Of a DNA stretch of 64,000 nt, positions 1 to 64,000 are shown in pieces. The DNA lies in the IMG/VR virus record IMGVR_UViG_3300034200_001454, positions 13,477 to 77,476 of that record, one strand, 5' to 3'. The notes under the pieces were generated by a model. That model was not told the origin of the DNA, did no database searches, and saw only the letters and a list, made by a program, of their open reading frames with translations. Numbering within the stretch: the first letter of the stretch is position 1; the number at the start of each line of letters is the position of its first letter. Source of the stretch: a virus. The translations under genes were made by a program, and so were the position numbers.

Positions 1-493
1 GCATGTAGTCCTCGTTAGGCACTCCCCATTGCTTCCATGCTTGCAATGCCTGTGGCGAGCTGTCCATGTTTTTAATCGCCGTGAGGCGGTCTTTGTGGCG
101 CATGAGATAGTCCATGCTGTAAAGGCCGATGCTCATTGATGGCGTGTGCTTCATTGCCACCTTTTCAAAAGCTTCTGGCGGCTCGTAGACGAGGCTTTTA
201 AATGCTGGTCCCGCAATGCATGTGTCATGAAGCAGGAACCAAAACGGGCTTGTGAGATTGTGTTCGACAATTTCAATGAGGGGCGTATATTCAAATGAAT
301 TCTGAGGGGTGCAAATCATTGGCACATCTCCATAGTGATCAATGCGCCAATTTTCTTGTCCACCATTGACAATCAAAATTTCGTTGGTGCCAATCCCAGC
401 GCGAGTTAGGGAAGGGATGATTGTTTTAAGCGTATGGGCGGCGAACTTGTTACAGGTGCTAATGCAAAAACGCACAGAAGATGGTGGCAGCAT
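1..493 (-). CDS. Putative glycosyltransferase (GT-A-like), 3' end outside window
   Basis: Hand-translated from ATG at 493: MLPPSSVRFCISTCNKFAAHTLKTIIPSL...EILIVNGG...FWFLLHDT...; open to the window edge; not in ORF track; divergent from the GT4 gene. Confidence 0.55.
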   Translation of the reverse strand, partial: MLPPSSVRFCISTCNKFAAHTLKTIIPSLTRAGIGTNEILIVNGGQENWRIDHYGDVPMICTPQNSFEYTPLIEIVEHNLTSPFWFLLHDTCIAGPAFKSLVYEPPEAFEKVAMKHTPSMSIGLYSMDYLMRHKDRLTAIKNMDSSPQALQAWKQWGVPNEDYM

Positions 494-555
494 GATTTTC
501 CCCGTGTGCCGTCAGTATAGAAGCTGTTTATGATGACGAAGATTTATAGGCAGTT

Positions 556-1779
556 ATGGCACGTATTCTTTACTGCGGCGACGCGGCGGTGCAAACGGGG
601 TTTGGGAGGGTAGCCGAATACTTGATTCCGGCATTGTCGAGAGAGCACGAAGTTCATGTGATGGCAACAAACTGGCACGGAGACTCTTGTGATATGCAGC
701 AGTATTGCAAGATGTATCCAGCCATGGCGCATGGCCAGGATCCGTTTGGTTCTCATCGTATTTCGTCCGTTATTCAAGCCGTCAAGCCTGATCTGGTGTG
801 GGTGACAAACGATATTTGGATTGCTATCAATTTATGGCAGCAGGCGAAGCCGCTCAAGGAGAAGATGGGCTTCAAATGGTTTGTCTACACTCCCATTGAT
901 TCTTACGGTCTATTTCCTGAGCTGAAAGCTCAAATGGAAGATTGGGACGGTCTTGCCACTTATACGCAATTCGCCGAAAAAGAACTGCGCTTGATGGGCT
1001 ACGACAAGCCTATTGATATTATTGGCCATGGCACTGACTTCGAGAAATTCTTTCCGCTCGACAAACAACAATGCAGGAAAGAGCTTGGCGTGCCAGAAGA
1101 CGTATTTATTGTCTTTAATGGCAATAGGAATCAGCCACGAAAGCGTATTGACCTCACGCTCAAAGCATTTATCAAATTTGCCAAAGACAAAGACGATGCG
1201 CGTCTGTGGCTAAATATGGGCAGCAAAGACCTGGGATGGGAAGTCATTCCCTTGTTTAAGCGCATTGCTCGCGACGAAGGTTTCGATGCAACAAGCAAGC
1301 TTATCTTGACAAGCCCCCATTTCTCCGTAGACAATTGCCTCACTATTGAACAGCTCAACAAGGTGTATAACGCTGCTGACATTGGCATCAACACTTGCAT
1401 TGGTGAAGGGTGGGGCCTAGTCAATAGCGAGCATGGTTCCGTTGGTGTGGCGCAAGTTGTGCCTGACCATACGAGCTTGGCTGAGATCTTCGATGAGGTG
1501 CCTCGTATTCAATGCAATGCTTCCGAGACTGACCGCAATTATGGTCTTGAGCGTCTGCTTCCTGATCCCGAGAGTGCTGCAGAAATCTTGTCGTATTACT
1601 ACGAAAACCGCAATGCCCTAAAGAAAGATGGGCAATGGTGTTACAAGCGTCTGCGCGAAGAACCGTTCACTTGGTCTTATATTCAGCAGCAGCTTCTTGA
1701 CGTGGTGGAACGCACTCTTAATGTAAAACCGCCCGCTCCTGAATTTAAAGGTTTTGGCACTCCCGCAAAAATTGTTTGA
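556..1779 (+). CDS. Glycosyltransferase family 4 (GT-B)
   Basis: N-terminal TGFGRV, NRNQPRKRID, and EGWGLVNSE motif typical of GT4. Confidence 0.9.
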   Translation: MARILYCGDAAVQTGFGRVAEYLIPALSREHEVHVMATNWHGDSCDMQQYCKMYPAMAHGQDPFGSHRISSVIQAVKPDLVWVTNDIWIAINLWQQAKPLKEKMGFKWFVYTPIDSYGLFPELKAQMEDWDGLATYTQFAEKELRLMGYDKPIDIIGHGTDFEKFFPLDKQQCRKELGVPEDVFIVFNGNRNQPRKRIDLTLKAFIKFAKDKDDARLWLNMGSKDLGWEVIPLFKRIARDEGFDATSKLILTSPHFSVDNCLTIEQLNKVYNAADIGINTCIGEGWGLVNSEHGSVGVAQVVPDHTSLAEIFDEVPRIQCNASETDRNYGLERLLPDPESAAEILSYYYENRNALKKDGQWCYKRLREEPFTWSYIQQQLLDVVERTLNVKPPAPEFKGFGTPAKIV

Positions 1780-1781
1780 TC

Positions 1782-2498
1782 ATGCACGTCTCTCAAATCT
1801 TTCTGTCCAGTGATCCATCGGAAGAGCTTAGTCCTTTTCTGAAACATGCCACTGGCACCATTGATGCCTGCTTTCCAGATGCAAAGCATAAGATTTATAG
1901 CAACGAGGAACTACGTTCTTTCATCGCTGATAACTATGGAGAAGAAGTGGTCTGGGCATATGACACGCTTAAGCCTTTTTCTTACAAAGCGGATCTCGGT
2001 CGATTCTGTTTGCTGAACAAGCTTGGTGGCTGGTACTTTGATATTGGCGTGAGGGCTTTTAATGCCGTGGATCTTGGACCACGAATTAAATTCTTGGCAT
2101 TTCGTGATATTCAGCGCTTCAGTTATACAAGCTGGGCATGTGCTACGACAGTGCTTTATTCCCAGCCAGATAACTCTGCATTGCAAACCGCAATTGAAAT
2201 GATCGTAGCAAATTGCATTGAACAATACTATGGCATCACTCCATTGTGCCCCACTGGTCCCACGCTGCTTGGGAAAGCTTTGGCAGCAAATGGCAGTCAA
2301 GCCGATTTTATCTATGGCGACTACCTTGAGCTAACGCCTACACACGGCCAAAAGAATAGGGCCTTTGTGCTCCCCGATGGCACGATCATGGCGTGGAGTA
2401 AGCCTGCTGGCGGTGGCGACTTGACTGGGCTTGGCGCCAAGGGCGTCAACAATTACAATGAGCTGTGGCAAGCCCGTAAGGTGTATGGAGATGGCTGA
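1782..2498 (+). CDS. Glycosyltransferase with DXD sugar-binding region (GT32/OCH1-like)
   Basis: KADLGRFCLLNKLGGWYFDI and TGPTLL motifs. Confidence 0.8.
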   Translation: MHVSQIFLSSDPSEELSPFLKHATGTIDACFPDAKHKIYSNEELRSFIADNYGEEVVWAYDTLKPFSYKADLGRFCLLNKLGGWYFDIGVRAFNAVDLGPRIKFLAFRDIQRFSYTSWACATTVLYSQPDNSALQTAIEMIVANCIEQYYGITPLCPTGPTLLGKALAANGSQADFIYGDYLELTPTHGQKNRAFVLPDGTIMAWSKPAGGGDLTGLGAKGVNNYNELWQARKVYGDG

Positions 2499-3201
2499 CA
2501 GCACCATTTATGCGGTGTGCATCCCAGGAGAGAAGGTGCGGTACACGGCCAGGTCTCGCATTGTTCCCATCATGGGAGGAAGCTATGCGCTGAGCAAGGA
2601 AGAGCGCGAAAGTCTTCGCGCCGAAGGCTACGTTTTTGATGATGAAAATGCTGCGCTTTCTCCGTTCAACAATCGCTGGGGAGAGCTTTCTTGCGTTCAT
2701 TGGATGATTAACAATGCAAAAGAGCCCAATCTTGGTAATGCGCAGTATCGACGCAATTGGCTAGAGCCGGAAGCTGAATGGTACTGCCCAGAAACTTTGT
2801 ACGTACCAGAACCTGCTCAGTTTTCTTGCACGCTTGAGCAACAGTTCTATGGTGGTCATTCTGCTTTCAATGCGCCAGCAATCACTCGCAAATTAGCAGA
2901 CGAGGGTAAATGGATTTTTACGCGCGAGGAGATTGATAAGATCTGGGCGCAATCTTCCTTTATTGGCTGCAATATGGCACGCGGGCCAAGGCACTCTTAT
3001 TTGCGCTTGATGACAACATTGTTTGCTGGGCTTGTCCCAATTTGGCGTGAAAACAAAGAGCATTTTCTTTCCATTGAAGGCTACGACAAGCGTGCAATTG
3101 CTTTCATTGCTGAACGCTTAATTACTGGCATGGTCTTATGTAGGGATAGAATCTTGCCGGGCGTAAAAATTGCTACGGCTCCGATAGGATTTATTAATTA
3201 A
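2491..3201 (+). CDS. DUF4422-like polysaccharide/glycosyltransferase-associated protein
   Basis: NNRWGELSCVHW, GNAQYRR, CNM and AFIAERL motifs; overlaps upstream stop. Confidence 0.6.
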   Translation: MADSTIYAVCIPGEKVRYTARSRIVPIMGGSYALSKEERESLRAEGYVFDDENAALSPFNNRWGELSCVHWMINNAKEPNLGNAQYRRNWLEPEAEWYCPETLYVPEPAQFSCTLEQQFYGGHSAFNAPAITRKLADEGKWIFTREEIDKIWAQSSFIGCNMARGPRHSYLRLMTTLFAGLVPIWRENKEHFLSIEGYDKRAIAFIAERLITGMVLCRDRILPGVKIATAPIGFIN

Positions 3202-3219
3202 TTGCGCTCAAGTTTAATC

Positions 3220-3492
3220 ATGACCACGAAAGAAAAGCAGGCAAAAGTTGCGAAAGTGATGCGTGAATTTAAAGCTGGCACCTTGAAGGGCAGCGATAAA
3301 AAGCCTGTGACAAATCGCAAGCAAGCAATTGCCATTGCTCTTTCGGAAGCTGGCATGAGCCGTCAAGGGAAGAGTGATGCCTACTGGGATAATTATTTCA
3401 TGACTCTCATTGGAGAAGAGGAGGAGGAAGAAGAGGAAGAAGAAGAGGGTATGGAAGAGATGGAGGACGGCTCCTGTGGAAAAAAGCGCTAA
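3220..3492 (+). CDS. DUF6496-like basic protein with acidic tail; 0-frame product of a -1 frameshift
   Basis: KVAKVMREFKAGTL...RKQAIAIALSEAG; poly-Glu run; ends GGA AAA AAG CGC TAA. Confidence 0.75.
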   Translation: MTTKEKQAKVAKVMREFKAGTLKGSDKKPVTNRKQAIAIALSEAGMSRQGKSDAYWDNYFMTLIGEEEEEEEEEEEGMEEMEDGSCGKKR

Positions 3493-3839
3493 GGGGTGAT
3501 GCCGAAAGCTTTGCCCCTCCTGCCGCCGTACGATCTGCTGCCCGTCGTGGCTTGGAACTACGCAAGAAACATGGGAAAGGAGGCTTGACGACGCAGGAAG
3601 CGGGCAAGCAGGGCATCGGAAGCGGCGTTGCTCGTGCAGGCGACTTAGCCGGTGGCAGTAAGATTAGTTTTGCCACAATCAAACGCATGTCTGCATTTTT
3701 CTCTCGCCATGAAAAGAATAAAAGTGGCGGCGAAGATGATGCCGGTTACATTGCTTGGCTTCTGTGGGGCGGCGATGCTGGTAGGGCATGGGCGAATCGC
3801 ATTATTAAGATGGTGGAAAGTCGCAAGAAAGACTCATGA
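3480..3839 (+). CDS. Head-associated phage domain reached by -1 frameshift (no own good start)
   Basis: Frame open from the slippery site (KKALRGDAESFAPP...TIKRMSAFFSRH...IAWLLWGGDAG); ORF track start at TTG 3552 is mid-domain. Confidence 0.65.
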   Translation, partial: KKALRGDAESFAPPAAVRSAARRGLELRKKHGKGGLTTQEAGKQGIGSGVARAGDLAGGSKISFATIKRMSAFFSRHEKNKSGGEDDAGYIAWLLWGGDAGRAWANRIIKMVESRKKDS

Positions 3840-4147
3840 GCGAATACGTACGTGTCATCGAGGAAGAGGATGAAGGTATTGGCGTAATGAAGGCTCTGGC
3901 TATTTTGTCGGCGCACGAACATCGCAATACTTCCCTCTGGCGACTTGTTGAGCAGCAGCATTTCAAGAATGGCCGCTTAGAGGAAACGCATATTTTCGTG
4001 GAGAATCACTACGAAAAGCCAGATGAGCATTTTACGCCCATCAAAATGCTTGTCTTTGAGGCTGAAGCCATTGCGAAATCCTACGTGATGAGCGGCATCG
4101 AAGACCAGCTTCTCGACTTGCAGGACGATGATGATGACGAGGATTGA
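3836..4147 (+). CDS. Acidic hypothetical protein
   Basis: ATGA overlap with upstream stop, 103 aa. Confidence 0.7.
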   Translation: MSEYVRVIEEEDEGIGVMKALAILSAHEHRNTSLWRLVEQQHFKNGRLEETHIFVENHYEKPDEHFTPIKMLVFEAEAIAKSYVMSGIEDQLLDLQDDDDDED

Positions 4148-4184
4148 TTATTTGTTTTCCTGATAAATGCCTGTTATCAAGAAT

Positions 4185-4463
4185 TCAACTAATCTTTGCA
4201 ATAAACGATGGGTAGCCCATTAACCACAGCACGCTAATTCCATAGAGACCACTAAGCGTGCGAATTTGCACGCAATCTGGCGGGGCAGTTCCTTTTTCAA
4301 TGCGGCAATAGGAACTTTGGCTAATGTGCAGCTCTTTTGCCACGTCATGTTGAGTGAGCCCGGCATTAAGCCGGGCTTCTTTAATGCGACTTGCAATAAG
4401 AATACGTGCTTCCTGGTGGGGAAGTTTAAGAGCGTCTGTCGTGCTACGTGCCAAGAACATCAC
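4185..4463 (-). CDS. XRE/Cro-CI HTH transcriptional regulator
   Basis: RIKEARLNAGLTQHDVAKELHISQSSYCRIEKG...P HTH_3 pattern. Confidence 0.9.
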   Translation of the reverse strand: MMFLARSTTDALKLPHQEARILIASRIKEARLNAGLTQHDVAKELHISQSSYCRIEKGTAPPDCVQIRTLSGLYGISVLWLMGYPSFIAKIS

Positions 4464-4528
4464 AAGAATTTATTCCGTTTTGCATAAGCTCATAAAGTAT
4501 AACATTTGCTTCTTGATAAAGTATGAAT

Positions 4529-5722
4529 ATGAGCACCATTTCCTGCCGATACGATTTCTCTCCTATTGAGAAATACGAACTCACGCCGGAAGGTTATCTT
4601 CGGGCATGGGCTTCTATCGCACGCACTGGCATCCAACACTACACAGATAGTGATGGTTCCATTCGTCGCGAATATCGTCCTGAAACAGAAGTGGCGTCTC
4701 CCGATAGTCTTGCTTCGTTTGCGGGCAAGGCCATCACTTCAGAACATCCGCCTGTGCTTCTCGATTCCGAGAATACTAAAGACTATCAAGTGGGCTTTAG
4801 TGGCACTGAAGTGGTGTACGACAATGGTTTCGTCAAAGCAGTGATGACCATCACTGACGAAGACACCATCAAGCGCATCATGAAAGGCGATGCTCGTGAG
4901 GTAAGCGCGGGCTATAGGGTGAATTATGATCCTACGCCTGGCGTTACAGAAAACGGCGAACATTACGATGGCGTCCAAAAGGAAATCATCGGCAATCACA
5001 TCGCTGTTGTCCGCCGGGGCCGCGCCGGCCCGCAAGTGAAGCTCCATCTTGATAGGCAAGATGCTGCCGATCCATCTTTATTTAAAACAACTGAGGAACG
5101 TCTTATGACTGCCAAAGTCGTATTCGACGGCGCCGAGTTCGAGGTGAGTGAGGGCGTTGCTCTTGCTATCACCAAAGAACGGGAAGATGGCCGTATGTCC
5201 TACGAGGACATGAAGAAAAAGTACGACGAACTGCAAGCCTCCGCTGCTTCCATGAAAGAAGAAATGGATGCAATGGAAAAAGAAATGAAGGGCAAGTGCG
5301 ATTCCGCTGAGGGTCGCGCTGATGCTCTGGCTGAGCAGATCGAAGAACTGAAGACCGAACTGGCTGCTGCTCAAGAAATCAACCTTGATTCCATGGTTGA
5401 AGAGCGTGTGGCTCTCATCGAGAAGGCCAAGCCTGTTCTCGATAGTGCCTATGCATTCGCTGGCAAAACTGCTCGCGAAGTGATGGTTGATTCCATCAAG
5501 GCAGTGCGTGGTGATGAGCTTGATCTTTCTGAGAAGAGCGATGACTACGTGCAGGCAATGTTCGACACTCTCTCTGAGGGTCGTTCTGACTCTGCCACCA
5601 CTGATGAGCTGCGTAAAGCCGTAGCTTCCATTGCTTCTCCTGTTTCTGCGCCCTCTGCCTACATGGACATGCTGCAGAATGCTTGGAAGAAGCCCCTTTC
5701 CATCTCCAAGGAGGCTAAGTAA
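4529..5722 (+). CDS. DUF2213 prohead protease/scaffold
   Basis: TPEGYL, ARTGIQ, EHP, EVSAGY, NHIAVVRRGRAG motifs; coiled-coil C-terminus. Confidence 0.9.
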   Translation: MSTISCRYDFSPIEKYELTPEGYLRAWASIARTGIQHYTDSDGSIRREYRPETEVASPDSLASFAGKAITSEHPPVLLDSENTKDYQVGFSGTEVVYDNGFVKAVMTITDEDTIKRIMKGDAREVSAGYRVNYDPTPGVTENGEHYDGVQKEIIGNHIAVVRRGRAGPQVKLHLDRQDAADPSLFKTTEERLMTAKVVFDGAEFEVSEGVALAITKEREDGRMSYEDMKKKYDELQASAASMKEEMDAMEKEMKGKCDSAEGRADALAEQIEELKTELAAAQEINLDSMVEERVALIEKAKPVLDSAYAFAGKTAREVMVDSIKAVRGDELDLSEKSDDYVQAMFDTLSEGRSDSATTDELRKAVASIASPVSAPSAYMDMLQNAWKKPLSISKEAK

Positions 5723-5724
5723 TT

Positions 5725-6285
5725 ATGGCCGTAACTTTCTCTGCTTCGGGCACCGCCTCCGCTGGTGGCGTGCAACAGAGCTACGCTCTTGAGCACAATG
5801 CACTGCTGGAAGGTCAACTGTCTGACATCCGCGACAACACCATTGGCACCTATGTCAATGAAACCGGCGCTGTGCTGCCTTTCGGCAATGTGGTTGTATA
5901 CAACACCGCTGGCACCGCCGCTAATTCTGCTGCTACCATTTCTGGCGCTTCTGACACTGTTCAAGGCGTGAACGTTCTCACCTACGTTGACGAAACTGCC
6001 CTTGATTCCAACAGCCGTCCTGGCGTGAAGAATCAGCAAGTGCTGAACGTTGCCAATGAGGGTGCAGTCGCCGTTTATGTGACTGGCGCCGTTTCGCCCA
6101 CTTCGCCTGTTCGTGTGCTGTATTCCGCTAGCGGCACTGGCAAGGCTGGTCAATTCTCTCATGCTTTTGCCTCTGGCAAAACCGTTCGCCTTGCAGGCGC
6201 TCGTTTCCTGACTTCGACTACTGGCAGCGGTCTTGCAATTCTGGAGCTGAATGGCCCCAGCTTTACTCTTTCCGCTGATTCTTGA
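5725..6285 (+). CDS. Capsid decoration/cement protein
   Basis: Between protease and MCP; Ala/Gly/Thr-rich beta protein. Confidence 0.7.
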   Translation: MAVTFSASGTASAGGVQQSYALEHNALLEGQLSDIRDNTIGTYVNETGAVLPFGNVVVYNTAGTAANSAATISGASDTVQGVNVLTYVDETALDSNSRPGVKNQQVLNVANEGAVAVYVTGAVSPTSPVRVLYSASGTGKAGQFSHAFASGKTVRLAGARFLTSTTGSGLAILELNGPSFTLSADS

Positions 6286-6300
6286 TAGGAGGCCCTAACA

Positions 6301-7209
6301 ATGTCTGAATTCCGTATGGATGACGCGGGTCTGTTCCTTGAGCGTCAGCTTGAGTACATCCGCCCCCAAGTGTTTGAAGTGCAGTATGCGGATATTAAAT
6401 ATCCGACCATTCTGCCTGTTACTAGCGAAGCTGGTCCCGGTGCCCAGACCTTCACCTATCGCATCATGGACTCCACTGGTGAGTTCAAGCTGATTGCTGA
6501 TGCTGCTGATGATCTGCCTCGTGCCGACATCAGCCAAGTCGAGAAGAGCATCAACATCCGCTCTTTCGGTGGTTCTTTCGGTTATACCGTACAAGAACTG
6601 CGTGCTGCTCAAATGGCCAACATCGCTCTGGAGCAGCGTCGTGCTGCTGCTGTGCGCCGTGCCTATGAGGAGAAAGTGGAAGAAGTGGCTCTGTTCGGTG
6701 AGAGCACCGTGGGCCTGTCTGGTTTCTTCAACAACTCCACCGTGGATGTTGTTGCTGCTGATAAGTGGTTCACCGGTAGCGGCACCACTGCTCAGGAAAT
6801 GCTTGAGCTGCTGAACTATGGCGTGACTGCCATTATCAATGGTTCCAAGATGAAGGAGCAGCCCGACACCATCCTCATGTCCTATGAGGACTATAACAAG
6901 GTGAGCACCACTCGCAACTCCGACTCTTCGGACGTGACCGTGCTGGAATACTTCCTGCGCACCAACCCCTACATCCGTAACGTTGAGCCTATCAACCAAC
7001 TGGATGCCGATAACAGCGTGCTGAATACCAACCGCATGGTTGTGTACAAGCGTGATCCCGAGAAAGTGCAACTGCACATTCCTCAGCCGCTGGAACTCTT
7101 CCCGCCCCAACAGCGCGGCCTTGAGTTCATTGTTCCCGCTCATGCTCGTGTGGGTGGCGTGGCTCTGTACTATCCCAAGAGCGTTATCTACGTTCAAGCT
7201 TCTGCCTGA
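6301..7209 (+). CDS. Major capsid protein (DUF2184 family, HK97 fold)
   Basis: FLERQLEYI...ADDLPRAD...GGVALYYPKS; SD AGGAGG upstream; strongly biased codons. Confidence 0.9.
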   Translation: MSEFRMDDAGLFLERQLEYIRPQVFEVQYADIKYPTILPVTSEAGPGAQTFTYRIMDSTGEFKLIADAADDLPRADISQVEKSINIRSFGGSFGYTVQELRAAQMANIALEQRRAAAVRRAYEEKVEEVALFGESTVGLSGFFNNSTVDVVAADKWFTGSGTTAQEMLELLNYGVTAIINGSKMKEQPDTILMSYEDYNKVSTTRNSDSSDVTVLEYFLRTNPYIRNVEPINQLDADNSVLNTNRMVVYKRDPEKVQLHIPQPLELFPPQQRGLEFIVPAHARVGGVALYYPKSVIYVQASA

Positions 7210-7264
7210 GGATAGTTAATCAAGAGAAGGGCGTTAAGCTATGGACAATTGTTTCTTTTGAACA

Positions 7265-7651
7265 ATGCTCATTGCTTATCGCCCCGAACTTGAGAACCCG
7301 CCCCGTGAAGGCGGGTTTGGCATTATTACGCAAACAGGCTTGATTCAGCTCACGCCTGGTCTTAATCAAGATATTCCAGAGCATCAATGGAAAGTGGCCC
7401 GCGAAAATAAGGCAGTCAAACGTCTTATGAACATTGGGGCCATCGAAGAAGTGCGTGAACAGATCATGGTGGAAGACATTCCTCAAGATGTGCAAACGCT
7501 TTCTCAAATGCCATTGGTTGAAGCTATCCGCATGATTGAACTCATTCATGACCCGGATCAGTTGAATGGCTGGAAGAAAATTGAAGGCCGTGTGCGCGTA
7601 CGTAATGCCATTAATAAGCGCATTGAAAACATTCGCATTGGGAAGGCCTGA
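7265..7651 (+). CDS. Hypothetical head-associated protein
   Basis: 128 aa ORF directly after MCP. Confidence 0.7.
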   Translation: MLIAYRPELENPPREGGFGIITQTGLIQLTPGLNQDIPEHQWKVARENKAVKRLMNIGAIEEVREQIMVEDIPQDVQTLSQMPLVEAIRMIELIHDPDQLNGWKKIEGRVRVRNAINKRIENIRIGKA

Positions 7652-7653
7652 TT

Positions 7654-7965
7654 ATGGCCGTCACTTATGCGAGTTTTCTTGAGCGCTTCCCTGAATTCAC
7701 TCCTCATCCATCGGGCATTGTAAACGGCGCCATTTCTGAAGCCACTTACGATGCCTCTGCAGATGTATTTGGAGAGCAAACTGATAGGGCGGTTAAGTTT
7801 CTTGCTGCTCATATCATTGCCATTCAACTTGCGCAGATGGGCATTCAAATTGGTGCCACTGATGGCAAGGTTTATGGTGAGGGGCTAGATGCCACTCAAT
7901 ATGGTCAAGAGTTCAAGCGTATGCTGAATCTTCTTCCTTCCTCTTCTGTTGGTTTCGTTGTATGA
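7654..7965 (+). CDS. Head-tail adaptor (DUF4054-like)
   Basis: FLERFPEF...LAAH...TQYGQEF motifs. Confidence 0.8.
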   Translation: MAVTYASFLERFPEFTPHPSGIVNGAISEATYDASADVFGEQTDRAVKFLAAHIIAIQLAQMGIQIGATDGKVYGEGLDATQYGQEFKRMLNLLPSSSVGFVV

Positions 7966-8351
7966 GCAATTTCCTGGAGCCACTTGCCAATTCCACGCTG
8001 GTATGGTCAGTGGCTTCGGGCTATGCACTTGATAGCGAAACTGGCAATTACGTGGCCGTTGCAACTGGCGTTACTTACTACGCAACGTTGAGACAAAAGC
8101 GTAATCCTCAGTATGATTACTTGCTTGGCGCAGATCAGACGGCCGTTTACATGGAAGGTCGTCTCACTTCTCCACTTACGCTTTCTGGCGTAACGCCTGG
8201 TGATTCTGCGCGAGCAACAATCAATGGAAGAGAAGGGCGTTTTGAACTGTTGCCAAACGAAGAAATTGCTATTCATTATTGGCAATTCTTGGGCACGCCA
8301 ATTAGAGGAATTTTTAGACTAATTGGCAAAGGAAGCGTTGACAATGCTTGA
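7962..8351 (+). CDS. Putative head closure protein
   Basis: Synteny, size, overlap with adaptor. Confidence 0.5.
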   Translation: MSNFLEPLANSTLVWSVASGYALDSETGNYVAVATGVTYYATLRQKRNPQYDYLLGADQTAVYMEGRLTSPLTLSGVTPGDSARATINGREGRFELLPNEEIAIHYWQFLGTPIRGIFRLIGKGSVDNA

Positions 8352-8408
8352 TTAAATCAAGCCTTCGCCGCTTAATCATTCTTTTCTTCCATTGCTGAGG
8401 TTTTTCTC

Positions 8409-8987
8409 ATGCTCTACCATCCCACTGAACTGGTGAAGAGCCAAGACGTGATTGTGCGCGTTGGCTCGATCAACGGCACTGCACGCCCTGTTATCACCCA
8501 GAGCGGCGCTACCTTCACTGTGAGCGGCGCCCCTACTCTCTACACCCTCCAAGCCGCTACGACGGCTTCTGTTGCCTTTAACGATGGCAACCAAGAATTC
8601 TATCTGCTTGGTGGCGGCGGTTTCGCTGATAGCGTTATCGTTACCAGTCAAGCCACTGCTTCTGTCACTTCCTACTTCCAGAAGGACGTTGATGGCACCA
8701 CTTTCCTGCCCAATAGCTTTGACGAAGCGTTCCAAGTGATCAGCTCGGCTCGTTACGACAAGAACGCTGAAGTGTACGTGGAAATCAACAAGCAGCTTGG
8801 TGCTTCTGGTGCCACTTACTACTATGATCGCGTGGCCTACGTGGGTCGCGTGATGAACTATAACGAGAGCTATCCTGCCGATAACCTCGTAGAATGCACC
8901 TTTGATCTGATTAGTCGTGGTCGCATTGGCATTCACCAGAATGCTGAGAACACTGGCTCGCTCATCCCTTCGGCTCCCAATAGCTGA
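8409..8987 (+). CDS. Major tail tube protein
   Basis: Synteny, MCP-like codon bias, followed by terminator. Confidence 0.7.
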   Translation: MLYHPTELVKSQDVIVRVGSINGTARPVITQSGATFTVSGAPTLYTLQAATTASVAFNDGNQEFYLLGGGGFADSVIVTSQATASVTSYFQKDVDGTTFLPNSFDEAFQVISSARYDKNAEVYVEINKQLGASGATYYYDRVAYVGRVMNYNESYPADNLVECTFDLISRGRIGIHQNAENTGSLIPSAPNS

Positions 8988-9011
8988 TTCATCTTTCCAT
9001 TGTTCTTTGCT

Positions 9012-9040
9012 AGCCTCTCCTTACGGAGAGGCTTTTTATT
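9012..9040 (+). terminator. Intrinsic terminator
   Basis: AGCCTCTCC-TTAC-GGAGAGGCT then T run. Confidence 0.85.
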
Positions 9041-9451
9041 GTGAACATTACACAGCTTCGGGAAGTTGTCACTGAACTACTATCTGCATCACCCAATTTA
9101 ATTGGCACCTATACGTTGCCAAACAATTCAACTATTCCTGCTGTGTATGTAGTTGGAAGGCAAAGCGTTCCCAATGAGTGGAAAGTGAAGGGGCTAGAAG
9201 TGACAATGCGAGAGTTTCCTCAATTGAATCCCCGCTCTCCATTGGGAGGCGCTGTGAAGGTAAACCAGATATGGGAAGTAGTGCTCACGCAGTTCACGCC
9301 TAATAGCGGCACGCTTGCCACTGCCATGGACAGGATGGTTAGACGTTTTCCCGATGCCACGCCACGATATTTTCCCGGAGACGATATTGCCTATGAGCGC
9401 TGTCGCTTCATGGTGCCCGATATGATTCTGCGCAATCTGATAGCACCATGA
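9041..9451 (+). CDS. Putative tail completion/terminator protein
   Basis: Synteny and size only. Confidence 0.45.
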   Translation: MNITQLREVVTELLSASPNLIGTYTLPNNSTIPAVYVVGRQSVPNEWKVKGLEVTMREFPQLNPRSPLGGAVKVNQIWEVVLTQFTPNSGTLATAMDRMVRRFPDATPRYFPGDDIAYERCRFMVPDMILRNLIAP

Positions 9452-9915
9452 GCGGAATTATTGTCGGCGGCTCGTTCAGCAATCCAAATAACTTAGCGGC
9501 AAAACTCGCGAAGGCTTTTGAGGAGTGGACAAGAGAGGACATTCAAAAAGAGTATTGGAATGAACAATTTAGAGATATGGACAGATGGCAGTATGGAGGA
9601 GAGACGCGCAGAAAAAATGGCGATTTAATTAGCGAAGGTCGTCGCGATATTTATGATCTTGGTGCTCTCTATGAAAGCGGACTAGAAAATTTCAATGTAA
9701 CCCTAGGCAGTTCTGCGATTGTTGCATCATGGACATGGGATGCGATCAACCCCAAGAATGGCTATCACTATGCAGTTGATGTGCATGAAGGACTGGGAAC
9801 AAGCGCTGGTTATCCTCGACAATGGACAGACGAGCTTGCTTCGCCTGCATTGTTTGAAGGAAGCGACGTGCAGTTAGCATTGAAGCGCCGAATTAAATTT
9901 GCGTTTAGTGCATGA
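9448..9915 (+). CDS. Putative neck/tail completion protein (HK97 gp10-like)
   Basis: RDIYDLGAL...YAVDVHEG...PRQW motifs. Confidence 0.55.
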   Translation: MSGIIVGGSFSNPNNLAAKLAKAFEEWTREDIQKEYWNEQFRDMDRWQYGGETRRKNGDLISEGRRDIYDLGALYESGLENFNVTLGSSAIVASWTWDAINPKNGYHYAVDVHEGLGTSAGYPRQWTDELASPALFEGSDVQLALKRRIKFAFSA

Positions 9916-10169
9916 ATATTGACTATCTGTGGAGCGAAGACCGCTCTGTTCATGCCATTAATAATCAGCTTGACGGAGCGTCCATGGAGGTGGGCATCCT
10001 CTGTCTTATTTCTTGTCGAGACGAGACCATTAGAATAAGCAACGAAAATCATTCATTGCTTGTTGAAGTGCCTAAAGAATTTCGCTCTAGCAGTGAAAGG
10101 GTGAAGGTGTTCAACGCATTGTTAAACGTTCTTGATCATGAGCAAATACAGCTTCCTTCTGCAGACTAA
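9912..10169 (+). CDS. Hypothetical protein
   Basis: Translationally coupled ORF in tail operon. Confidence 0.55.
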   Translation: MNIDYLWSEDRSVHAINNQLDGASMEVGILCLISCRDETIRISNENHSLLVEVPKEFRSSSERVKVFNALLNVLDHEQIQLPSAD

Positions 10170-10674
10170 AGCCGAAGATTATTTTGAGCTTCTTCCTGAA
10201 ATTCGCATGAAGAAATATGGTGGCTGGCTTGTCGCTGAAGCAATTGAACAGGAAGAAATTAGTAAGTTGCAAAGCCAAGCTACTATTAGGGCTGTGCAAC
10301 TGGCTAAGCGCATTGCCACTGCAAAGGACATTCCGCTGGACGAAGCTTTTAGTTTGCTTCAGGGAGGCGGTGGTTCCATTACTGAAGCTGAACTTCTCTC
10401 GGAATATACCGAGGAAACACTGAGCATGATCACCAGTGGCTCTTCAGTGGAGAGCACCAACGCCCGCATGGTTACTGCCTTTATTCGCTCTCGCGGTCAA
10501 GGTTTGATTGATGGCGAATGGCAAGATCTTGCGGACTGGGAATTGGATGATACTAAAAACCTTCCCCGTAAAGCCATTGCAAAAGTGGTTGAGTTTATTG
10601 CTGAAGAGCAAAATGCTGAGACGCAGGAGGCAATGGCAGCAAAAAAAGCGACGAAGAGGAATGGTCCTCAGTAG
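10138..10674 (+). CDS. Tail assembly chaperone (gpG analogue)
   Basis: Upstream of tape measure; slippery A AAA AAA at 10641-10647. Confidence 0.75.
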   Translation: MSKYSFLLQTKAEDYFELLPEIRMKKYGGWLVAEAIEQEEISKLQSQATIRAVQLAKRIATAKDIPLDEAFSLLQGGGGSITEAELLSEYTEETLSMITSGSSVESTNARMVTAFIRSRGQGLIDGEWQDLADWELDDTKNLPRKAIAKVVEFIAEEQNAETQEAMAAKKATKRNGPQ

Positions 10675-11114
10675 CAGAAATGCTGGAAGCGCGAGCGCGT
10701 AACCAGCTTAAAAATTTGACGGATTGGAACGAAATCTATTTTCGGCTTTCGGCATCAGATTTTAATGACAGGCGATGGCATGCAGATCAATTTGGTTTGC
10801 AGCCATTGTCTGATATTAAGCGTGCGTTGAAATACCTTGATAAACATGACGTAGCAAAATATAATGTCCAGAGCGTTGCCATCGCCAAGCTTGGCACGAT
10901 GGCGGCTGGCATGATGGCGGGACGCAAGTCCAAGGTAAAGCCAGAAGATTTCTTGCCATTTGATACCAAAGCAATTAAGAAAGATACAGGCGTTACGGAT
11001 GCTAGTTTGATCGTCTTCCAGCGCTTAATGAAGACAAGGAAGATGGACGGAAGAGTTATTGCTTTACTGGCGGATGATTTGAAAGCTTTTGCTGGGCGTA
11101 ATCAGGATCAATGA
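10641..11114 (+). CDS. Tail assembly chaperone extension (gpGT analogue, -1 frame)
   Basis: -1 frame open from slippery site (KKSDEEEWSSVAEMLEAR...) into ORF 10680-11114. Confidence 0.7.
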   Translation, partial: KKSDEEEWSSVAEMLEARARNQLKNLTDWNEIYFRLSASDFNDRRWHADQFGLQPLSDIKRALKYLDKHDVAKYNVQSVAIAKLGTMAAGMMAGRKSKVKPEDFLPFDTKAIKKDTGVTDASLIVFQRLMKTRKMDGRVIALLADDLKAFAGRNQDQ

Positions 11115-11147
11115 TTATAGAATGAAGACAATAACGAGCAGTTGAAG

Positions 11148-14100
11148 ATGGCAGGTCAAAATGCTGACATGACCCTTAAGGTGGGTCTTGACCTTAATTT
11201 CTTCAGGCAGGAATTACAGAAAGCATCGTCTTCTCTTGCAGGGCAGCCGATTGATATTAATGTTCGTTTTAAGAGGAATCAGATTACTAACGAATTGCGA
11301 CTGCTCAGCAATTCGCTTAGCAGGAAAACATACGATGTTGAAGTAAAAAGCACAAGCCTCGAAGCCCTGCTAAAACAAGTAAATACTTTCAAGCAAACGC
11401 TCAAAAATCTCAAGGATGAAAAGATTGAGCTGAGCATTAATGCTTCGGCCAACATTGAAAAATTTAGCAAAGAAAAAATCCGCAAGATACGGGCGCAAAT
11501 TCGCAGCGATATTGTGTCTGGGGGAGCTGGAGAAATTCAGCTTCCGACAAAACTTGCTGCGCCAAGCACACCTGCATTTATTAAGGATGTAGCCAAAAAA
11601 GTAAAAGAGCAAATTAGCGCATCATCTGCAGAAGGCGGTATTCCCATCGCGACAAAGCTTGCATTACCCGGCATTACGGACACGCTAAAAGCTCTGCAAA
11701 AAAATCTAAACCAAAAAGATCCACTGCGAGTAAAAGTTAGTACAACGCCGTCAATCAAAAAGGCGGATGTAACCGCATTTAAAACTGCCGTCAGTGAAAA
11801 ATTCAAGAACATCACCGTAAAGGTTAGGGCTGAGCTTGACACCGCCACTACTGTCGCGCAAGTCGCTACTGCCGGACCTTCTCGTACTTTCTTGCAAGAG
11901 CTGAAAGACTTAGACAAGAGCGCTCTTCAAAATATTTATAAAGCCGCTGGCGAAGATGCGCTACTGGCGTTTGATGAAGGAATTATCAATAACAAAGCAA
12001 AAATGGCGCAAGCCTTAAGCAAGGCGGGGGAAGACGCAAGCGCCGGGTTTATTGCCGCACTTGAAAATAAAAAGAGCGCTTTGTTTAAGGCTGCAGGCGA
12101 ATACGGCGGCGCCTTGCTCAGCGGTTTGAAAAAAACTCTCAAAATACAATCTCCTTCGAGGGAGATGTTTGATATTGGCGATGATGCGGGCAAAGGTTTT
12201 GAACTCGGCCTGCTGAAAGCAATGGAGTTAGCGGAGAAGTCCGCTACCAATCAAATGCGGCGGATGTTAGACCGTCTCGCTCGAATGGCGCTCATGATGG
12301 GAGGCATGAGTGCGGCGGCAATTAACAAACAAGTTGCGCAATCAAGGGCCCTGCCCAGTGTTAATTTTCCAGCGACTGTACCACCTAGTCAGAGCATTCC
12401 TATTGGGCCATCTTCTACTGGCAGGACTCTTCCTGCTAGTCGTGCTGCCGCTGGATTGATTGGAGCTGTACAGGCTCCTGTAGGCTTACTACCAAGCGCA
12501 ACAAGACAGAGTGGACTTACTACTGGCCTTGAAGCCTTAATTCAATCACTCGTTTCCCAAAGTCGCGGGAGGGGGCCGGAAGGTCCTAGTTCCATTGTTT
12601 CCATGGAGACAGGATTTATTCCTGCGATGCGCGAACGCTTTGCGAAAGCTGCGGAACGCTATTTGTTTGGCGTTGAAACGCAAGTAATGGATTTGTTCGA
12701 CGCTGCGTTGAGACAAGTGGAATCTGCAGTTGATTTGCATATCGCAAAGATTCAAGGGCAGATTTCGCAAAGAATGAGAAACGCTTTTTCCGTAGTGGAT
12801 CTTGGCGTGCAGGAACGACCAATGCTTCCTGGTGCCGCTACAGGACAAGAGCCTCTAATGCTGCCTTCTGCAGGCGGAACAACACCGCAAGGACAGATGC
12901 GTTTCAACGCAGTTCGCACTGGCGAAGTTATTCCTTCTACACCATTGATGCTTCCGCCCGCTGGCGGCACCACGCCTCGCAGGGAAATGCGTTTCAATGC
13001 AGTGACATCTACTGGTGGACGAGGCGGCGGTTATGTCCCTCCCGGCGGTTTCCCGGAAGAGGGCATGCTTGGCATGCTTGGTGGGCGCCAAGGTCCAGCT
13101 ACGTTTATTGGTGCTGGCAGTCAAATGGTGAAACTTAAAGCTAATTTAGATGCCACTGTTCAATCAGTAGAGCAGTTCCGCAAGTCTCAGATACCGCTAG
13201 CAGGTACCATGCAAGAGCTTGCCGGAGAATTTGGAAACGCGGCTCAGCAAGTATTGCTTTATGGAACGGCTTACAAAGCGCTTGCATTCTTTGTGGGCCT
13301 TCCTGGTCAGGCTTTGAATGCAGCAAAAAGCTTACAAACATTTAACAACCAATTAAATGCAATCACTGGAAGTTCCGAGAATGCAGATCGGGCATTTGCT
13401 TTTGTCGATAATTTAGCTGCTCGTTTTAATGTGCCACTGGAAAGTGCTCGTCAGGGATTCGTAAAACTTTACGCTTCCATGGCTCCCGCTGGTTTTAGTA
13501 GCGGTGAAATTGAAAATCTATTCAGTGGAATTAGCAAAGCATCTGCAACTCTTGGACTTAGTTCCGATAAAGTTGATCGTGTTACTTATGCCTTCTCTCA
13601 AATGGCCAGTAAAGGTCAATTGATGAGCGAGGAAGTTAGCGGCCAATTGGGCGACGTAATCCCAGGCGCGTTGTCAATCATGGCAGAAGCTGCTCGCATG
13701 GATATTGCCACGTTCAAGAAAGCGATGGAAGACGGCGTATTCGTTGGAGAAACCTTCAAGCAGGTAATGAGCAATGTGCCTATTGTTTTGGAAAATCGTT
13801 TTGGGAAAGGAGCCGCTAACGCCGCGAAAACTCTTCAGGGTTCGATGAACGCTCTTGCTATTTCAACGCAAAAGTTTTATGAATCTTTTGAACCCATTGT
13901 TTCTATGGGCGCAGCTTCAATTTTCCCCATCATTGCTGTTGCCATTAATGATGCAACGCAAGCAGTACAGGCATTCACTGCTGCTATGCAGGGCAATACT
14001 ACTCCCGCTCAAATGCTAGAAGGCAATGCTGCTCAAATTTATGGCGTATTGCAGCAATTAAGGGAAATCTTTGTAGCCGTCGCAGGAGTTATTCAAGGTA

Positions 14101-17100
14101 TAGCTCCAACATTGATGATCGTCGGAAAAACATTTTTAACAACAGCGGAATACGTTGCAAAGCTTATTAATACACCAATCGGAGGTTTCCTTGCTGATCT
14201 TGCTGTCAAAGCCGGCATTGCGCTAATCGCTGTTCAGTTGCTTACAAAAACTGGAATAGTTGGATTGATTTCGCAGTTAATTTTGCTTCAAAGAAGCACT
14301 GCAGCGGCAGGCGGCGGTCTTCTCGCTTTTGCTGGTAATTTAACAAAAACAGGTACGGCTGCTAAACTTTTCAGACTTGCAATAACTGGACTAATTGGCG
14401 CTGGCATTTTGTTTGGCATCGAAGCTTTGGTCAATGCCATTGGCAGAATGGCCAATCGTTTGTCTGATGCAAGGAAAAATGCAATTGCTGCTCGCGATGC
14501 AATTAAATCAATGACTGGAGCCGAACTTGGAGAGCAAATAATTGTTCAGCAAAACAAACTTCAAGCTTTAAGCAGAACTCAAAAAGCTGGAGGCAGGATA
14601 GGTTCTGAAAAAGATCGTCAAGCTTTAGAGCAAATGGGGATGAAGGTTTCGGCCACAGGCGGGACTTTTGTTGGAGGGCAGTTGATTGGCGGCAAGTATG
14701 CAGTTGACAAAAACTTGATTGAGTCTTTCCGAATTAGGGAGAAAGAGCAGCTAAAAGCAATTCAAGACCAAAGAAAATCGCTTTACGATACCACTCCTCT
14801 CCCGTTGAATGAGGTAGAGCTTGGCGCGGGGACAGGGGACGAAAAAGCAACCAAGAAAGCTCTCAATGACGCAGAGCAATTGGCGAAGCAAGAACAGCAG
14901 CGCCGCATTGAGCTTGCAAATTTTGCGAATGATATGCAAAAGATTGAATTTGACCGCGACGTACAGTTAAGTGACGCAGCTTTTGAGCACAAGAAAAGTC
15001 TTATTGATACACTCAATGAATATGAACTTTCTGGCCTCAATGATATACAGGCTCGCCAAGTTAAATTTGCCCAAGACCTTAAGAAGATTCAATTGAATGC
15101 AGTTGATGCTGTCAGGAAGGCATTGCAAAAATCTCAAGAAGCGCAATTGAACGTAGTCGCTGCGCAACGCACTGCACAAGCTGCCGGAGGAGGAGAGGGT
15201 CCATCTGTGGCCGGATTCACTCCAGCCGAATTATCCACTGCGACAGCCGCAGCGAGCAAGTTTACAGGTATCGCCAATATGTGCTCGGAATCCGTAAAAG
15301 CTTTTTACAAGAGCTTGGGAATTTCGCTGCCCGGCGTGACGGCATGGGCAGATACGGTGCGCAATGCCGGTACAACAATGAGGGATTGGTCCAAATTGAC
15401 GCCCGGCGACATTGTTGCTACTGGCAGGCCTGGGGACACTCCTCACGTTGGTGTTTATACTGGCGGACAAAATGTATTCCACCAAAGCAGGAGCAGGGGA
15501 TTGAAGGCTGGCAATTATCCAGACCTTGATTACTTTAAGCAGGGTGGATACTTTGTTCGTCCCAATGGCGGAATGAAGCAATCATCTGCTTCTTTCTCCA
15601 TGGATACAAAGGTGCAGAAAGAAAGCTTTGATTTGCAAAAACAGCTTGCTCAATCCACGAATCAGATTGCTTTGCAAAGTTTGGAAATCGAAAGAGCAAT
15701 TCAACTAGCAAAAGAACAAACAGCGGCAACAATTAAAGCAAATATTGGCAACATTTTCCCTGTTGAGAAACAAAAGCTTGATCTTCAGTTGCAGCAAATG
15801 CGGAATAATTTAATTTTACAAGGCATGCCACAAGAGTATATTGACTACGAAGAACAGCGTGCATTGAAGACGGAAGAGGCGGCTGCAGCTTCGTCGAAGA
15901 TGAAGGACGCGATTAACGAAGCAAAAGTAGAGCTAAGTAAATACAATACCGAGGCGGCTAAGGGAATAGATTTGGCGCCAGAACAAAAAGCTCGCATGAA
16001 GATCCTTGAGGATCAAATTGCAGCGAATGAAGAAGGGCTTAAAAAATTAACGGACGCCCAGCGACAATCAAACATTGCTTCTCTTGAAAGTGCAATTGCG
16101 ACGATGAAGCAAGCTGACGCGCTTAAGGCATTGCAAGAAAGATCAGAACGCATTAATCAATCCGTGGAGGGTGTCACTGGCACTTACAAAGATATGTTCA
16201 AGGAGATTGCCAAAGGCGGCGATTCAGTAGAAGCGCTTAAAAAAGCGCAAGAAGCTTTGGCCGATCAAGCGTTGACTATGTTCTTTGACTTTGCAATGCA
16301 GCCAGTTGAAAAGTTCTTCAAGGATCAGTTGGGAGCAATTTTTGGAGTGCCAAACGAGGAGCAGCAAAGGCAGAAAACTATTTCTGCAATGGAAGCCCAA
16401 TTAAAGGAACTACAAGCGCAGAAACAAATACAAACAGACATTAAAAACAATACTGACAGAATGGTTGGCGCCGCTCCCGGTAATCAACAGGCTCAAGCTC
16501 TTCCTGGAGCGATGCCTTCAGCCATTGTCCAAGGCATCGACGTGCCAATTGATCAGATGCCCGCAGGAATGCAATTTGAGGAGTCAATCGGTGCTGCTAC
16601 TGAAAACCTGAACACTGCTACAGAAGGTGTCGCCGAAACTGTCAATAAAACGGCAGAAAAAACAAAAGAGGCTAACATTGATTGGCAAAAAGCACTGGGT
16701 GCAACGGTACAGGGTATTGGTGTCGCCGCAGGCTCAATTATGGGCATTGCTGCTGGCATTAACCAAACGAAAGAAGGTGGTTTTGCTAACACTCTTGGTG
16801 GCATTGGCATGATAATGAGCAGTGTCGGTGGTCTATTAGGTGGATTTAGTAATATTGCAGGCATGTTTAGAGGTGGAGGCGGAGCATCTGCCATTGTTCA
16901 AGGCGTAGACATTCCAGCATCAGCATTGCCTCCCGGTATGGCATTCGCCAATGGTGGTATTGCCCATGGTGGCTTTATTCCCTTCCGTGCCTTCGCCAAT
17001 GGAGGAGCTGTCTCTGGCCCCACTCTTGGCCTTGTAGGCGAAGGACGTTACAACGAAGCCATTGTTCCTCTTCCCGATGGCAGAAGCATTCCCGTACAGC

Positions 17101-17351
17101 TTGGCGGCAAGTCTGCTCGCGATCTCATGGGAGGCAATGCTCCTGGCATGCCTGCCGCTCCTTCTCTTAATATGAAATTCGAGACCACAAAGATTAATGG
17201 CGTAGAGTATGTAAGCAGGGAGCAGTTAGAAATGGCTATGGCAGAAACACGTCGTGCTTCCATTTCTGGAGGGGCAAAACAAGGCATGGCAATGACTTTA
17301 GATAAAATTAAACAAAGCCCCTCCACTCGTTCTCGCATTGGTATGCGCTAA
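11148..17351 (+). CDS. Tape measure protein with internal NlpC/P60-like hydrolase domain
   Basis: ~2070 aa; tape-measure motif FSQMASKGQLMSEEVSGQLGD; NMCSESV...PGDIV...PHVGVY; C-terminal FANGG/GEGRYNEAIVPL. Confidence 0.9.
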   Translation: MAGQNADMTLKVGLDLNFFRQELQKASSSLAGQPIDINVRFKRNQITNELRLLSNSLSRKTYDVEVKSTSLEALLKQVNTFKQTLKNLKDEKIELSINASANIEKFSKEKIRKIRAQIRSDIVSGGAGEIQLPTKLAAPSTPAFIKDVAKKVKEQISASSAEGGIPIATKLALPGITDTLKALQKNLNQKDPLRVKVSTTPSIKKADVTAFKTAVSEKFKNITVKVRAELDTATTVAQVATAGPSRTFLQELKDLDKSALQNIYKAAGEDALLAFDEGIINNKAKMAQALSKAGEDASAGFIAALENKKSALFKAAGEYGGALLSGLKKTLKIQSPSREMFDIGDDAGKGFELGLLKAMELAEKSATNQMRRMLDRLARMALMMGGMSAAAINKQVAQSRALPSVNFPATVPPSQSIPIGPSSTGRTLPASRAAAGLIGAVQAPVGLLPSATRQSGLTTGLEALIQSLVSQSRGRGPEGPSSIVSMETGFIPAMRERFAKAAERYLFGVETQVMDLFDAALRQVESAVDLHIAKIQGQISQRMRNAFSVVDLGVQERPMLPGAATGQEPLMLPSAGGTTPQGQMRFNAVRTGEVIPSTPLMLPPAGGTTPRREMRFNAVTSTGGRGGGYVPPGGFPEEGMLGMLGGRQGPATFIGAGSQMVKLKANLDATVQSVEQFRKSQIPLAGTMQELAGEFGNAAQQVLLYGTAYKALAFFVGLPGQALNAAKSLQTFNNQLNAITGSSENADRAFAFVDNLAARFNVPLESARQGFVKLYASMAPAGFSSGEIENLFSGISKASATLGLSSDKVDRVTYAFSQMASKGQLMSEEVSGQLGDVIPGALSIMAEAARMDIATFKKAMEDGVFVGETFKQVMSNVPIVLENRFGKGAANAAKTLQGSMNALAISTQKFYESFEPIVSMGAASIFPIIAVAINDATQAVQAFTAAMQGNTTPAQMLEGNAAQIYGVLQQLREIFVAVAGVIQGIAPTLMIVGKTFLTTAEYVAKLINTPIGGFLADLAVKAGIALIAVQLLTKTGIVGLISQLILLQRSTAAAGGGLLAFAGNLTKTGTAAKLFRLAITGLIGAGILFGIEALVNAIGRMANRLSDARKNAIAARDAIKSMTGAELGEQIIVQQNKLQALSRTQKAGGRIGSEKDRQALEQMGMKVSATGGTFVGGQLIGGKYAVDKNLIESFRIREKEQLKAIQDQRKSLYDTTPLPLNEVELGAGTGDEKATKKALNDAEQLAKQEQQRRIELANFANDMQKIEFDRDVQLSDAAFEHKKSLIDTLNEYELSGLNDIQARQVKFAQDLKKIQLNAVDAVRKALQKSQEAQLNVVAAQRTAQAAGGGEGPSVAGFTPAELSTATAAASKFTGIANMCSESVKAFYKSLGISLPGVTAWADTVRNAGTTMRDWSKLTPGDIVATGRPGDTPHVGVYTGGQNVFHQSRSRGLKAGNYPDLDYFKQGGYFVRPNGGMKQSSASFSMDTKVQKESFDLQKQLAQSTNQIALQSLEIERAIQLAKEQTAATIKANIGNIFPVEKQKLDLQLQQMRNNLILQGMPQEYIDYEEQRALKTEEAAAASSKMKDAINEAKVELSKYNTEAAKGIDLAPEQKARMKILEDQIAANEEGLKKLTDAQRQSNIASLESAIATMKQADALKALQERSERINQSVEGVTGTYKDMFKEIAKGGDSVEALKKAQEALADQALTMFFDFAMQPVEKFFKDQLGAIFGVPNEEQQRQKTISAMEAQLKELQAQKQIQTDIKNNTDRMVGAAPGNQQAQALPGAMPSAIVQGIDVPIDQMPAGMQFEESIGAATENLNTATEGVAETVNKTAEKTKEANIDWQKALGATVQGIGVAAGSIMGIAAGINQTKEGGFANTLGGIGMIMSSVGGLLGGFSNIAGMFRGGGGASAIVQGVDIPASALPPGMAFANGGIAHGGFIPFRAFANGGAVSGPTLGLVGEGRYNEAIVPLPDGRSIPVQLGGKSARDLMGGNAPGMPAAPSLNMKFETTKINGVEYVSREQLEMAMAETRRASISGGAKQGMAMTLDKIKQSPSTRSRIGMR

Positions 17352-17746
17352 TGGCAGTTTTCCCTTCTATCAGACCGACTAGGCGCTCTTATACACCTGG
17401 ACAATTCCCCACGAAAGTTTATCGAGGTCTTTCTGGTGCCACTGTAAAGCGCATCTTTGGCAATCGTTCATTTGGTCATTCCATCGAACTAGAGTTTGCC
17501 AACATCACTGATGCTAATGTGAAGCTTATTCTCGATCATTACTATGGACAAGCCGGAAACTACACCCGTTTTACTCTGCCCAACGATACATTTTCTGGCA
17601 TGAGCGATAGTCTTCGCGGCGTTGTACAGGCTCCAACCAGTATTCTCTGGGAATATGCTCAACCTCCGCAAGTTGAAAGTGTGTTCAATGGAAGAAGCAC
17701 TGTTACAGTGAGCCTGATTGGCGAGCTTGATTATTCTGGGGCCTGA
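17351..17746 (+). CDS. Distal/minor tail protein
   Basis: Directly after tape measure, 131 aa. Confidence 0.6.
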   Translation: MAVFPSIRPTRRSYTPGQFPTKVYRGLSGATVKRIFGNRSFGHSIELEFANITDANVKLILDHYYGQAGNYTRFTLPNDTFSGMSDSLRGVVQAPTSILWEYAQPPQVESVFNGRSTVTVSLIGELDYSGA

Positions 17747-17751
17747 TTACA

Positions 17752-18261
17752 ATGATGCCAACAATTCGAGTGGCGCATTTTGCATTCATTCAAACAGCAA
17801 ATGGACGATCGCACTACTATCAGAACTATTTCTTTGGCAAGGATTTTACTGCCGTAGCAATTCCTGGTAGCGCTTCTCCTCTGTATCGTCACGCACCATT
17901 TCAAGCGCAGGGTTCTACTGCTGCATTGGGAGGAGATAATCCTGCTTTGCAGCTTTTGTTTCCACATTCTCCTTTTGCTATTGCAATGGTGGAAGACGGA
18001 GAAGGCAATAGGCTTAGCACTTTAGAACTTAAGACAGTATGGATGGCAAACAGTGGAGACTTGACGAACTATGCAGCTTATACAGTAACCAGTCAATACG
18101 TGGAATACTACGTTGGCGTGGGTGCTGCATTTAGTGATACTACAATTGAACTACGTTTTAGAAGTGCAATGGATAGCGTGGGCGCTGGATTCCCAGGACA
18201 GCAATTGTCTAGGCAAAATGCAGGCATTCTCCCATTGAACTCTGATTTGATCCTGCAATGA
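17752..18261 (+). CDS. Minor tail protein (gpL-like position)
   Basis: Synteny. Confidence 0.55.
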   Translation: MMPTIRVAHFAFIQTANGRSHYYQNYFFGKDFTAVAIPGSASPLYRHAPFQAQGSTAALGGDNPALQLLFPHSPFAIAMVEDGEGNRLSTLELKTVWMANSGDLTNYAAYTVTSQYVEYYVGVGAAFSDTTIELRFRSAMDSVGAGFPGQQLSRQNAGILPLNSDLILQ

Positions 18262-18653
18262 TCAATGATCTAATTGGTCTGTCTTACGAGCGACGTGCTC
18301 GACCCGCAGATGGCAATGGCAGAAGTGATTGCTTTATGCTCGTTTGTGAAGCACGAAGACGACTAGGGCTGCATGATTACGAACAAGATTTTCAATGGGC
18401 GTATGATCAATATGATGCAGGCAATCTTCCAATGCCTCGCATTATGCGATGGCTATTGACCAACGGAAAGAAGACTACAGAATTGAATGATGGCAATGTA
18501 GCAATAATGAAGAATCTTGGTGGTGAGTTGGCAGTGGGAGTAGTTTATGATAGGGGGATACTTATCATTGCAAAAGGAGCAAGGTCGTTTTGGGTGGCCG
18601 AACCATCTCTTTCTGCGATCAAGCTATTTGCAATGCTGCCTGATATTAAGTGA
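18258..18653 (+). CDS. NlpC/P60-like tail tip assembly protein (gpK-like)
   Basis: DLIGLSY...SDCFMLV motif, synteny. Confidence 0.65.
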   Translation: MINDLIGLSYERRARPADGNGRSDCFMLVCEARRRLGLHDYEQDFQWAYDQYDAGNLPMPRIMRWLLTNGKKTTELNDGNVAIMKNLGGELAVGVVYDRGILIIAKGARSFWVAEPSLSAIKLFAMLPDIK

Positions 18654-21600
18654 TGAGACGCCTTCTTCCTTACGAACGTGCCTTGATTGATACTCTTGGC
18701 ATTACAGAAGAAGATTACTTTCGTTTCATTGCTTATCAAGAGCAATATAAGGACATCAAGGATGGCAGCGTTTTAGATATTCGCAATGGCTTAGAAACTG
18801 GCACCGTAGCCTTAATTCTTTCCATCGTAGGAACGCTTGCATCAGTAGCGTCTGCGCTATTGATGCCGCGTCCACAGATTCCTCAAGACGCTAGAGCAGG
18901 CGTTGGTCGCAGGGAGCGTAGATATAGCCCTAGGTTTGGCTTCGATAGCGCTCAAGACTTAGCGCAATATGGCGATCCTGTTAATTTGGTTTACACAGAC
19001 ATTGATACTAATCCCGATGGCGGAGTGAGAGTGGCTTCGTCGTTGCTATGGTCTGCTGTGCATAGCTATGGCGGCAAGCAATACATGCAGATGCTTGCAA
19101 CCATCGGCAGTTCTGACATTACAGAAATTGCCCCTAGTCGCACCGCTTTTGGACAAGTGCCACTCAGGCAATTTGTCAATGCCGGCAATTGGTTATATTT
19201 CCGCAATGGCGGCCCCGTCACTTTTGACAATCTTTTAAGGCCAGCAAGCGACACGTCTGACCCATCTCGTACGGGCAGAGCTGGCGGCGAGCTTGCTTAT
19301 CGACCCTACATTGTCTCCACTGAATCATTTGGTGGTTTTAGCCAAGCATTTTCTCCTTCATCGTTCTCTGAATTTGGGATTACCAGCCCCATCCCAATTA
19401 ATGTCAATATTTTTGAGCGGGAAGATGATGGCTCCCCAAAAGGCAGCCCTAATCGTATTGAGATGGAGGATAAGGGTATTTATTGGCCGGGTACATACGG
19501 AAGTGCTCGCACCCCATTTCCCGTTGGGCAGCAACTGAAGCTGCGCATTGCAAAAACTGATGGCAAAGGAGACTTGGCGGAAAAGGCGGCAGAGGAAGAT
19601 CGCTTAGTTGCTGCTTCTTCTATTGATGGTGCCAGTATTTATAAACTTGGCAGTGCTAAGTTTAAAGTGGTTGGCATGAGCGGGAGCGAGGATTTAAACA
19701 ATTCTGCTCTGAATGTGACATTGCAATGCACTGAAAGTGGCTTTGGTCCAGAGGAAGACTATAGCACTCGCAGTACGTTGCAGCAGGAAGATGAGCTTAG
19801 CTCTGCGATTCCTGCATTAAAAGCAGAAAGAGAACGACTAACTGCATTGTTTAACCCAACAATTACTGTTACAAATTTAACGGCAAAGCAAAGTGCTCTT
19901 TATTCAATGTTTAACGCGAAAACATCTGAATTAGACGAATTGATAGATTCCATTAATTATTACGTGAGGGCAGATGTCACCGAGTTGGACGAATATGTTC
20001 TAGAACTGAGCGCGAATGAGTCAATAAAGCCTGATGGCACGGTAGACAAAGAAAATCCTCGCTGGTTTCCACAGCGCATTGTAAATATAGCTAATACGAT
20101 TAGAAATCTTGAGAGCGATATTGAAGACAAGAGGGATCGGATTGAAGAGGAAAAGAAAAAAAATAATCCGAACATTGGTCAAATAGACAGATGGCGCTCG
20201 GCAATAGTAACGGCAAAAAACGACCTAGAACCACTGAGAAGAAAGCTGCTTAGTTTTATTAAGGACAAAAATTTATCAAACCAAACGTTGTTTAATTTCA
20301 TTAACGATCTAGATCGAATCGTAAGAGAAATTGGGGCCGCATTCAACGATCAAGGTCTCAGCAGCGTAATCAATGCAAATGATTTTGGAGACATCGTAAA
20401 AGAAAGGCAAAGATTCGGGAAATTAGGAGCACGGCAAGAATTGCGTATTTTAAGGCGAGTCAAAAGCAGAATTAGTCAAATTGAAAACAGAGTGGCAAGC
20501 GTCATTCAAATTGACCAGCCAGCAATTGATAGGTTTAACGCTGATATAAATCGGCAAATTCAAGCCATAGATGCACAAATTGCTGCGATTAAAGCCACGC
20601 TTGCAAGTCCAGAAGGACTTAATGATTTCTTGGTTACAAAATGCCTAACAAAAATCCAAGAGGCTTCATATGAAACTGTGTCTGCTTGCAAAGTAGTAAA
20701 CTTTGCCATTCGCGGCAAAGTGTTTATGCGTATACAAGGAAGACAAAAGCAATACGGGGACGTAACAGTCAATAACTATAGGCAGTCCGACAATGGACTA
20801 AAGCACCGCAGTGCTTTCTTCTTAATGTTTGTAAAAGAAGTTGCTTCTCCTGACTGGTCCTTGGTGCCACGTATTTTTGTTTTACGGCGAGCCGCTGATA
20901 ACGACTTTTTCTTTCCATTGTATTTTGAAGCACCTGATTCGTCTAAGCGTTGGGCCTTTAGGTTTGAGCCGGTCTTTGATACGCCTTCTGAAATGAGAAA
21001 GCACGGAACTCTTCCTTTCGTCTATTTGTCTGCTGGTCAAACAGTAGAAAATATTTCTACGCTTGACATTCCAGGTGGCATTGGAAAGGTGAAATTCTAT
21101 GGCAGCAATAGACAGCCCGCTGCCAGTAATCTTCCTCCTCGCAATAAAAGTCCTTTTGCTATTGATGAATGGTGTCTTTATCCTCCATCGTTAATTACTG
21201 ATAGTGATACAACGACAGGTGCAAAAGAAGTGATTAAGGCATGTTCATCTGATGCCAATATTTCTTTTTCGTTTGAAAGTGGTCCTGAGTTTGAAATTAC
21301 GGCAGTAACTGAACAGCAACAAGATTTAAATTATGACGTAAATTTTCCTGCCATTTATCAAGACCTCACTCTGATTGGTTTTAATTGCTTTAGCGGCCAA
21401 GGCGTGCGCAGTCTGCGCTCACTGAGCGCATTTGTCCTCAAAGGCAAGCGTGTTAGGAGAATCAATGAAAGCACTGGCGTTTACCCTGCCAGCCCCGATG
21501 GTCCCAGCAATTTCGCTTCGGACATTTTTCTTGATACTCTTCTTGATCCCAAGAATGGCATTGGCAAGTTTGCAAATATCAATGGAGTGGATCTGCAAAA

Positions 21601-22528
21601 GCTTGCATTTGCCAAGACAATGAATAAAACGATGGGATACTACATGGATGGAGTGATTGCTGATGTTACATCGTGGCGTGAATTCTGGGCCGAGACAGCT
21701 CCTTACTGCATGCTGGAACTAGCGCGAATTGGCGGACGCGATACGCTTATTCCTGCGTTGCCCACTGACAACACGGGGCGTATTAACAGAGTGGTGACGA
21801 TTAGTGCATTATTTAATCAGGGCAATATTCTGGAAGACAGTTACAAGGAAGAGTTTTTGGACTATGGAGATTCAACACAGGACTTAGTGGCCACTGTCAT
21901 CTATCGCGCTCCTGAACGAGACGGTGTGTTCCCTAAAAATACAAGTCTCGTAGTATCACTGTCCGATGTAAATGATGCCGATGCGCGTAGAGCTACGTTT
22001 GATTTGTCTCAGTTCGTCACGTCTCGCACGCAGGCATTGCACTATGGCATGCTGATGTGCATGCAAAGGCGGCATGTTAGAAGGGCTGTGGAATTCCAAA
22101 CTTTTCCAACAGAAGCACCAGTACAGCCCGGCTCCTATATTTACGTGCAAACAGACGAGAATCGCTGGGACAACATTAGCAGTGGCATCATTGAAGCAGG
22201 AGGGGTGTTAAATGCGCCCATTTCGGAAAGCCCTATCAATGGAACATTTTCTGTTCTGGTTTACGATGGTGCATCAACTACTGCTCGTCTCACTTCCATC
22301 GCTGTTTCCAATGGTCAAGCGCCTGCGTTGGCTCAGTATAAAGGATGGCTATTTGTACTAGGTTCATTGCTCACTCAAAAGCGCGTATTTCGCGTGACTG
22401 AAGTGGAGATGAGCGAAGAAGGAGAAGTGACCATCAAGGCAACGGAGCATCCATGCGAAGAATCCAATGGCCAGACCAGATCATTAATTGCACGACAAGA
22501 TCCAAGCCTATTCAAGATCATCGGTTAA
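18650..22528 (+). CDS. Tail tip/hub host-specificity protein (gpJ-like)
   Basis: 1292 aa; SAQDLAQYGDPVNLVY; C-terminal FRVTEVEMSEEGEVTIKATEH. Confidence 0.75.
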   Translation: MMRRLLPYERALIDTLGITEEDYFRFIAYQEQYKDIKDGSVLDIRNGLETGTVALILSIVGTLASVASALLMPRPQIPQDARAGVGRRERRYSPRFGFDSAQDLAQYGDPVNLVYTDIDTNPDGGVRVASSLLWSAVHSYGGKQYMQMLATIGSSDITEIAPSRTAFGQVPLRQFVNAGNWLYFRNGGPVTFDNLLRPASDTSDPSRTGRAGGELAYRPYIVSTESFGGFSQAFSPSSFSEFGITSPIPINVNIFEREDDGSPKGSPNRIEMEDKGIYWPGTYGSARTPFPVGQQLKLRIAKTDGKGDLAEKAAEEDRLVAASSIDGASIYKLGSAKFKVVGMSGSEDLNNSALNVTLQCTESGFGPEEDYSTRSTLQQEDELSSAIPALKAERERLTALFNPTITVTNLTAKQSALYSMFNAKTSELDELIDSINYYVRADVTELDEYVLELSANESIKPDGTVDKENPRWFPQRIVNIANTIRNLESDIEDKRDRIEEEKKKNNPNIGQIDRWRSAIVTAKNDLEPLRRKLLSFIKDKNLSNQTLFNFINDLDRIVREIGAAFNDQGLSSVINANDFGDIVKERQRFGKLGARQELRILRRVKSRISQIENRVASVIQIDQPAIDRFNADINRQIQAIDAQIAAIKATLASPEGLNDFLVTKCLTKIQEASYETVSACKVVNFAIRGKVFMRIQGRQKQYGDVTVNNYRQSDNGLKHRSAFFLMFVKEVASPDWSLVPRIFVLRRAADNDFFFPLYFEAPDSSKRWAFRFEPVFDTPSEMRKHGTLPFVYLSAGQTVENISTLDIPGGIGKVKFYGSNRQPAASNLPPRNKSPFAIDEWCLYPPSLITDSDTTTGAKEVIKACSSDANISFSFESGPEFEITAVTEQQQDLNYDVNFPAIYQDLTLIGFNCFSGQGVRSLRSLSAFVLKGKRVRRINESTGVYPASPDGPSNFASDIFLDTLLDPKNGIGKFANINGVDLQKLAFAKTMNKTMGYYMDGVIADVTSWREFWAETAPYCMLELARIGGRDTLIPALPTDNTGRINRVVTISALFNQGNILEDSYKEEFLDYGDSTQDLVATVIYRAPERDGVFPKNTSLVVSLSDVNDADARRATFDLSQFVTSRTQALHYGMLMCMQRRHVRRAVEFQTFPTEAPVQPGSYIYVQTDENRWDNISSGIIEAGGVLNAPISESPINGTFSVLVYDGASTTARLTSIAVSNGQAPALAQYKGWLFVLGSLLTQKRVFRVTEVEMSEEGEVTIKATEHPCEESNGQTRSLIARQDPSLFKIIG

Positions 22529-22571
22529 GCAATTAGAATTTTGCTAGTATTAAAACAAAAGCTTTAGAACA

Positions 22572-22991
22572 ATGCCTTTTTACACTGGTCGCACTGGCAA
22601 GCTTCGCCTTGGTGGTAGCGAGGTTTCCAAGGTAAAAAATTGGACGCTTGATACGTCCGTCAATATGCTGGATACCACTTCTCTTGGTGATACAGCTAAT
22701 ACTTTCACTCCGGGATTGTTTAGCGCCACAGGCAGCGCTTCTCTGTCGTATTACAACGGCGACACCACCGATACAACTAATCTTCTTGAGAAGATTGCCA
22801 AGACTGGTGCCATTACTGATAGCGATGAAGTGAGCCTTACATTTGAAGTGGGTACTGGCCAGACTTTTGCTGCTGATGCTTTTATTAACAGTGCCAGTAT
22901 CTCTTCTTCCACTGATGAACTGACCACTGTTTCATTTAACTTTACGATCAACGGTCCCCTCACCTCTGTTGTGCTCACTGGCACCACCTGA
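22572..22991 (+). CDS. Tail-tube-like protein
   Basis: VKNWTLDTSVNMLDTTSLGD...PGLFSATGS...TVSFNFTING. Confidence 0.65.
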   Translation: MPFYTGRTGKLRLGGSEVSKVKNWTLDTSVNMLDTTSLGDTANTFTPGLFSATGSASLSYYNGDTTDTTNLLEKIAKTGAITDSDEVSLTFEVGTGQTFAADAFINSASISSSTDELTTVSFNFTINGPLTSVVLTGTT

Positions 22992-23033
22992 TTTTAGGCA
23001 TAGATACAATGGAATAATTAAGGCTGTAGCGAG

Positions 23034-24044
23034 ATGACATTTTTTGTTGGCCATACAGGCGCAATCAAGCTACAGCGTGGTGGTGAAAATACATTCACTG
23101 CCATTGTTTCGCCGGATGATGTCAATACTGTATTAAATAGATTCAGTTTTGAAGGTGGTGACGACAATTTAATTACTGGAGATCTTCTTGAAATTACGAC
23201 CGAGGATCCGCGTGGTCTTCTTTTTCTGCCCCCATCGTTTTGGAGTATTCCAGGGGAGCCAGTAGACGGCTATGACGAAGTGGTATGGGCGTCTGGAGGT
23301 ACAGCCGGTCTTGCCGGTTGGGATGATGATAATATCACAACTAGCTCAGATTTGCCTCCCGACGGATACGACGAATTTCGGCTAGGCGATTACATTTTTT
23401 CGGACAACGCACGCGCATATGTCAACATTAATGCCGTAGGCGGTGTGCGTCTATTTGAAAATTTTAACGACGCCATAAACAATGAAAGGGCAAACGAATA
23501 CGAGCTTGCCGCTTTTTACGGAGAACCCATTGAAATAACAGTGGGAATTAGGGACACTAGATACAATACGCTTGGCTCAGTCACTTCCTTTGAAATTAAT
23601 ACAGACAGGGCTGCAATGGAGACGACTAGCCTGTCAGATAGGTTTAAGCAGCAGTATTCCGCTGGGCTATTAAGTGGCAATGGTAGTATCGAGTGTTTAT
23701 TTAGTTACGAAACAGTGGGCAATGAAGAAATCCCCCTGTTCTTATTGCAGGTCATTAATCGGCTGGATGTTGGCAGCAGCTTTAAGGCGCTTCTTTCTCT
23801 TTCTTCCATTGATCAATCTGCCTCTTTCAGGGAGGAAGTTTACTACGACATTGAAGCAGTGGTAACGAGAGCGGGGGTAACTGTCACTGCCGATGCATTA
23901 GTGGCATGCTCTGTTGATTTTGTAACCACTGGCGAATTCAAACTTCGCGTGGGTATCCCTCCTGAATACATCTTAAAGGAGGATGATGACGCCATCTATC
24001 TTGAACAGGGTCTTGATTATCTGCTCAAGGAAATAACCGACTGA
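23034..24044 (+). CDS. Structural protein with C-terminal tail-tube-like domain
   Basis: VTSFEINTDRAAMETTSLSD...GLLSGNGS resembles the preceding gene. Confidence 0.6.
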   Translation: MTFFVGHTGAIKLQRGGENTFTAIVSPDDVNTVLNRFSFEGGDDNLITGDLLEITTEDPRGLLFLPPSFWSIPGEPVDGYDEVVWASGGTAGLAGWDDDNITTSSDLPPDGYDEFRLGDYIFSDNARAYVNINAVGGVRLFENFNDAINNERANEYELAAFYGEPIEITVGIRDTRYNTLGSVTSFEINTDRAAMETTSLSDRFKQQYSAGLLSGNGSIECLFSYETVGNEEIPLFLLQVINRLDVGSSFKALLSLSSIDQSASFREEVYYDIEAVVTRAGVTVTADALVACSVDFVTTGEFKLRVGIPPEYILKEDDDAIYLEQGLDYLLKEITD

Positions 24045-24098
24045 TAATAGCTAATATCGTTTAAGACTAGACTGTATTGAGACCCGCACCTTCCTGCA

Positions 24099-27000
24099 AT
24101 GGCTGATCAAAGAATTACGGAGCTTGTAGAACTTCCCCAGGGAGGCGTATCGTCTAATGACGTACTGCCTATTGCAGACGTAAGTGCTAGTCAGACAAAG
24201 AAAGTGCAAGTGAAGAGCCTGATTCAAGCAGGTTTTAATCTTGCAGACGCTTCTACGCTGGATATTTCAAAAATTAACCAGGCAAGCGTAGCGAAACTTG
24301 GCGCAGCGGCCATTGGAACCAATGTTCTTACTTACGACAAGATTCAGCAGGTCAGTGCCACCGATCGCTTACTAGGAAGAAGCAGTGCGGGCGCGGGAAA
24401 TATAGAGGAAATCATTTGCACTTCATTTGCTCGCTCTCTGCTAGATGATGCAGATGCCACGACAGTACGTTCAACGCTTTCTCTTGGCGCTGTTGCTACT
24501 GGCGATACCATTAACACTTCCCTCATCGAAGATCTCGCCATCACAACTGGCAAAATCAATAACAATGCAGTTACCACTGCAAAGATTGCTGATGCCAATA
24601 TTACTACGGCAAAGATTGCAAGCGGAGCAATTGATAGTGCTCAATTAGCCGCTAGCGGAGTCGTTCAAGGCAAATTAGCCGCCAACTCTGTTATTACTGT
24701 CAACATTGTTGATAGCGGAATTACTCAAGCAAAACTCGCTGCCGATGCGGTGGGAACTGTCAATATTATTGGCAGTGGCATCACTCAATCTAAGCTTGCC
24801 GCCGATGCTGTTAATACGGTCAATATTATTGATTCGGCAGTAACCCTTGCCAAAATGGCAAGCGGAAGCATTGGCACTGCTCAGCTTATCGCTAGTGGCA
24901 TTACGCAAGAGAAGCTTGCTGCCGACGCAGTGGCGACTATTAACATCATTGCCTCTGGTATTACTCAGTCAAAGCTTGCTGCTAATGCAGTGGCTACTGT
25001 CAACGTCATAGATAGTGGCATCACTCAAGCCAAGTTGGCCAGTGGCTCTGTTGATACTGTCAATATTATCAATAGTGCGGTGACGCTAGCCAAGATGGCC
25101 AGCGGAAGCGTCGATACTGCTCAATTAGTCGCCAGTGGCATCACGCAAAGCAAATTAGCGGCCAATGCAGTGGACACTGTTAATGTCGTTGATTCTGGTA
25201 TTACGCAACAAAAACTTGCCGCCAATGCAGTGGCGACAATTAATATTGCTGATTCTGGTATTACGCAAGCAAAGCTTGGAACTAGTTCAGTAGACACTAT
25301 TAACATCATTGATTCTGCAGTAACGCTGGCAAAGATGGCCAGTGGTAGTGTTAATACTGCTCAGCTTATTGCTAGTGGTATCACCCAAGAAAAGCTGGCT
25401 GCCGATGCAGTGGCAACAATTAATATTGTTGATTCGGGAATTACACAGGCAAAACTTGCCGCTAATGCAGTCGCCACCATTAACATCATCAGCAGTGGTG
25501 TTACACAAGAAAAGCTTGCAAGTAATGCAGTGGCTACTGTCAACATTGTTGATAGTGGAGTTACGCAAAGCAAGCTTGCTGCTAATAGTATTGCAGCAAT
25601 CAACATTGTTGATTCTGGTATTACGCAAGCAAAACTTGGAAGTGGAGCAGTTGCTACTGTCAATATTATCGACTCCGCTGTAACGCTTGCAAAAATGGCG
25701 AGCAACAGTGTAGATACTGCTCAATTAGTCGCCAGTGGCATTACGCAGGAAAAGCTGGCTGCTAACGCAGTGGCAACCATTAACATTACGGATAGTGGTA
25801 TCACCCAAGAAAAGCTAGCTGCAAATGCAGTAAACACGGTCAATGTTGTTGATAGCGGGATTACGCAAGCAAAGCTTTCTTCTAATGCCGTTAACACCAT
25901 CAACGTGGTGGACAGTGGTATTACTCAGGCAAAGCTTGCTGCCAATGCAGTAGCTACAATCAATCTTGTCGATAGTGGAGTGACCACTGCAAAGATTGCT
26001 TCTGGCGCAATTACTATCGGCAAGCTTTCTCTTTCGTCGGGAGAATTAACGGGCTCCGTCATCACTGCTTCTTCCATTCCATCGGGAAGCTACGTGAGTG
26101 GATCAATTGTCACCACTGACATTGCTGACAATGCAGTTACATTTGCAAAAATTCAGCAAGTGGCATCTGGCGTACTGCTTGGACGTGCAAGTGCTGGTAG
26201 CGGCAACGTAGAAACTATCACGTTGACGGAAGCCGGCAGGGCATTGCTTGATGACGCGGACGCCACTGCTCAGCGCACAACGCTTGGCCTTGGCTCTATG
26301 GCCATCCAGGCCGCTTCTGGCGTGCTCATTACGGGCGGCACAGCAGTACTTAGCAGCGGCACGATTGCTTACGCGACAATCAACGGTGGTGTCATCAGTG
26401 GAATTACTGACCTTGCCATTGCTGATGGCGGCACGGGCGCTTCTACGGCCTCTGGCGCACGAACAAACCTTGGCCTTGCCGTTGGTACTGACGTGCAAGC
26501 ATATGATGCTGCACTTGCATCAATCGCAGGGCTGACGACGGCATCTGGCCAAATCATTTACACCACGGCTTCCGACACTTACGCCACCGCCACAATTACG
26601 GCTGCTGGTCGTGCCATTCTTGATGATGCAGATGCAAGTGCTCAGCGCACCACTCTTGGACTTGGCTCTTTATCTGTCAAAAATACAGTTGGCAGTGGAG
26701 ATTATGATTCTTCTTCCATTGTTACTGCCAACATTGCCGATTCTGCAATTACCACAGCAAAGATTGCTGACAGCGGCATTACGACTATCAAGATTGCTGA
26801 TGCAAATGTTACGCAGGCGAAGCTGGCTAGCGATTCAGTAAGCACTATAAAGATCGTCAATAGTGGCGTGACCACTGCAAAATTGGCTGATAACGCAGTT
26901 TCTTATGCAAAGATTCAAGAAACGACAACGAGTGATGTCATTCTTGGTCGCTCATCTGCAAGTGGTGGCACTGTAGAAGAAATTGCATGCACTTCGGCGG

Positions 27001-29105
27001 CACGTTCAATTCTTGACGATGCTTCCATCGCTGATATTCGCACAACGCTTGGCCTTGGTACTCTTGCCACTCAGAACGGGAGCTTCTCTGGTACTTCCAC
27101 TGGTACCAACACTGGCGATCAAACAATCACGCTTTCTGGGGATGTCACTGGTACAGGTACTGGAGCATTTGCTGCCACCATTGCCAATAGTGCTGTAACC
27201 ACAGCCAAGATTCTTGATAGCGCTATTACTACTGCCAAAATTGCGGATAGTGGCGTAACAGCCGTAAAATTAGCGGACAATTCTGCTGCCGTAGTAGCTG
27301 GTTCTTCACCAATTGGCAATGGATCTTTCATTGGTCAACAATGGTTTAATACCAGCGATGGTTATGAATACACCTGGACTGGGAGCGTGTGGCAGCGTCA
27401 AACAGGGCTCGTAACAACTGTCGTTTCTGGAGACACTGTTTATAGCTTTACTACGTCCTATCCTGATTCGTTCAGCGCTTCCATTGTTCCTTCTCTAAAT
27501 ACGCAAGTAGCTTCTCGGTTCTTTGCTGGTCCCGCAAGCGGAAATAGTGATGCCGCGCCTACATTCCGCGCCATTTCTGCAAGCGATCTTCCTAAGGCAA
27601 CAACTAGCGCTCTTGGCGTGGCTCAAGCTGGCACTGGTTTAGTCACTGTCAGTGGCATCTTCAATCATGCCAATAGCGTAGCCTCTGGCATTTATTACAA
27701 AGTTACTGTTGACGAACAAGGGCACATTAGCGCAGGTGAAACTGCTTTAGTAGCCGACGATATTCCAGAATTATCTGCCTCGAAGATTACCACTGGTACA
27801 TTTGGCAGTGGTCTCATTGGAGACGATGCGGTTCGGGCATCTAGCTTGGCAAACTACAGCGTTAGCCAGTTTGGTGAAGCATTGCCATCTGCAGATTTTA
27901 TTGGACAATTCTTCTTCAATCCATTGGAGAAAGATCTCTATCTATGGGATGGAAACGTTTGGAACCCCGTTGGCATTTCAGTTGGTGAAATTATTTTTGG
28001 CGGCACTTACAATGCAAGTGGCAATATTATTGCTAGCACAAGTAGCGATGGCGCCGCTGTTGGCTTGTCAATTGGTCAGCCGCTTCCTTCTCCCTCTGCT
28101 ACGTTTAATCGTTATTACGTGGTGGTGGAAAGTGGAGGCACTGGCGTGGCTCCTGCTCCTGCCACTACTTTGCAGCCGCCTGATATTCTGCTTTGCAATG
28201 GCACTGCATGGACTGAAGTGGATGTTAGCTCCACTTATACGGCACAAGCTGCAGTTAACGTTGCCTTTACGCCCGCTGCCAATATAGGCAGCACTAATGT
28301 TCAGGCTGCATTAGAAGAAGTTAGCGCTGAATGTCGCAATGCTAGTAATGTTGCAAGTGGCATTTTGGCCGTTGCTTACGGTGGTACTGGCACTGGCACT
28401 TATACAAAAGGCGACATTCTTGTTGCAAGTGGTACCACATTAGTCAAGCAGGCAATTGGCACTAACGGGCAAGTATTGACGGCTAATTCGGCCTTCGGGC
28501 CAGGCGTTCATTGGACTACTCCTGCCAGTGGTACTGTGTTGTCAGTGAGCGTCAATTCTCCACTCACTGTTGTCAGCGGCTCAACTACTCCTGTTATTTC
28601 TATCCCCGATGCATCAACCAGCGTAAGGGGAAGCGTTCAGCTCACTGATAGCACGAGCACAACTAGCTCTTCTCTTGCTGCTACTGCCACTGCAGTGAAG
28701 AGTGCTTATGACCTTGCTAATGCTGCTCTTCCTCGTACTGGTGGCACCATTACTGGTGAAGTGGTTATCGGCAATACTGGCACGCTGTTGTTTGAAGGCG
28801 CCACTGACAATGCTTTTGAAATCCAACTCACTGCTGCCGATGCCACTTCTGACAAAGTGGTGACACTGCCAGATACCACTGGCACTGTCATTACCACTGG
28901 AGACACTGGTACTGTTACCAACACGATGCTTGCTGGCAGCATTGCTGACACCAAGCTTTCTACGATTTCCACTGCAGGAAAGGTTAGCAACAGCGCCACC
29001 ACCGCCACCAGTGCAAACACTGCAAGCGCAATTGTTGCCCGTGACAGTAGTGGTAATTTCTCCGCTGGCACCATTGATGCCACCATTGATGAAGGAACTT
29101 TCTAA
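24099..29105 (+). CDS. Long tail fibre with 10-aa periodic repeats
   Basis: Dozens of DSGITQAKLA/ANAVATINIV units; ARTNLGL and RTTLGLG fibre motifs. Confidence 0.85.
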   Translation: MADQRITELVELPQGGVSSNDVLPIADVSASQTKKVQVKSLIQAGFNLADASTLDISKINQASVAKLGAAAIGTNVLTYDKIQQVSATDRLLGRSSAGAGNIEEIICTSFARSLLDDADATTVRSTLSLGAVATGDTINTSLIEDLAITTGKINNNAVTTAKIADANITTAKIASGAIDSAQLAASGVVQGKLAANSVITVNIVDSGITQAKLAADAVGTVNIIGSGITQSKLAADAVNTVNIIDSAVTLAKMASGSIGTAQLIASGITQEKLAADAVATINIIASGITQSKLAANAVATVNVIDSGITQAKLASGSVDTVNIINSAVTLAKMASGSVDTAQLVASGITQSKLAANAVDTVNVVDSGITQQKLAANAVATINIADSGITQAKLGTSSVDTINIIDSAVTLAKMASGSVNTAQLIASGITQEKLAADAVATINIVDSGITQAKLAANAVATINIISSGVTQEKLASNAVATVNIVDSGVTQSKLAANSIAAINIVDSGITQAKLGSGAVATVNIIDSAVTLAKMASNSVDTAQLVASGITQEKLAANAVATINITDSGITQEKLAANAVNTVNVVDSGITQAKLSSNAVNTINVVDSGITQAKLAANAVATINLVDSGVTTAKIASGAITIGKLSLSSGELTGSVITASSIPSGSYVSGSIVTTDIADNAVTFAKIQQVASGVLLGRASAGSGNVETITLTEAGRALLDDADATAQRTTLGLGSMAIQAASGVLITGGTAVLSSGTIAYATINGGVISGITDLAIADGGTGASTASGARTNLGLAVGTDVQAYDAALASIAGLTTASGQIIYTTASDTYATATITAAGRAILDDADASAQRTTLGLGSLSVKNTVGSGDYDSSSIVTANIADSAITTAKIADSGITTIKIADANVTQAKLASDSVSTIKIVNSGVTTAKLADNAVSYAKIQETTTSDVILGRSSASGGTVEEIACTSAARSILDDASIADIRTTLGLGTLATQNGSFSGTSTGTNTGDQTITLSGDVTGTGTGAFAATIANSAVTTAKILDSAITTAKIADSGVTAVKLADNSAAVVAGSSPIGNGSFIGQQWFNTSDGYEYTWTGSVWQRQTGLVTTVVSGDTVYSFTTSYPDSFSASIVPSLNTQVASRFFAGPASGNSDAAPTFRAISASDLPKATTSALGVAQAGTGLVTVSGIFNHANSVASGIYYKVTVDEQGHISAGETALVADDIPELSASKITTGTFGSGLIGDDAVRASSLANYSVSQFGEALPSADFIGQFFFNPLEKDLYLWDGNVWNPVGISVGEIIFGGTYNASGNIIASTSSDGAAVGLSIGQPLPSPSATFNRYYVVVESGGTGVAPAPATTLQPPDILLCNGTAWTEVDVSSTYTAQAAVNVAFTPAANIGSTNVQAALEEVSAECRNASNVASGILAVAYGGTGTGTYTKGDILVASGTTLVKQAIGTNGQVLTANSAFGPGVHWTTPASGTVLSVSVNSPLTVVSGSTTPVISIPDASTSVRGSVQLTDSTSTTSSSLAATATAVKSAYDLANAALPRTGGTITGEVVIGNTGTLLFEGATDNAFEIQLTAADATSDKVVTLPDTTGTVITTGDTGTVTNTMLAGSIADTKLSTISTAGKVSNSATTATSANTASAIVARDSSGNFSAGTIDATIDEGTF

Positions 29106-29177
29106 TCAATGACAAATAAAGCCTTTTAGAATTGCGAAAGACTTATTAGTCTTCTGTAATTCCGAAAGGCTTTAATC

Positions 29178-30614
29178 ATGGCTGGTGTTCTTCAGCATCT
29201 GCGTTCATCGACGCTTAATAAGCGTCCTAATCCTGCTTCTATGGTTGATGGTCAAGTGGCCATTAACTATGCAAGTGGCGCTCCCGGCATGTTCTTCAAG
29301 GACAGCAATGGAAGCTTGGTAAAAGTGGGGCCTGTGCATGTGGGTAGCGGTGCTCCTAATGCCGTACCTGCGAGTGGTGGCACTGCCGGTAATTCCTTGG
29401 GAGAGCAATGGCTTGATACCAGTGGTGGCACTTACGTGTTTAAGATTTGGGACGGCAGTGCATGGCGTAGTGAAGCTGGTGAATTTGTAAACGTCACTGG
29501 CGATACGATGACTGGCGCATTGGGAATTATCGCAGGCAGCGCTGGGTCTCCATCGCTTTTTATAAGCGGGGACGCAAATACTGGACTGTATTCCCCCGGC
29601 GCGGACCAAGTAGCCATCTCGACTAATGGCACGGGGCGGATAACCGTTCAATCTGACGGAAACGTACTTATTGGCGCAACTGGATTAGCAAATAGGCTTT
29701 TAACCGTTAATCAAACAGGAATAACTGGCGGGGAATATGGCATCAGTATATCACAAACAAGTGCAACTAGTAATGCACTTGAACTAACTATCGACTCGGC
29801 GAATGCACTCTCAAAGCTTTTTCAAAAAAGCACTATCCCGCTCGTTTTTGGAACTAATGATACCGAGCGGATGCGCCTGGACTCAAATGGCCGCTTAGGT
29901 CTGGGGACTAGTAGCCCTGGACATGCTTTTGATTGCGTTGCAAGTAGCGCTGGTGTTGTCGCGGCAAGGTTCAGGGGAAATTCTAGTGGAAACAATAATA
30001 CCCAAATTCGTTTCTATGGAGCCAATACCGCAACGGACCAATGGGCGGTTGGTAATGCCGTTGCCACGGATGATGCTACCAGAAACTTTGATATTTATGA
30101 TCTTGTATCCAATGTAAATAGACTCAGGATTGATTCCTCAGGCCGCGTAGGGATTGGCACTACTAATCCTAGGTTTGCTGTATCCATTGGATCAACAGCA
30201 GGAGCGGGGGTTGTAAACCCAGATACATTAGATCTTGGTGGCACTTACTCAAGCGTGGCCGGAGCTAATGCAAAGCTCCGTGTGTATTGGGACGGGACTG
30301 ATACTTTTGGTTTTGGTGTGTCGCCTGGCCAGCTTGAGTACACAGTGCCTTCGTCCTCGTCCCATGTTTTTTACCAAGGTGCAACGCAATCAGCGAAAAT
30401 CGACAGCTCCGGCAGGTTGTTAGTTGGCACGTCCTCGCAGTCTGGCGGATCACTCTTACAAGTAAACGACAATCGCATCAGAATTGCGACAGCAAAAACA
30501 CCGGCATCGGCTACCGATACTGGCGTAGCTGGCGAGATATGCTGGGATGCTAATTACGTCTATGTCTGCACTGCTACGAACACATGGAAGCGCTCAGCAA
30601 TCAGCACATGGTGA
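29178..30614 (+). CDS. Tail fibre/receptor-binding protein
   Basis: Repeated ERMRLDSNGRLGLGT/RLRIDSSGRVGIGT modules; C-terminal GEICWDANYVYVCTATNTWKR. Confidence 0.8.
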   Translation: MAGVLQHLRSSTLNKRPNPASMVDGQVAINYASGAPGMFFKDSNGSLVKVGPVHVGSGAPNAVPASGGTAGNSLGEQWLDTSGGTYVFKIWDGSAWRSEAGEFVNVTGDTMTGALGIIAGSAGSPSLFISGDANTGLYSPGADQVAISTNGTGRITVQSDGNVLIGATGLANRLLTVNQTGITGGEYGISISQTSATSNALELTIDSANALSKLFQKSTIPLVFGTNDTERMRLDSNGRLGLGTSSPGHAFDCVASSAGVVAARFRGNSSGNNNTQIRFYGANTATDQWAVGNAVATDDATRNFDIYDLVSNVNRLRIDSSGRVGIGTTNPRFAVSIGSTAGAGVVNPDTLDLGGTYSSVAGANAKLRVYWDGTDTFGFGVSPGQLEYTVPSSSSHVFYQGATQSAKIDSSGRLLVGTSSQSGGSLLQVNDNRIRIATAKTPASATDTGVAGEICWDANYVYVCTATNTWKRSAISTW

Positions 30615-31090
30615 TGACGTGTCCCGCGCTGCGTCAGTGCAACATCTGCAAGGAGCACAAACCGCAGACTGACTTCTACAAAGTCAAGCGGGCAAAGAAG
30701 GACATTCTTGGTGTGCCTCGTATTTCACGCTGCCGTCAGTGCGAGATACAGAAGTACATGGAGCTGGATCCACGGCAGAAGATGGTCTACGCGGCTCGCA
30801 ATCGGGCTCGCATCGCCGGACTGGACTGCACCATCACAAAGGACGACATTGAGATTCCCGAAACCTGTCCGGTGTTGGGCATCCCACTGTTCGCTCGTGT
30901 TGGCGCTGGCAGATCAAACCGCGATCAAGTGGAGAACTCCCCGAGCCTGGATCGGATCGACAACAGCAAGGGGTATGTGCCCGGCAACATTGCAGTCATC
31001 TCGATGCGAGCAAACATGATCAAGAACAACGCCACGCTTGCTGAACTGAAGGCCATCGTGGCCTACATAGAAGCCAGCCAGAGCCAGTAA
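30614..31090 (+). CDS. HNH-type endonuclease with N-terminal Zn finger
   Basis: CNIC...CRQC; CPVLG...SPSLDRIDNSKGYVPGNIAVISMRAN; TGATG coupling to fibre gene. Confidence 0.8.
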   Translation: MTCPALRQCNICKEHKPQTDFYKVKRAKKDILGVPRISRCRQCEIQKYMELDPRQKMVYAARNRARIAGLDCTITKDDIEIPETCPVLGIPLFARVGAGRSNRDQVENSPSLDRIDNSKGYVPGNIAVISMRANMIKNNATLAELKAIVAYIEASQSQ

Positions 31091-31104
31091 ACCTACTCTC
31101 TACT

Positions 31105-31160
31105 GCCGATCAAGCGTATAGTGGTGGGGCAGCGAGTTTGCACCTCCTGCCCCTGGCCAC
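31105..31160 (+). promoter_or_regulatory. Promoter (-10 TATAGT) plus leader hairpin for cassette island
   Basis: TATAGT at ~31117; GGGGCAG...CTGCCCC stem. Confidence 0.5.
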
Positions 31161-31175
31161 AGTTCTCTAGAAACC

Positions 31176-31691
31176 ATGACCCAAGAAGATTACTCCAAAG
31201 TGCCACCGCCGCACCTGCTCAAAAAGTTCTCCGAGCAAGCACGAGAGGACAGCCAGAAGCGGGGCCATGCGGGCTACTGCAAGACCTTCGCCAAGCTCTG
31301 CATCGACTGGGCGCTGAACTCCAAATCATCTCCTAATAATCTCCAAATTAGGAGTTCCGATCTGGACGTAACGATTGCATTGGTGCAGCAGTGGACTGAT
31401 GAGATCTACGGCGGTCCCGGTGCAGTTGTCGGTAGTGACGACATTTGCTTAGCCAAGCTGGCTGCTCAGTACGGCGCCGATCAGGAGCTGGAGGCGTGCT
31501 GTGAGTGGCTGAAAGCCAAGCACTGGATTGAGCCTGAATTTGTTGATGAACTCCGCGCCGCCCGCCGTCCGAAACCCGCAACACTGAAGGAGCAATCCCT
31601 GAAGCACTTAGAGGTGATGGAGCGGGACGGGCATTACCTGCCTGAAATCCTGCAAGATCTTCGTCGTGCAGTAGAGCAGCTCGATGACTAA
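31176..31691 (+). CDS. Cyanophage-type hypothetical protein
   Basis: AAQYGADQELEACCEWL...ELRAARRPKP motif. Confidence 0.75.
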   Translation: MTQEDYSKVPPPHLLKKFSEQAREDSQKRGHAGYCKTFAKLCIDWALNSKSSPNNLQIRSSDLDVTIALVQQWTDEIYGGPGAVVGSDDICLAKLAAQYGADQELEACCEWLKAKHWIEPEFVDELRAARRPKPATLKEQSLKHLEVMERDGHYLPEILQDLRRAVEQLDD

Positions 31692-31830
31692 GTGGTTTTC
31701 TGTTCGCAAGGCAGACTTCGACAAAACTTTGTTTTTCGGCGTTGGTATCGGCGGCGACTTGCCAGAGACCACGCTTGCGCTTTTCTTTGTTATTGGCGAA
31801 CACGTCATTTGCATTGGTCCCCACAAGTAG
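31684..31830 (+). CDS. 48-aa hypothetical protein (not in ORF track)
   Basis: ATG overlaps upstream stop (ATGACTAA): MTKWFSVRKADFDKTLFFGVGIGGDLPETTLALFFVIGEHVICIGPHK; its TAG lies in the junction motif. Confidence 0.6.
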   Translation: MTKWFSVRKADFDKTLFFGVGIGGDLPETTLALFFVIGEHVICIGPHK

Positions 31831-31844
31831 TCATTACCACTTCT

Positions 31845-32126
31845 ATGTCTGAGCTTTCACTTGCTGCGCAGGCGGTGCTGGATGCTGCTTTCCCCGTCTA
31901 CGACGAAGAGGAACACCTTTACGTCGCCACTGGCGAACAACATGCAGGCATGATTGCCGCCGCCGCCCTGCGAGCGGCTGCGGATCAGGTGGTGCCACTT
32001 GCCGATGTCGCACCCCAAGAAGACCTTGAAAGTCGAAGGGAGGCAATGGCCTGGGGGATGCAACACCAGACACAGCTCACTCGCTACCAACTCCTCGCCA
32101 TCGCTGATGAGCTTGAAGCCCAGTAG
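31845..32126 (+). CDS. Cyanophage-type hypothetical protein
   Basis: MSELSLAAQAVLDAA...IAAAALRAAADQVVP...LLAIADELE. Confidence 0.75.
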   Translation: MSELSLAAQAVLDAAFPVYDEEEHLYVATGEQHAGMIAAAALRAAADQVVPLADVAPQEDLESRREAMAWGMQHQTQLTRYQLLAIADELEAQ

Positions 32127-32140
32127 TCACCTTCGTTTCT

Positions 32141-32419
32141 ATGTCTGAATACAAGATGAACTTAATTGCAACATTTAAAGTCCCCGTTACTGTCTCTTTA
32201 AGCATTGAACAACAGAAAGAAGCGCGACAAGCTGTTAATTGCTTTTATCTTGGAGATCCAGAATGTAATGTTTTGAACCCAGAAACAATGCAGTATGAAG
32301 CTAAGTATCCACAAAAAGAAACGTCTGAATTCAAGAAAGCCTGTCGCAATATTGCTCAGGACGCAACAGAATACTTAACTATTGGTCTTGACTCATCTGG
32401 CCGGCTTTCCATCCTGTAA
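32141..32419 (+). CDS. Hypothetical protein
   Basis: 92 aa, more AT-rich than upstream neighbour. Confidence 0.65.
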   Translation: MSEYKMNLIATFKVPVTVSLSIEQQKEARQAVNCFYLGDPECNVLNPETMQYEAKYPQKETSEFKKACRNIAQDATEYLTIGLDSSGRLSIL

Positions 32420-32490
32420 GGCGCCCGCAATTCCCGCACCTTGATCTGCCTTTGCATCGTCTAAACTAACAAAGACCATTCTTTTTAACC

Positions 32491-32805
32491 ATGGCAATCA
32501 CTTACCAATGGGGCGTTGCAAATCTGGAACGCCACCTTGCTGATGGAATCGTCTACACGGTTCACTATACAATTTCGGCTGATGATGGCACGTATGCTAG
32601 TTCGGCGTATGGCAGTCTTGGCCTTGAAGCGCCTGACGCAGATGATGAAATTCCCTATGCCCAACTCACGCCTGAAATCGTCACTGGCTGGGTGAAGGAA
32701 AAGTTTGGCGCTGAAAAAGTAGCAGAAATCGAAGCGGCATTGGCCGAACAGATTTCTCAACAGCGCACTCCCACTACAGGCAACGGCCTGCCCTGGAATA
32801 GCTAA
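32491..32805 (+). CDS. Tail-fibre-associated small protein
   Basis: YQWGVANLER...IPYAQLTPEIVTGWVK...GLPW pattern typical after fibre genes. Confidence 0.7.
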   Translation: MAITYQWGVANLERHLADGIVYTVHYTISADDGTYASSAYGSLGLEAPDADDEIPYAQLTPEIVTGWVKEKFGAEKVAEIEAALAEQISQQRTPTTGNGLPWNS

Positions 32806-32828
32806 GCTTTTGTTTTCATCGTCTTTCC

Positions 32829-32966
32829 ATGGCGGCAAAAAGCAAAATCGGCATCAGCGGGCAAAAGCTGTTCACGCCTGGTAAACCTAAAACTACAAGG
32901 CAGGGTAACGGCAAAAACAGTAAGGCCAGTCACGGGCGCAAGCTCCGCAAAGGACAAGGCAAATAA
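32829..32966 (+). CDS. 45-aa very basic protein (not in ORF track)
   Basis: MAAKSKIGISGQKLFTPGKPKTTRQGNGKNSKASHGRKLRKGQGK. Confidence 0.65.
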   Translation: MAAKSKIGISGQKLFTPGKPKTTRQGNGKNSKASHGRKLRKGQGK

Positions 32967-32969
32967 ACA

Positions 32970-32994
32970 AGGGGCCGAAAGGCCCTTTCTTTTT
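32970..32994 (+). terminator. Intrinsic terminator
   Basis: GGGCC-GAAA-GGCCC-TTTCTTTTT. Confidence 0.8.
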
Positions 32995-33025
32995 GCGCTT
33001 ACAATACAAGAAAGACAAGATTATC

Positions 33026-34249
33026 ATGGGCCAAATTATTGCCGGTGGCGAGCAGTTTGAAACTCATATTGAAGCAGATTATCGGGGAAAGATTTTACAA
33101 AAAGGACCAGATAGTGGAGCCGTAGATGCTTTTGGAAGACAGCGGACAAGTGCTCCTTATACGCTTTTTGATAGCACAATGCGCTATGACAAGCGTCCTG
33201 ATCAATGGTTTGACAGTATTGTTGGCAGTGGCACTTCCACTTTTTTAACGCATCAAAGCAGTGTGGCAATGAGTACCACCACTGCGTCGGGAGACACGGT
33301 TCTTCGTCGTACTAAGCAGAACTTTCCGTATCAGGCGGGTAAAAGCATGATGCTTTTGCAAAGTTTTGTTGGCGCTCCGCTTGCTTCTGGACTCATTCAA
33401 GAAGTGGGAATTTTCAATGACCAGAATGGTGTGATGCTACGCGCTAGTGGTACTACGGTGCAATTTGTTGTTAGAAGCTATGCATCTGGCACAGTCAATG
33501 AAGACGTAGTGAATCAAAGCGATTGGAATATTGACACGCTTTCTTCACTTAACTTTGCTAAAGCACAAATCTTTACTGCTGATTTGGAATGGCTTGGCGT
33601 GGGGCGCGTTAGGTGTGGTTTTGTTATTGACGGGGAAATAGTTTATTGCCACGAGTTTGAGCATTTCAACGCATTGGATAGCGTCTATATGACAACTGCT
33701 ATTTTGCCATTGTCCTATCGCATTCATAATGCTTCCGCTCAAGCGTCTTCGGCGACAATGAAGCATGTGTGTTGCAGCCTGCTAAGCGAAGGCGGCTACG
33801 AGCCAGATGGTGCCATTTATTCAGTGTCGCATAGTCTTTCAACAGTACCCAACACTTCTGGCGAGCGCATCACTGCTGGCATTCGTATGGCCAGTGGTCG
33901 CACTGGTAATGTCATTCTTCCCGTCAGGATTTCTACGACCACTGCTTCTAGCGATGTAGTGCTGTGGCGATTACGGTTGAATCCTACGCTTTCTGGCGTT
34001 ACTTGGAGCGCAGCCAGCAATGGTAGGGGCAATGTAGAAGTGACGACAAGCGGCACTGCTACGGGAGGCACTGTAATTGATTCTGGTTTTGTCAGTCAGG
34101 GCAGCGCTAATAACTATGCAGTGGCAGAAGCCATTCGCTTAGCGCTGGGGCAAAATGCCTCTGGCGTTAGCGACACGTTGATTCTTACCGTGGACACTGA
34201 CGTGAACGCTAAAGCTTTAGGCATGATTGGCTGGGTGGAAGTGGTTTGA
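33026..34249 (+). CDS. Conserved phage protein, probably structural (beta-rich)
   Basis: DAFGRQRTS, YQAGKS, LEWLGVGRVRCGF motifs. Confidence 0.65.
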   Translation: MGQIIAGGEQFETHIEADYRGKILQKGPDSGAVDAFGRQRTSAPYTLFDSTMRYDKRPDQWFDSIVGSGTSTFLTHQSSVAMSTTTASGDTVLRRTKQNFPYQAGKSMMLLQSFVGAPLASGLIQEVGIFNDQNGVMLRASGTTVQFVVRSYASGTVNEDVVNQSDWNIDTLSSLNFAKAQIFTADLEWLGVGRVRCGFVIDGEIVYCHEFEHFNALDSVYMTTAILPLSYRIHNASAQASSATMKHVCCSLLSEGGYEPDGAIYSVSHSLSTVPNTSGERITAGIRMASGRTGNVILPVRISTTTASSDVVLWRLRLNPTLSGVTWSAASNGRGNVEVTTSGTATGGTVIDSGFVSQGSANNYAVAEAIRLALGQNASGVSDTLILTVDTDVNAKALGMIGWVEVV

Positions 34250-34282
34250 TCAGCTAAGCTAAGAACTCTTGTCTTTCCTTCC

Positions 34283-34486
34283 ATGGACGGCTTTAAAGAC
34301 CAGTGGTACAAGCAACAAGTGGATCACATCTCTGAGGCTCTTCAAGAGCTGCTTACGGACGACGATCCTGCCGTTGCCATCAAGGGACTAAGCGAAGCTA
34401 TTAGCGAGTGGGAAACCTACCACGAGAAGGAACTGGCTAAATGGAAGCGCCTTAGGGCGCTTCTGAGCTGGGAAGCTGGTACGTAA
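34283..34486 (+). CDS. Hypothetical protein
   Basis: 67 aa helical ORF. Confidence 0.55.
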   Translation: MDGFKDQWYKQQVDHISEALQELLTDDDPAVAIKGLSEAISEWETYHEKELAKWKRLRALLSWEAGT

Positions 34487-34856
34487 TTCGCAGTTCTCCT
34501 CCTAGCGCCTTTACAGCCTCGCTAGCATCCGCTGGCGGGGCTGTTTCAATGAGGACAGACGGAACGATGGCATCAGGAAGAGGCGTCACCTTTGCTTCGG
34601 GGTAGAGGGAGCGAGCTTTCTCCGCTAATGCATTTGCTTTTGTTTCTTTTTCTTCTTTCTCCCATTGTTTCACCAATACTGCTACCTGCCCGTCTATTTT
34701 CTCCATTACGATTTTAGTTTTCCATTCTGCCCAGTCTTGACGACAATGCGCCATGAGCAGTTTGAACCATGAATTAAAAGCAAGAGAGGGCCATCGTGAG
34801 GCGGCCCAAAGTCCTGCTTCGTAGCAAAGTGCATTAAACCAGCTTTCGCGGCTCAT
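34452..34856 (-). CDS. Hypothetical protein (lysis-cassette distal)
   Basis: ORF from ATG at 34856. Confidence 0.55.
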   Translation of the reverse strand: MSRESWFNALCYEAGLWAASRWPSLAFNSWFKLLMAHCRQDWAEWKTKIVMEKIDGQVAVLVKQWEKEEKETKANALAEKARSLYPEAKVTPLPDAIVPSVLIETAPPADASEAVKALGGELRITYQLPSSEAP

Positions 34857-34937
34857 ATTTCGTTGATCATCGCCTAAGATGAAAGGGCAGCGGAACTGCA
34901 ATTCCCTGCCCACGGACACCTAAAGGAGGTAGGCATC

Positions 34938-35465
34938 ATGTCCATGATAGAAGAATGGCGTCCCGTCGTTGGTTACGAAGGGCTTTACGAGGTGAGTAGT
35001 CTTGGTCGGGTGCGAAGTTTAGACCGATGGGTTCGAGCTAATTCTGGTCGCAGGAGGACTGGAGTTCGCTACTTTACTCCGTCTCCATCGGGGCGCAATG
35101 GTAAATACAAGCGAGTTCTTCTGCGCAACCCGGACAAGCAGCGCCCTGTTCATCACTTGGTGCTCGAGGCATTTGTTGGTCCTCGCCCAGAAAACTGCGA
35201 GGTTAGGCATTTAGATGGCGATCCCAGTAATAACAGGCTTGATAATTTAGCTTGGGGAACTAAAGCAGAAAATCAAGCCGATAAAGTCAGGCATGGTACA
35301 GTTCTTCGTGGTACGGCAAACCCAGCCAGCAAGCTTACCGAAGCTGATGTATTAGCTATACGCGCAAGCAACAAAAGGCAGGTTGATTTAGCTGAAATAT
35401 ACGGAGTAACTCAGCCCATTATTAGCGCAATTCGCTTGCGCAAGATATGGAAGCACCTCGATTAG
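34938..35465 (+). CDS. NUMOD4-HNH homing endonuclease
   Basis: EEWRPVVGYEGLYEVSSLGRVRS; VHHLVLEAF; RHLDGDPSNNRLDNLAWGT; SD AAGGAGGT. Confidence 0.92.
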   Translation: MSMIEEWRPVVGYEGLYEVSSLGRVRSLDRWVRANSGRRRTGVRYFTPSPSGRNGKYKRVLLRNPDKQRPVHHLVLEAFVGPRPENCEVRHLDGDPSNNRLDNLAWGTKAENQADKVRHGTVLRGTANPASKLTEADVLAIRASNKRQVDLAEIYGVTQPIISAIRLRKIWKHLD

Positions 35466-36406
35466 CCTTCTTGAAAAACACTTATAAATAAAGCTCCTTT
35501 ATCTGCTAGCGGTAATACTTTGTCGCGCAAATCAATATTACGAGCACGACAACAACCCATCGTTGGCATTAGCTTTTGATTCGGAGCCCACGCGCCTGGC
35601 CATCCAAGCGCACTAGATCCGCCATGCAGCATGATTCCTGCACGCCCATTATCCCTTTCTTGCCCCTCTAGATCAATCATGTCAAAACTGTACCAACCAT
35701 AAGCCATGAGTGTGCGATCATAAGCAGGCTTGTCGCCCACCCGATCATAGTCTCGATAAATAGTGCCAACTTTATACAAACCAGGAGGACAATCACTGTT
35801 TTGAATGCGCCATTCAAAATCACTATATTGTCCACGAGCAAGACAAGGGATTTCCCACAAAAGCTTTCCTTCATAGGAAAAAGCTTTCATGGTTTCCACT
35901 GCATCGTTCACAATCAAATGCGAATCGCCAGCTTTAAAGCCAAAGTCTTGAGGACGTTTTGTGGGGCCAATCATGGTAAATTGCGTGGTTTCTGGAGTAT
36001 ATTCCTTCATAAGCTTTGAAAGCTTTGCAGGATATTCTGGATCAGTGGCATACGATTGCTCCTTGAGCATACGTGCCGCTGCATAACGATTTGGCGCATT
36101 GTTGACGCCTTTGAACTGACGATAGTCTTTATACCATCGCGTGATGAGATATTCAATGCAAGCAGAAAGACTTGGAAAGTCAAGGAAGCCTGCTTTAATT
36201 GTCACCCATTGACCGTCGTACCACTCTTGTGTAGTGGTCCTAGTGCCATCGCCTTTTAGGCCTAAGTAATTATGAGTGCCAGATGTATGCTTCCCGAAAC
36301 CACTTTCTAGACAACATTGTGCTGCCACTAATTCTGGGAAACGCGCACCATGCCTTCGAGCAATGGTATAGCAGGTATCCCAGAATGCCCTATTGGAAGC
36401 CGTCAT
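35462..36406 (-). CDS. Endolysin: GH73 glucosaminidase plus YkuD/L,D-transpeptidase-like domain
   Basis: AAQCCLESGFG...NYLGLKG...YATDPEYPAKL; IMLHGG...TMGCCR. Confidence 0.8.
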   Translation of the reverse strand: MTASNRAFWDTCYTIARRHGARFPELVAAQCCLESGFGKHTSGTHNYLGLKGDGTRTTTQEWYDGQWVTIKAGFLDFPSLSACIEYLITRWYKDYRQFKGVNNAPNRYAAARMLKEQSYATDPEYPAKLSKLMKEYTPETTQFTMIGPTKRPQDFGFKAGDSHLIVNDAVETMKAFSYEGKLLWEIPCLARGQYSDFEWRIQNSDCPPGLYKVGTIYRDYDRVGDKPAYDRTLMAYGWYSFDMIDLEGQERDNGRAGIMLHGGSSALGWPGAWAPNQKLMPTMGCCRARNIDLRDKVLPLADKGALFISVFQEG

Positions 36407-36410
36407 GGCT

Positions 36411-36554
36411 TCAGTCCTTCACGCGGAAAACAGTCTTCAAACCTTCGAGAAGCAGTTGCAGCACGTTATTGCTTTTCCAGGGTGAACGATCAAGAATTTG
36501 GTCGGCAGCAGCAATGATGATGCCACCAACAACGAACCATTCTGCACCAGACAT
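36411..36554 (-). CDS. Small membrane protein, holin candidate (not in ORF track)
   Basis: MSGAEWFVVGGIIIAAADQILDRSPWKSNNVLQLLLEGLKTVFRVKD directly upstream of endolysin. Confidence 0.55.
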   Translation of the reverse strand: MSGAEWFVVGGIIIAAADQILDRSPWKSNNVLQLLLEGLKTVFRVKD

Positions 36555-36584
36555 GGCTAGTCCTCTAAGAGAGTTTCTTAAAGC

Positions 36585-36794
36585 CTAGCGTTTAATCTCA
36601 AGGCTGCGCACTCGTGTTTCAATATCGCTCATTTTGTCCGTAAGAGCACTAAGTTTTTCAGTGACACTTTCAATTTGCACTGCCACTCTTGCCTGTTGAT
36701 TGCCGACAGTGATAAGCATTGCTCCCGTGGAAAGAAGCATGCCAGCCGTGATCGTGGCCACGAAATTGGCCATGCCTTCTTTGAATGAGTCCAT
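36585..36794 (-). CDS. TM plus coiled-coil lysis-associated protein
   Basis: Hydrophobic N-terminus then heptads ending RVRSLE. Confidence 0.55.
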   Translation of the reverse strand: MDSFKEGMANFVATITAGMLLSTGAMLITVGNQQARVAVQIESVTEKLSALTDKMSDIETRVRSLEIKR

Positions 36795-36880
36795 GGAGAG
36801 TCCTGCAATTTTTATATTAGCAAAAGCGCATTATTCGCTTGTCGCCGGTTAGATTGTTTGCAGGAAAATTTAATAGCACC

Positions 36881-37363
36881 ATGCTTAGAGCGAATGGTCC
36901 CGATGAGCTATTGTATTCCCTCATTGAACTTCGCCCCGGAGACGCAAGACGCAGATTTCGCAAGAGTATTTTTGAAGACTATCCGCTAAGAGGCCCGCTT
37001 GGACAGTGCGCTTGTGCATATTGTGGACAATGGAATGAGAAACTAACTATTGACCATATTGTGCCAAAAAGCAAAGGCGGCCCTCATTTTGCAAAATATA
37101 ATTTAGTGCCAAGTTGCAAGTCCTGCAATCTTCTAAAAGGAGCGGAGCCTATCTTTGAATGGTGGCGTCCGCAAAAATTCTGGAACGAAAAACGAGAGCA
37201 GCTTTTGCTGGCGTGGGTGCATCACAATAGCTTCGTCAGCGCCCACACTTCATTGCAGGATATTGAAGCTTTTGCGGAGAAGCGTGATTATTACATTCCA
37301 CCGTCAAAAGAAGAAGCCCCCATTTCTGGGGGCTTTTGTTATACGGAATGGCAAGCAGCTTAG
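36881..37363 (+). CDS. HNH endonuclease
   Basis: CAYCG...LTIDHIVPKSKGG...NLVPSCKSCNLLKG. Confidence 0.9.
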   Translation: MLRANGPDELLYSLIELRPGDARRRFRKSIFEDYPLRGPLGQCACAYCGQWNEKLTIDHIVPKSKGGPHFAKYNLVPSCKSCNLLKGAEPIFEWWRPQKFWNEKREQLLLAWVHHNSFVSAHTSLQDIEAFAEKRDYYIPPSKEEAPISGGFCYTEWQAA

Positions 37364-37722
37364 GCTTTATCTACTGGCGCGAATAAATCATAACGCGCGC
37401 CTGGCATTGGACAGAAGCCATCCTTGCAGCCATTATCAACATTGTTCTCGATGGCGGCAAGAGCTTCGCTTTCTTGATCTGTTTCTAGAGCAAAGATGAG
37501 CTGTCCAAGGTACCACTTTGCCTTTTCAAGATCTTCAAGACCATTCTTCTTTTCGTAGCGCCAAACGTATTTCAGAATATTGCCTTTAAGGAAACCACGA
37601 AACGCTTCTGGCGTCATGCTTGCTTCCATCGCTTCAATGGCCTCTAAGCCGCCACTGGCGTAGTGAATGGGACGTTCCACGGGATGAAAAGCTTCAGGGG
37701 ATTGCTCAAAAGGCATTGCCAT
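37360..37722 (-). CDS. DUF3310 protein
   Basis: PIHY...EAIEAM...GFLKGNILKYVWRYEKKNGLEDLEKAKWYL. Confidence 0.88.
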   Translation of the reverse strand: MAMPFEQSPEAFHPVERPIHYASGGLEAIEAMEASMTPEAFRGFLKGNILKYVWRYEKKNGLEDLEKAKWYLGQLIFALETDQESEALAAIENNVDNGCKDGFCPMPGARYDLFAPVDKA

Positions 37723-38425
37723 TTTCCTCGAATGTTTGAAACACTTCTTTAAAGAGAGGGCGAGCGAGAGTGCTCAAGGCTTGAGCGTAGCATTGAATTT
37801 CGCCTTGGGCATCGGGCTTGTCGCGCAATGACAGAAAATGCAAGAGGGCCTGCAAGCTACAGGTCCACGTGAACGACGTATATGTGCTCATTGGCATGAT
37901 GCCACGAGCCTGCTCCTTGCTCACGCCTAGCGTCAGAAGAGCCCTGTAAGCCTGCTTAGCCTGCTCTAGTGCCTTGGCGTATTCGATCATCGCCATTTGG
38001 TTCATAGAGGGCTCTAGAGGGCCGGCAGAGGCCTGCTTGTTGCTGGCGCTCTGCTGCCTGAACTCACGAGGCATGTAGTACGTCTCGTCATCCGCTTCGC
38101 AATAACGAAAGCTCTTTTCGTTCCAACCAAGCTGATCATTGGCAAACGTGCCACCAATGACATGTTTCCACCATTGACGAGCAATAAATAACGGAGCTTT
38201 CACTTGCCATTTAGTAACAACTCCCCTAAAGGGACTGGTGTGCTGATGCTTCACCAAATAGTTAAGAAGCTTTTGATCTTGATCAGTCCACTGAAAAGAG
38301 GCTTGATCGAAACTTTGCCGCGCATCACAAACGATGTCAAGCGAAGTTCCCATCCAATCAATGAGCCTGACAAAGCTAATACCGTCACGGAGGGGATCAA
38401 TGATTTGAAGAGGAGAGGAAGTCAT
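37706..38425 (-). CDS. thyX: Flavin-dependent thymidylate synthase
   Basis: HTSPF, APLFIARQWWKH, WNEKSFRY, KEQARGIMP, LSLR...AQGEI. Confidence 0.93.
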   Translation of the reverse strand: MTSSPLQIIDPLRDGISFVRLIDWMGTSLDIVCDARQSFDQASFQWTDQDQKLLNYLVKHQHTSPFRGVVTKWQVKAPLFIARQWWKHVIGGTFANDQLGWNEKSFRYCEADDETYYMPREFRQQSASNKQASAGPLEPSMNQMAMIEYAKALEQAKQAYRALLTLGVSKEQARGIMPMSTYTSFTWTCSLQALLHFLSLRDKPDAQGEIQCYAQALSTLARPLFKEVFQTFEENGNAF

Positions 38426-38726
38426 GAACCAGTAGGAAAGGGCGGAGCCTCTGGAAGCCAATAATAAGTGCCACCTTCGTTTCAGCGTGCCAAACGATGC
38501 GGGCTTTTGTTTGTCTTCCGTCTTTCACGATGGCAGCGATGGTGCCCAAGAGGCTCGTGGGCATCCAGCCAGCAGCCGTACATTGTACGTACACGACGGT
38601 TTGCCCAACTTCCCAAGTGTGGGACACTGGCGTTTTCGGGAGGGCTCTGAAGGAAGCCGTACCAAGCTTTTCGGCCTTCCTTCCATCGTCCACTGCGTAA
38701 ACAAACTGCTTGCCATTTCGCTGCAT
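38397..38726 (-). CDS. Hypothetical protein
   Basis: 109 aa ORF. Confidence 0.5.
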   Translation of the reverse strand: MQRNGKQFVYAVDDGRKAEKLGTASFRALPKTPVSHTWEVGQTVVYVQCTAAGWMPTSLLGTIAAIVKDGRQTKARIVWHAETKVALIIGFQRLRPFLLVHDFLSSSNH

Positions 38727-38756
38727 CGCTAGGCTAAAGCAAACGACGGGAGCCCT

Positions 38757-39134
38757 ATGTCAAGAATGTTTTCCATTCCAGTAGCATTAAGCTACAACGG
38801 ACGTGACTACATTGCTGAAATGGGGCCTTTTGAACGGAGCATGGAAAGGGACTTTGCCCTTGTCGCCAATAAGAAAGCACTGGACGAATGTAACGATATT
38901 GCAAAAATTAAAGAAGTGGCATGGAATATGATGCAAGGCTGGAGTAACATGCAAGATGCCACTGCTTCGCTCGTTAAGGAGAATCTTGAGCTGCGTCAAG
39001 CCATGCAAATCCAGCAAATGGACTTAGAAGCAGCAGATGCTTTGCTTGGGGAAGCTGGCGAAGCAATTAAGGCATTCTCAGAACAGCAGCAATCTTCTCA
39101 AGCCAGGCGATTTCTTTGGCCGTTTGGGAAGTAA
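38757..39134 (+). CDS. Hypothetical coiled-coil protein
   Basis: 125 aa ORF. Confidence 0.6.
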   Translation: MSRMFSIPVALSYNGRDYIAEMGPFERSMERDFALVANKKALDECNDIAKIKEVAWNMMQGWSNMQDATASLVKENLELRQAMQIQQMDLEAADALLGEAGEAIKAFSEQQQSSQARRFLWPFGK

Positions 39135-39429
39135 GCAAAAATACTTTCCAGCCGCATAGCATTGCTAGGTTAAACTTCCTAGCGTCTCGTTCATAGCCAG
39201 AGCCAGTAACATGACGGCCACGATTAAAAGTGCCGCCTTGTATTTCAATGAGAGAGCGAGAAGGAAGATGTGCAAAATCTGCTCTGTAACGTTTTGAACG
39301 CTTGCTTTTTGTATAGCGCTCCTGAAAATCAGCTTCCCAAGCTTCTACATCGCTAAATTCCCGGATCAATGGAAGGTCGGGATAGTGAGCTTGCCAAAGC
39401 CCGAGAAACTGATCTTCGAGAGCGCTCAC
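39067..39429 (-). CDS. PD-(D/E)XK endonuclease (resolvase/Vsr-like)
   Basis: RYRADFA...IEIQGG...GRH...GYERDARKFNLAMLCGWKV. Confidence 0.75.
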   Translation of the reverse strand: MSALEDQFLGLWQAHYPDLPLIREFSDVEAWEADFQERYTKSKRSKRYRADFAHLPSRSLIEIQGGTFNRGRHVTGSGYERDARKFNLAMLCGWKVFLLTSQTAKEIAWLEKIAAVLRMP

Positions 39430-39432
39430 AAG

Positions 39433-40020
39433 CTATACGGCAGCAAAAGCCACTTTAGCTTGCTGATTCTGGTATTTGCCATCGCCGTAGGCGCTAGCAA
39501 CATCACCATCGAGCTTCATAAACATAATTTGCACTATCCCTTCATTGGCATAGATGCGGCTTGGAAAAGCCAGGGGATTGACAATACAAATAGTGAGATG
39601 GCCAGACCAGCCAGGCTCAATTGGCGTAACGTTAATGATGGTCCCTTGACGTGCATACGTTGACTTCCCGTCTGTGATGCCCATCACATTGTTAGGCATC
39701 GAGATGCGCTCAAGGCTAACGCCAAGCGCGTAGGAAAAAGGCGGAAGCACGAAAAACGTGCTGCCATTTTCTTGACGAGGCTTCTGCTCTTCCATTAGCT
39801 CCGTATCAAAGCTTTTCACGTCAAGAGGGAAGTCCTTGCTGACGCTGTTGTCGATGACCATAAAACCTTCCGGGGAAAGGCGCAGGTCATATCCAGCATG
39901 AGACAGGCCATAAGACAATGCTTTCGTGCCATTGTCCAGCTCGCGACGCTTCTCTCCAGTGAAAGGAAAGATGATGTCGTTTTCAGCGAGAATGCTAATT
40001 TGCTTGTCGTTGAGAAGCAT
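39433..40020 (-). CDS. dcd: dCTP deaminase
   Basis: SYGLSHAGYDLRL, GKSTYAR, TPIEPGWSG, YANEGIVQ, KYQNQ. Confidence 0.93.
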   Translation of the reverse strand: MLLNDKQISILAENDIIFPFTGEKRRELDNGTKALSYGLSHAGYDLRLSPEGFMVIDNSVSKDFPLDVKSFDTELMEEQKPRQENGSTFFVLPPFSYALGVSLERISMPNNVMGITDGKSTYARQGTIINVTPIEPGWSGHLTICIVNPLAFPSRIYANEGIVQIMFMKLDGDVASAYGDGKYQNQQAKVAFAAV

Positions 40021-40068
40021 GAAAGAAAAGGGGCGTTGCCGCCCCCAAGAAACAACGATGAAAAAACG

Positions 40069-40482
40069 TTACTTAACGCGTCCTGATTCAGAAATAGGCA
40101 GAGGAACAAGACCATCAGTGGGGATGTACACAACAGTCTTTTCACCTTGCTTGCCCTCCTGATCTTGAAGCCCTGTGATATACAGATACTTCAAATACTC
40201 AGGATTACCTTTAAGGCTATCGCCAATGATTTTATTGGCTTTAGCCACGCCTTCGGCGCGTGCTACTTCAGCATCAGCTTCTAAAACTGCTGCTTCTTTT
40301 TTGGCTTTAGCTTCATACACCCTCACTTGGCGAGTGGATTCAGCTTCCTGCAGCATCGCTTTGCCGTTTTGCGTTTTGCTATAGATGTTGTATTGAGGCC
40401 CAATCCAGAAGAGACTGGCAAGACCAAACAATGCAACAACTAAGACAAGAACAACTTCGGCTGAACCGTTGTCTTTCCGCAT
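40069..40482 (-). CDS. Membrane-anchored SPFH/band-7-like protein
   Basis: TM then AEVARAEGVAKANKIIGDSL...YLKYL...VVYIPT. Confidence 0.7.
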   Translation of the reverse strand: MRKDNGSAEVVLVLVVALFGLASLFWIGPQYNIYSKTQNGKAMLQEAESTRQVRVYEAKAKKEAAVLEADAEVARAEGVAKANKIIGDSLKGNPEYLKYLYITGLQDQEGKQGEKTVVYIPTDGLVPLPISESGRVK

Positions 40483-40491
40483 TGCTCAGGC

Positions 40492-40776
40492 TCAGAACAG
40501 ATCGTCGTTAGACGAAGACGATGCGAAGCTGCTGCCTGCACTTTCGCCGTTCTGCCAGAAGGAAGAATAAGCTTTAGGGCTATTCTCCATCTTGTTGACG
40601 GTCACTTGTCCCTTGAAATGAGGAGCAGTGTCCTTGTCGCGCTTGTCGTTGTTCCACAGTGCCACGCGGAAGCTGTAGTTTCCTTGGGCATTGGGACCAG
40701 CCTTTTTGGCTGCATTCAGAATGTCGGGGGTGAGATCGACAGTGCCGCTGAAAACGGGAAGATTGCCAGAGGGCAT
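40492..40776 (-). CDS. Putative single-stranded DNA-binding protein
   Basis: VALW...APHFKG, acidic tail ending DDLF, next to exonuclease. Confidence 0.55.
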   Translation of the reverse strand: MPSGNLPVFSGTVDLTPDILNAAKKAGPNAQGNYSFRVALWNNDKRDKDTAPHFKGQVTVNKMENSPKAYSSFWQNGESAGSSFASSSSNDDLF

Positions 40777-40847
40777 TTAGTGTTCCTCAGAAGGAGAGTG
40801 GTCGGCCCTGGAGGGGCTCTAGAAGCATAGCCGGTATGGACGAGAAG

Positions 40848-41612
40848 TCAAGCTCCGCGATCCATAGAAATGGTTAAGGGGCGTCCACCTGGATAGTGCT
40901 CAAGAAAGTACTGCTGCGTTTTCTGGGCCATGATGCCTGCCTGCATAGCAAGGTCAGTGCCATCAAGACTCACAATTTGAGCTTCCTGCCCTTCGCCCGT
41001 ATCGGGATCGTAAATGGCGATGGCGCAATGAGCCTCATTGATTTCGATGCCGTACATTTGTTCAATGGCTTGGGAATAGGCTCCGAGCTGCATGCGGTAG
41101 TCGCCTAGCTGCGTATCAGGCTTCTGCTTGTAGCTTGTCTTCCAATCAAGCAGGGCAATGTTGCCATTGCCCATAGTGGCAAGCATATCAAAGGTGCCTG
41201 AATAGCCAGTTTCAGTGGAAGGACAGTACCAAGCGATGGCACTTTCCACCAATAGAGGGCTGGCTACGCCAGTTAGGAAGCTAGCAATGCTGTCGAAATA
41301 AGGAACGAACGATGGATGGGAATCAAGGTGGCAGTTGATGTCCTCGCCATTCCAGAAATCCTCCAGCACTCCATGGAGCCAATTGCCACGTTCTACGGCA
41401 GAGCGTGTGCGACGATTGGCCTCTTCATTGCCTACTTTCTTGCGCCAGTTCATGAGCGCTGCAATCTTGCCAGGCGGCGAACACGCGCTCGCAATAGTCG
41501 TCACAGAGGGCAAAACAATGCCTTCTGGCGCATTTGGAAAACCGTTCAAAACGTAATTCCGTTTGCCGTTGAGCTGAATCCGATTGGGCTCGTAGCGGGG
41601 CAGAGAAGGCAT
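40848..41612 (-). CDS. PD-(D/E)XK exonuclease (Cas4/RecB-like)
   Basis: LPSVTTI, RGNWLH, YSGTFD, LLDWKTS, QLGAY. Confidence 0.88.
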   Translation of the reverse strand: MPSLPRYEPNRIQLNGKRNYVLNGFPNAPEGIVLPSVTTIASACSPPGKIAALMNWRKKVGNEEANRRTRSAVERGNWLHGVLEDFWNGEDINCHLDSHPSFVPYFDSIASFLTGVASPLLVESAIAWYCPSTETGYSGTFDMLATMGNGNIALLDWKTSYKQKPDTQLGDYRMQLGAYSQAIEQMYGIEINEAHCAIAIYDPDTGEGQEAQIVSLDGTDLAMQAGIMAQKTQQYFLEHYPGGRPLTISMDRGA

Positions 41613-41647
41613 CGAAAGGGCGTCGAGACATAGATCGTAACATGGCA

Positions 41648-41971
41648 CTATTTTTCGTTCATGTCCCAGAAATACTCGCAGCCTTCTTCCGTATAAGGCG
41701 GCGTTGCAAAATAACTTTGGAAGCGATTAGCGGGCGCCATGTAACGCCAGCAATCTTCTTTGATAGGACATTCGTTGCCCTTACACATTGCAATATCAGG
41801 CATGAGAATAGTTCGTGCAGTTTGATAAAGGAAAGTGCGATCAGCCAGAGGATGTTCAGCAATAGCGTGGAGAACAGCAGCAATACGACGGTCACTGCTA
41901 AGCGTATCGTCAGGAAAGCTCCAGAATGCTTCATGGCAGGCATTAATCAGCGTCCGTCTGTTCGTCAACAT
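41648..41971 (-). CDS. Hypothetical protein with Cys-rich C-terminus
   Basis: MPDIAMCKGNECPIKEDCWRY...CEYFW. Confidence 0.55.
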   Translation of the reverse strand: MLTNRRTLINACHEAFWSFPDDTLSSDRRIAAVLHAIAEHPLADRTFLYQTARTILMPDIAMCKGNECPIKEDCWRYMAPANRFQSYFATPPYTEEGCEYFWDMNEK

Positions 41972-42194
41972 TTTTCAGCAAATCTGCAAACTCTTCTGCT
42001 TGTGCATTGAAAGCATCAACAATAAGAGAACGTGAATAGCCACAGCCCGTTAAATAACAAGTAAAGTCCTCGACAACTTCGTATATAGTTGCCTTGTAGC
42101 TAACCACTTCAATCTCAAAACTTGGATCGCCATGGCGATTGGTAATTGAATGTTTCCATGAATGTTTCCATGGAGAAAGGGAGGAATCGTTCAT
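41943..42194 (-). CDS. Hypothetical protein
   Basis: 83 aa ORF. Confidence 0.5.
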   Translation of the reverse strand: MNDSSLSPWKHSWKHSITNRHGDPSFEIEVVSYKATIYEVVEDFTCYLTGCGYSRSLIVDAFNAQAEEFADLLKNVDEQTDAD

Positions 42195-42382
42195 GGTAGA
42201 ACTAAGCTTGCAAGGAGCAAAATGAGCAAGGCCAGTGCCGTAGAGGCAACGGCAATTAATAGAAACAAGCCCAGCGGATCATCAGCCAAAAAGCTTGGGA
42301 GGAAGGCAATCAATTGGGGCATGATCTTCATCAAGGCAAATAGTTCCAGCGAAGGCCCGTGCAAAACGGGCCGCCGCTAGAT

Positions 42383-43345
42383 CTATGGCTTTTTTGCAAC
42401 AAAAGCCTTCATGGCTTCCACCATTGCTTCTGTTGTATCACAAGCACGCACCAAGTCAATTTCCTTGGTCATTTCTGCTTTAGTGATAACAAGCTGTTCT
42501 TCCTTCGCCCATACGGTCATCATGGCTGCTGCCACATTGCCGAATTGTTGCCAAGTCTTCACTTCAGTGGCACGGGAGAGGCCAATGGCCTCTAGAGCAG
42601 CCTTGCCAAGCGCCATGCTTGCTTTCTCATCGGCATAGCCAAATGGATTGGCCTTGCAAATGGTGGTTAGAGCAGTTTTGGCATCAAATGCTTCATCACT
42701 GGCCCCTGTTGCAGCGGCGGGAGCATTCCCTCCTTCTCCAGCAGGCTCAGAAGGAGCTTTAGTTCCCGTTGGCGCCTTGCTTGTCCGCGCTGCTTGCTTC
42801 GGAGCCTCCTGTTGGAGCGGGAGTTTGGCCTGTCCTTTTTCATCTTCTTTGGGGATGTCCTCTCCTGCATAGAGACGCAGGCCAAGGCCGGTGAAGGTGG
42901 CAATAGCCTTTACAGCAGCACGCTGGCAGTTGTCAGAAATGGCACGACCATCAAGCTCCTTGATGGAATTGTGCTTCCTGTCCATGATCGGGAAGATCAA
43001 AGCAACAGTACGACGGCAGCCATCAGTGAGGTAGGGACGGAGATAGTAAGCGCCTGGCGTGCCAAACACCACTTCTCCAATGGTCTTCTCTTCAAAGGCC
43101 ACAAAATAAGTGGGGAAATGCTCCTTCAGATAGCGATAGGCAAAAGGCCAGGACAAATAGGACAAGCCTTTGTAGTCCTTCTCGATGTGAGGACCAATAT
43201 CAGGCGTGTCGTAAGCAGCCTTAAAAGCTTCAGCACTAATCTCCAGCGGAGAGAAGATGCCGTTATAACGATCCATTGTGGCTTGCTTGGCAGGGTCCAT
43301 GGAAGAAAAATCAGACGGGGAATAAAGCATAAATGAATGGTTCAT
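42383..43345 (-). CDS. DUF1071/Sak3-like single-strand annealing protein
   Basis: GLSYLSW, PIMD, QRAAVKAIA..GLGLRLYAGED. Confidence 0.8.
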   Translation of the reverse strand: MNHSFMLYSPSDFSSMDPAKQATMDRYNGIFSPLEISAEAFKAAYDTPDIGPHIEKDYKGLSYLSWPFAYRYLKEHFPTYFVAFEEKTIGEVVFGTPGAYYLRPYLTDGCRRTVALIFPIMDRKHNSIKELDGRAISDNCQRAAVKAIATFTGLGLRLYAGEDIPKEDEKGQAKLPLQQEAPKQAARTSKAPTGTKAPSEPAGEGGNAPAAATGASDEAFDAKTALTTICKANPFGYADEKASMALGKAALEAIGLSRATEVKTWQQFGNVAAAMMTVWAKEEQLVITKAEMTKEIDLVRACDTTEAMVEAMKAFVAKKP

Positions 43346-43605
43346 TGCTTGGAATGAGGAATGCTCATGTATTCGCCATACATGATTACGAAATCAACTG
43401 TCATTTCAGAGCCTTCATTCTTGGTGACGATGCTCTTACCAGGAAGAGGCCAATCGGCGATTGCACGAATGTCAGTGGGAAGTTCGTAATACTTAAAATT
43501 GAAGCCGTCATCAATGACGCCTTGCTCCCATAGGAGCTTCACTTCCTGATCGCCGTGCTCAAGGATAAATTCCTCGCAGGCAAGTTTAAGCTGAGAAACT
43601 TTCAT
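43342..43605 (-). CDS. Hypothetical protein
   Basis: MKVSQL...HGD. Confidence 0.55.
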   Translation of the reverse strand: MKVSQLKLACEEFILEHGDQEVKLLWEQGVIDDGFNFKYYELPTDIRAIADWPLPGKSIVTKNEGSEMTVDFVIMYGEYMSIPHSKQ

Positions 43606-43608
43606 TGA

Positions 43609-43854
43609 TCAGTCGTTGTTGTAAAACAGGACGGCATAGGCAGATTCTTTTTCGTCTACCTCTTGCTCTTCAATTGGCGTGCCGGGCAGGCCAGCATGCG
43701 GGCTGTTCATGATGCGCAAACCAATAATTTTGTACAAACTTGCAATACCGTTGATGTCGCCGGCATCGTAAGTGCCTAGCGCTCCAATTTCAATGTCACC
43801 ATATTTAATGATTGCTTTTTCAAGCTGCCTCATTAAGTCAGAAAGCTTCATCAT
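43609..43854 (-). CDS. Hypothetical protein
   Basis: MMKLSDL...YGDIEI, similar N-terminus to neighbour. Confidence 0.5.
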   Translation of the reverse strand: MMKLSDLMRQLEKAIIKYGDIEIGALGTYDAGDINGIASLYKIIGLRIMNSPHAGLPGTPIEEQEVDEKESAYAVLFYNND

Positions 43855-44080
43855 GTTCTGGGGAGTCAATGGAAGATGTGGAATAGTCTTCAATGAGATC
43901 AAAGGCACCGTTGGCAAGAGTGGCACTGCCCTCCCAAATTGGCGTGGAACGAACAAGGCGTTCTAGGGTTTCGCTGAGGCTCAATCGAGCTTCATGGGCG
44001 ATGTTGCCAAGATGGGCGTAGGCAGTGTCAGTTAAGCTGAAATGCCGGCCCTTTTTCAGCTCTTTGTTACCGTTTGTCAT
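43838..44080 (-). CDS. Ribbon-helix-helix regulator
   Basis: RHFSLTDTAYAHL..IAHEARLSLSETLERLVR; first gene of leftward operon. Confidence 0.7.
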   Translation of the reverse strand: MTNGNKELKKGRHFSLTDTAYAHLGNIAHEARLSLSETLERLVRSTPIWEGSATLANGAFDLIEDYSTSSIDSPEHDEAF

Positions 44081-44312
44081 AAAACAGGGGGGCAAGCAGG
44101 TAGCCAATTGAAAAGCCGATAAGGCCGGCTAGCCAGAGTTCCATGAACAAGAGGCATCGGGAACATGGCCAGACTAGCCATAGTTTTGAGCCCTGCCAAC
44201 CACCTAAGCCATTGCTTTCACTGATGGTTTGTTTCGCTTTGTATTGCTTTGGCTTATAGGGCTGCTGCTTCTTGATTTCCTTGCTACAACGGGAGCGATT
44301 CCACCACTTTCC

Positions 44313-47300
44313 ATGGCATTCTCCATCCTGGACCACATTGAGAAGCTTGAACCAAGTGATCATCCAGGAAAATATATCTGCCCGGCATGCGGCGGCAATG
44401 ATCTTTCTATCAATGAAAGCAATGGTGCCTATAACTGTTTCAATGATGATTCAGCCAAACATCGTGCTGAAATTCGTAACATTCTTGCACCATTAGATCG
44501 CTGGGAACGCCCTCTTCGTGATGCACGTTCCTACACTTTCTCCTACAAAAATAAGCAAGGCGAAACCACGATCAACGTGCATCGTGATGATGCCAGTGGT
44601 AAGAAAACAATTCGCCAAGCCTATCCTTCAGTACCACAAGGCACGCATCAACGCAAGGCGTACATTGATGAAATAAGAACTACTGTTCTCCCCTATCGCT
44701 ACGACGAAGCCCTCACTGCTTGTCAAGTGACGGGACTTCCCATCTTCATTGTTGAAGGCGAACTCACTTGCGACAGGCTCTGGGAAATTGGCCTGCCCTC
44801 TGTCACCTTCCTTGGTGGCAGCGGACAATATCGTGCTAACGGCGACTATTCGCTGTTGTTTCGCGGCAAGAAAATTGTCCTATGTCCTGATCGCGATGAG
44901 CCCGGCATTGCTCTCATGCGAGAAGTGGCTTCAGATAATCCTGGAGCGCAATGGCTTTATGCCGACCCTGATAATTTTGAATGGGATAGTCTTCCTCAAA
45001 ATGGCGGCTACGACTTAGCTGACTGGCTGGACGATGGTGCAGATCAAGAGCTGATTCTCTCCTCCATCGTTTCTAAGGATCGCCATGAAGGTAAAGATGG
45101 TCTTCCTTCCTACGAGGAAATCATCGGCAGCTTCGAGCGAATGGTCGGCCTTTATGACAATGATGCTCGTGTGGCTTTTCAGGCAGCGCAATGGCTAGAA
45201 GCTCATGGCGTGAAGATGAGCCAAGCCAATATCGACAAGATGATCGACGAGGCGAAGTCTCGTTTGTTTGGCAAGGAAGAAATAGAAACCATTGACGTGC
45301 TGCAGCTCATTGATGATGATTCTGTTCGTGAATGGCTGATTGCTGGCATCGTTCCTCTTGGTAGTGTCACGCTTCTTGCTGCTCAAGGCGGCACTGGTAA
45401 AGCTCAGAGCCTGGACAGCAAGATTCTCACCCCCGATGGCTGGACAACCATGGGAGAGCTTCACGTGGGCAGTAAGGTCATTGCAATGGATGGGACGGTG
45501 GCGAAGGTCACGGGAGTCTTTCCACAGGGCGTCAAGCCTCTTTATCGGGTCACTATGAGCGATGGCAGTTCTACCATTTGCTGCGACGAGCATCTGTGGC
45601 TCACAAAAACCGAGAACGAGCGCAATCTTAAACGCTCATGGAATATCAGGTCTCTTTCGGAAATTCGCTCTTCAATTCGTCGCGGTAATTCCGATAAGCG
45701 GAATCACTCAATTCCCACGGTTGGTCCTGTTCAATTTGAGAAAAAGGATCTTCCCATTCACCCCTATTTACTTGGCGTGATTCTTGGTGACGGAAATATT
45801 TCCAGCAATTCTTGCTCTGTAACTCTTTCGGATGATGAAATTGTTTATCGCATTCAAAAACTGCTTCCTCGTTATCACGATTTGAAGGTTCAAGAGAAAG
45901 CGAAAAAATGCACTACTTATGCGATTCGCCAAAACTGCTCGACTGCCATCTCGCCTGGTATTCGCGATATGTTGCGCGAAATGGGTTTGTGGGGCAAGCG
46001 CTCTTGGGAAAAGCACGTTCCACAAGAGTATCTTTTTTCCTCCGTTCAAGATCGCATGGACCTGTTACATGGCTTGATGGATACTGATGGAACCACAGGC
46101 GGCAGCCATACAACATTCGATTCTGCATCTAAAGACTTGGCGGAAGCTGTTCAATTCTTGGTTCTTTCCATTGGCGGCAAGGCAAAGCTCACTCAACGCC
46201 GCACTTTCTTCACTTATCTAGGACAGAAGAAACAAGGACGGATTAGTTATCGTGTTTTCATCTCAATGCCTTCTGGTTTTAAAAGCTTTAGTATTTCAGC
46301 CAAGGCAAGCAAGGAAACGCCGCGCACCAAGTATTTACCCTCTCGCTTAATTGAATCAGTTGAATACATCGGAGATGGAGAAGCACAGTGCATCATGATT
46401 GACCATCCTTCGCATGCTTATGTAACTGACGATTTTATTGTTACGCACAACACCAGCTTGGTTTACAACTGGGCGCTAGGCGTTGCCACTGGCTCTTCGT
46501 GGTCTGGACGCCGCTGTCTCCCCGGCAAGTGCCTTCTCATCTCTGCTGACGAGCCACTGTCAGACACCAAAGAGAAGCTTTCCATCATTGGTTATCAAGA
46601 AGCCAACATTCAACCTGGCATGATTTCCTTCTGGGAAACCTGGCGCTTTGCTCATATGCAACAGCTTGAGCGTTTCATTAAAAAGCACCGCCCAGTGTTT
46701 GTCGTCATTGACTCGCTCACTGCATGTTTCGCTGGCATGAACGTTGATCTCATCAAGAGCAATGCGGGCGATTCTCTCTATGCATTGCGCGACATGGCCA
46801 ATGTTTACAAATGCTCCATCGTCATTCTTCACCACTTAAACCGTCAAGGCGGACTTCGTGATAGCTCTAGCTTTGTTGACAATGTGAGTGAAGTGGTGAA
46901 GCTCTATCGCCAAGAGGGCAACTTTGATCAAAACCAGTTTGTTCTGGAATGGGTGAAGAGCCGCAGTGGCCTAGCTGGCAAGCACGTTCTAAAACGGAAT
47001 GCCGTGAACTATGGATGGGACTATGCTGGTCCGCTTGGTAATTCCATTGCTGAACTTGATCGCGTGGCAAACTATGTGAACATGCGTCCGCATGAGCGTT
47101 TCAGCAAGCAGCAGGTTTCGCTGGGCGCTGGCATGAATGAAAATGTCACTACTGGCAAGCTGCTAGAAATGGCCCGTCGTCAAGGGCTTATTACTAGCAG
47201 CTTCATCGTTGGCCCTCACGATGAACGCACACGCATGTACCACTCATGGGACTACCAAGGCCCCGATCTGAATTTTAGTTCTCCCAATGAAGAGCAGAAT

Positions 47301-47399
47301 ATTGTTCCCGATAAGGAAGAGCTACCAATTATTCCACCTGTTTCCATTGTTTCCAATGAAAATCTTCCCGAAAAGGAAGATCAGGAGGATTGGTTTTAG
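44313..47399 (+). CDS. Primase-helicase (Zn finger, TOPRIM, RecA-like/AAA_25) with intein
   Basis: CPAC; IVEGE...PDRDEPG; Walker A AQGGTGK|T split by intein; VVIDSL; ILHH. Confidence 0.9.
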   Translation: MAFSILDHIEKLEPSDHPGKYICPACGGNDLSINESNGAYNCFNDDSAKHRAEIRNILAPLDRWERPLRDARSYTFSYKNKQGETTINVHRDDASGKKTIRQAYPSVPQGTHQRKAYIDEIRTTVLPYRYDEALTACQVTGLPIFIVEGELTCDRLWEIGLPSVTFLGGSGQYRANGDYSLLFRGKKIVLCPDRDEPGIALMREVASDNPGAQWLYADPDNFEWDSLPQNGGYDLADWLDDGADQELILSSIVSKDRHEGKDGLPSYEEIIGSFERMVGLYDNDARVAFQAAQWLEAHGVKMSQANIDKMIDEAKSRLFGKEEIETIDVLQLIDDDSVREWLIAGIVPLGSVTLLAAQGGTGKAQSLDSKILTPDGWTTMGELHVGSKVIAMDGTVAKVTGVFPQGVKPLYRVTMSDGSSTICCDEHLWLTKTENERNLKRSWNIRSLSEIRSSIRRGNSDKRNHSIPTVGPVQFEKKDLPIHPYLLGVILGDGNISSNSCSVTLSDDEIVYRIQKLLPRYHDLKVQEKAKKCTTYAIRQNCSTAISPGIRDMLREMGLWGKRSWEKHVPQEYLFSSVQDRMDLLHGLMDTDGTTGGSHTTFDSASKDLAEAVQFLVLSIGGKAKLTQRRTFFTYLGQKKQGRISYRVFISMPSGFKSFSISAKASKETPRTKYLPSRLIESVEYIGDGEAQCIMIDHPSHAYVTDDFIVTHNTSLVYNWALGVATGSSWSGRRCLPGKCLLISADEPLSDTKEKLSIIGYQEANIQPGMISFWETWRFAHMQQLERFIKKHRPVFVVIDSLTACFAGMNVDLIKSNAGDSLYALRDMANVYKCSIVILHHLNRQGGLRDSSSFVDNVSEVVKLYRQEGNFDQNQFVLEWVKSRSGLAGKHVLKRNAVNYGWDYAGPLGNSIAELDRVANYVNMRPHERFSKQQVSLGAGMNENVTTGKLLEMARRQGLITSSFIVGPHDERTRMYHSWDYQGPDLNFSSPNEEQNIVPDKEELPIIPPVSIVSNENLPEKEDQEDWF
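45402..46451 (+). mobile_element. Class 3 intein (350 aa) with LAGLIDADG endonuclease
   Basis: Starts AQSLDSKILTP; block B CDEHLW; LLGVILGDG and LHGLMDTDG; block F AQCIMID; ends VTHN/T. Confidence 0.9.
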
Positions 47400-47423
47400 T
47401 ATGCATTAATTCGCTTAAAAAGC

Positions 47424-48170
47424 ATGAAAACAATTGCAGTTTGGTTTTCTTGCGGCGCAGCTAGCGCTGTCGCCGCTTATAAGACCATTGAAAAATACGG
47501 ACACTCTCATCAAGTGCGCGTCATCAATAACCCAGTAGCGGAAGAGGATCCCGATAATCGTCGCTTTCTTCTTGACGTAGAAAAATGGCTAGGGCATCCA
47601 ATTGAATTTGCTACCAATGCAAAATATCCATCTTGCTCTTGTGTTGATGTCTGGGCGGACCGTAAATTCATGAGTGGCCCCACTGGAGCGCCTTGCACTA
47701 TGGAGTTAAAAAAGAAAGCTAGGCAGCAATGGGAAAAAGAAAATCATGCTGATTGGCATGTTTTGGGTTTTACTTATGACGAGAAAAATAGGCACGAACG
47801 ATTTGTATTGACAGAGCGTGAAAACGTGCTGCCAGTGCTAATTGACGAAAGGATTACGAAAAGAGAATGCTTTGAAATCATTTCTGCCGCTGGTATTGCA
47901 CTGCCCTCTATCTACTTGCGTGGTTATCCAAATGCAAATTGCATTGGCTGCGTTAAGGCAACTTCGGCTACTTACTGGAATCACGTTAGGCAGCAGGATC
48001 CAGAAGTGTTTCAGCAAAGGGCTGAGCAATCAAGGCAAATTGGATGCAAGCTTGTGCGATGGAAGGGCAAAAGGATGTTTCTTGACGAACTGCCAGTTGA
48101 GGCTAAAGGTAGAAAGATGAAAAATATGGATTTTGAATGTGGTATCTTTTGCGAGGAACGTACCTTTTGA
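47424..48170 (+). CDS. PAPS-reductase-like PP-loop protein
   Basis: VWFSCGAASAV, GAPCTMELKK, NANCIGCVK, ECGIFC. Confidence 0.75.
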   Translation: MKTIAVWFSCGAASAVAAYKTIEKYGHSHQVRVINNPVAEEDPDNRRFLLDVEKWLGHPIEFATNAKYPSCSCVDVWADRKFMSGPTGAPCTMELKKKARQQWEKENHADWHVLGFTYDEKNRHERFVLTERENVLPVLIDERITKRECFEIISAAGIALPSIYLRGYPNANCIGCVKATSATYWNHVRQQDPEVFQQRAEQSRQIGCKLVRWKGKRMFLDELPVEAKGRKMKNMDFECGIFCEERTF

Positions 48171-48279
48171 TGCAATAGTAGGGAGGCTCTATTGCACAGC
48201 CTCCCCGCTGCTTACCGTAGCGAGCAGCTTTCAATAGTTTAGCTTTTTTAGTACGATGGAGGAAAGAAGATCTTGAGCC

Positions 48280-48417
48280 ATGAAAATCATTTGGGACAAC
48301 AGTGAGAGCGCGGCGCCTGTAGCGCCGCTTGTGCTTACGACGGAAGCCGAAATTGAACGATTCTTCGCTGAGATGAAAGCAGAGATCGCGGCAGAAGAAG
48401 ACGAAAACGAAGAATGA
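48280..48417 (+). CDS. 45-aa acidic protein (not in ORF track)
   Basis: MKIIWDNSES...EIAAEEDENEE, ends at terminator. Confidence 0.5.
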   Translation: MKIIWDNSESAAPVAPLVLTTEAEIERFFAEMKAEIAAEEDENEE

Positions 48418-48447
48418 AAAAGGCGGCCCTTGAGCCGCCTTTCTTTT
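48417..48447. terminator. Bidirectional terminator
   Basis: AAAAAGGCGGC-CCTTGA-GCCGCCTTTCTTTT between convergent genes. Confidence 0.8.
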
Positions 48448-48457
48448 GCCTTGTTGA

Positions 48458-49252
48458 TTATTGAAGGAGTTGTTTCAAGAAAAACTCCTTAGATATTGGT
48501 TTCGTCCCGATAAACATTTGTTTGCTACGAAAATTTGTACTGGTAATAAGAAAAAGTTTTGGCTCTCCAAAATCTAGGTAAACTTTCTTTTTGGCGCTTA
48601 GCCATGTTTTGCACGGCCATTTCCAATGAAAGTGCATCGAGTGCTGCTGCCTTTGACGAATCCATGCTTCGTATGCATCTTGCTTCTTTTTCACTTGATA
48701 ATGATTTCTCCATTTTTCCATTGCTGCTTCATATGCCCGACTTGCTGCTTCGGGATCCTCCAGCAGTTCTATTAGCCCGCCAAATTTAGACCGACACGGC
48801 GGATCAGGTGGGAACAATTGCCATTCTGGCTTTTTCTTTTCATGCATGTATTCATGCCGCCACTCCATTGGGATTATCGGAAAAAGATTGTCCTTGAATT
48901 TTTCCGCATTAACTATCCAAAGCATTCGCCCATAAAATTCTTCCCTCTTGTGAATTACTCCAGAGCTTAAAGACGAGTTTTGAAGCTCAATGACGCCACT
49001 GGGAGTTTTAACATCGGCACGGTGGTTGCCAATAGTCACTTCTTGCCATGCTGCTGGAAACTGTTGCTTCCATCGAATATGCCATTCGGATTCAGGCTCA
49101 TACCAAGGATCGCAATCGCATTTTTTGTGAGCCCAATGCCAAGAAACAATCTCTCCGCATTTTGCAATAACCTCGCCACCGCAAGTGGGGCAAACGCCTT
49201 TTGCAGAGGGTTTGGCAAGTTCTTTTTGTCCGTCGATAGAAGCCCAAAGCAT
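48458..49252 (-). CDS. CoiA-like PD-(D/E)XK nuclease
   Basis: CPTCGGEVIAKCG...WHWAH...ESEWH...HRADV...IELQNS..REEFY. Confidence 0.8.
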   Translation of the reverse strand: MLWASIDGQKELAKPSAKGVCPTCGGEVIAKCGEIVSWHWAHKKCDCDPWYEPESEWHIRWKQQFPAAWQEVTIGNHRADVKTPSGVIELQNSSLSSGVIHKREEFYGRMLWIVNAEKFKDNLFPIIPMEWRHEYMHEKKKPEWQLFPPDPPCRSKFGGLIELLEDPEAASRAYEAAMEKWRNHYQVKKKQDAYEAWIRQRQQHSMHFHWKWPCKTWLSAKKKVYLDFGEPKLFLITSTNFRSKQMFIGTKPISKEFFLKQLLQ

Positions 49253-50050
49253 TGTCTTTTCTCCTATTTGGACGCGCGTTTTCCGTTGAACTGGCGCCGC
49301 TCAATAGCTTTGCGTGTGCGCTCAGTGTCCTTGTCTTTGCCGTAGAGCCAGGCGTCCATGCTTTGCCCAGGCTTGGGTCCGTTGGGAGGCAGCTTAATCA
49401 CTTTGAAATTGGAAGTGTCCATGATTATCAAAAGGCTTGACGAGGTGTGCGTAGCAGGCGCGGATCGCTGTGTTTGTTGTACTTGTGGTGCACTACCCAT
49501 TCCTGCATTGCGAAAGAATCAGTTTCATGCTTCATGAACCATTCCTGTAGCCATTGGCGATCATGGCCGTTTGCTGCGAGCCATTCGTCAGTAAATGCCG
49601 GATTGGCTGCTCCTAAGTCCTGCGATGAATCGGAGAAGAGCGGGTGTCCCATAGAGAGGATGGAGAACAAGGTCATACTGGAGCCGAACGCGGCATCTCG
49701 GGGAAAGCATTGTGCCAGTAAGAAAAGCTGCCCAACCCCGTATTGACTTTTGCCAAAATCCCTTTACCCTAAAGCCAGACAAGCCTTGCTTCACCAGCAA
49801 GAGCTTCACCGTTGCCTCACTACGCTCAGGCATGGCCACCAGCCAGAGCGGAGCCCCCCACGGGCGGAGCGTTCAGTCCAGCGGGCCAAGATTCCCTACA
49901 AAGAACAAAAGCCTGCACAAGACCAAACACTCCTGCAATGCCGCTCTAGCCAGAGTGGAGCCCCCACGGGCGAAACGTTCAAGACACAAGGCAATAAAGC
50001 CTTCATTGAACAAACAAGCTATTAGCATTCTCAAGGAATTTTCCTGAACA

Positions 50051-50290
50051 ATGCTTAACGCTCCACGAGTAGTTGATCACTTGCCTCTGCTTGAACATAA
50101 CGGCACTGAAATTTTGCCTATTGTTCACTATGGTTTTTCTTCTCCCAAGAAAGGGCCGCAACCAGCGGCCCGTACGCTTTACGGAGCACGTGATAACAAT
50201 GGAGAGCGCCATTGGCGCTCTAGCCTGCATGAAATTGAAAAGCTAATTGATAGCGGCTTTACCATTGAACAGGAGGAGAACGATGCCTGA
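50051..50290 (+). CDS. Hypothetical protein
   Basis: 79 aa ORF after long structured leader. Confidence 0.6.
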   Translation: MLNAPRVVDHLPLLEHNGTEILPIVHYGFSSPKKGPQPAARTLYGARDNNGERHWRSSLHEIEKLIDSGFTIEQEENDA

Positions 50291-50513
50291 GACAATCAAG
50301 AACGAATATTGCGACAGTCCTAAATCTTGCATGGCCGTAGCTTATCGTCGTGAAACTGGTGATGAGCTATTACAAGCAGGATTGGATGCTGCCTATGCGG
50401 AAATTATTAGCTCCTTCCATGGAGAAATGGAGGAGTTTGTAAGGAAGTATTGCCCTAAACGCTTGGTAGAGCTAGATGCCTTGATGGATCAAGCCTTTTG
50501 GCAGTATCATTGA
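50283..50513 (+). CDS. Hypothetical protein
   Basis: SD AGGAG; followed by hairpin GGGGCGC..GCGCCCC-TTTT. Confidence 0.6.
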   Translation: MPETIKNEYCDSPKSCMAVAYRRETGDELLQAGLDAAYAEIISSFHGEMEEFVRKYCPKRLVELDALMDQAFWQYH

Positions 50514-50743
50514 TTTTCTAGAACGGGGCGCTTGGTGCGCCCCTTTTACTATGACCATTTTTCCTGCATCGTCAGAAGAAGAGCTTTCGCAAGAAGAATG
50601 GCAAGAGCTATGTAGCTTGAAAAAAGCAATTGATGGTTATCCAGCAAGCATGGCCACTGCTCAAATGGAGCGTTTTACTGAACTATTTGTTCGTTCCCTC
50701 CATGGAAAAGGAGATACAATTCATTAGAGAATAGCGCGACGTA

Positions 50744-51496
50744 ATGGCTAAGCCTGAGATTGATTTCGAGAGCCCAGAACAGGAGCTTCAATACGCTGCT
50801 AATGCATTGAAGAAAGCCGGCATCAGTCTTACGCAATTTGAAGCAGTGCGCGATACAAAAGTGAATGGCGGCACTGGCGCTGCCGGCTATAGCAAAGAAA
50901 TGCTTGGTCTTAGGCGATGGATGGTACAAGAGCTTCTTGCTGCCAGAATGAGCAATCGCCAAATTGCAAATGTTTTAAAGCTAAGCAAGGAAACAGTTAA
51001 TGGAGACCGGCATTTCAATAGGCAGTTATATACAGAAGAAATCCTGAAAAACCAAGACGTGCATCGTGCACGTCTTCTAAAAGAGCAGATGGATCTCAAG
51101 GACCTAGCGCTTAATAGCTTTGAAAACAGCAAGAAGAAACGCACTGTCACCATCATGGAAGGCGATGGTGAAGGCAGCAAGGAGATGGTCAAAATCGAAG
51201 AAAGTGCTGGCGATCCATCGTTCCTCAATGTGGCCAAGAACAGCTTGGTGGAACAGGCGAAGCTGCTTGGCCTTAACGAGCACAAGCCTGTAGAGCAGCA
51301 GGACACGTCCTACCGCAAATTCCTACAAGATCTTTCTTCCACCATTGCAAAGGAGAAAGAAGCGAAGGCTACTGAAGAACGCCGCGAAAATTCTCTGCCT
51401 GCATCGGCCTCGCCAGTATCGTTTGAGACCGAGCCTGAGAAAGAGGAATGGCCGGAGACCATCCCTTTACAAACAATTAATGAGAACGACTATTGA
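50744..51496 (+). CDS. HTH protein, probable terminase small subunit
   Basis: MSNRQIANVLKLSKETVNGD HTH; GDPSFL...QAKLLGL. Confidence 0.5.
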   Translation: MAKPEIDFESPEQELQYAANALKKAGISLTQFEAVRDTKVNGGTGAAGYSKEMLGLRRWMVQELLAARMSNRQIANVLKLSKETVNGDRHFNRQLYTEEILKNQDVHRARLLKEQMDLKDLALNSFENSKKKRTVTIMEGDGEGSKEMVKIEESAGDPSFLNVAKNSLVEQAKLLGLNEHKPVEQQDTSYRKFLQDLSSTIAKEKEAKATEERRENSLPASASPVSFETEPEKEEWPETIPLQTINENDY

Positions 51497-51521
51497 CAAA
51501 GGCCGCTAGCGTGAGCACACT
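51493..51521 (+). promoter_or_regulatory. sigma70-type promoter
   Basis: TTGACA-17-CACACT. Confidence 0.55.
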
Positions 51522-51541
51522 GTCATTGTTGCTCCCTTCCA

Positions 51542-51976
51542 TTGTCCTCAGATTTTACTTTTTCCACTGCTGAAGCATTTCTGCGTGAAGCTGCTGCAGC
51601 AAAGCAGGGCAAGCGTGAAGCCATTTCTGCTTCCATTGCCCCCCACCTTAGCGATCATGCCACTGTAGGCGTGCCTCCCAAGCTCCACACTGCCATTGAA
51701 AGCTTCCTAGAGCACTATGGAGATGAGACCTATCGGCAGGTGGCGCTGTACTGCCTAGGGAAGTGGTTTGAAGCCCATACGGACGCAGCGGAAGATTTGT
51801 TTGGCATTGGTCAAATGCCAGAAGCAGTGGCGTGCATGATGGATGCCACTCGCATTTCAGACAGTCTCCATCTCATTTGTGAAGTGGGAAGCTTAGGCGG
51901 TGATAAGGATTGGAAAATTATGCTAGAGAAAGAACTCTCTCAAGCCATTCTTGAACACATCGAGGAAGACTTATGA
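51542..51976 (+). CDS. Hypothetical protein
   Basis: 144 aa ORF. Confidence 0.65.
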   Translation: MSSDFTFSTAEAFLREAAAAKQGKREAISASIAPHLSDHATVGVPPKLHTAIESFLEHYGDETYRQVALYCLGKWFEAHTDAAEDLFGIGQMPEAVACMMDATRISDSLHLICEVGSLGGDKDWKIMLEKELSQAILEHIEEDL

Positions 51977-52301
51977 CTCCTTGTCGTACTTTCAAAATCA
52001 CCACTTCTGAAGGCAAAACTATTGCTTTAGGCGCCATTTCTCCTAAGCAGGCTGAACATTTTATGCTTGCAATGCGTCCTGACATTAAGATTGCCATGAT
52101 TGAAGAAATCAAGCCTCTTCCCGAACAATGAACGATTTCATCGGCATTATTTGCAGCAGCGACTGGGGAACAATGTGGCTAGGCCCACTTTCAATTAGCT
52201 GGCAAAACAGCATGGGCTCTCAAGCATTGCTTCCTCGTCGCACATGGGGCAATACGCTTGTTATCTTCAAAAACCGTGAATTCCTTTTCCATTGATTCTT
52301 C

Positions 52302-52742
52302 ATGGACACCCATCAGCCTTCCTTCATTGTTGAAGGCACACCACTGGCGCCCACGGTTCATATTGTGCTTCCTCCTGAGCTTCAAGAAGATGCCAAAGCT
52401 TTAGCAGCAGAAAACATCCATCCTGCATGGAACAAAGCTCAGCGTCGTGGACGCCATTTCGTTATCACCACCAATTCGTTAGACGATCTTTCTGAGCTAG
52501 CGGACTATGCGCGAGTGGGCATTGAAGAGCCAGAGCCTGGCCTTTCCAAGCGAAAGCGCCAAGCCTTGCAAATCCTCTTGGATCGCACCAACAGGCACGT
52601 CGTACTAGAGCCCATGGGCGCATGCCACTGCATTGCCACCAAATGGCGGGACAGGCCCCTGCCAAGCCACAAGGCGGCTTATCGCACCACGTTGGAACTG
52701 AGGGAAAGGGCAGGCTCTGTTAAGCATTGTTACAACGCTTGA
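52302..52742 (+). CDS. Hypothetical protein
   Basis: 146 aa ORF. Confidence 0.6.
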   Translation: MDTHQPSFIVEGTPLAPTVHIVLPPELQEDAKALAAENIHPAWNKAQRRGRHFVITTNSLDDLSELADYARVGIEEPEPGLSKRKRQALQILLDRTNRHVVLEPMGACHCIATKWRDRPLPSHKAAYRTTLELRERAGSVKHCYNA

Positions 52743-52767
52743 CCTGGCCTGCTGAAGGCGGCATACT
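52719..52767 (+). promoter_or_regulatory. Promoter with HLR1-like box
   Basis: GTTAAGCA-TT-GTTACAAC, then TTGACC-17-CATACT. Confidence 0.6.
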
Positions 52768-52813
52768 ACTGGGCATGCGGGCGAGAGCTTGCATGCCCTT
52801 TCTCTTTAAAGCA

Positions 52814-53143
52814 ATGACAGCAAGGTTTTATCATTGGGGAGAGAAGCTTTCAGCTTTCACTTCTGACAATCGCTTGGTGATGAGCTTTGGCTCTCCCATT
52901 GCCAGCGTGCCTATCACAGTGAAGGAGCTTCAAGATTTTGTTTGCACATTAGAGCAGGCAATTGACGATGAGCCAAATGTTAAGCAGCGCATTGCACTCG
53001 GTTCTATCAAGCACATTTTTCAAGCCTCTCTAAAGCAAGCACAAAAGGATCATGAACAGATTGTCGAAGAAGCTCCTACTGGCGCAGATCTGGAAGAATA
53101 TATGCTTTCTTACTCGCGTGCCATCAAAGAAGGAGCTTTCTGA
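52814..53143 (+). CDS. Hypothetical protein
   Basis: ATG after promoter and hairpin. Confidence 0.6.
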   Translation: MTARFYHWGEKLSAFTSDNRLVMSFGSPIASVPITVKELQDFVCTLEQAIDDEPNVKQRIALGSIKHIFQASLKQAQKDHEQIVEEAPTGADLEEYMLSYSRAIKEGAF

Positions 53144-53513
53144 CTATGGTCTTCTTTACTGACGGCGATTACGACAACGACCCCGAGCTTGACTGGGAAC
53201 GTCCTCAACGCTTGAACAGACAGTTAAGCCTTCAGCAATTGGAGAGTCGTTTAGAACTATGGAAACAAAAGCATGAGGATATGTGCCTTAAGCTTTATCG
53301 TGCTGCCACTGGCATTTGATTATGAGTCAATTTACTAAGCTTCAGGAAATGCTAGGAGAGGCTCTTGAAAAAGAGCCAAGCAGCGCAGAAGTGGTGGAAG
53401 TGATTGACACAATGGCAGAATGGTTTGAACTATTGCTGGAAGATATGGGCATTGAGCCAGCTTCCATTCCATCGCTTCTCCGCTGGCAATATTTGCATAG
53501 CGAAAGCAATTGA

Positions 53514-53714
53514 TCAAAAGGCTCCCGATGGAGCCTTTTCTTTTGCCCAAGTATGATCTCCAGGGATAGGCTCCATCCCCACAGACCACGTATCAAAATC
53601 ATCTTCGTTGCGAGGATCATAAACTTCCTCACTCGGTGGAATATACACTTCTCCCCTACTAAGCCATCGTGCAAGACGCTCACGTTCCTGCTCAGAAGAC
53701 AATTTCCTTTCCAT
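53514..53714 (-). CDS. Hypothetical protein
   Basis: 66 aa ORF. Confidence 0.45.
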   Translation of the reverse strand: MERKLSSEQERERLARWLSRGEVYIPPSEEVYDPRNEDDFDTWSVGMEPIPGDHTWAKEKAPSGAF

Positions 53715-53749
53715 GGAAAACCAACTAATCTTCTATAGCTTATCTAGAC

Positions 53750-53967
53750 AAAAGAAAAGGGGGCCAAAGCCCCCGTCTCTTTACAGTCTCCGATACTTGA
53801 AAACAACTAGGGGAAAACTCCTCGCCTAGAAGGGCGGCGTGCCTCTCAGGAGAATGACTAGCTCCTTGGCGAAGCCATACAGCATCACCCACGCCACCGT
53901 CAAGTGTTCACCCTCACGGCCCGCCTTACGACAGGAGCAGCAATTAAGCCTCTAGAACCGACTGCTC
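53750..53967 (-). ncRNA. Putative ~215 nt structured ncRNA
   Basis: Extended -10 (TGt-TACAGT) upstream, multiple nested stems, intrinsic terminator GGGGGC-TTTG-GCCCCC-TTTTCTTT, no ORF in track. Confidence 0.65.
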
Positions 53968-54077
53968 ACAAACTGTAACACATGCTGCTGCTCACGACGG
54001 CATGCTTGACAGGCATGGCACAATGGTAAGACCGTTGTCCGCGAGGGCGATGGGCCTCTCTAGCTCTTTTCACCATC

Positions 54078-54437
54078 TTGATGCTTTCACGATTTCTTCT
54101 TTCTCTGCTCCTTCTGGCTCCTACCATTCCTGCCCATGCCGCGTCAAGGCAATGCGGCGAAGCCTCGCATTATGGCATGGGAGATGGCTACCACGGCCAA
54201 CGCACTGCTAGTGGCGTCAGGTTTGATGCTTACGGTTCCATTGCTGCTCATCCATGGCTTCCATTCGGCACACGCCTTCTCGTGACAAACCGTGACAATG
54301 GAAGGCAGACAGTGGTGACGGTCAATGATCGCGGCCCATACTACGGCGGGCGCATTCTTGATTTGTCCTACGGCAGCTTTTCAAGACTTGCTTCGCCCGG
54401 GCAGGGCACTGCTCGCATTTGCTTCTCTCGCTTGTGA
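54078..54437 (+). CDS. rlpA: RlpA-like (DPBB) lytic transglycosylase with signal peptide
   Basis: GEASHYG..YHGQRTASG..AAHPWLPFGT..VTVNDRGPY..RILDLS. Confidence 0.88.
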   Translation: MMLSRFLLSLLLLAPTIPAHAASRQCGEASHYGMGDGYHGQRTASGVRFDAYGSIAAHPWLPFGTRLLVTNRDNGRQTVVTVNDRGPYYGGRILDLSYGSFSRLASPGQGTARICFSRL

Positions 54438-54614
54438 TGACCATGCTTCGTAACGTGGCTTCTTTCGCGCTGTTTTCCTGCGCTTTTGGCATTGGTGTTT
54501 TTGCCATTGTCGCGGCTCCTCAGGTAATGCCAAACCAAGCGGGCTTAACAGAATGCCTGAAGCTCCATCCAGAACGCTACTGCCGCATTGCTAACGGCTT
54601 CCACGTGGATCCTC

Positions 54615-54643
54615 TTGACAACGCAGTTCAGTAGCTCTATTGT
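54615..54643 (+). promoter_or_regulatory. sigma70-type promoter
   Basis: TTGACA-17-TATTGT. Confidence 0.75.
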
Positions 54644-54707
54644 CCCCATGGAAGCAAAAGGGCTCCAAAAGGAGCCTTTCCTTCCTTTACCAGCGATGGT
54701 TCCTCCA

Positions 54708-54947
54708 ATGACTCAAACGCCTTTTCTCACGCGCTCTCAACGTGCTATTGCCCGCATGGTCAAAAATGCAGGCTATGAACTGACAAACTATTCTCAGAAT
54801 GATCGTCTTGCTGCTCGCACTAAGCTTTTGGCCGTTGTTTCTAAAGCGCCTGATCATGCCCCAGCAAGCAAACCATACAAGCGCACAAAAGCTTATTTCC
54901 GCACGCTAGCTGACAGCATGGAAGATCACGTCTGGCGCTATTTGTAA
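54708..54947 (+). CDS. Hypothetical protein
   Basis: ORF after promoter. Confidence 0.55.
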   Translation: MTQTPFLTRSQRAIARMVKNAGYELTNYSQNDRLAARTKLLAVVSKAPDHAPASKPYKRTKAYFRTLADSMEDHVWRYL

Positions 54948-55138
54948 TGGCATTAAAGGACAATAGACGCGCATTGCTCGATCTTGTTAAAAAGCATGGT
55001 TTTATTCTTCATCGCAAGAATAAACACTATGTGTTTAAGCATTCTTCTGGCAAGACTCTTGTTTGCAGCACAAGCTGCACTGATTGGCGTGCGTTGAAGA
55101 ATGTAGAGCGTGACATTAAGCGTCTGTTGTCCTCATGA
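54947..55138 (+). CDS. HicA-like small protein
   Basis: LVKKHGFILHRKNKHYVFKHSSG...SCTDWRALKN. Confidence 0.6.
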   Translation: MALKDNRRALLDLVKKHGFILHRKNKHYVFKHSSGKTLVCSTSCTDWRALKNVERDIKRLLSS

Positions 55139-55338
55139 AATTCTCCGTTGGCACCATTGTCGATTTGTATGACTTTGGCTTTAAACAATGGAGAGGAGAA
55201 TACATTATTACAAAAGTTATTCCTGAAACTGGCTTATACAAAATCAAGAATACAAAAACAAATAGCCAGCAATTCGTCAAGGAAAAAGCCTTGCGAATAG
55301 GGCGTCTCAAGCCTTTCCGCATTGAAAGCCTTCAGTGA
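55135..55338 (+). CDS. Hypothetical protein (SH3-like)
   Basis: Coupled ORF, MKFSVGTIV. Confidence 0.55.
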   Translation: MKFSVGTIVDLYDFGFKQWRGEYIITKVIPETGLYKIKNTKTNSQQFVKEKALRIGRLKPFRIESLQ

Positions 55339-55340
55339 AT

Positions 55341-55389
55341 GTTACAAAATGCAACAACGGGGCCGCCAGGCCCCTTTCTCATATATTGT
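55341..55389 (+). promoter_or_regulatory. Promoter module: HLR1-like box, GC hairpin, TATTGT
   Basis: GTTACAAA-AT-GCAACAAC; GGGGCC..GGCCCC-TTTCT; -10 at 55384. Confidence 0.65.
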
Positions 55390-55414
55390 TGTTTTGTTCG
55401 CGCCTCTCGCAACC

Positions 55415-55672
55415 ATGACCACCATCCCTACTCTCCATCTCAACGGCACTTCTAAAACTGATCTCAGAGATGAATATGCTGCCGCCTACGATGCTCTCAC
55501 CAAGGCCCTAGAGGCTTTTGCTTCTACCACTTGCAACGGACGAGATTTCTATCCGCAAGGCCCTGATGCTTACTACCAAGCTCGTGATGAGCGCTCAGAA
55601 GCTTTTGGCCACATTGAAGCAGCAAGGAAGTACGTGGGTGAAGTGCTGATGGGCATCTGCGATCAAATGTAA
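55415..55672 (+). CDS. Hypothetical early protein
   Basis: PTLHLNGTS...NGRDFYPQG. Confidence 0.7.
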   Translation: MTTIPTLHLNGTSKTDLRDEYAAAYDALTKALEAFASTTCNGRDFYPQGPDAYYQARDERSEAFGHIEAARKYVGEVLMGICDQM

Positions 55673-55717
55673 AGCTTTGTAACAGTCCCCGTTTAGGGGG
55701 CCTTTCTCCTGTATTGT
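55666..55717 (+). promoter_or_regulatory. Promoter module: perfect HLR1 box (reverse), GC hairpin, TATTGT
   Basis: Reverse complement GTTACAAA-GC-TTTACATT; -10 at 55712. Confidence 0.75.
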
Positions 55718-55749
55718 TCTCTAGTCGTCAGGCAGCGATGCCTCCTCTC

Positions 55750-56028
55750 ATGGACAAAACCACTCTCATCAAACAGTTCATCTTCAATGCTGGCAGCAGC
55801 ATTGTCAGCGTGCAATTCATTAAGGCTGATGGCTCCGTTCGCAGTCTTCAGTTCAATCCTCGCGACAGCAAGGAAATTAAAGGCACCGGCACTGCCATCA
55901 AAAAGCCTTCTATTGTCCGTTGCCGCGATTTCTCCATTGCTCGTAGCGCAGGTGAAGGCGCCTGGCGCTCCTTTGATTGCGAGCGCGTGATCAGTGTTAA
56001 AGCAAACGGCCAATCCATTTCCTTCTGA
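55750..56028 (+). CDS. Hypothetical early protein (WYL/SH3-like)
   Basis: SVQFIKADGSVR...WRSF. Confidence 0.65.
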   Translation: MDKTTLIKQFIFNAGSSIVSVQFIKADGSVRSLQFNPRDSKEIKGTGTAIKKPSIVRCRDFSIARSAGEGAWRSFDCERVISVKANGQSISF

Positions 56029-56031
56029 ACA

Positions 56032-56268
56032 ATGTTTCACAAAGTAATTGAAGGCTGGAGAACCAGCCCTTACCTGGCCAAGCTTGAAGCAGATCGCCAA
56101 GCGCAACACTCCGGCTATGGCGTCAGACAATTCCTCTGCGCTGATGGCTCCCAGAAATGGGAAGCTTACGGCTGGGAACGCATCACTGATCTGCAGCTTC
56201 ACGATACTTCTTATGGCATCTTTGACCATAAATGGCAAGCTGAACAGTATTTCAACAACATCCTCTGA
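56032..56268 (+). CDS. Hypothetical protein
   Basis: 78 aa ORF. Confidence 0.6.
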   Translation: MFHKVIEGWRTSPYLAKLEADRQAQHSGYGVRQFLCADGSQKWEAYGWERITDLQLHDTSYGIFDHKWQAEQYFNNIL

Positions 56269-56270
56269 TC

Positions 56271-56645
56271 ATGCCTTTCTTCATTGCAACTGCCCTGCCC
56301 GAACTGCCTCCCATGGTTCAGCAAGAGCCAGCAAAGAATCGCCAGCAAGAAATCCTAGAGAAAATCATGCAGCAAGCTCCTGCTGCTGCTGAGCGCTCCT
56401 TTGGCGACTGCACGTACCAATGGGGACAATGGAAGCTAGCGAGTGATGGCGTGCGCACTACGATACGCTCCTGCAAAGGAGAATCCGCCCAAACTCCTTC
56501 CTACATCGCCGTGAGCTGCCCGCTCCTGCAGGTGAACACCACGGAAGCTGGTAAATGGAATGGCTGGCGTAGTCCCATTGCTAAAAGCGCAAAACCAGGC
56601 GAAGCCATGATGGTGGCCACGCTCTGCGCCAACGTCACGCAATAG
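56271..56645 (+). CDS. Hypothetical protein
   Basis: 124 aa ORF. Confidence 0.6.
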   Translation: MPFFIATALPELPPMVQQEPAKNRQQEILEKIMQQAPAAAERSFGDCTYQWGQWKLASDGVRTTIRSCKGESAQTPSYIAVSCPLLQVNTTEAGKWNGWRSPIAKSAKPGEAMMVATLCANVTQ

Positions 56646-56648
56646 GGC

Positions 56649-56699
56649 TTTGTAAAGCTTTGTAACAAGGGGGCTTCTGGCCCCTTTCTGCTGTATTGT
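56649..56699 (+). promoter_or_regulatory. Promoter module: perfect HLR1 box (reverse), GC hairpin, TATTGT
   Basis: Reverse complement GTTACAAA-GC-TTTACAAA; -10 at 56694. Confidence 0.75.
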
Positions 56700-56763
56700 T
56701 CCTTTGTTCTGAGGCGCGAGCCTCTCCTCAACGACCCTGACTTTTGCATTATTGAGCTGAATC

Positions 56764-57105
56764 ATGATGAATCAAGAAATCAAACAACGCTGGATACAGG
56801 CTCTTCGCTCTGGGGAATACCAACAGGGTAGGGAAAATCTTTTCCATTGCGGTAAATTCTGTTGTTTAGGCGTGCTCACTGATCTCTACATCAAAGAGCA
56901 TGGTCTTCAATGGAAGCAAGATTCTGGCGATCTGTGGAGCTTTGAAGAAGAAGGAGGAACTCTCCCCCGATCAGTGCAAGACTGGTCTGGCATCTTAGAG
57001 CCCAATCCTATGATTCTTGATGATTTTGCTACAGCTCATAATGATCGATACGCAGAAGATTTTACCACCATTGCTGATTACATTGAAAAAGACAAAGGAC
57101 TTTGA
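56764..57105 (+). CDS. Conserved phage hypothetical protein
   Basis: KQRWIQALRSGEYQQG..FCCLGVL..ND...FTTIADYIE. Confidence 0.75.
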   Translation: MMNQEIKQRWIQALRSGEYQQGRENLFHCGKFCCLGVLTDLYIKEHGLQWKQDSGDLWSFEEEGGTLPRSVQDWSGILEPNPMILDDFATAHNDRYAEDFTTIADYIEKDKGL

Positions 57106-57107
57106 TC

Positions 57108-57335
57108 ATGCCTTATTCTCTCATTGTTGATGATGAATGGGGCGTTCCATACGCCCTAAAGACTTTTGAAACCATTCAAGACGTGCATGATGAAATTAGG
57201 ACGATGGACGAAGAATTAGACAATGTAGGCCCAGGAGCTGCTTATGCCATTCGCTGCATTATTGACCAGCTCAAAGAAATTGTCCACGAGGCTGAAGAAG
57301 AGCCTGAAACCATTCCTGATCGCCCTGCTTTTTGA
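57108..57335 (+). CDS. Acidic hypothetical protein
   Basis: ORF in operon. Confidence 0.55.
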   Translation: MPYSLIVDDEWGVPYALKTFETIQDVHDEIRTMDEELDNVGPGAAYAIRCIIDQLKEIVHEAEEEPETIPDRPAF

Positions 57336-57338
57336 ACA

Positions 57339-57638
57339 ATGCTGACTATTCTCACTTATCAGTATAACGGCCCGTATTTCCCTTCCACTAAAGGCCGCTA
57401 CCAAGCGGCTCGCTTGAGAGACCTTCTATTCCACGTCAGGCAGGCGATGGAGGATAGGGAAGATACTATTGCCATCTTTGACCAGCAAGGCTCTTGTAGG
57501 GGCATCTGGCGCAGGGATGTTGAAGGACACATAGACAGCGCTGGTGATGCCATCGTTGATCATGAAGGCTATGAGCTGATGCGGCCTGATACCAAGGAGC
57601 AATGGTTATGGAAGAGGCTTCGGGAGCAAGTGAAATGA
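57339..57638 (+). CDS. Hypothetical protein
   Basis: 99 aa ORF. Confidence 0.55.
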   Translation: MLTILTYQYNGPYFPSTKGRYQAARLRDLLFHVRQAMEDREDTIAIFDQQGSCRGIWRRDVEGHIDSAGDAIVDHEGYELMRPDTKEQWLWKRLREQVK

Positions 57639-57877
57639 TCCTCGTTGACTTCTTCTCTGAAGATTGTTGTAAAGGCACGGAACTAATTGAAGGTTGGTAT
57701 TTTTATGCTGATGACAATGAAAGCTTGGTAGGAGGACCATTTACAAGCGAAGAAGCCGCCCTAAAGGCGGCTTTTGATGGTCATGGTTGGTAGGGAAAAT
57801 AATTGCTAGCATGGCGAAACATCGCGAGACTGGCATCTCGTGACGTTTCTAACCACTACCAAAGAAGGAGTTTGGCC

Positions 57878-58537
57878 ATGGCTGAATACAAGCATAGCAG
57901 CGTGCCTACAGGGTTTAAGGAGATCCCTGGGTATGACGGACGCTATTTCATCAATGAGAAGGGCGAGGTGTGGAGCGTGTTGAAAAATCGCTTCATGAGC
58001 AAGCATCTTAACGCGAAGAAGATGTATTTAACTGTGCCATTAAGCCGTAAATGTGAGCGCATGCGTCCGCGATTGATTCACCATCTAATGGCAGTTACTT
58101 GGATGGAGAAATGCCCCGGAGAGTGGGGAGCAGCCCGTGGCAAATACCAAATCAATCACAAAGATGGAAATAAGCAGAATAATTGTCTTGAAAATCTTGA
58201 ATGGGTAAAGCACGAAGAGAATTTAAGGCACGCTTGGGATAATGGATTGCAAAGTGCTGGAGAAGATCGGCCAAATGCCCAATTCATCTCCGAACAGGTA
58301 AGGCAGATTCGCCTAAGGTTGATTGCTGGTGAAAAATGCAAAGCAATCTCTATTGAGCTTGGCGTAAGCGTTGAAAGCATAAAGAAAATTCAACAGTACA
58401 CTTCATGGAAGCGCCAAGACTGGGATTTAATTGAGCCGATGATGAAAATTTGCAAATCAAAATGGTTAAAGGTGACATTGCAGTGCGTGCGAGAGGGAGG
58501 CCACTTTTGGGATTATTCTCGCCCTCGTGTTCTTTGA
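57878..58537 (+). CDS. NUMOD4-HNH homing endonuclease
   Basis: FKEIPGYDGRYFINEKGEVWS; INHKDGNKQNNCLENLEWV; SD AAGGAG. Confidence 0.88.
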   Translation: MAEYKHSSVPTGFKEIPGYDGRYFINEKGEVWSVLKNRFMSKHLNAKKMYLTVPLSRKCERMRPRLIHHLMAVTWMEKCPGEWGAARGKYQINHKDGNKQNNCLENLEWVKHEENLRHAWDNGLQSAGEDRPNAQFISEQVRQIRLRLIAGEKCKAISIELGVSVESIKKIQQYTSWKRQDWDLIEPMMKICKSKWLKVTLQCVREGGHFWDYSRPRVL

Positions 58538-58597
58538 TTTGTAGCACTGGGGCGAGTATCGCCCCATTTATTTTGAAATCGGCTAAGTCTGTATCTA

Positions 58598-58681
58598 AGA
58601 CCCGGCGGCGAGCGTATCAGGCAAGGCCAAGAGTGTATAAGATCCGGCGACGAGTGTATCAGACCCGGCGACGAGCGTATC
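58598..58681. repeat. 4 x 21 bp tandem iteron-like repeats
   Basis: AGACCCGGCGGCGAGCGTATC / AGGCAAGGCCAAGAGTGTATA / AGATCCGGCGACGAGTGTATC / AGACCCGGCGACGAGCGTATC. Confidence 0.9.
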
Positions 58682-58752
58682 ACCTTTCTTTTATATAGTT
58701 TCATCTCATCATCACATCATAACGCTGCCGTTATATGCGCATAGCCGCATAG

Positions 58753-58768
58753 TAGTACAAACGTACTA
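58753..58768. promoter_or_regulatory. LexA-box-like palindrome
   Basis: TAGTAC-AAAC-GTACTA, one mismatch from cyanobacterial TAGTACA-N2-TGTACTA. Confidence 0.5.
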
Positions 58769-58815
58769 GCCTGAGGCGAGGGCGATTCCCCGGTTCTCCG
58801 ATGGGGAATAGGGAG

Positions 58816-58858
58816 AATATACCCTACCTGGCAAGCGTGAAATATACCCTACCTGGCA
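58816..58858. repeat. 2 x 18 bp direct repeat, 25 bp period
   Basis: AATATACCCTACCTGGCA at 58816 and 58841. Confidence 0.9.
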
Positions 58859-59054
58859 GCCGTAGACATAGCCTACTGGTGACGGCCTTAAAAGTAAGCC
58901 ACTGGTGGCGCGCTGATTCTTTCTGCCTACTGGCGCGATTCTGCCGAGCTTCAGTGAGACCAACTGCTGCGCGTGGCTGCCTACTCTCACCAGCGTGATT
59001 CTGCCGCGATCGCCTATGCCTACTGTTCCGCCGTATTTGTGCTGTCTGCCGCAT

Positions 59055-59150
59055 GGCCTTAGGTGAGCCTCACTGCGCAGCGCTAGTTGAGCCCTACTGT
59101 TTAGCGCTAGTTCTCTCTCACTGTTTAGCGCTAGTTGAGCCCTACTGTTC
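59055..59150. repeat. 3-4 x 24 bp tandem repeats
   Basis: AGCGCTAGTTGAGCCCTACTGTTT-like units at 59079, 59103, 59127; degenerate copy at 59055. Confidence 0.9.
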
Positions 59151-59617
59151 AGCCCTAAGTGTAGATGTTTCAATACGTAACGCCGCTGGCGGTTCTGGCG
59201 CTCCCAATGGTATGGGCGCCGATTGTTGCCGATTGTTGCAGCAGCGGATTGTTTCGCAGGTTTCGTGATACGCGCGGGTGCGCGATCGTCTCTCTGCTGC
59301 ACACTGCACGCAGTCTCTCCCTTTTGATAAGCCTGGCTTGTCATTCTGCTGCGGATCGGGCACTGATAAGCCTATCCGCTTATGTCCCGCCAAACGAGTG
59401 CTGACTAATCGCCCGTGCTTATCACAAGCGCTCTCCCCCTTTACGGCCGCTTTTGAGGTCTGTAGTGTTCCCTCAGAACCTAGAAAACTGAAAAGCAACG
59501 ACACCGAGCGCCACCAGGCGTTCGCGCGCGGGCTTTTGTGGCCGCCGTGATGGCGCGGGATCAAATCCCGCCGCGCGCTTTGCCGGCTTCTGCCGGCCTT
59601 TCCCTCTCTTCTCTTTA

Positions 59618-60313
59618 ATGGCTTCTCTTTCTCTTTCCCAGCTCCGTTCTTTCCCTTGGATTGTTTGCGATCGCGCAAGCCTCCGGCCTTGCGACCTTGC
59701 AGACGCCTTTCTTGGTGCTGCCGATACAATCACGGAGCTTCTTTCCCTGCCACGTCCTGACGGTCTGACGCCTGCCGGTTTGCGCTCTTCTTCTGTGGCT
59801 CTTCTGCAAAAGCTTGCAACGGACTCCGCTTCTTTCGTTGCTGACCCAGCTTCAGAAGAAGCGCTTTCAGCGCTGGAAGAGCTTTCCGCTTGGCTAGATT
59901 CTCGCAGCCCCGCGGGCTTCTCTTTCGGCGCTTCTGAAGGAGATGGCGCCTTGTTCGGCTTCTTCCTTTCTTCTGACTGGGAAGAAGCGCTGGAAGAACG
60001 CGGCCTTTCTTCTCTTCTTGAAAACCCTGAAGCTTGCGCTCTTCTTCTGCAAGAAGCGGAAGACATTGGCCTGTGTCCCGATACCTTCTGTGACGGCTTC
60101 CAGGGAGAAGCTGAAGGCTACTCCGAAGAAGAAGCTGGAAGAGACTACGCTCAATGTCTCGCGGAAGAGACAGGAGAATGCGACTTCTCCCGGCTTCCTT
60201 GGCCACAATGCTGTATTGATTGGGCAGAAGCTTGGCAGCTTCTTGAGTACGACGGTTTCACTCTTGCGCCTTCTCCCTGGTCTTGCCGCTGGTATGTTTT
60301 GCGCTCAGTCTGA
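59618..60313 (+). CDS. Acidic protein with C-terminal ArdA-like anti-restriction domain
   Basis: FCDGFQGEAEGYSEEEAGRDYAQCLAEETG...CIDWAEAWQLLEYDGF resembles ArdA C-terminus; N-terminal SPAGFSFGASEGDGALFGF domain. Confidence 0.65.
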   Translation: MASLSLSQLRSFPWIVCDRASLRPCDLADAFLGAADTITELLSLPRPDGLTPAGLRSSSVALLQKLATDSASFVADPASEEALSALEELSAWLDSRSPAGFSFGASEGDGALFGFFLSSDWEEALEERGLSSLLENPEACALLLQEAEDIGLCPDTFCDGFQGEAEGYSEEEAGRDYAQCLAEETGECDFSRLPWPQCCIDWAEAWQLLEYDGFTLAPSPWSCRWYVLRSV

Positions 60314-60368
60314 AGCTTTCTCGGCCGGCTTCTGCCGGCCTTTCTTTCCTTCTCTTTCCTTTCTCACA

Positions 60369-61157
60369 ATGTCCATTGTTCCGGCCTTTCTTTCCACTGT
60401 TCACGATCGCATCGAACGCCTTTCCGCGCTTTCTGGCTCTTTCTACACTGTCAGTCCTGACCGATACATTGGCGGCTGTAATACGTGGGAAAGCTATTCT
60501 CCCTTGGAAGAAGAGGAGCTTTCCTTCTCTTCCTTGGAAGCTACTGCTGGCAGACATTGCGGCTTCTCCAAGCTTTCTCCCTTTGAAACTTTCCAGCGCT
60601 TCTGTGAGAAGAAGCTCCACAACGTGACCGCGCTTGTCTTCTGTCCTGACTACTGCCAAGGAAGCGACTACAGCGGAAGCTTGGTAGAACTTTCTAACTG
60701 TGACGTACTGGCAGAAGACCACTACGGGAAAGGCGTGTGGCGCCTTTATGGCGGCCATGGCTCTTTTGGTCTTGCTTTTGACATACGCTTTCTCACAGAA
60801 GAAGCCCTGGAAGCCCTGGAAAGCTTGCAAGACTACCCGCTAGCTTCAGAAGACAGGCTTTCTGAGCTTGAACTTGAGAAAGACGGAGAAGCTTGGGAAA
60901 GCTGGGCTTCTTCTGACTTTACGAAAGAGCTTCTGAAGCTTCTTTCTTCTTTCTATCAAGAAGCCTCAGAAGACAAGCTAGAAACCCTGGAAGACAAGCT
61001 AGAAAGCTTGGAAGACGAGAAACTTTACGGGCTCTTCCAAGAAGCCTGCGAGATTGGCAACCACTACTGGGAAACCGGACACCAAGACCGCTGGGTTGAT
61101 TGCGAACGCGTGGCAGCTTCTGTCAGCTTCTCTTCTCTCCTGGAGGCTCTGGCGTGA
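60369..61157 (+). CDS. Highly acidic hypothetical protein (DNA-mimic candidate)
   Basis: Start ATG 60369 after repeated leader; SDYSGSLVELSN...DYPLASEDRLSELE...AWESW. Confidence 0.7.
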   Translation: MSIVPAFLSTVHDRIERLSALSGSFYTVSPDRYIGGCNTWESYSPLEEEELSFSSLEATAGRHCGFSKLSPFETFQRFCEKKLHNVTALVFCPDYCQGSDYSGSLVELSNCDVLAEDHYGKGVWRLYGGHGSFGLAFDIRFLTEEALEALESLQDYPLASEDRLSELELEKDGEAWESWASSDFTKELLKLLSSFYQEASEDKLETLEDKLESLEDEKLYGLFQEACEIGNHYWETGHQDRWVDCERVAASVSFSSLLEALA

Positions 61158-61336
61158 TCCGTCTTGCACTTTCCAAGAAAGAAGCTTTCTTCCTTCTTCT
61201 CACCGTAGAAAGCTTCCTGCCAGAAGCTGAGCCAGAAGAACTGGAAGCCCTAGAAAGCTGCCTAGCCAAGCTTCAGGAACTTGCCCCGGCTTCTCCCTTT
61301 AAGACCGCCACAGAAGCCCGTTACAGCCGTTCCTGA
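61154..61336 (+). CDS. 60-aa hypothetical protein
   Basis: GTGA overlap, SD GGAGG at 61142. Confidence 0.6.
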   Translation: MIRLALSKKEAFFLLLTVESFLPEAEPEELEALESCLAKLQELAPASPFKTATEARYSRS

Positions 61337-61360
61337 CGCCCATAGGATGACAACCCCATT

Positions 61361-61390
61361 AGCCCTGCCAGTACTGGTAGGGCTTTTGTT
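61361..61390 (+). terminator. Intrinsic terminator
   Basis: AGCCCTGCCA-GTAC-TGGTAGGGCT-TTTGTT. Confidence 0.8.
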
Positions 61391-61576
61391 TCGCTTGAAA
61401 AAGGGACTATCAGCCACATTTGCACTGCAACTGTCAGTATTAAGTTATATTTCAATTCGCCGTGTTAAGCTTTGCAACAATGCTTGACAGGGCGCAGTAG
61501 CAGGGGGGTGAAAAAAAACTGGGGCTGGGGTATACGCCTCGAAAAGTGGCGCAATTTTTCGTCCAGAAAATCGCTT

Positions 61577-62236
61577 TTATTTACCAAGGAATGGAACAGA
61601 GTCTATGAATTGCTGTTTATCGGGAACTATCACACGTTTTTGCTGAGAGGGGATGAGGAGGGGAATACATTGATGAGCGAGGGATTGATCCAGGGAATTG
61701 AGATGCTGAAGGAGAGGAGCTTTAGCAAGGAACCATTCACCTTCTCGGCGAAGTTCTGCGAATTGCCGATGAAGATGCAATTCCTGCTTGGGGCCATCCA
61801 CCTGATTGAGTGCTAGTAAAAAAATTCTAGGAATAGCCGTAAGGAAAGTTTCAAATCGGCTATGAAGGGAAGATGAATAGCCAATTTTAACAAGAGAAGA
61901 ATCAACAGGATTGGCAATGTAATAAATAATATGCCGACCAATGACACCATGAATATCGCGTGCATATTTTTGCTTCCGTTGGCGTTCTTTTTCTTGAGAC
62001 ACTGTATTGCCGCTGCGAGATGGGCGAGAATAATTCAAGGCCGCTTGGCGTCGACATGCTTTACAGGCAGACTTGAGTCCGTCAGACATTTTTGAATCTT
62101 TTCCAAAAGCAGAGGAAGAAAGAAGAACCTTGCATTGAGAGCAGATCTTAAGTTGTTGAGTGAGAAGATCAGAATGCGCGAGCATGTTTTGCCGGTAAAG
62201 GCCACGATTGTAGCCAAAGCTTTTGACGAGAGACAT
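61577..62236 (-). CDS. Zn-finger plus GIY-YIG (T5orf172-like) endonuclease
   Basis: CSQC..CKAC; IYYI..LVKIGYS...ELHLHRQFAELRREGEWF. Confidence 0.8.
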   Translation of the reverse strand: MSLVKSFGYNRGLYRQNMLAHSDLLTQQLKICSQCKVLLSSSAFGKDSKMSDGLKSACKACRRQAALNYSRPSRSGNTVSQEKERQRKQKYARDIHGVIGRHIIYYIANPVDSSLVKIGYSSSLHSRFETFLTAIPRIFLLALNQVDGPKQELHLHRQFAELRREGEWFLAKAPLLQHLNSLDQSLAHQCIPLLIPSQQKRVIVPDKQQFIDSVPFLGK

Positions 62237-62885
62237 TCAATGTCAAGGAAAAGTGGTAGTACCATAAAGCTAGTAGTTGTACGCTGAAAGCAAGCCGAAG
62301 GCGCCGCTTGAAGCGTTTCCAGTAATAGACAAGACAAATGGAGACGGCCCTAAGCCGTCGTAATGACGCACAAAATCGCGCACTTTCCTTTCCATCGTTC
62401 TCAGCAAAAAGGCGGCCTAAAGCCGTCGTTCAAGCTTTTAAAGATGGTATTGTCCTTAATTTGCCTGTTCCCAGAAGCTACGCATAGCTTGGCCGTGTCA
62501 TCACATAAGACTGACACAGCTTTTTTGAAATTCGCCCCTCGATGGAGAGGCTCCGTCCCTTTGGGGGACTCCGCTACTAGGACATCGGGGCTGGTCTAGC
62601 CTTCTTGTCCGTCACTTCGCGCTTGGGGCGCTCCGTTGGAGGAGAGATGTCCGGGAGGGACTAAGCGGGAGGAGCCGGGCTTGGCGTGTGCTCCGCTTAC
62701 GGTAATCGTATCTCAGCCTGTGGGTCAAATGTGGCTTTTTCCGTATCATGGTGATACAAAAGCTAAAAAATCTTCACAATTTCTCAAGGATTCATAAGGG
62801 CATGGTCGTTTGCTGAAGAATGTATTAAATAATGCATGCACGATTTGTGAGAAGAACTAGCGTAGTAAAACTACGAGCCATTACA

Positions 62886-63077
62886 ATGTTCGGTTTGCCG
62901 GAACGCCAGCCATTTAACTATGGTCCCTATAAGCTTTGGCCATGTTTTAGTAGGCCAGAATTTCAATGGTTTGCAGCGATAGACGGCAAGCCTTGCTATT
63001 TCAAGAGCTTGAACGAAGCGAAGCTGTTTATCAAGGACAAGCTCTCCGTCGAAGACGCCGAGAATTTGTGCGATTGA
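62886..63077 (+). CDS. Hypothetical protein
   Basis: ORF from ATG 62886. Confidence 0.5.
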   Translation: MFGLPERQPFNYGPYKLWPCFSRPEFQWFAAIDGKPCYFKSLNEAKLFIKDKLSVEDAENLCD

Positions 63078-63147
63078 TTTGCTAAAATATTGTGAAGCAG
63101 CGACGTTGGCGCGTCCTGCTTCTGGCCACCTACTACAACTAGATGAC

Positions 63148-63726
63148 ATGGCAAAGCTAGCACATCGCATTCTTCCTCCATTGGAACTATTGGAGGATCT
63201 GTTGACTTTAGATCCAAAAAGTCCAAGTTGGTTGTCTTGGCGCAACCCGCGCAGCAAGAAACTTAAGCCTGGCGATAATGCGGGGTGGCAAGACACGAGC
63301 GGCAGTCGCAATACTGGTTATTTCCAAATAGGACTAAGGCTAAATGGCAAAGATCATCTTTTCCTCGGGCATCGCATTGTTTATTTTCTGTATTACAAAA
63401 TAGATCCTGGCTCATTACAAGTGGATCACATTGACGGCAATAAATTTAATCACAATCCATTGAACTTGCGCCTTGTCTCTGATTCAGGAAACAGGGCAAA
63501 TGCGCCAAAAAGGAACCAACTTACTTCTAGTAAGTTCAAGGGCGTTTGCAGGAATAAGCGTTCAGAGACAAGGCCATGGATGGCGTATATTGATTGGCAA
63601 AAGAAGCGCAAATATTTAGGCACGTTTACCAGTGAAGAGCAGGCTGCAATGGCCTACAACAAGGCTGCAATTGAACTGCATGGATCATACGCTTTTCTTA
63701 ACGATATCGCCATTGTTTCGGAGTAA
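63148..63726 (+). CDS. HNH-AP2 homing endonuclease
   Basis: GHRIVY..VDHIDGNKFNHNPLNLR; SSKFKGV..WMAYI..YLGTF..AAMAYNKAA. Confidence 0.9.
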   Translation: MAKLAHRILPPLELLEDLLTLDPKSPSWLSWRNPRSKKLKPGDNAGWQDTSGSRNTGYFQIGLRLNGKDHLFLGHRIVYFLYYKIDPGSLQVDHIDGNKFNHNPLNLRLVSDSGNRANAPKRNQLTSSKFKGVCRNKRSETRPWMAYIDWQKKRKYLGTFTSEEQAAMAYNKAAIELHGSYAFLNDIAIVSE

Positions 63727-63783
63727 TTTGCGCTAGCCTTCCTTCTGTTGATCGCGCCCCGCCCAGCGGGGCTTTGTTGTCTA

Positions 63784-64000
63784 ATGGGACTCAAGAAGAA
63801 AGCAAAGTGCGAACCAATTGCTCGTACAGGGCGAGTGCAGGATTGGCTTGATAGCCCCGAGGGGCGCCTCGCTGTGAGCTGCACCACATTTGTAGTGGAA
63901 GATTCAATGGAAGGGCCGGATGGAATTGAGGCGTCGTGGCGTTTTGTTTCTCATGCTCTCCGCAATGCCGCTGGCGCTGCTGTTAATTTGTCAAAACTTC
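63784..64000 (+). CDS. nrdJ: Class II ribonucleotide reductase, cyanophage type (5' fragment)
   Basis: IARTGRVQDWLDSPEGRLAVSCTTFVVEDSMEGPDGIEASWRFVSHALR. Confidence 0.8.
   Translation, partial: MGLKKKAKCEPIARTGRVQDWLDSPEGRLAVSCTTFVVEDSMEGPDGIEASWRFVSHALRNAAGAAVNLSKL

Follow-up and report, generated by a model that had tools for sequence, protein, structure and literature searches.

Four intergenic modules of a lake cyanophage raise the question of which protein reads the tandem box in front of their promoters, and whether small phage genes are thereby placed under RpaB, the master response regulator for light and redox state in the host. The modules lie in the window, i.e., the whole 64,000-nucleotide stretch of DNA analysed here. 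The complete genome was 77,476 bp long (77.5-kb) and represented an uncultured S-CBS4-like cyanosiphovirus from lake metagenomes; the genome was siphovirus-like, not that of a T4-like myovirus. The major capsid protein was 88% identical to its counterpart in Synechococcus phage S-CBS4, and 19 lake-water metagenome runs contained at least half of the words sampled from the stretch; no RNA run was listed among the public runs containing it. Both results favoured a cyanobacterium, the kind of host that the sequence-only reading had presupposed; the phage origin is supported, and a cyanobacterium is the probable host. RpaB is conserved across cyanobacteria (PMC6525291).

The whole 77,476-bp genome was scanned with the strict HLR1 pattern, KTTACAWW-NN-KTTACAWW. 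The two minus-strand boxes that had been claimed as perfect sites agreed with it at 16/16 specified positions, and there were no others genome-wide. Matches occurred in 0/100 shuffles, and none were expected by chance. The phage had two in 77 kb; the corresponding density in two Synechocystis-type genomes was 12-13 per 3-4 Mb. The boxes of modules A to D were as follows.

52716 to 52734, minus strand: module A box, weak and degenerate, family matrix score 14.3
55338 to 55355, minus strand: box B, HLR1 with two mismatches, GTTGCATT-TT-GTAACATT, in the orientation and register of C and D
55666 to 55683, minus strand: box C, perfect HLR1, GTTACAAA-GC-TTTACATT, family matrix score 27.7
56649 to 56666, minus strand: box D, perfect HLR1, GTTACAAA-GC-TTTACAAA, family matrix score 30.6

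The sequence-only reading had placed the two degenerate boxes on the plus strand, at 55341-55358 and 52719-52736. The former was better described by the minus-strand site given above. At the latter position a degenerate box was indeed present, but it was weak, and the matrix derived from the phage family shifted it into the common orientation. Good boxes scored 27.7-30.6 on this matrix and shuffled genomes yielded 0-3 matches above 12, so that the module A value was near noise. Each box was located at the end of the preceding gene. Box D began 3 nt past the stop codon of ORF 56271-56645, the first half of box C (gene strand) overlapped the final two codons and the stop of ORF 55415-55672, box B overlapped the stop codon of ORF 55135-55338, and the module A box was inside the 3' end of ORF 52302-52742. 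The promoter parts and genes downstream of the boxes are listed below.

52739 to 52767, plus strand: module A canonical promoter, TTGACC-17-CATACT
55359 to 55374, plus strand: module B terminator-like GC hairpin with a T-rich tail (terminator scan)
55384 to 55389, plus strand: module B -10 hexamer, TATTGT
55415 to 55672, plus strand: gene after module B, 85 aa, homologue of S-CBS4 gp103
55685 to 55701, plus strand: module C terminator-like GC hairpin with a T-rich tail (terminator scan, folding)
55712 to 55717, plus strand: module C -10 hexamer, TATTGT
55738 to 56028, plus strand: first gene after module C, 96 aa, phrog_2267
56667 to 56687, plus strand: module D terminator-like GC hairpin with a T-rich tail at the -35 position (folding)
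56694 to 56699, plus strand: module D -10 hexamer, TATTGT, with TG directly before it
56710 to 56723, plus strand: module D leader stem-loop GAGGC-GCGA-GCCTC, with a GNRA loop just 3' of the putative start site
56764 to 57105, plus strand: first gene after module D, 113 aa, phrog_18067

Modules B to D were without a -35 element because GGCCGC, CCGTTT and GGGCTT stood 17 bp upstream of their TATTGT hexamers. The claim that the three distal modules combine TATTGT with a GC hairpin in place of the -35 element was thus confirmed by the sequence, the terminator scan and the folding. Module A belonged to a variant class that retains the -35 element and also occurs in relatives (e.g., L098:634). Counted between the end of the box and the start of the -10 hexamer, the spacing was 28 bp in module A (52733 to 52762), module B (55355 to 55384) and module C (55683 to 55712), and 27 bp in module D (56666 to 56694). 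The fixed spacing therefore held, although the measured range was 27-28 bp and not the 25-28 bp given before.

The conservation of this arrangement was evaluated in relatives, for which the gene at 55415-55672 served as the query that fetched 80 related loci. Across the 524 kb of 94 IMG/VR loci from relatives, the gene strand carried 88 copies of the relaxed box TGTRAM-N4-TGTRAM and the opposite strand a single one. A -10 hexamer followed at 28±1 bp in 41/59 non-redundant cassettes, in which the box positions left free by the search pattern were also informative. When TATTGT was used as the anchor, a box with three or fewer mismatches was present at 27-30 bp in 110/226 gene-strand contexts. 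As controls, positions 45-48 bp away and the opposite strand at 27-30 bp were scored, and 0/226 contexts had a box with fewer than five mismatches there. Moreover, among 127 non-redundant cassettes picked by hairpin and TATTGT without reference to the box, 86 carried a box at 27-29 bp with at most three mismatches to strict HLR1. The strand bias and these distances bear out, in these relatives, the fixed spacing for which a check had been proposed. The hairpin was found in 51/59 cassettes, with a mean folding energy of -12.2 compared with -5.9 in shuffles, and GCGA or GAGA loops closed 34/53 leaders of relatives. The family box consensus on the gene strand was TTTGTAAAGCTTTGTAAC, the reverse complement of a perfect HLR1, and the general form was an 18-bp tandem, WWTGT(A/G)A(A/C)-NN-WWTGT(A/G)A(A/C). 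The box, the hairpin and TATTGT, fixed in strand and spacing, are a promoter architecture common to the family of about 100 relatives.

The same cassettes were also joints of genome mosaicism. Different genes followed the same gene in relatives, with similarity breaking directly past the leader hairpin, and a 3.7-kb module beside the cluster was replaced in a close relative with flanking stretches 90-98% identical. The cassettes being located at mosaic joints, the conservation may therefore partly reflect copying and not independent selection. It is conceivable that the cassettes serve mainly to shuffle small genes, as promoter-early stem-loops (PeSLs) would, and that the box is passively co-copied or acts as an AT-rich aid to polymerase that needs no regulator. 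UP elements are located at about -60 to -40, the position of the box, and 13/18 box bases were A/T. S-CBS4 retained two homologous cassettes whose boxes had decayed; therefore, the core may work without the box. PeSLs are, moreover, a described element type (PMC2839356, PMC4122927). On the other hand, the hairpin sequence changed among relatives while the box was kept, TGT..A recurring at a strict 10-bp period with the 88:1 strand bias, and the information in the box peaked at G- and C-containing positions, unlike that of UP elements. A recombination joint may also be an operator, and the explanation by copying or polymerase aid alone was considered unlikely.

The position and letters of the box were then compared with the RpaB sites of cyanobacteria. 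In Synechocystis, RpaB activates from a window of -66 to -45 that peaks at -51 (10.1101/443713; PMC6525291). With a start assumed about 7 nt after TATTGT, the phage boxes spanned about -58/-57 to -41/-40, which was taken as within this window; the location claimed before, about -58 to -38, was close to the value of about -58 to -41 obtained under that assumption. A search of 596 Gb of prokaryote genomes found the exact 18-mer of box D at 44 places, 16 of them in Cyanobacteria; in four cyanobacterial genomes it preceded the psbA start codon by 60-77 bp. The HLR1 of the psbA2 promoter binds RpaB in a gel-shift assay (10.1101/2023.12.07.570523). As a point against RpaB, the phage boxes had the orientation opposite to that of canonical HLR1 at hli, psbA and nblA, and also to that of the psaD site in Thermosynechococcus-like genomes; psaD is an RpaB target in model strains (PMC6525291). 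In genomes of the likely host type (picocyanobacterium-sized), a conserved tandem TGTTGA..TGTGAA preceded psaD in the phage orientation, and single HLR1-like sites were found at an hli gene. According to these results, host RpaB may bind at about -58 to -41 and activate the -35-less promoters in low light, a reading to which we assign a probability of about one half.

NtcA was evaluated as another host activator. The site in NtcA-activated promoters is a palindrome, GTA-N8-TAC, whose centre is near -41.5 and which lies 22-23 bp from the -10 hexamer. The phage box was rejected as such a site, since its second half read T(A/G)A and not TAC, its repeat was direct and not inverted, and it ended 27-29 bp from the -10 hexamer.

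The box could also be a real operator with a different reader, such as an early phage protein of unrecognised fold or a host OmpR-family regulator like RpaA. In that case, the resemblance to HLR1 would stem from a common mode of binding, with tandem winged helices on a 10-bp repeat, and not from RpaB itself. Several observations pointed this way, and most of them also weigh against RpaB. A G at spacer position 9 (51/59 cassettes) and an A at position 19, after the box (46/59), were conserved beyond what HLR1 requires, the third half-site base varied among T, C and A, and about half of the half-sites were TGTGA (TTCACA), off the strict consensus. The regulon appeared confined to one lineage, being absent from cultured S-CBS4 and the three T4-like isolates Syn9, S-PM2 and S-CRM01, in which boxes were not enriched (5 vs 9 in the control). 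Five likely-host-type genomes contained no perfect box, and in genomes of this type boxes showed no excess over the reversed-pattern control (13 vs 14 and 51 vs 77). Relatives bore arrays of 17-35 related half-sites, mostly TGTTA and thus off the strict consensus, with an iteron-like look, and the majority of the small phage ORFs were without known function. However, the six-frame translation of the phage contained no OmpR-type Trans_reg_C domain. Proteins with an XRE-type HTH typically bind inverted repeats, and one such protein was the only recognisable regulator among the 76 phage ORFs. In box-less S-CBS4, the matching position of the head module is taken by gp021, which is annotated as a transcriptional repressor. 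Boxes were kept in this genome of 77,476 bp, which has three to four of them and no half-site array. Furthermore, the genes, if early, must fire ahead of any phage protein, and the full agreement with HLR1 also speaks for RpaB. A different reader was regarded as a tentative and rather unlikely alternative.

The arrays of the relatives were located where an origin might be.

The cassettes are best explained as portable terminator-promoter-leader units of the S-CBS4-like cyanosiphovirus family. The order on the gene strand is the upstream stop codon, the 18-bp box, the terminator hairpin, TATTGT, the GNRA leader stem-loop and a small gene of unknown function. On the reading that RpaB is the activator, the hairpin would terminate transcription arriving from upstream. 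Phosphorylated host RpaB, DNA-bound in low or moderate light, would occupy the box as a dimer (about -58 to -41) and recruit or stabilise host RNA polymerase at the -35-less promoter, whereas in high light or redox stress RpaB would leave the DNA and the cassette promoters would fall silent. Where transcription starts, that RpaB binds and activates, that light matters and that the genes are early are predictions. An RpaB-type box is placed at a fixed distance before -35-less promoters of small genes, and hence these genes may be tied to the photosynthetic state of the host.

The boxes might instead act mainly as decoys, near-consensus sites that are multiplied by replication and titrate RpaB off host promoters. 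This would bring the host into a high-light-like state, in which psbA and hli rise and photosystem I falls. The phage sites were nearer the consensus than any in likely-host-type genomes, and the long arrays of the relatives would fit such a role. A decoy, however, needs neither a fixed distance of 27-29 bp to the -10 hexamer nor a single orientation, the present genome has only three to four boxes and no array, and the arrays consist mostly of TGTTA at possible origin sites, which makes this explanation highly improbable. A doubtful, quite unlikely extension of RpaB activation would join both roles: the lake cyanosiphovirus family would run a small-gene programme on RpaB-dependent -35-less promoters, with infection gated by light or redox state, and its replicated sites (in relatives, the arrays too) would titrate RpaB, shutting the early promoters and pushing the host to high-light-like expression.

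If RpaB reads the boxes, a widespread group of lake cyanophages would link the expression of some of its genes with the redox state of the host photosynthetic electron chain. This link would offer a molecular entry point to the light dependence that has long been known for cyanophage infection. With phosphate (PhoB) and nitrogen (NtcA), it would make three host signalling inputs that cyanophages exploit. Since the sites are short and near the consensus, the claim can be tested directly. Whatever the binder, a compact design was defined, in which an operator, a terminator replacing the -35 element, a -10 hexamer and a stabilising leader double as a gene-shuffling joint.

Among known systems, the MotA-dependent middle promoters of T4 likewise have an activator site replacing the -35 element, and the phage promoters may therefore be activator-dependent. 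MotA is encoded by T4 and binds at -30, whereas the present site is at about -50 and the phage has no recognisable activator. The cassettes share with the PeSLs of T4-like phages (PMC2839356, PMC4122927) a composite of stem-loop terminator and promoter between small variable genes and a location at borders where genes are inserted or replaced between close relatives. They differ in that PeSLs belong to T4-like myoviruses and have a sigma-70 early promoter with -35 and -10 elements, whereas this phage is a siphovirus and its modules B to D have no -35 element; the stem-loop here forms part of the promoter itself, flanked by the upstream box and the -10 hexamer, and the conserved upstream tandem box has no counterpart described for PeSLs.

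With the activating class of HLR1/RpaB sites (photosystem I genes, isiA and the type III-Dv cas10 of Synechocystis; PMC6525291, 10.1101/2023.12.07.570523), the phage elements share 8-nt direct repeats with a 2-nt gap and a TTACA core, a predicted placement 5' of the -35 region and in the range of -66 to -45, a weak or absent -35 element and, in one box, letter identity with the psbA-upstream box of the four cyanobacterial genomes. In contrast, they are viral, precede small genes of unknown function rather than photosynthesis genes, pack a terminator hairpin between the box and the -10 hexamer and are uniformly reversed, with half of their half-sites TTCACA. The known Pho, NtcA and HLR1 cases in cyanophages concern host-derived auxiliary metabolic genes. 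RpaB sites had been thought unreported in cyanophages, which was not quite right, as PMC6525291, citing a 2018 review, includes cyanophage genomes among reported HLR1 occurrences. Pho boxes before pstS/phoA, NtcA sites and these HLR1 mentions (PMC6525291) share with the present case the borrowing of a host factor site that couples phage genes to host physiology; in the present phage, such a site serves as the regular upstream element of small-gene cassettes throughout the family.

Within the genome of 77,476 bp, the pattern KTTACAWW-NN-KTTACAWW of HLR1, the site of the cyanobacterial OmpR-type regulator RpaB, had exactly two perfect matches, both on the minus strand of the window; none was found in the rest of the genome or in 100 shuffles. 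The two perfect boxes reported by the sequence-only reading were thus borne out by the pattern scan. They belong to modules C and D, two of four promoter cassettes (A–D) whose gene strand is the plus strand. The features of this region were as follows.

52716-52734, module A box, degenerate, in the common orientation, within the end of a coding region (matrix score 14.3)
52739-52798, TTGACC-17-CATACT promoter with a strong terminator-like hairpin a few bases downstream
54615-54679, TTGACA-17-TATTGT promoter with a strong terminator-like hairpin a few bases downstream
55338-55355, minus strand, module B box, match at up to two mismatches
55666-55683, minus strand, module C box, perfect (matrix score 27.7)
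55731-55742 and 56710-56723, leader stem-loops
56649-56666, minus strand, module D box, perfect (matrix score 30.6)
61461-61489, weak box-like repeat (matrix score 12.1)

The scoring matrix was derived from the relatives, and shuffled genomes yielded at most three matches above 12. Four modules had been claimed to share the box, which held for modules B, C and D; module A had only the weak copy, followed by the canonical TTGACC-17-CATACT promoter. The module B box had been placed on the plus strand, which was not upheld, and its reading on the minus strand brought modules B, C and D into exact register. These three modules were composed, on the gene strand, of the box, two to three bases, a GC hairpin followed by a T-rich tail, and then TATTGT. 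The -10 lay 28, 28, 28 and 27 bp from the box in modules A, B, C and D, respectively. The claim that modules B–D lack a -35 element and carry a hairpin in its place agreed with the sequence, the terminator scan and folding; hairpins B and C were terminator-like by scan, and hairpin D folded likewise. The promoters at 52739-52798 and 54615-54679 were sigma-70-like and had the reverse order, with the promoter before the hairpin, so that the hairpin would lie at the 5′ end of the transcript. The repeat at 61461-61489 scored near noise, with TTGACA after it and no convincing -10. Right after the -10, the leaders in the window and in the relatives' cassettes held short GNRA-loop stem-loops with compensatory stem changes. 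The loop was GCGA in 27 and GAGA in 7 of 53 cassettes, and the module C stem-loop had a candidate start codon within its loop and 3′ arm. These stem-loops may stabilise the 5′ end or play a part in translation.

The conservation of the boxes was evaluated in 94 IMG/VR loci of relatives (524 kb), retrieved via two flanking proteins at protein identities from 100% to 61%. The relaxed box TGTRAM-N4-TGTRAM had 88 occurrences on the gene strand and a single one on the opposite strand; its contexts comprised 66 distinct ones, the majority with the same box-hairpin-TATTGT order. In a set of 59 cassettes differing by more than 10%, the -10 was located at 28 ± 1 bp in 41 and a hairpin of freely variable sequence was found in 51. 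The box positions left unfixed by the search pattern were also informative in these cassettes, and the upstream flank was without information. TATTGT alone was then used as the anchor to escape the circularity of a box-based search. A box with at most three mismatches was present at 27-30 bp in 110 of 226 non-redundant gene-strand TATTGT contexts, whereas every TATTGT context showed five or more mismatches both at a control distance and when the opposite strand was read at 27-30 bp. Moreover, among cassettes selected only by a hairpin before TATTGT, 86 of 127 matched the reverse complement of strict HLR1 with at most three mismatches at 27-29 bp. The sequence-only reading had suggested testing related phages for enrichment and fixed spacing; both were seen in these relatives, with a strand bias of 88:1. 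The single orientation and single spacing in the relatives indicated that the box and the -10 form a bipartite promoter-like motif of the phage family. The box observation was confirmed and extended beyond the window, and the box/-10 architecture spans the phage family. The exact 18-mer was found in 15 IMG/VR contigs, four of them outside the retrieved relatives; three of these four were from the same phage family, and the match in a 115-kb contig had no cassette.

The cassettes also marked places of exchange. Behind the same gene, the relatives held differing genes, with the similarity ending right after the leader stem-loop, and in a relative with 90-98% flanking identity the adjacent 3.7-kb module was replaced. 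Such joint behaviour was described for the promoter-early stem-loop (PeSL) cassettes of T4-like phages (PMC2839356, PMC4122927), and cassette copying may account for part of the box conservation. Copying leaves the divergence of the hairpin next to an unchanged box unaccounted for. That the box is a recombination joint or a UP-like element working without a regulator is quite unlikely.

The window covers bases 13,477-77,476 of a virus record that was rated complete. Phage functions identified by PHROG matches included a head protease, a major head protein, tail fibres and a primase/helicase. The identity to the counterparts in Synechococcus phage S-CBS4, a siphovirus infecting Synechococcus sp. 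CB0101, was 88% for the major head protein and 60% for the primase/helicase. Nineteen lake-water metagenome runs each contained half or more of the words sampled from the region, and no RNA run was listed among the public runs with it. Hence, the S-CBS4-like proteins and the lake-water runs placed the element in an uncultured freshwater relative of the cultured cyanosiphovirus, and its sequence points to a probable cyanobacterial host. The region (megablast) and cassette D (blastn) had no relevant match among cultured phages. In the small-gene cluster, 54081-54437 encodes a small protein that is hydrophobic at its N-terminus and carries a DPBB_1 (RlpA-like lytic transglycosylase) domain; its likely S-CBS4 counterpart by position was annotated as a lipoprotein precursor.

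No OmpR-type DNA-binding domain was found in any frame of the phage, and an XRE-type HTH protein was the only recognisable regulator among 76 small and medium phage ORFs. A transcriptional repressor was annotated at the corresponding place in the S-CBS4 head module, the likeness being positional. Should the genes be early, promoters lacking a -35 element would have to depend on a host activator; RpaB, which is essential and is on DNA in ordinary light, fits this need. In Synechocystis, the HLR1 sites through which RpaB activates in low light cluster at -66 to -45 (peak -51), and RpaB represses from HLR1 around the start site (10.1101/443713; PMC6525291). The phage boxes would lie at about -58 to -41, assuming a putative start approximately 7 nt downstream of TATTGT. 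For the exact box D 18-mer there were 44 matches in 596 Gb of prokaryote genomes (16 in Cyanobacteria); in four cyanobacterial genomes, including Synechocystis salina, it preceded the psbA start codon by 60-77 bp in the canonical orientation. The psbA2 HLR1 serves as the positive control for in vitro RpaB binding (10.1101/2023.12.07.570523). Perfect HLR1 sites numbered 12-13 per 3-4 Mb in two Synechocystis-type genomes versus 0-2 for the reversed control; the phage had 2 per 77 kb. Control by RpaB is the best single explanation of the boxes, though unproven, with a probability of about 0.5. In the Microcoleus-type loci L103, L108, L117, L123, L124, L127 and L130, a conserved stretch (..TATTTTGCATAAAAG..) of roughly 60 nt with no obvious ORF followed the exact 18-mer; it may be an RpaB-controlled small RNA.

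Several results argued against a simple RpaB reading. The likely host type was represented by five genomes of class Cyanobacteriia with inferred taxonomy, picocyanobacterium-like by size and PsaD sequence, and no perfect HLR1 was found in them. There was no excess over the reversed-pattern control, with 13 sites versus 14, and 51 versus 77 at up to two mismatches; isolated sites existed, for example immediately upstream of an hli gene. Upstream of psaD, these genomes had a conserved tandem TGTTGA..TGTGAA in the phage orientation, which was a poor HLR1 match 39-41 bp from the likely -10. The psaD box of Thermosynechococcus-like genomes was in the canonical orientation, opposite to that of the phage, and 26 bp from the -10. 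Each perfect HLR1 site of S. salina had the canonical orientation and lay at an hli, psbA or nblA-type gene, and none was at a photosystem I gene. Duplicated HLR1-like sites in two of the picocyanobacterium-like genomes were checked for proximity to psbA and did not adjoin it.

The box was not enriched in the cultured phages S-CBS4, Syn9, S-PM2 and S-CRM01, and S-CBS4 had no perfect box. Convergence of all cyanophages on the box was accordingly unsupported for Syn9, S-PM2 and S-CRM01, three T4-like phages in which no boxes of this kind were found. S-CBS4 (NC_016766) carried two homologous cassettes of hairpin, TATAGT and leader at 67,530-67,600 and 68,650-68,740 (locus L004) with decayed boxes, one through a 1-nt insertion and the other reduced to half a box. 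Approximately half of the phage half-sites were TGTGA. In the relatives' cassettes, two further bases, G in the spacer and A following the box, were conserved beyond the HLR1 consensus. These features would suit another binder that reads the box, and the psbA matches of box D would suit RpaB; another binder is considered doubtful. NtcA-type and CRP-type sites were rejected because the repeat of the phage box is direct, not inverted.

Non-coding tandem arrays were found in relatives, namely in G203 (IMGVR_UViG_3300046777_002497) at 24,830-25,205 (L186:4830-5205), in G205 (IMGVR_UViG_3300035670_000145) at 43,846-44,110 (L184) and in locus L098. The arrays consisted of 17-35 tandem 10-bp units GAAATGTTA(A/C) on the strand opposite the small-gene cluster, with repeated AGCCGGATC words after them, and their half-sites were box-like but mostly TGTTA. 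No DNA-binding family was found among the array neighbours in G203. The arrays could serve as iterons of an origin or as a sponge of binding sites. This phage genome had no such array, and it is very improbable that its boxes act as a decoy. Repeats of 21 bp (four copies) and 24 bp (four copies) were located at 58598-58682 and 59060-59157, in a slot syntenic to the array-bearing module of G203. The entire 57,792-61,453 module had no nucleotide similarity to G203 and could be an origin or accessory module subject to exchange.

PMC6525291, citing a 2018 review, counts cyanophage genomes among the sources of the 83 HLR1 occurrences reported; no description of RpaB-type control of phage early promoters was found in the literature searched. 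The cassettes are classed with the known host-regulator sites in cyanophages and with the HLR1 regulon. They resemble the PeSL cassettes of T4-like phages in being joints where the gene content of relatives switches, but differ from them in belonging to a siphovirus and in having the stem-loop within the promoter.

Follow-up and report, generated by a model that had tools for sequence, protein, structure and literature searches.

A conserved operon of a freshwater tailed phage, which codes for acidic proteins, lies in an island of DNA made of purine runs and pyrimidine runs. The bias goes past the protein sequence into synonymous sites, and it has three layers. Amino acid composition and codon choice account for part of it. 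The third layer, a context-dependent synonymous choice that prolongs the runs over codon borders, is specific to the island and must be kept by selection on the nucleic acid itself, because related phages keep the run style at synonymous sites. We tentatively propose that this phage clade may protect an anti-defence operon at the nucleic-acid level, through operon-wide synonymous purine/pyrimidine runs in a self-complementary, lineage-specific vocabulary, with the message or duplex handled differently by host nucleases or sensors; this is possible, short of an even chance.

A compositional island

The window is the whole 64 kb stretch analysed here, positions 13,477-77,476 of IMG/VR record IMGVR_UViG_3300034200_001454, and all coordinates are those of the window. 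The first-pass annotation had singled out 59581-61336 as a unit of three genes depleted in ApT, with a hand count of ~31, and our counts bear this out: the unit is a real compositional island, the three genes are found (Table 1), and there are exactly 31 ApT steps in the 1756 nt (odds 0.33). A maximal-segment scan gives nearly identical edges, 59587-61303. Same-sized windows over the 64 kb hold a median of 118 ApT steps and a maximum of 153, and the lowest windows all overlap the island locus.

The rule is broader than ApT loss. TpA and GpT are also low (odds 0.38 each), and CT (1.63), AA (1.61), GA (1.56) and AG (1.46) are high. Steps within the purine or the pyrimidine class make up 0.64 of all steps in the island, compared to 0.53 in the flanks. 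The sense strand is 56% pyrimidine, and the nine runs of at least 15 nt, pure tracts of 15-27 nt within 1.7 kb, are all sense-strand pyrimidine (5.2 per kb, compared to 0.1 per kb in the rest of the genome, or ~50x the genome density). The purine and pyrimidine words noted earlier are abundant by count, with CTTCT/AGAAG occurring 37 and 23 times, GCTTC/GAAGC 23 and 22 times, AGCT 34 times, and AAGCTT 13 times where the rest of the genome predicts 2.1. The vocabulary is correspondingly narrow, with 586 distinct 5-mers (median 751) and 948 distinct 6-mers (median 1299), and 232 of the 256 4-mers are present. As the first reading had it, Asp is mostly GAC (25, with 8 GAT), and Ile and Met are scarce, at 10 and 2 of 553 residues compared to 6.1% and 2.3% genome-wide.

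Table 1. Features of the operon and its upstream region (window coordinates)
Feature	Position	Strand	Remarks
Iteron-like tandem repeat, 21 bp x 4	58598..58682	.	Within ~1.1 kb ORF-poor region 5' of the operon
Second tandem array, 24 bp x 4.1	59060..59157	.	
Conserved, strongly folding upstream region	59290..59581	+	No run bias
21-nt element GCCGGCTTCTGCCGGCCTTTC, copy 1	59582..59602	+	6-bp GC stem, TTCT loop; immediately 5' of ORF1 leader; island start
Purine-run/pyrimidine-run island	59587..61303	+	Maximal-segment scan
ORF1 leader, pure pyrimidine (20-nt Y run)	59597..59617	+	Runs up to ORF1 ATG
ORF1, 231 aa	59618..60313	+	
GCCGGCTTCTGCCGGCCTTTC hairpin element, copy 2 (exact repeat)	60324..60344	+	ORF1-ORF2 spacer; also terminator-like by prediction
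ORF2 leader, 27-nt pure pyrimidine tract	60339..60365	+	Island's longest run
ORF2, 262 aa	60369..61157	+	
ORF3, 60 aa	61154..61336	+	GTG start overlapping ORF2 stop as GTGA
Intrinsic-terminator-like hairpin and T tract	61361..61392	+	Operon end

The operon is laid out as hairpin, CU-rich leader, ORF1, hairpin, CU-rich leader, ORF2, ORF3 and terminator, with ORF3 translationally coupled to ORF2. The ORF1 leader contains no Shine-Dalgarno sequence, and its predicted unpaired probability is 0.93, compared to 0.39 operon-wide; the value is 0.60 for the ORF2 leader tract and 0.25 for the first copy of GCCGGCTTCTGCCGGCCTTTC, which is predicted paired. The run bias ends ~60 nt before the terminator. 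Short internal tandem duplications are present, for example of a 21-nt unit at 60969-61016, and homing endonucleases lie on the cassette flanks.

Directly upstream, the region at 59290-59581 has a minimum free energy of -122.2 kcal/mol (z -4.0 relative to dinucleotide shuffles), and sequence blocks within it are kept in three relatives (L011, L002 and L013). Inverted repeats (GATAAGC/GCTTATC) lie in it near 59334-59428, and at 59555-59571 there is a hairpin resembling a tRNA T arm, GCGGGAT-CAA-ATCCCGC; ARAGORN found no tRNA or tmRNA in this region, and Rfam no match. It is possibly a structured 5' leader or processing element. The iteron-like repeat, given as context only, is a putative origin, operator or packaging signal; similar arrays of 21-39 bp lie 5' of the island in relatives L013, L003 and L009, and a repeated stretch is visible in L001. 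In the second array, a variant contig from run X12 has one unit (24 nt) fewer. The assembly of the contig is circularly permuted, with overlap between its two ends: genome 1-416 corresponds to window 62658-63073, and genome 498-721 to 63777-64000. Contigs of three runs span 57.1-62.8 kb unbroken, and assembled contigs cannot reveal the ends of the molecule.

Three layers of bias

The first layer lies in the proteins, which are rich in Glu, Leu, Ser and Ala and poor in Ile, Met and Asn. The second is a codon choice of the high-expression type, NAC over NAT and pyrimidine-ending, that is common to the capsid genes. Codon shifts are correlated between the island and the capsid gene set (rho 0.33, p 0.012, with phage genes as the reference); AAC, TTC, CAC, TAC and ACC are up, and TTA and AGT are down. 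The NAC fraction of the island resembles that of the capsid genes, and pyrimidines at fourfold-degenerate sites reach 0.70 in the island and 0.74-0.79 in the capsid genes.

A codon-shuffled control, which had been suggested as a check, places the bias above what the amino acids predict. Recoding the same proteins with genome usage gives 76 ApT steps (z -7.6), and when the synonymous codons of the island are shuffled among themselves there are 46 (z -4.7); the corresponding z values for 5-mer diversity are -11 and -9. Expressed per kb, ApT goes from 70.6 in background genes to 45.6 for the island proteins with genome codons, 27 with their own codons, and 18.6 as observed.

The third layer appears in a junction test, in which the purine/pyrimidine class of a codon's third base is compared with the class of the next codon's first base. 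The in-frame junction z is 4.9 for ORF2; the other 60 genes average -0.25 (sd 1.01), and their highest value is 2.8. ORF1 has a z of 2.6, and the capsid genes reach only -0.8 to 0.8. This layer removes A/T-only stretches and CpG, and it confines the text to a few mutually complementary words.

Persistence among relatives

Junction z values of 3.1-7.6 are found in 17 of 18 ORF2 homologues, compared to an average of -0.12 in 36 flank ORFs, and 17 relatives carry islands of 1.4-2.6 kb with sharp edges. ORF1-like genes reach a junction z of 4.8. In the sister clade the first cassette slot is filled by another gene, ORF-A, whose junction z is 2.7-5.1 in 8 of 12 loci; hhalign gives a probability of only 0.5% that it is related to ORF1. 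Homologues lacking the bias, which the first-pass annotation had said would count against its reading, do occur, but they are distant GC-rich homologues only.

The runs are written in dialects: this phage pairs GAA/AAG with TTC/CTT, and the sister clade pairs GAG/AGA with CTC/TCT. The share of GAG among Glu codons goes up with that of CTC among Leu codons (rho 0.80, a correlation based on 2-3 independent clades only), and other C-ending codons go the opposite way. The cassette is 91% identical to that of L011, with flanks at 85-87%, and ~66% identical to those of L002 and L013, with flanks at 70-74%. At 66% DNA identity, the cassette of a relative has diverged about as far as the flanks have, so the bias is maintained and not passively inherited. 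The matched divergence also means that synonymous sites are saturated between clades, and despite this the bias is retained in every clade, in the dialect of that clade. Third codon positions have diverged less in the island (62 in 556 codons) than in neighbouring genes (50 in 288).

The encoded proteins

The description of the proteins as acidic was accurate: ORF1, ORF2 and ORF3 have pI values of 4.05, 4.39 and 4.83 and net charges of -29, -30 and -3, and ORF1 contains 41 Asp+Glu compared to 12 Lys+Arg. The label ArdA-like applies to ORF1, a credible distant relative by structural rank and PHROG matches, but not to ORF2 or ORF3, which were neither ArdA-like nor Ocr-like in any test run. Ocr (T7 gp0.3) was not among the structural matches listed, an absence that does not rule the family out. 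In Pfam, ORF1-ORF3 gave two sub-threshold chance matches only.

ORF1 is plausibly a distant dimeric ArdA-type protein and a candidate DNA mimic, an assignment based on sequence scores below threshold and on a structural Z that is weak. In a VIA-wide comparison of the ORF1 model (pLDDT 91.8), ArdA chain 2w82_A ranked 1 of 48,161 chains, with a Z of 4.5 and an rmsd of 5.1 Å over 119 aligned residues (model residues 11-231). Foldseek aligned ORF1 to 2w82_B with an E of 1.0, a probability of 0.47 and an rmsd of 4.5 over 118 columns. ORF1 itself has no Pfam ArdA match at E<=0.1, and searching all six frames of its genome at E<=10 gave none either. The best-scoring relative, P0067 (67% identical), matches the C-terminal half of the Pfam ArdA profile at 25.6 bits (E 2.2e-5, profile positions 84-153 of 155; cut-off 27). 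Among the 35 members of the ORF1 family, 4 match Pfam ArdA at E<=1 and 15 match phrog_2059, ‘anti-restriction protein’.

ArdA dimerises via its C-terminal domain, and a homodimer through the C-terminal domain is likewise predicted for ORF1. The homodimer score is 0.48, compared to 0.00 for the best of 3 controls, a mark reached by 20 of 30 proteins solved as same-chain pairs and 1 of 23 solved as single chains. The prediction runs agree in at least 95% of contacts, the partner pLDDT is at least 90, and the interface is symmetric, at residues 178-208. This pass may partly reflect likeness to solved ArdA dimers.

ORF2 belongs to a conserved phage protein family with 57 homologues, and its model (pLDDT 92.2) shows an alpha/beta domain at the N terminus and a helical one at the C terminus. 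It has no significant match in the PDB (best Z 5.9), matches only uncharacterised phage proteins in BFVD, and falls in no Pfam family. ORF3 is a conserved small protein with homologues in L002, L003, L009, L011 and L013; in the sister clade, its homologue is placed between the first gene and the ORF2 homologue. We infer a role for the operon in anti-defence.

The target of selection

The most likely target of the third layer is, we infer, the mRNA, and this is our best reading, though a tentative one. The transcript would offer few single-stranded A/U-rich sites to RNase E-type nucleases and would pair more with itself. A stem-loop would stand ahead of each cistron, and the open pyrimidine leaders would serve initiation without a Shine-Dalgarno sequence. 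The outcome would be a stable early message that is translated fast and abundantly. RNase E recognises single-stranded A/U-rich RNA, is induced in cyanophage infection, and is blocked by duplex formation (PMC3113571). The anti-restriction genes of plasmid leading regions show especially high codon adaptation and no consistent palindrome depletion (PMC13478746).

Several observations are consistent with an mRNA target. The bias covers the leaders, the spacer and all three cistrons and stops before the terminator. Long runs are strand-asymmetric: the sense strands of 17 islands hold 157 pyrimidine runs of at least 12 nt compared to 28 purine runs. A/T-only 4-mers occur at 9.0 per kb, where other genes have a median of 66 per kb; relative to own-codon shuffles the z is -4.3. 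Predicted folding energy lies below that of synonymous shuffles, with a mean z of -3.4 (n=13) compared to -1.1 (n=8) for flank ORFs. This signal is moderate, as some ordinary genes reach z -3.3; the island genes of the window have z values of -3.0 and -2.4 relative to synonymous shuffles, but only -1.1 and -2.2 relative to genome codon usage. Identical GC hairpins lie 5' of both large cistrons, and the leaders are predicted open. Against an mRNA target, G-U pairing makes a strict GAG/CTC match less needed for RNA than for DNA. In addition, the upstream region at 59290-59581 has no bias, so part of the transcript would be uncovered if transcription starts there.

A property of the double-stranded DNA, in which purine-pyrimidine tracts form a non-B structure or a protein-binding array, is an unlikely alternative. 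Such tracts could be tied to the adjacent iteron region, with a part in replication, packaging or DNA entry, or could stop enzymes that translocate along the DNA. GAA/TTC-type and GA/TC-type tracts are classic formers of triplex or H-DNA, and the density of the nine long pure tracts fits this view. The synonymous-site preferences at codon junctions are almost perfectly strand-symmetric (AG 1.73/CT 1.58, GA 1.45/TC 1.33, AC 0.45/GT 0.43), and k-mers have z values that correlate with those of their reverse complements (r 0.81). However, a self-complementary RNA predicts this symmetry as double-stranded DNA does, and the symmetry test therefore does not separate the two. The pairing of dialects also obeys Watson-Crick complementarity (GAG with CTC, GAA/AAG with TTC/CTT), and iteron-like arrays lie directly upstream in all relatives examined. 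Yet the edges of the island match the translated operon and not the repeat region, and the bias is even over 1.7 kb of coding sequence instead of being gathered in a few long mirror repeats. Among the long tracts of the sense strand, pyrimidine outnumbers purine by 5.6 to 1, and a property of the duplex would not call for such an imbalance. Purine-pyrimidine tracts hinder transcription, which would be odd for genes with high-expression codon usage. Selection on translation only is quite unlikely; in this view codons and codon pairs would be optimised to the extreme so that anti-defence proteins are made very quickly, and RNA or DNA structure would play no part. The NAC, TTC and pyrimidine-ending preferences that it would explain are common to the capsid genes, and plasmid anti-restriction genes have the highest CAI (PMC13478746), but the capsid genes lack the junction effect, the untranslated leaders and spacer are also biased, and sister clades favour opposite Glu and Leu codons. 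The phage tRNAs, Met-CAT and Leu-TAA, do not serve the island codons, with TTA used 0 times.

The first-pass annotation had read the island as a stealth-coded entry cassette, first-entering DNA whose collapsed k-mer vocabulary hides it from restriction and other motif readers until DNA mimics are made, and we consider this very unlikely. Distinct 5-mers and 6-mers are indeed reduced, distinct palindromes per gene are slightly fewer (4-mers 11.3 compared to 12.5, z -3.7; 6-mers 7.1 compared to 8.4, z -2.8), CG-centred palindromes are strongly avoided (TCGA 21 compared to 95), and GT/AC, AT and CG are avoided symmetrically. There is also a precedent, in that the sensitivity of Autographiviridae phages is decided by where a Type I motif lies in the early-injected region (PMC12455610). 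However, palindromes are not fewer in the island (4-mers 90 compared to 86, 6-mers 27 compared to 23), nor are 6-mer palindromes reduced in total in the 17 pooled homologues (213 compared to 215). AGCT (z +9), CTAG (z +6.4) and AAGCTT are enriched, the 4-mer set is nearly complete, and the chance that a random 6-mer is present is estimated to drop only from ~0.53 to ~0.41. TCGA, TTCGAA, GGCC, CCGG and GAGCTC are avoided genome-wide and none is rarer in the island; CCGG, GGCC and CGATCG occur there at genome density or higher, and CCGG is denser, with 6 copies over 1.66 kb of coding sequence and further ones in the GCCGGC hairpins, compared to 1.3 per kb elsewhere. By palindrome totals and genome-avoided motifs, then, the island is not depleted in restriction targets relative to the rest of the genome. 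A cut elsewhere would still be lethal to the phage unless its DNA entered stepwise, for which nothing speaks, and the contig ends are assembly artefacts. Plasmid leading regions likewise lack consistent motif depletion (PMC13478746). The operon is not built to hide from restriction enzymes. Least likely of all is that the bias has no function and is a foreign dinucleotide signature from horizontal transfer or the product of local mutation, by slippage or template switching in DNA of low complexity, that came along with low-complexity acidic proteins. Genome signatures are strand-symmetric with sharp edges, and the internal duplications and flanking homing endonucleases would suit such an origin. 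But cassette and flanks diverge in step, each dialect retains the bias at saturated synonymous sites, third-position divergence is below that of neighbouring genes, and the proteins are conserved and predicted to be well folded (pLDDT ~92).

Comparison with known systems

Until now, two ways in which anti-defence genes adapt their composition have been described, codon adaptation and loss of restriction motifs, and the run code adds a third, statistically strong layer. It is confined to one operon, kept in at least 17 diverged phages, and imposed on unrelated cassette genes. If our proposal is true, it represents a new class of operon-scale synonymous constraint, distinct from codon adaptation and motif avoidance, and possibly a sequence-only marker for unknown anti-defence genes. 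Should the mRNA be the target, phages adjust how their first counter-defence messages behave physically; should it be the DNA, a stretch of coding sequence also serves as a structural element. The codon-junction statistic costs little to compute and could be used to scan phage genomes and flag candidates such as ORF2, ORF3 and ORF-A. There is also a concrete negative, in that the restriction-stealth reading fails its own tests at this locus.

Like ArdA (PF07275; 2W82, Tn916 Orf18), ORF1 is small and very acidic and is predicted to dimerise through its C-terminal domain. It differs from ArdA (~165 aa) in its length and in its N-terminal half, and it sits in a phage instead of the leading region of a conjugative element; here it is known from sequence and a model.

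Plasmid leading regions resemble the island in the high-expression codon usage of their anti-defence genes, and in them too short palindromes are not consistently depleted (Shaw et al., 2026, PMC13478746). Codon adaptation is all that the plasmid study describes (PMC13478746), whereas here there is an extra, context-dependent layer of purine/pyrimidine runs. Unlike the plasmid pattern, the run layer covers non-coding leaders, has clade dialects, and is absent from the phage's other highly expressed genes. The first-step-transfer region of T5 is one motif-free, early-injected region. The early-injected region of the T7-like Murciavirus, studied against Type I R-M (PMC12455610), is another. What they have in common with the island is the idea that the composition of a region with anti-defence genes matters before these genes act. 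In those two cases a specific motif is missing from a mapped leading end, whereas the island has no avoided motif of its own.

The proposed mRNA target recalls the protection from RNase E in cyanophage infection (Stazic et al., 2011, PMC3113571), with fewer single-stranded A/U-rich sites and more pairing. There, long antisense RNAs act in trans, as shown biochemically (PMC3113571), whereas here the protection would act in cis, within the coding sequence. Compared to classic H-DNA tracts, those of the island are imperfect, protein-coding and shorter, and are known from their sequence, but the repeat classes, (GA)n.(TC)n and (GAA)n.(TTC)n, are the same as those of the two island dialects.

A compositional rule beyond ApT depletion

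The anomaly in the island of purine and pyrimidine runs at 59587-61303 is genuine, far exceeds chance and goes deeper than the first-pass annotation had noticed. That annotation had counted about 31 ApT steps by hand; there are exactly 31 in 59581-61336, the minimum of the whole window, compared to a median of 118 in windows of the same size. The words that it had picked out also top the k-mer table (CTTCT/AGAAG, GCTTC/GAAGC, AGCT 34 times and AAGCTT 13 times), and the island has 586 distinct 5-mers versus a median of 751. A more general rule than the loss of ApT is an excess of steps within one base class: purine-purine and pyrimidine-pyrimidine steps make up 0.64 of the steps in 59587-61303, compared to 0.53 in the flanks. 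The density of long pure runs is about 50 times that of other regions, and each of the nine runs of at least 15 nt in the island is pyrimidine on the sense strand.

The second-lowest k-mer diversity in the window lies at about 24400-26400, where an 'ITxAKLAADAV.TVNII.SG'-like protein repeat is present in many tandem copies. The product resembles a tail fibre, and the stretch is ordinary repeat DNA without purine or pyrimidine runs.

The bias has three layers. In the proteins, Leu, Glu, Ser and Ala are plentiful and Ile, Met and Asn few, and this composition alone takes ApT from ~71 down to ~46 per kb. Codon choice (NAC over NAT, TTC over TTT, pyrimidine-ending codons favoured) brings a further drop, to ~27 per kb. 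This second layer amounts to the usual codon preference of highly expressed genes. The capsid genes are shifted in parallel (rho 0.33, p 0.012), and their pyrimidine fraction at fourfold-degenerate sites is just as high (0.74-0.79, compared to 0.70 in the island).

The third layer is specific to the island. Both the ApT depletion and the poverty in k-mers go beyond what synonymous codon shuffling within genes gives, a control proposed in the first-pass annotation that keeps protein and codon usage alike: the real sequence has 31 ApT steps versus 46 when shuffled (z -4.7), and its count of distinct 5-mers is much lower (z -8.9). Clearest of all is the sharing of purine/pyrimidine class between the third base of a codon and the first base of the next, scored against synonymous shuffles (junction z). 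It is 4.9 for the island gene, compared to a mean of -0.25 for the other 60 genes (sd 1.0, maximum 2.8), with capsid genes at -0.8 to 0.8. The only other raised score in the genome is that of a small gene at 52775-53143 (z 2.8; same-class fraction 0.56).

Conservation and dialects

The anomaly is an operon-scale synonymous code. A phage clade has conserved it, in more than one dialect, and it extends to unrelated genes of the cassette. We collected 57 ORF2 homologues and 58 related loci, the latter from locus scans with sub-alignments A2 and A3, the broad alignment A1 being too diverse. Sharp-edged islands of 1.4-2.6 kb are found in 17 distinct relatives, with same-class steps at 0.61-0.70 versus 0.48-0.56 in the flanks. 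The junction z is 3.1-7.6 in 17 of 18 ORF2 homologues, whereas 36 flank ORFs average -0.12. The effect is also present in ORF1 homologues (z up to 4.8) and in ORF-A, the first-slot gene of the sister-clade cassette (z 2.7-5.1 at 8 of 12 loci). The third layer belongs to the cassette rather than to one protein family. As a candidate homologue of ORF1, ORF-A was rejected (hhalign probability 0.5%).

The words themselves differ between clades: GAA, CTT and TTC in the clade of the window, and GAG, CTC, TCT and AGA in the sister clade. The GAG fraction of Glu rises with the CTC fraction of Leu (rho 0.80, over only 2-3 independent clades), and the other C-ending codons trend in the opposite direction, so the dialect is not a GC3 effect. 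The cassette is 91% identical to that of the related locus L011 (flanks 85-87%) and ~66% identical to those of L002 and L013 (flanks 70-74%). Because it diverges in step with its flanks, the bias must be actively maintained in each lineage. Transitions and transversions between the window and L011 number 65:25 in the island and 171:116 in the flanks, the direction expected if substitutions preserve base class, but a comparison that is confounded by abundant twofold-degenerate codons and is not counted as evidence.

Distant GC-rich phages (~0.6) have the ORF2-like/ORF1-like pair and lack the bias (mean z 0.3 and 0.7); the gene pair predates the compositional feature. At such loci (L040:1180-2600, L053:1913-3091, L041, L042 and L034) the two genes are adjacent, in reversed order and without run bias. 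In a search for cultured relatives, the island was unmatched by blastn and tblastn in 50,697 phage records, to which the BLAST low-complexity filter may contribute. A scan of genome collection contigs returned no relatives, and full-text literature searches gave no earlier account of a pattern like this.

Operon anatomy and upstream region

An identical copy of a 21-nt element, GCCGGCTTCTGCCGGCCTTTC, which contains a 6-bp GC hairpin, stands ahead of both ORF1 and ORF2. Downstream of each hairpin is a leader made only of pyrimidines (20 or 27 nt) without a Shine-Dalgarno sequence; both hairpins are predicted to be paired and the leaders open.

Features of the operon and its surroundings (window positions)
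Feature	Position	Strand	Remarks
HNH/NUMOD4 endonuclease gene	57803-58537		
Iteron-like tandem arrays	58598-58682, 59060-59157		upstream of operon
Conserved non-coding segment	59290-59581		directly before operon
tRNA T-arm-like hairpin	59555-59571		end of the non-coding segment
ORF1	59618-60313	+	231 aa
ORF2	60369-61157	+	262 aa
ORF3	61154-61336	+	60 aa; GTG start overlaps ORF2 stop (GTGA)
Terminator-like hairpin	61361-61384		3' of ORF3
HNH-AP2 homing endonuclease gene	63079-63726		

The ~1.1 kb 5' of the operon is without convincing genes. Iteron-like repeats of 21-39 bp lie 5' of the cassette in all relatives examined (for example L003:2364-2521, L009:1870-2083 and L013:4414-4611), and may be the sign of a replication origin or packaging site. 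The conserved non-coding segment contains conserved blocks and three GATAAGC/GCTTATC inverted-repeat units, and its predicted folding is strong (z -4.0). Possible roles are leader RNA, processing signal and operator cluster. A tRNA, tmRNA or known RNA family in the upstream segment was looked for with ARAGORN, which found no tRNA or tmRNA, and Rfam, which gave chance-level rows only. A sigma-70 promoter scan of 58400-61700 returned zero sites. The neighbours are homing endonucleases (HNH/NUMOD4, T5orf172 and HNH-AP2) and small phage ORFs.

The ORF2 frame is open for 426 nt 5' of its ATG (from 59943), a stretch that takes in the hairpin of the spacer and reaches the last third of ORF1, and gene callers give an N-terminally extended ORF2 of 293-343 aa in relatives (P0002-P0004 and P0008). 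The few stop codons of run-rich DNA probably account for this; a less likely alternative is an ORF1-ORF2 frameshift fusion.

Cassette proteins

The first-pass annotation had the cassette encode ArdA-like and acidic proteins. ORF1 is very acidic and has a confident structure model (pLDDT 91.8); the Pfam ArdA model does not match ORF1 itself. ArdA (2w82) ranks first in an exhaustive structural search with the ORF1 model, with a Z of only 4.5, and is the only low-rmsd row in Foldseek. A relative that is 67% identical scores 25.6 bits against the ArdA cut-off of 27, and 15 of 35 ORF1 family members match the PHROG family annotated 'anti-restriction protein'. A homodimer via residues 178-208 is predicted with a score of 0.48 (best of three controls 0.00), and the runs have at least 95% contact agreement and a partner pLDDT of at least 90; among proteins solved as one-chain pairs 20 of 30 attain the homodimer mark, and among those known as single chains 1 of 23 does. 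On the strength of these structural, PHROG, near-cut-off and homodimer results, we consider it moderately probable that ORF1 works like ArdA, as a candidate below established family membership.

ORF2 also has a confident model (pLDDT 92.2), for which no significant structural or family match was found and no usable match in the ESM Atlas. PDB profile searches with the ORF1 and ORF2 families gave nothing significant, and ORF3 and ORF-A are also without an assignment. An anti-defence role for ORF2, ORF3 and ORF-A is suggested through guilt by association only.

Source record and contig ends

The virus record is 77,476 bp long, of which the window is the final 64 kb, and its completeness is 100% (CheckV). 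The same DNA is seen again in ~20 lake-water metagenome runs, and 57.1-62.8 kb is spanned by contigs of three of the runs. Among these assembled (Logan) contigs, no sites at which molecules start or stop were reported. The first 721 nt of the contig repeat the final 1.3 kb, except for the HNH-AP2 gene, which is found in one copy only: genome positions 1-416 correspond to window 62658-63073 (94.7% identity) and 498-721 to 63777-64000 (96.4%). The contig ends overlap, which marks the record as a circularly permuted assembly.

The HNH-AP2 gene, present in the end copy only, has ~2-4 fold lower read depth, and one contig of metagenome run X12 jumps over 62974-63742. This homing endonuclease gene is polymorphic for presence or absence, and lies beside a ribonucleotide-reductase-like gene. 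A second such polymorphism lies at the border of the island's upstream region, where minor-variant contigs of runs X3 and X11 omit ~921 nt (57795-58717) holding the HNH/NUMOD4 gene.

What the constraint may act on

The first-pass annotation had suggested that the island may be a leading-end entry cassette hidden from restriction or other motif-reading defences. Generic palindrome avoidance was considered because purine and pyrimidine runs cannot hold palindromes, but the totals are unchanged. Palindromes in the island are no fewer, pooled homologues give 628 versus 670 for 4-mers and 213 versus 215 for 6-mers, distinct palindromes are only slightly down, and AGCT, CTAG and AAGCTT are strongly enriched. 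Nearly every 4-mer occurs in the island, and CCGG, GGCC and CGATCG stand there at or above genome density. Island-specific avoidance of restriction motifs was likewise rejected, as TCGA, TTCGAA, GGCC, CCGG and GAGCTC are avoided genome-wide. In the non-island genes, real counts versus synonymous-shuffle expectation are 0 versus 19 for TTCGAA, 94 versus 185 for TCGA, 73 versus 139 for CCGG, 171 versus 247 for GGCC, 0 versus 11 for GAGCTC and 132 versus 160 for GTNAC, with AAGCTT over-represented (65 versus 37). This genome-wide avoidance looks like the restriction-pressure fingerprint of the phage's host; TTCGAA-type enzymes occur in Nostocales cyanobacteria. Stealth toward restriction thus does not hold up against these counts and, with CRISPR included, is very unlikely to account for the bias.

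We tentatively favor an mRNA selected for stability and expression. Pooled over 17 homologues, the observed/expected ratios of junction dinucleotides are almost perfectly strand-symmetric (AG/CT 1.73/1.58, GA/TC 1.45/1.33, AC/GT 0.45/0.43, AT 0.37, CG 0.58 and GC 1.20), and k-mer z correlates with reverse-complement z (r 0.81). Such symmetry of synonymous preferences is expected of a property of duplex DNA, but is predicted equally by a strand that pairs with itself. Several observations point to the transcript as the target. The bias spans the leaders, the spacer and the three cistrons and ends ahead of the terminator; long runs on the sense strand are asymmetric (157 pyrimidine versus 28 purine); and 4-mers made of A and T alone have one-seventh of the density seen in other genes, lower too than after shuffling of the codons of the island (z -4.3). 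Predicted folding beyond synonymous shuffles averages z -3.4 in 13 homologues versus -1.1 in eight flank ORFs; for the window's own genes it is -3.0 and -2.4, and ordinary genes at the upper end of their range show a signal of similar size. The predicted pairing of the hairpins, with leaders predicted to be open, points the same way. A duplex-DNA property is, on balance, unlikely.

Translational optimization alone, of which the second layer is the kind of codon usage expected in highly expressed genes, appears quite unlikely given a third layer specific to the island. Supply of phage tRNAs was rejected as a cause, since only tRNA-Met(CAT) and tRNA-Leu(TAA) are encoded and TTA is used 0 times in the island. 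Neutral or mutational causes, set against a bias that must be maintained lineage by lineage, are the least probable. Overlapping antisense or alternative-frame genes were also rejected: long ORFs exist in other frames, because pyrimidine-to-purine steps are scarce and stops therefore few, but the codon-aligned antisense frame has 11 stops (CTA 6, TCA 5).

For selection on the transcript, a known decay pathway offers a possible mechanism. RNase E targets A/U-rich RNA in single-stranded form; cyanophage infection induces the enzyme, and duplex formation blocks it (PMC3113571). If poor in A/U-only sites and well paired, the message would resist decay of this type. The second layer fits the particularly high codon adaptation published for plasmid anti-restriction genes (PMC13478746).
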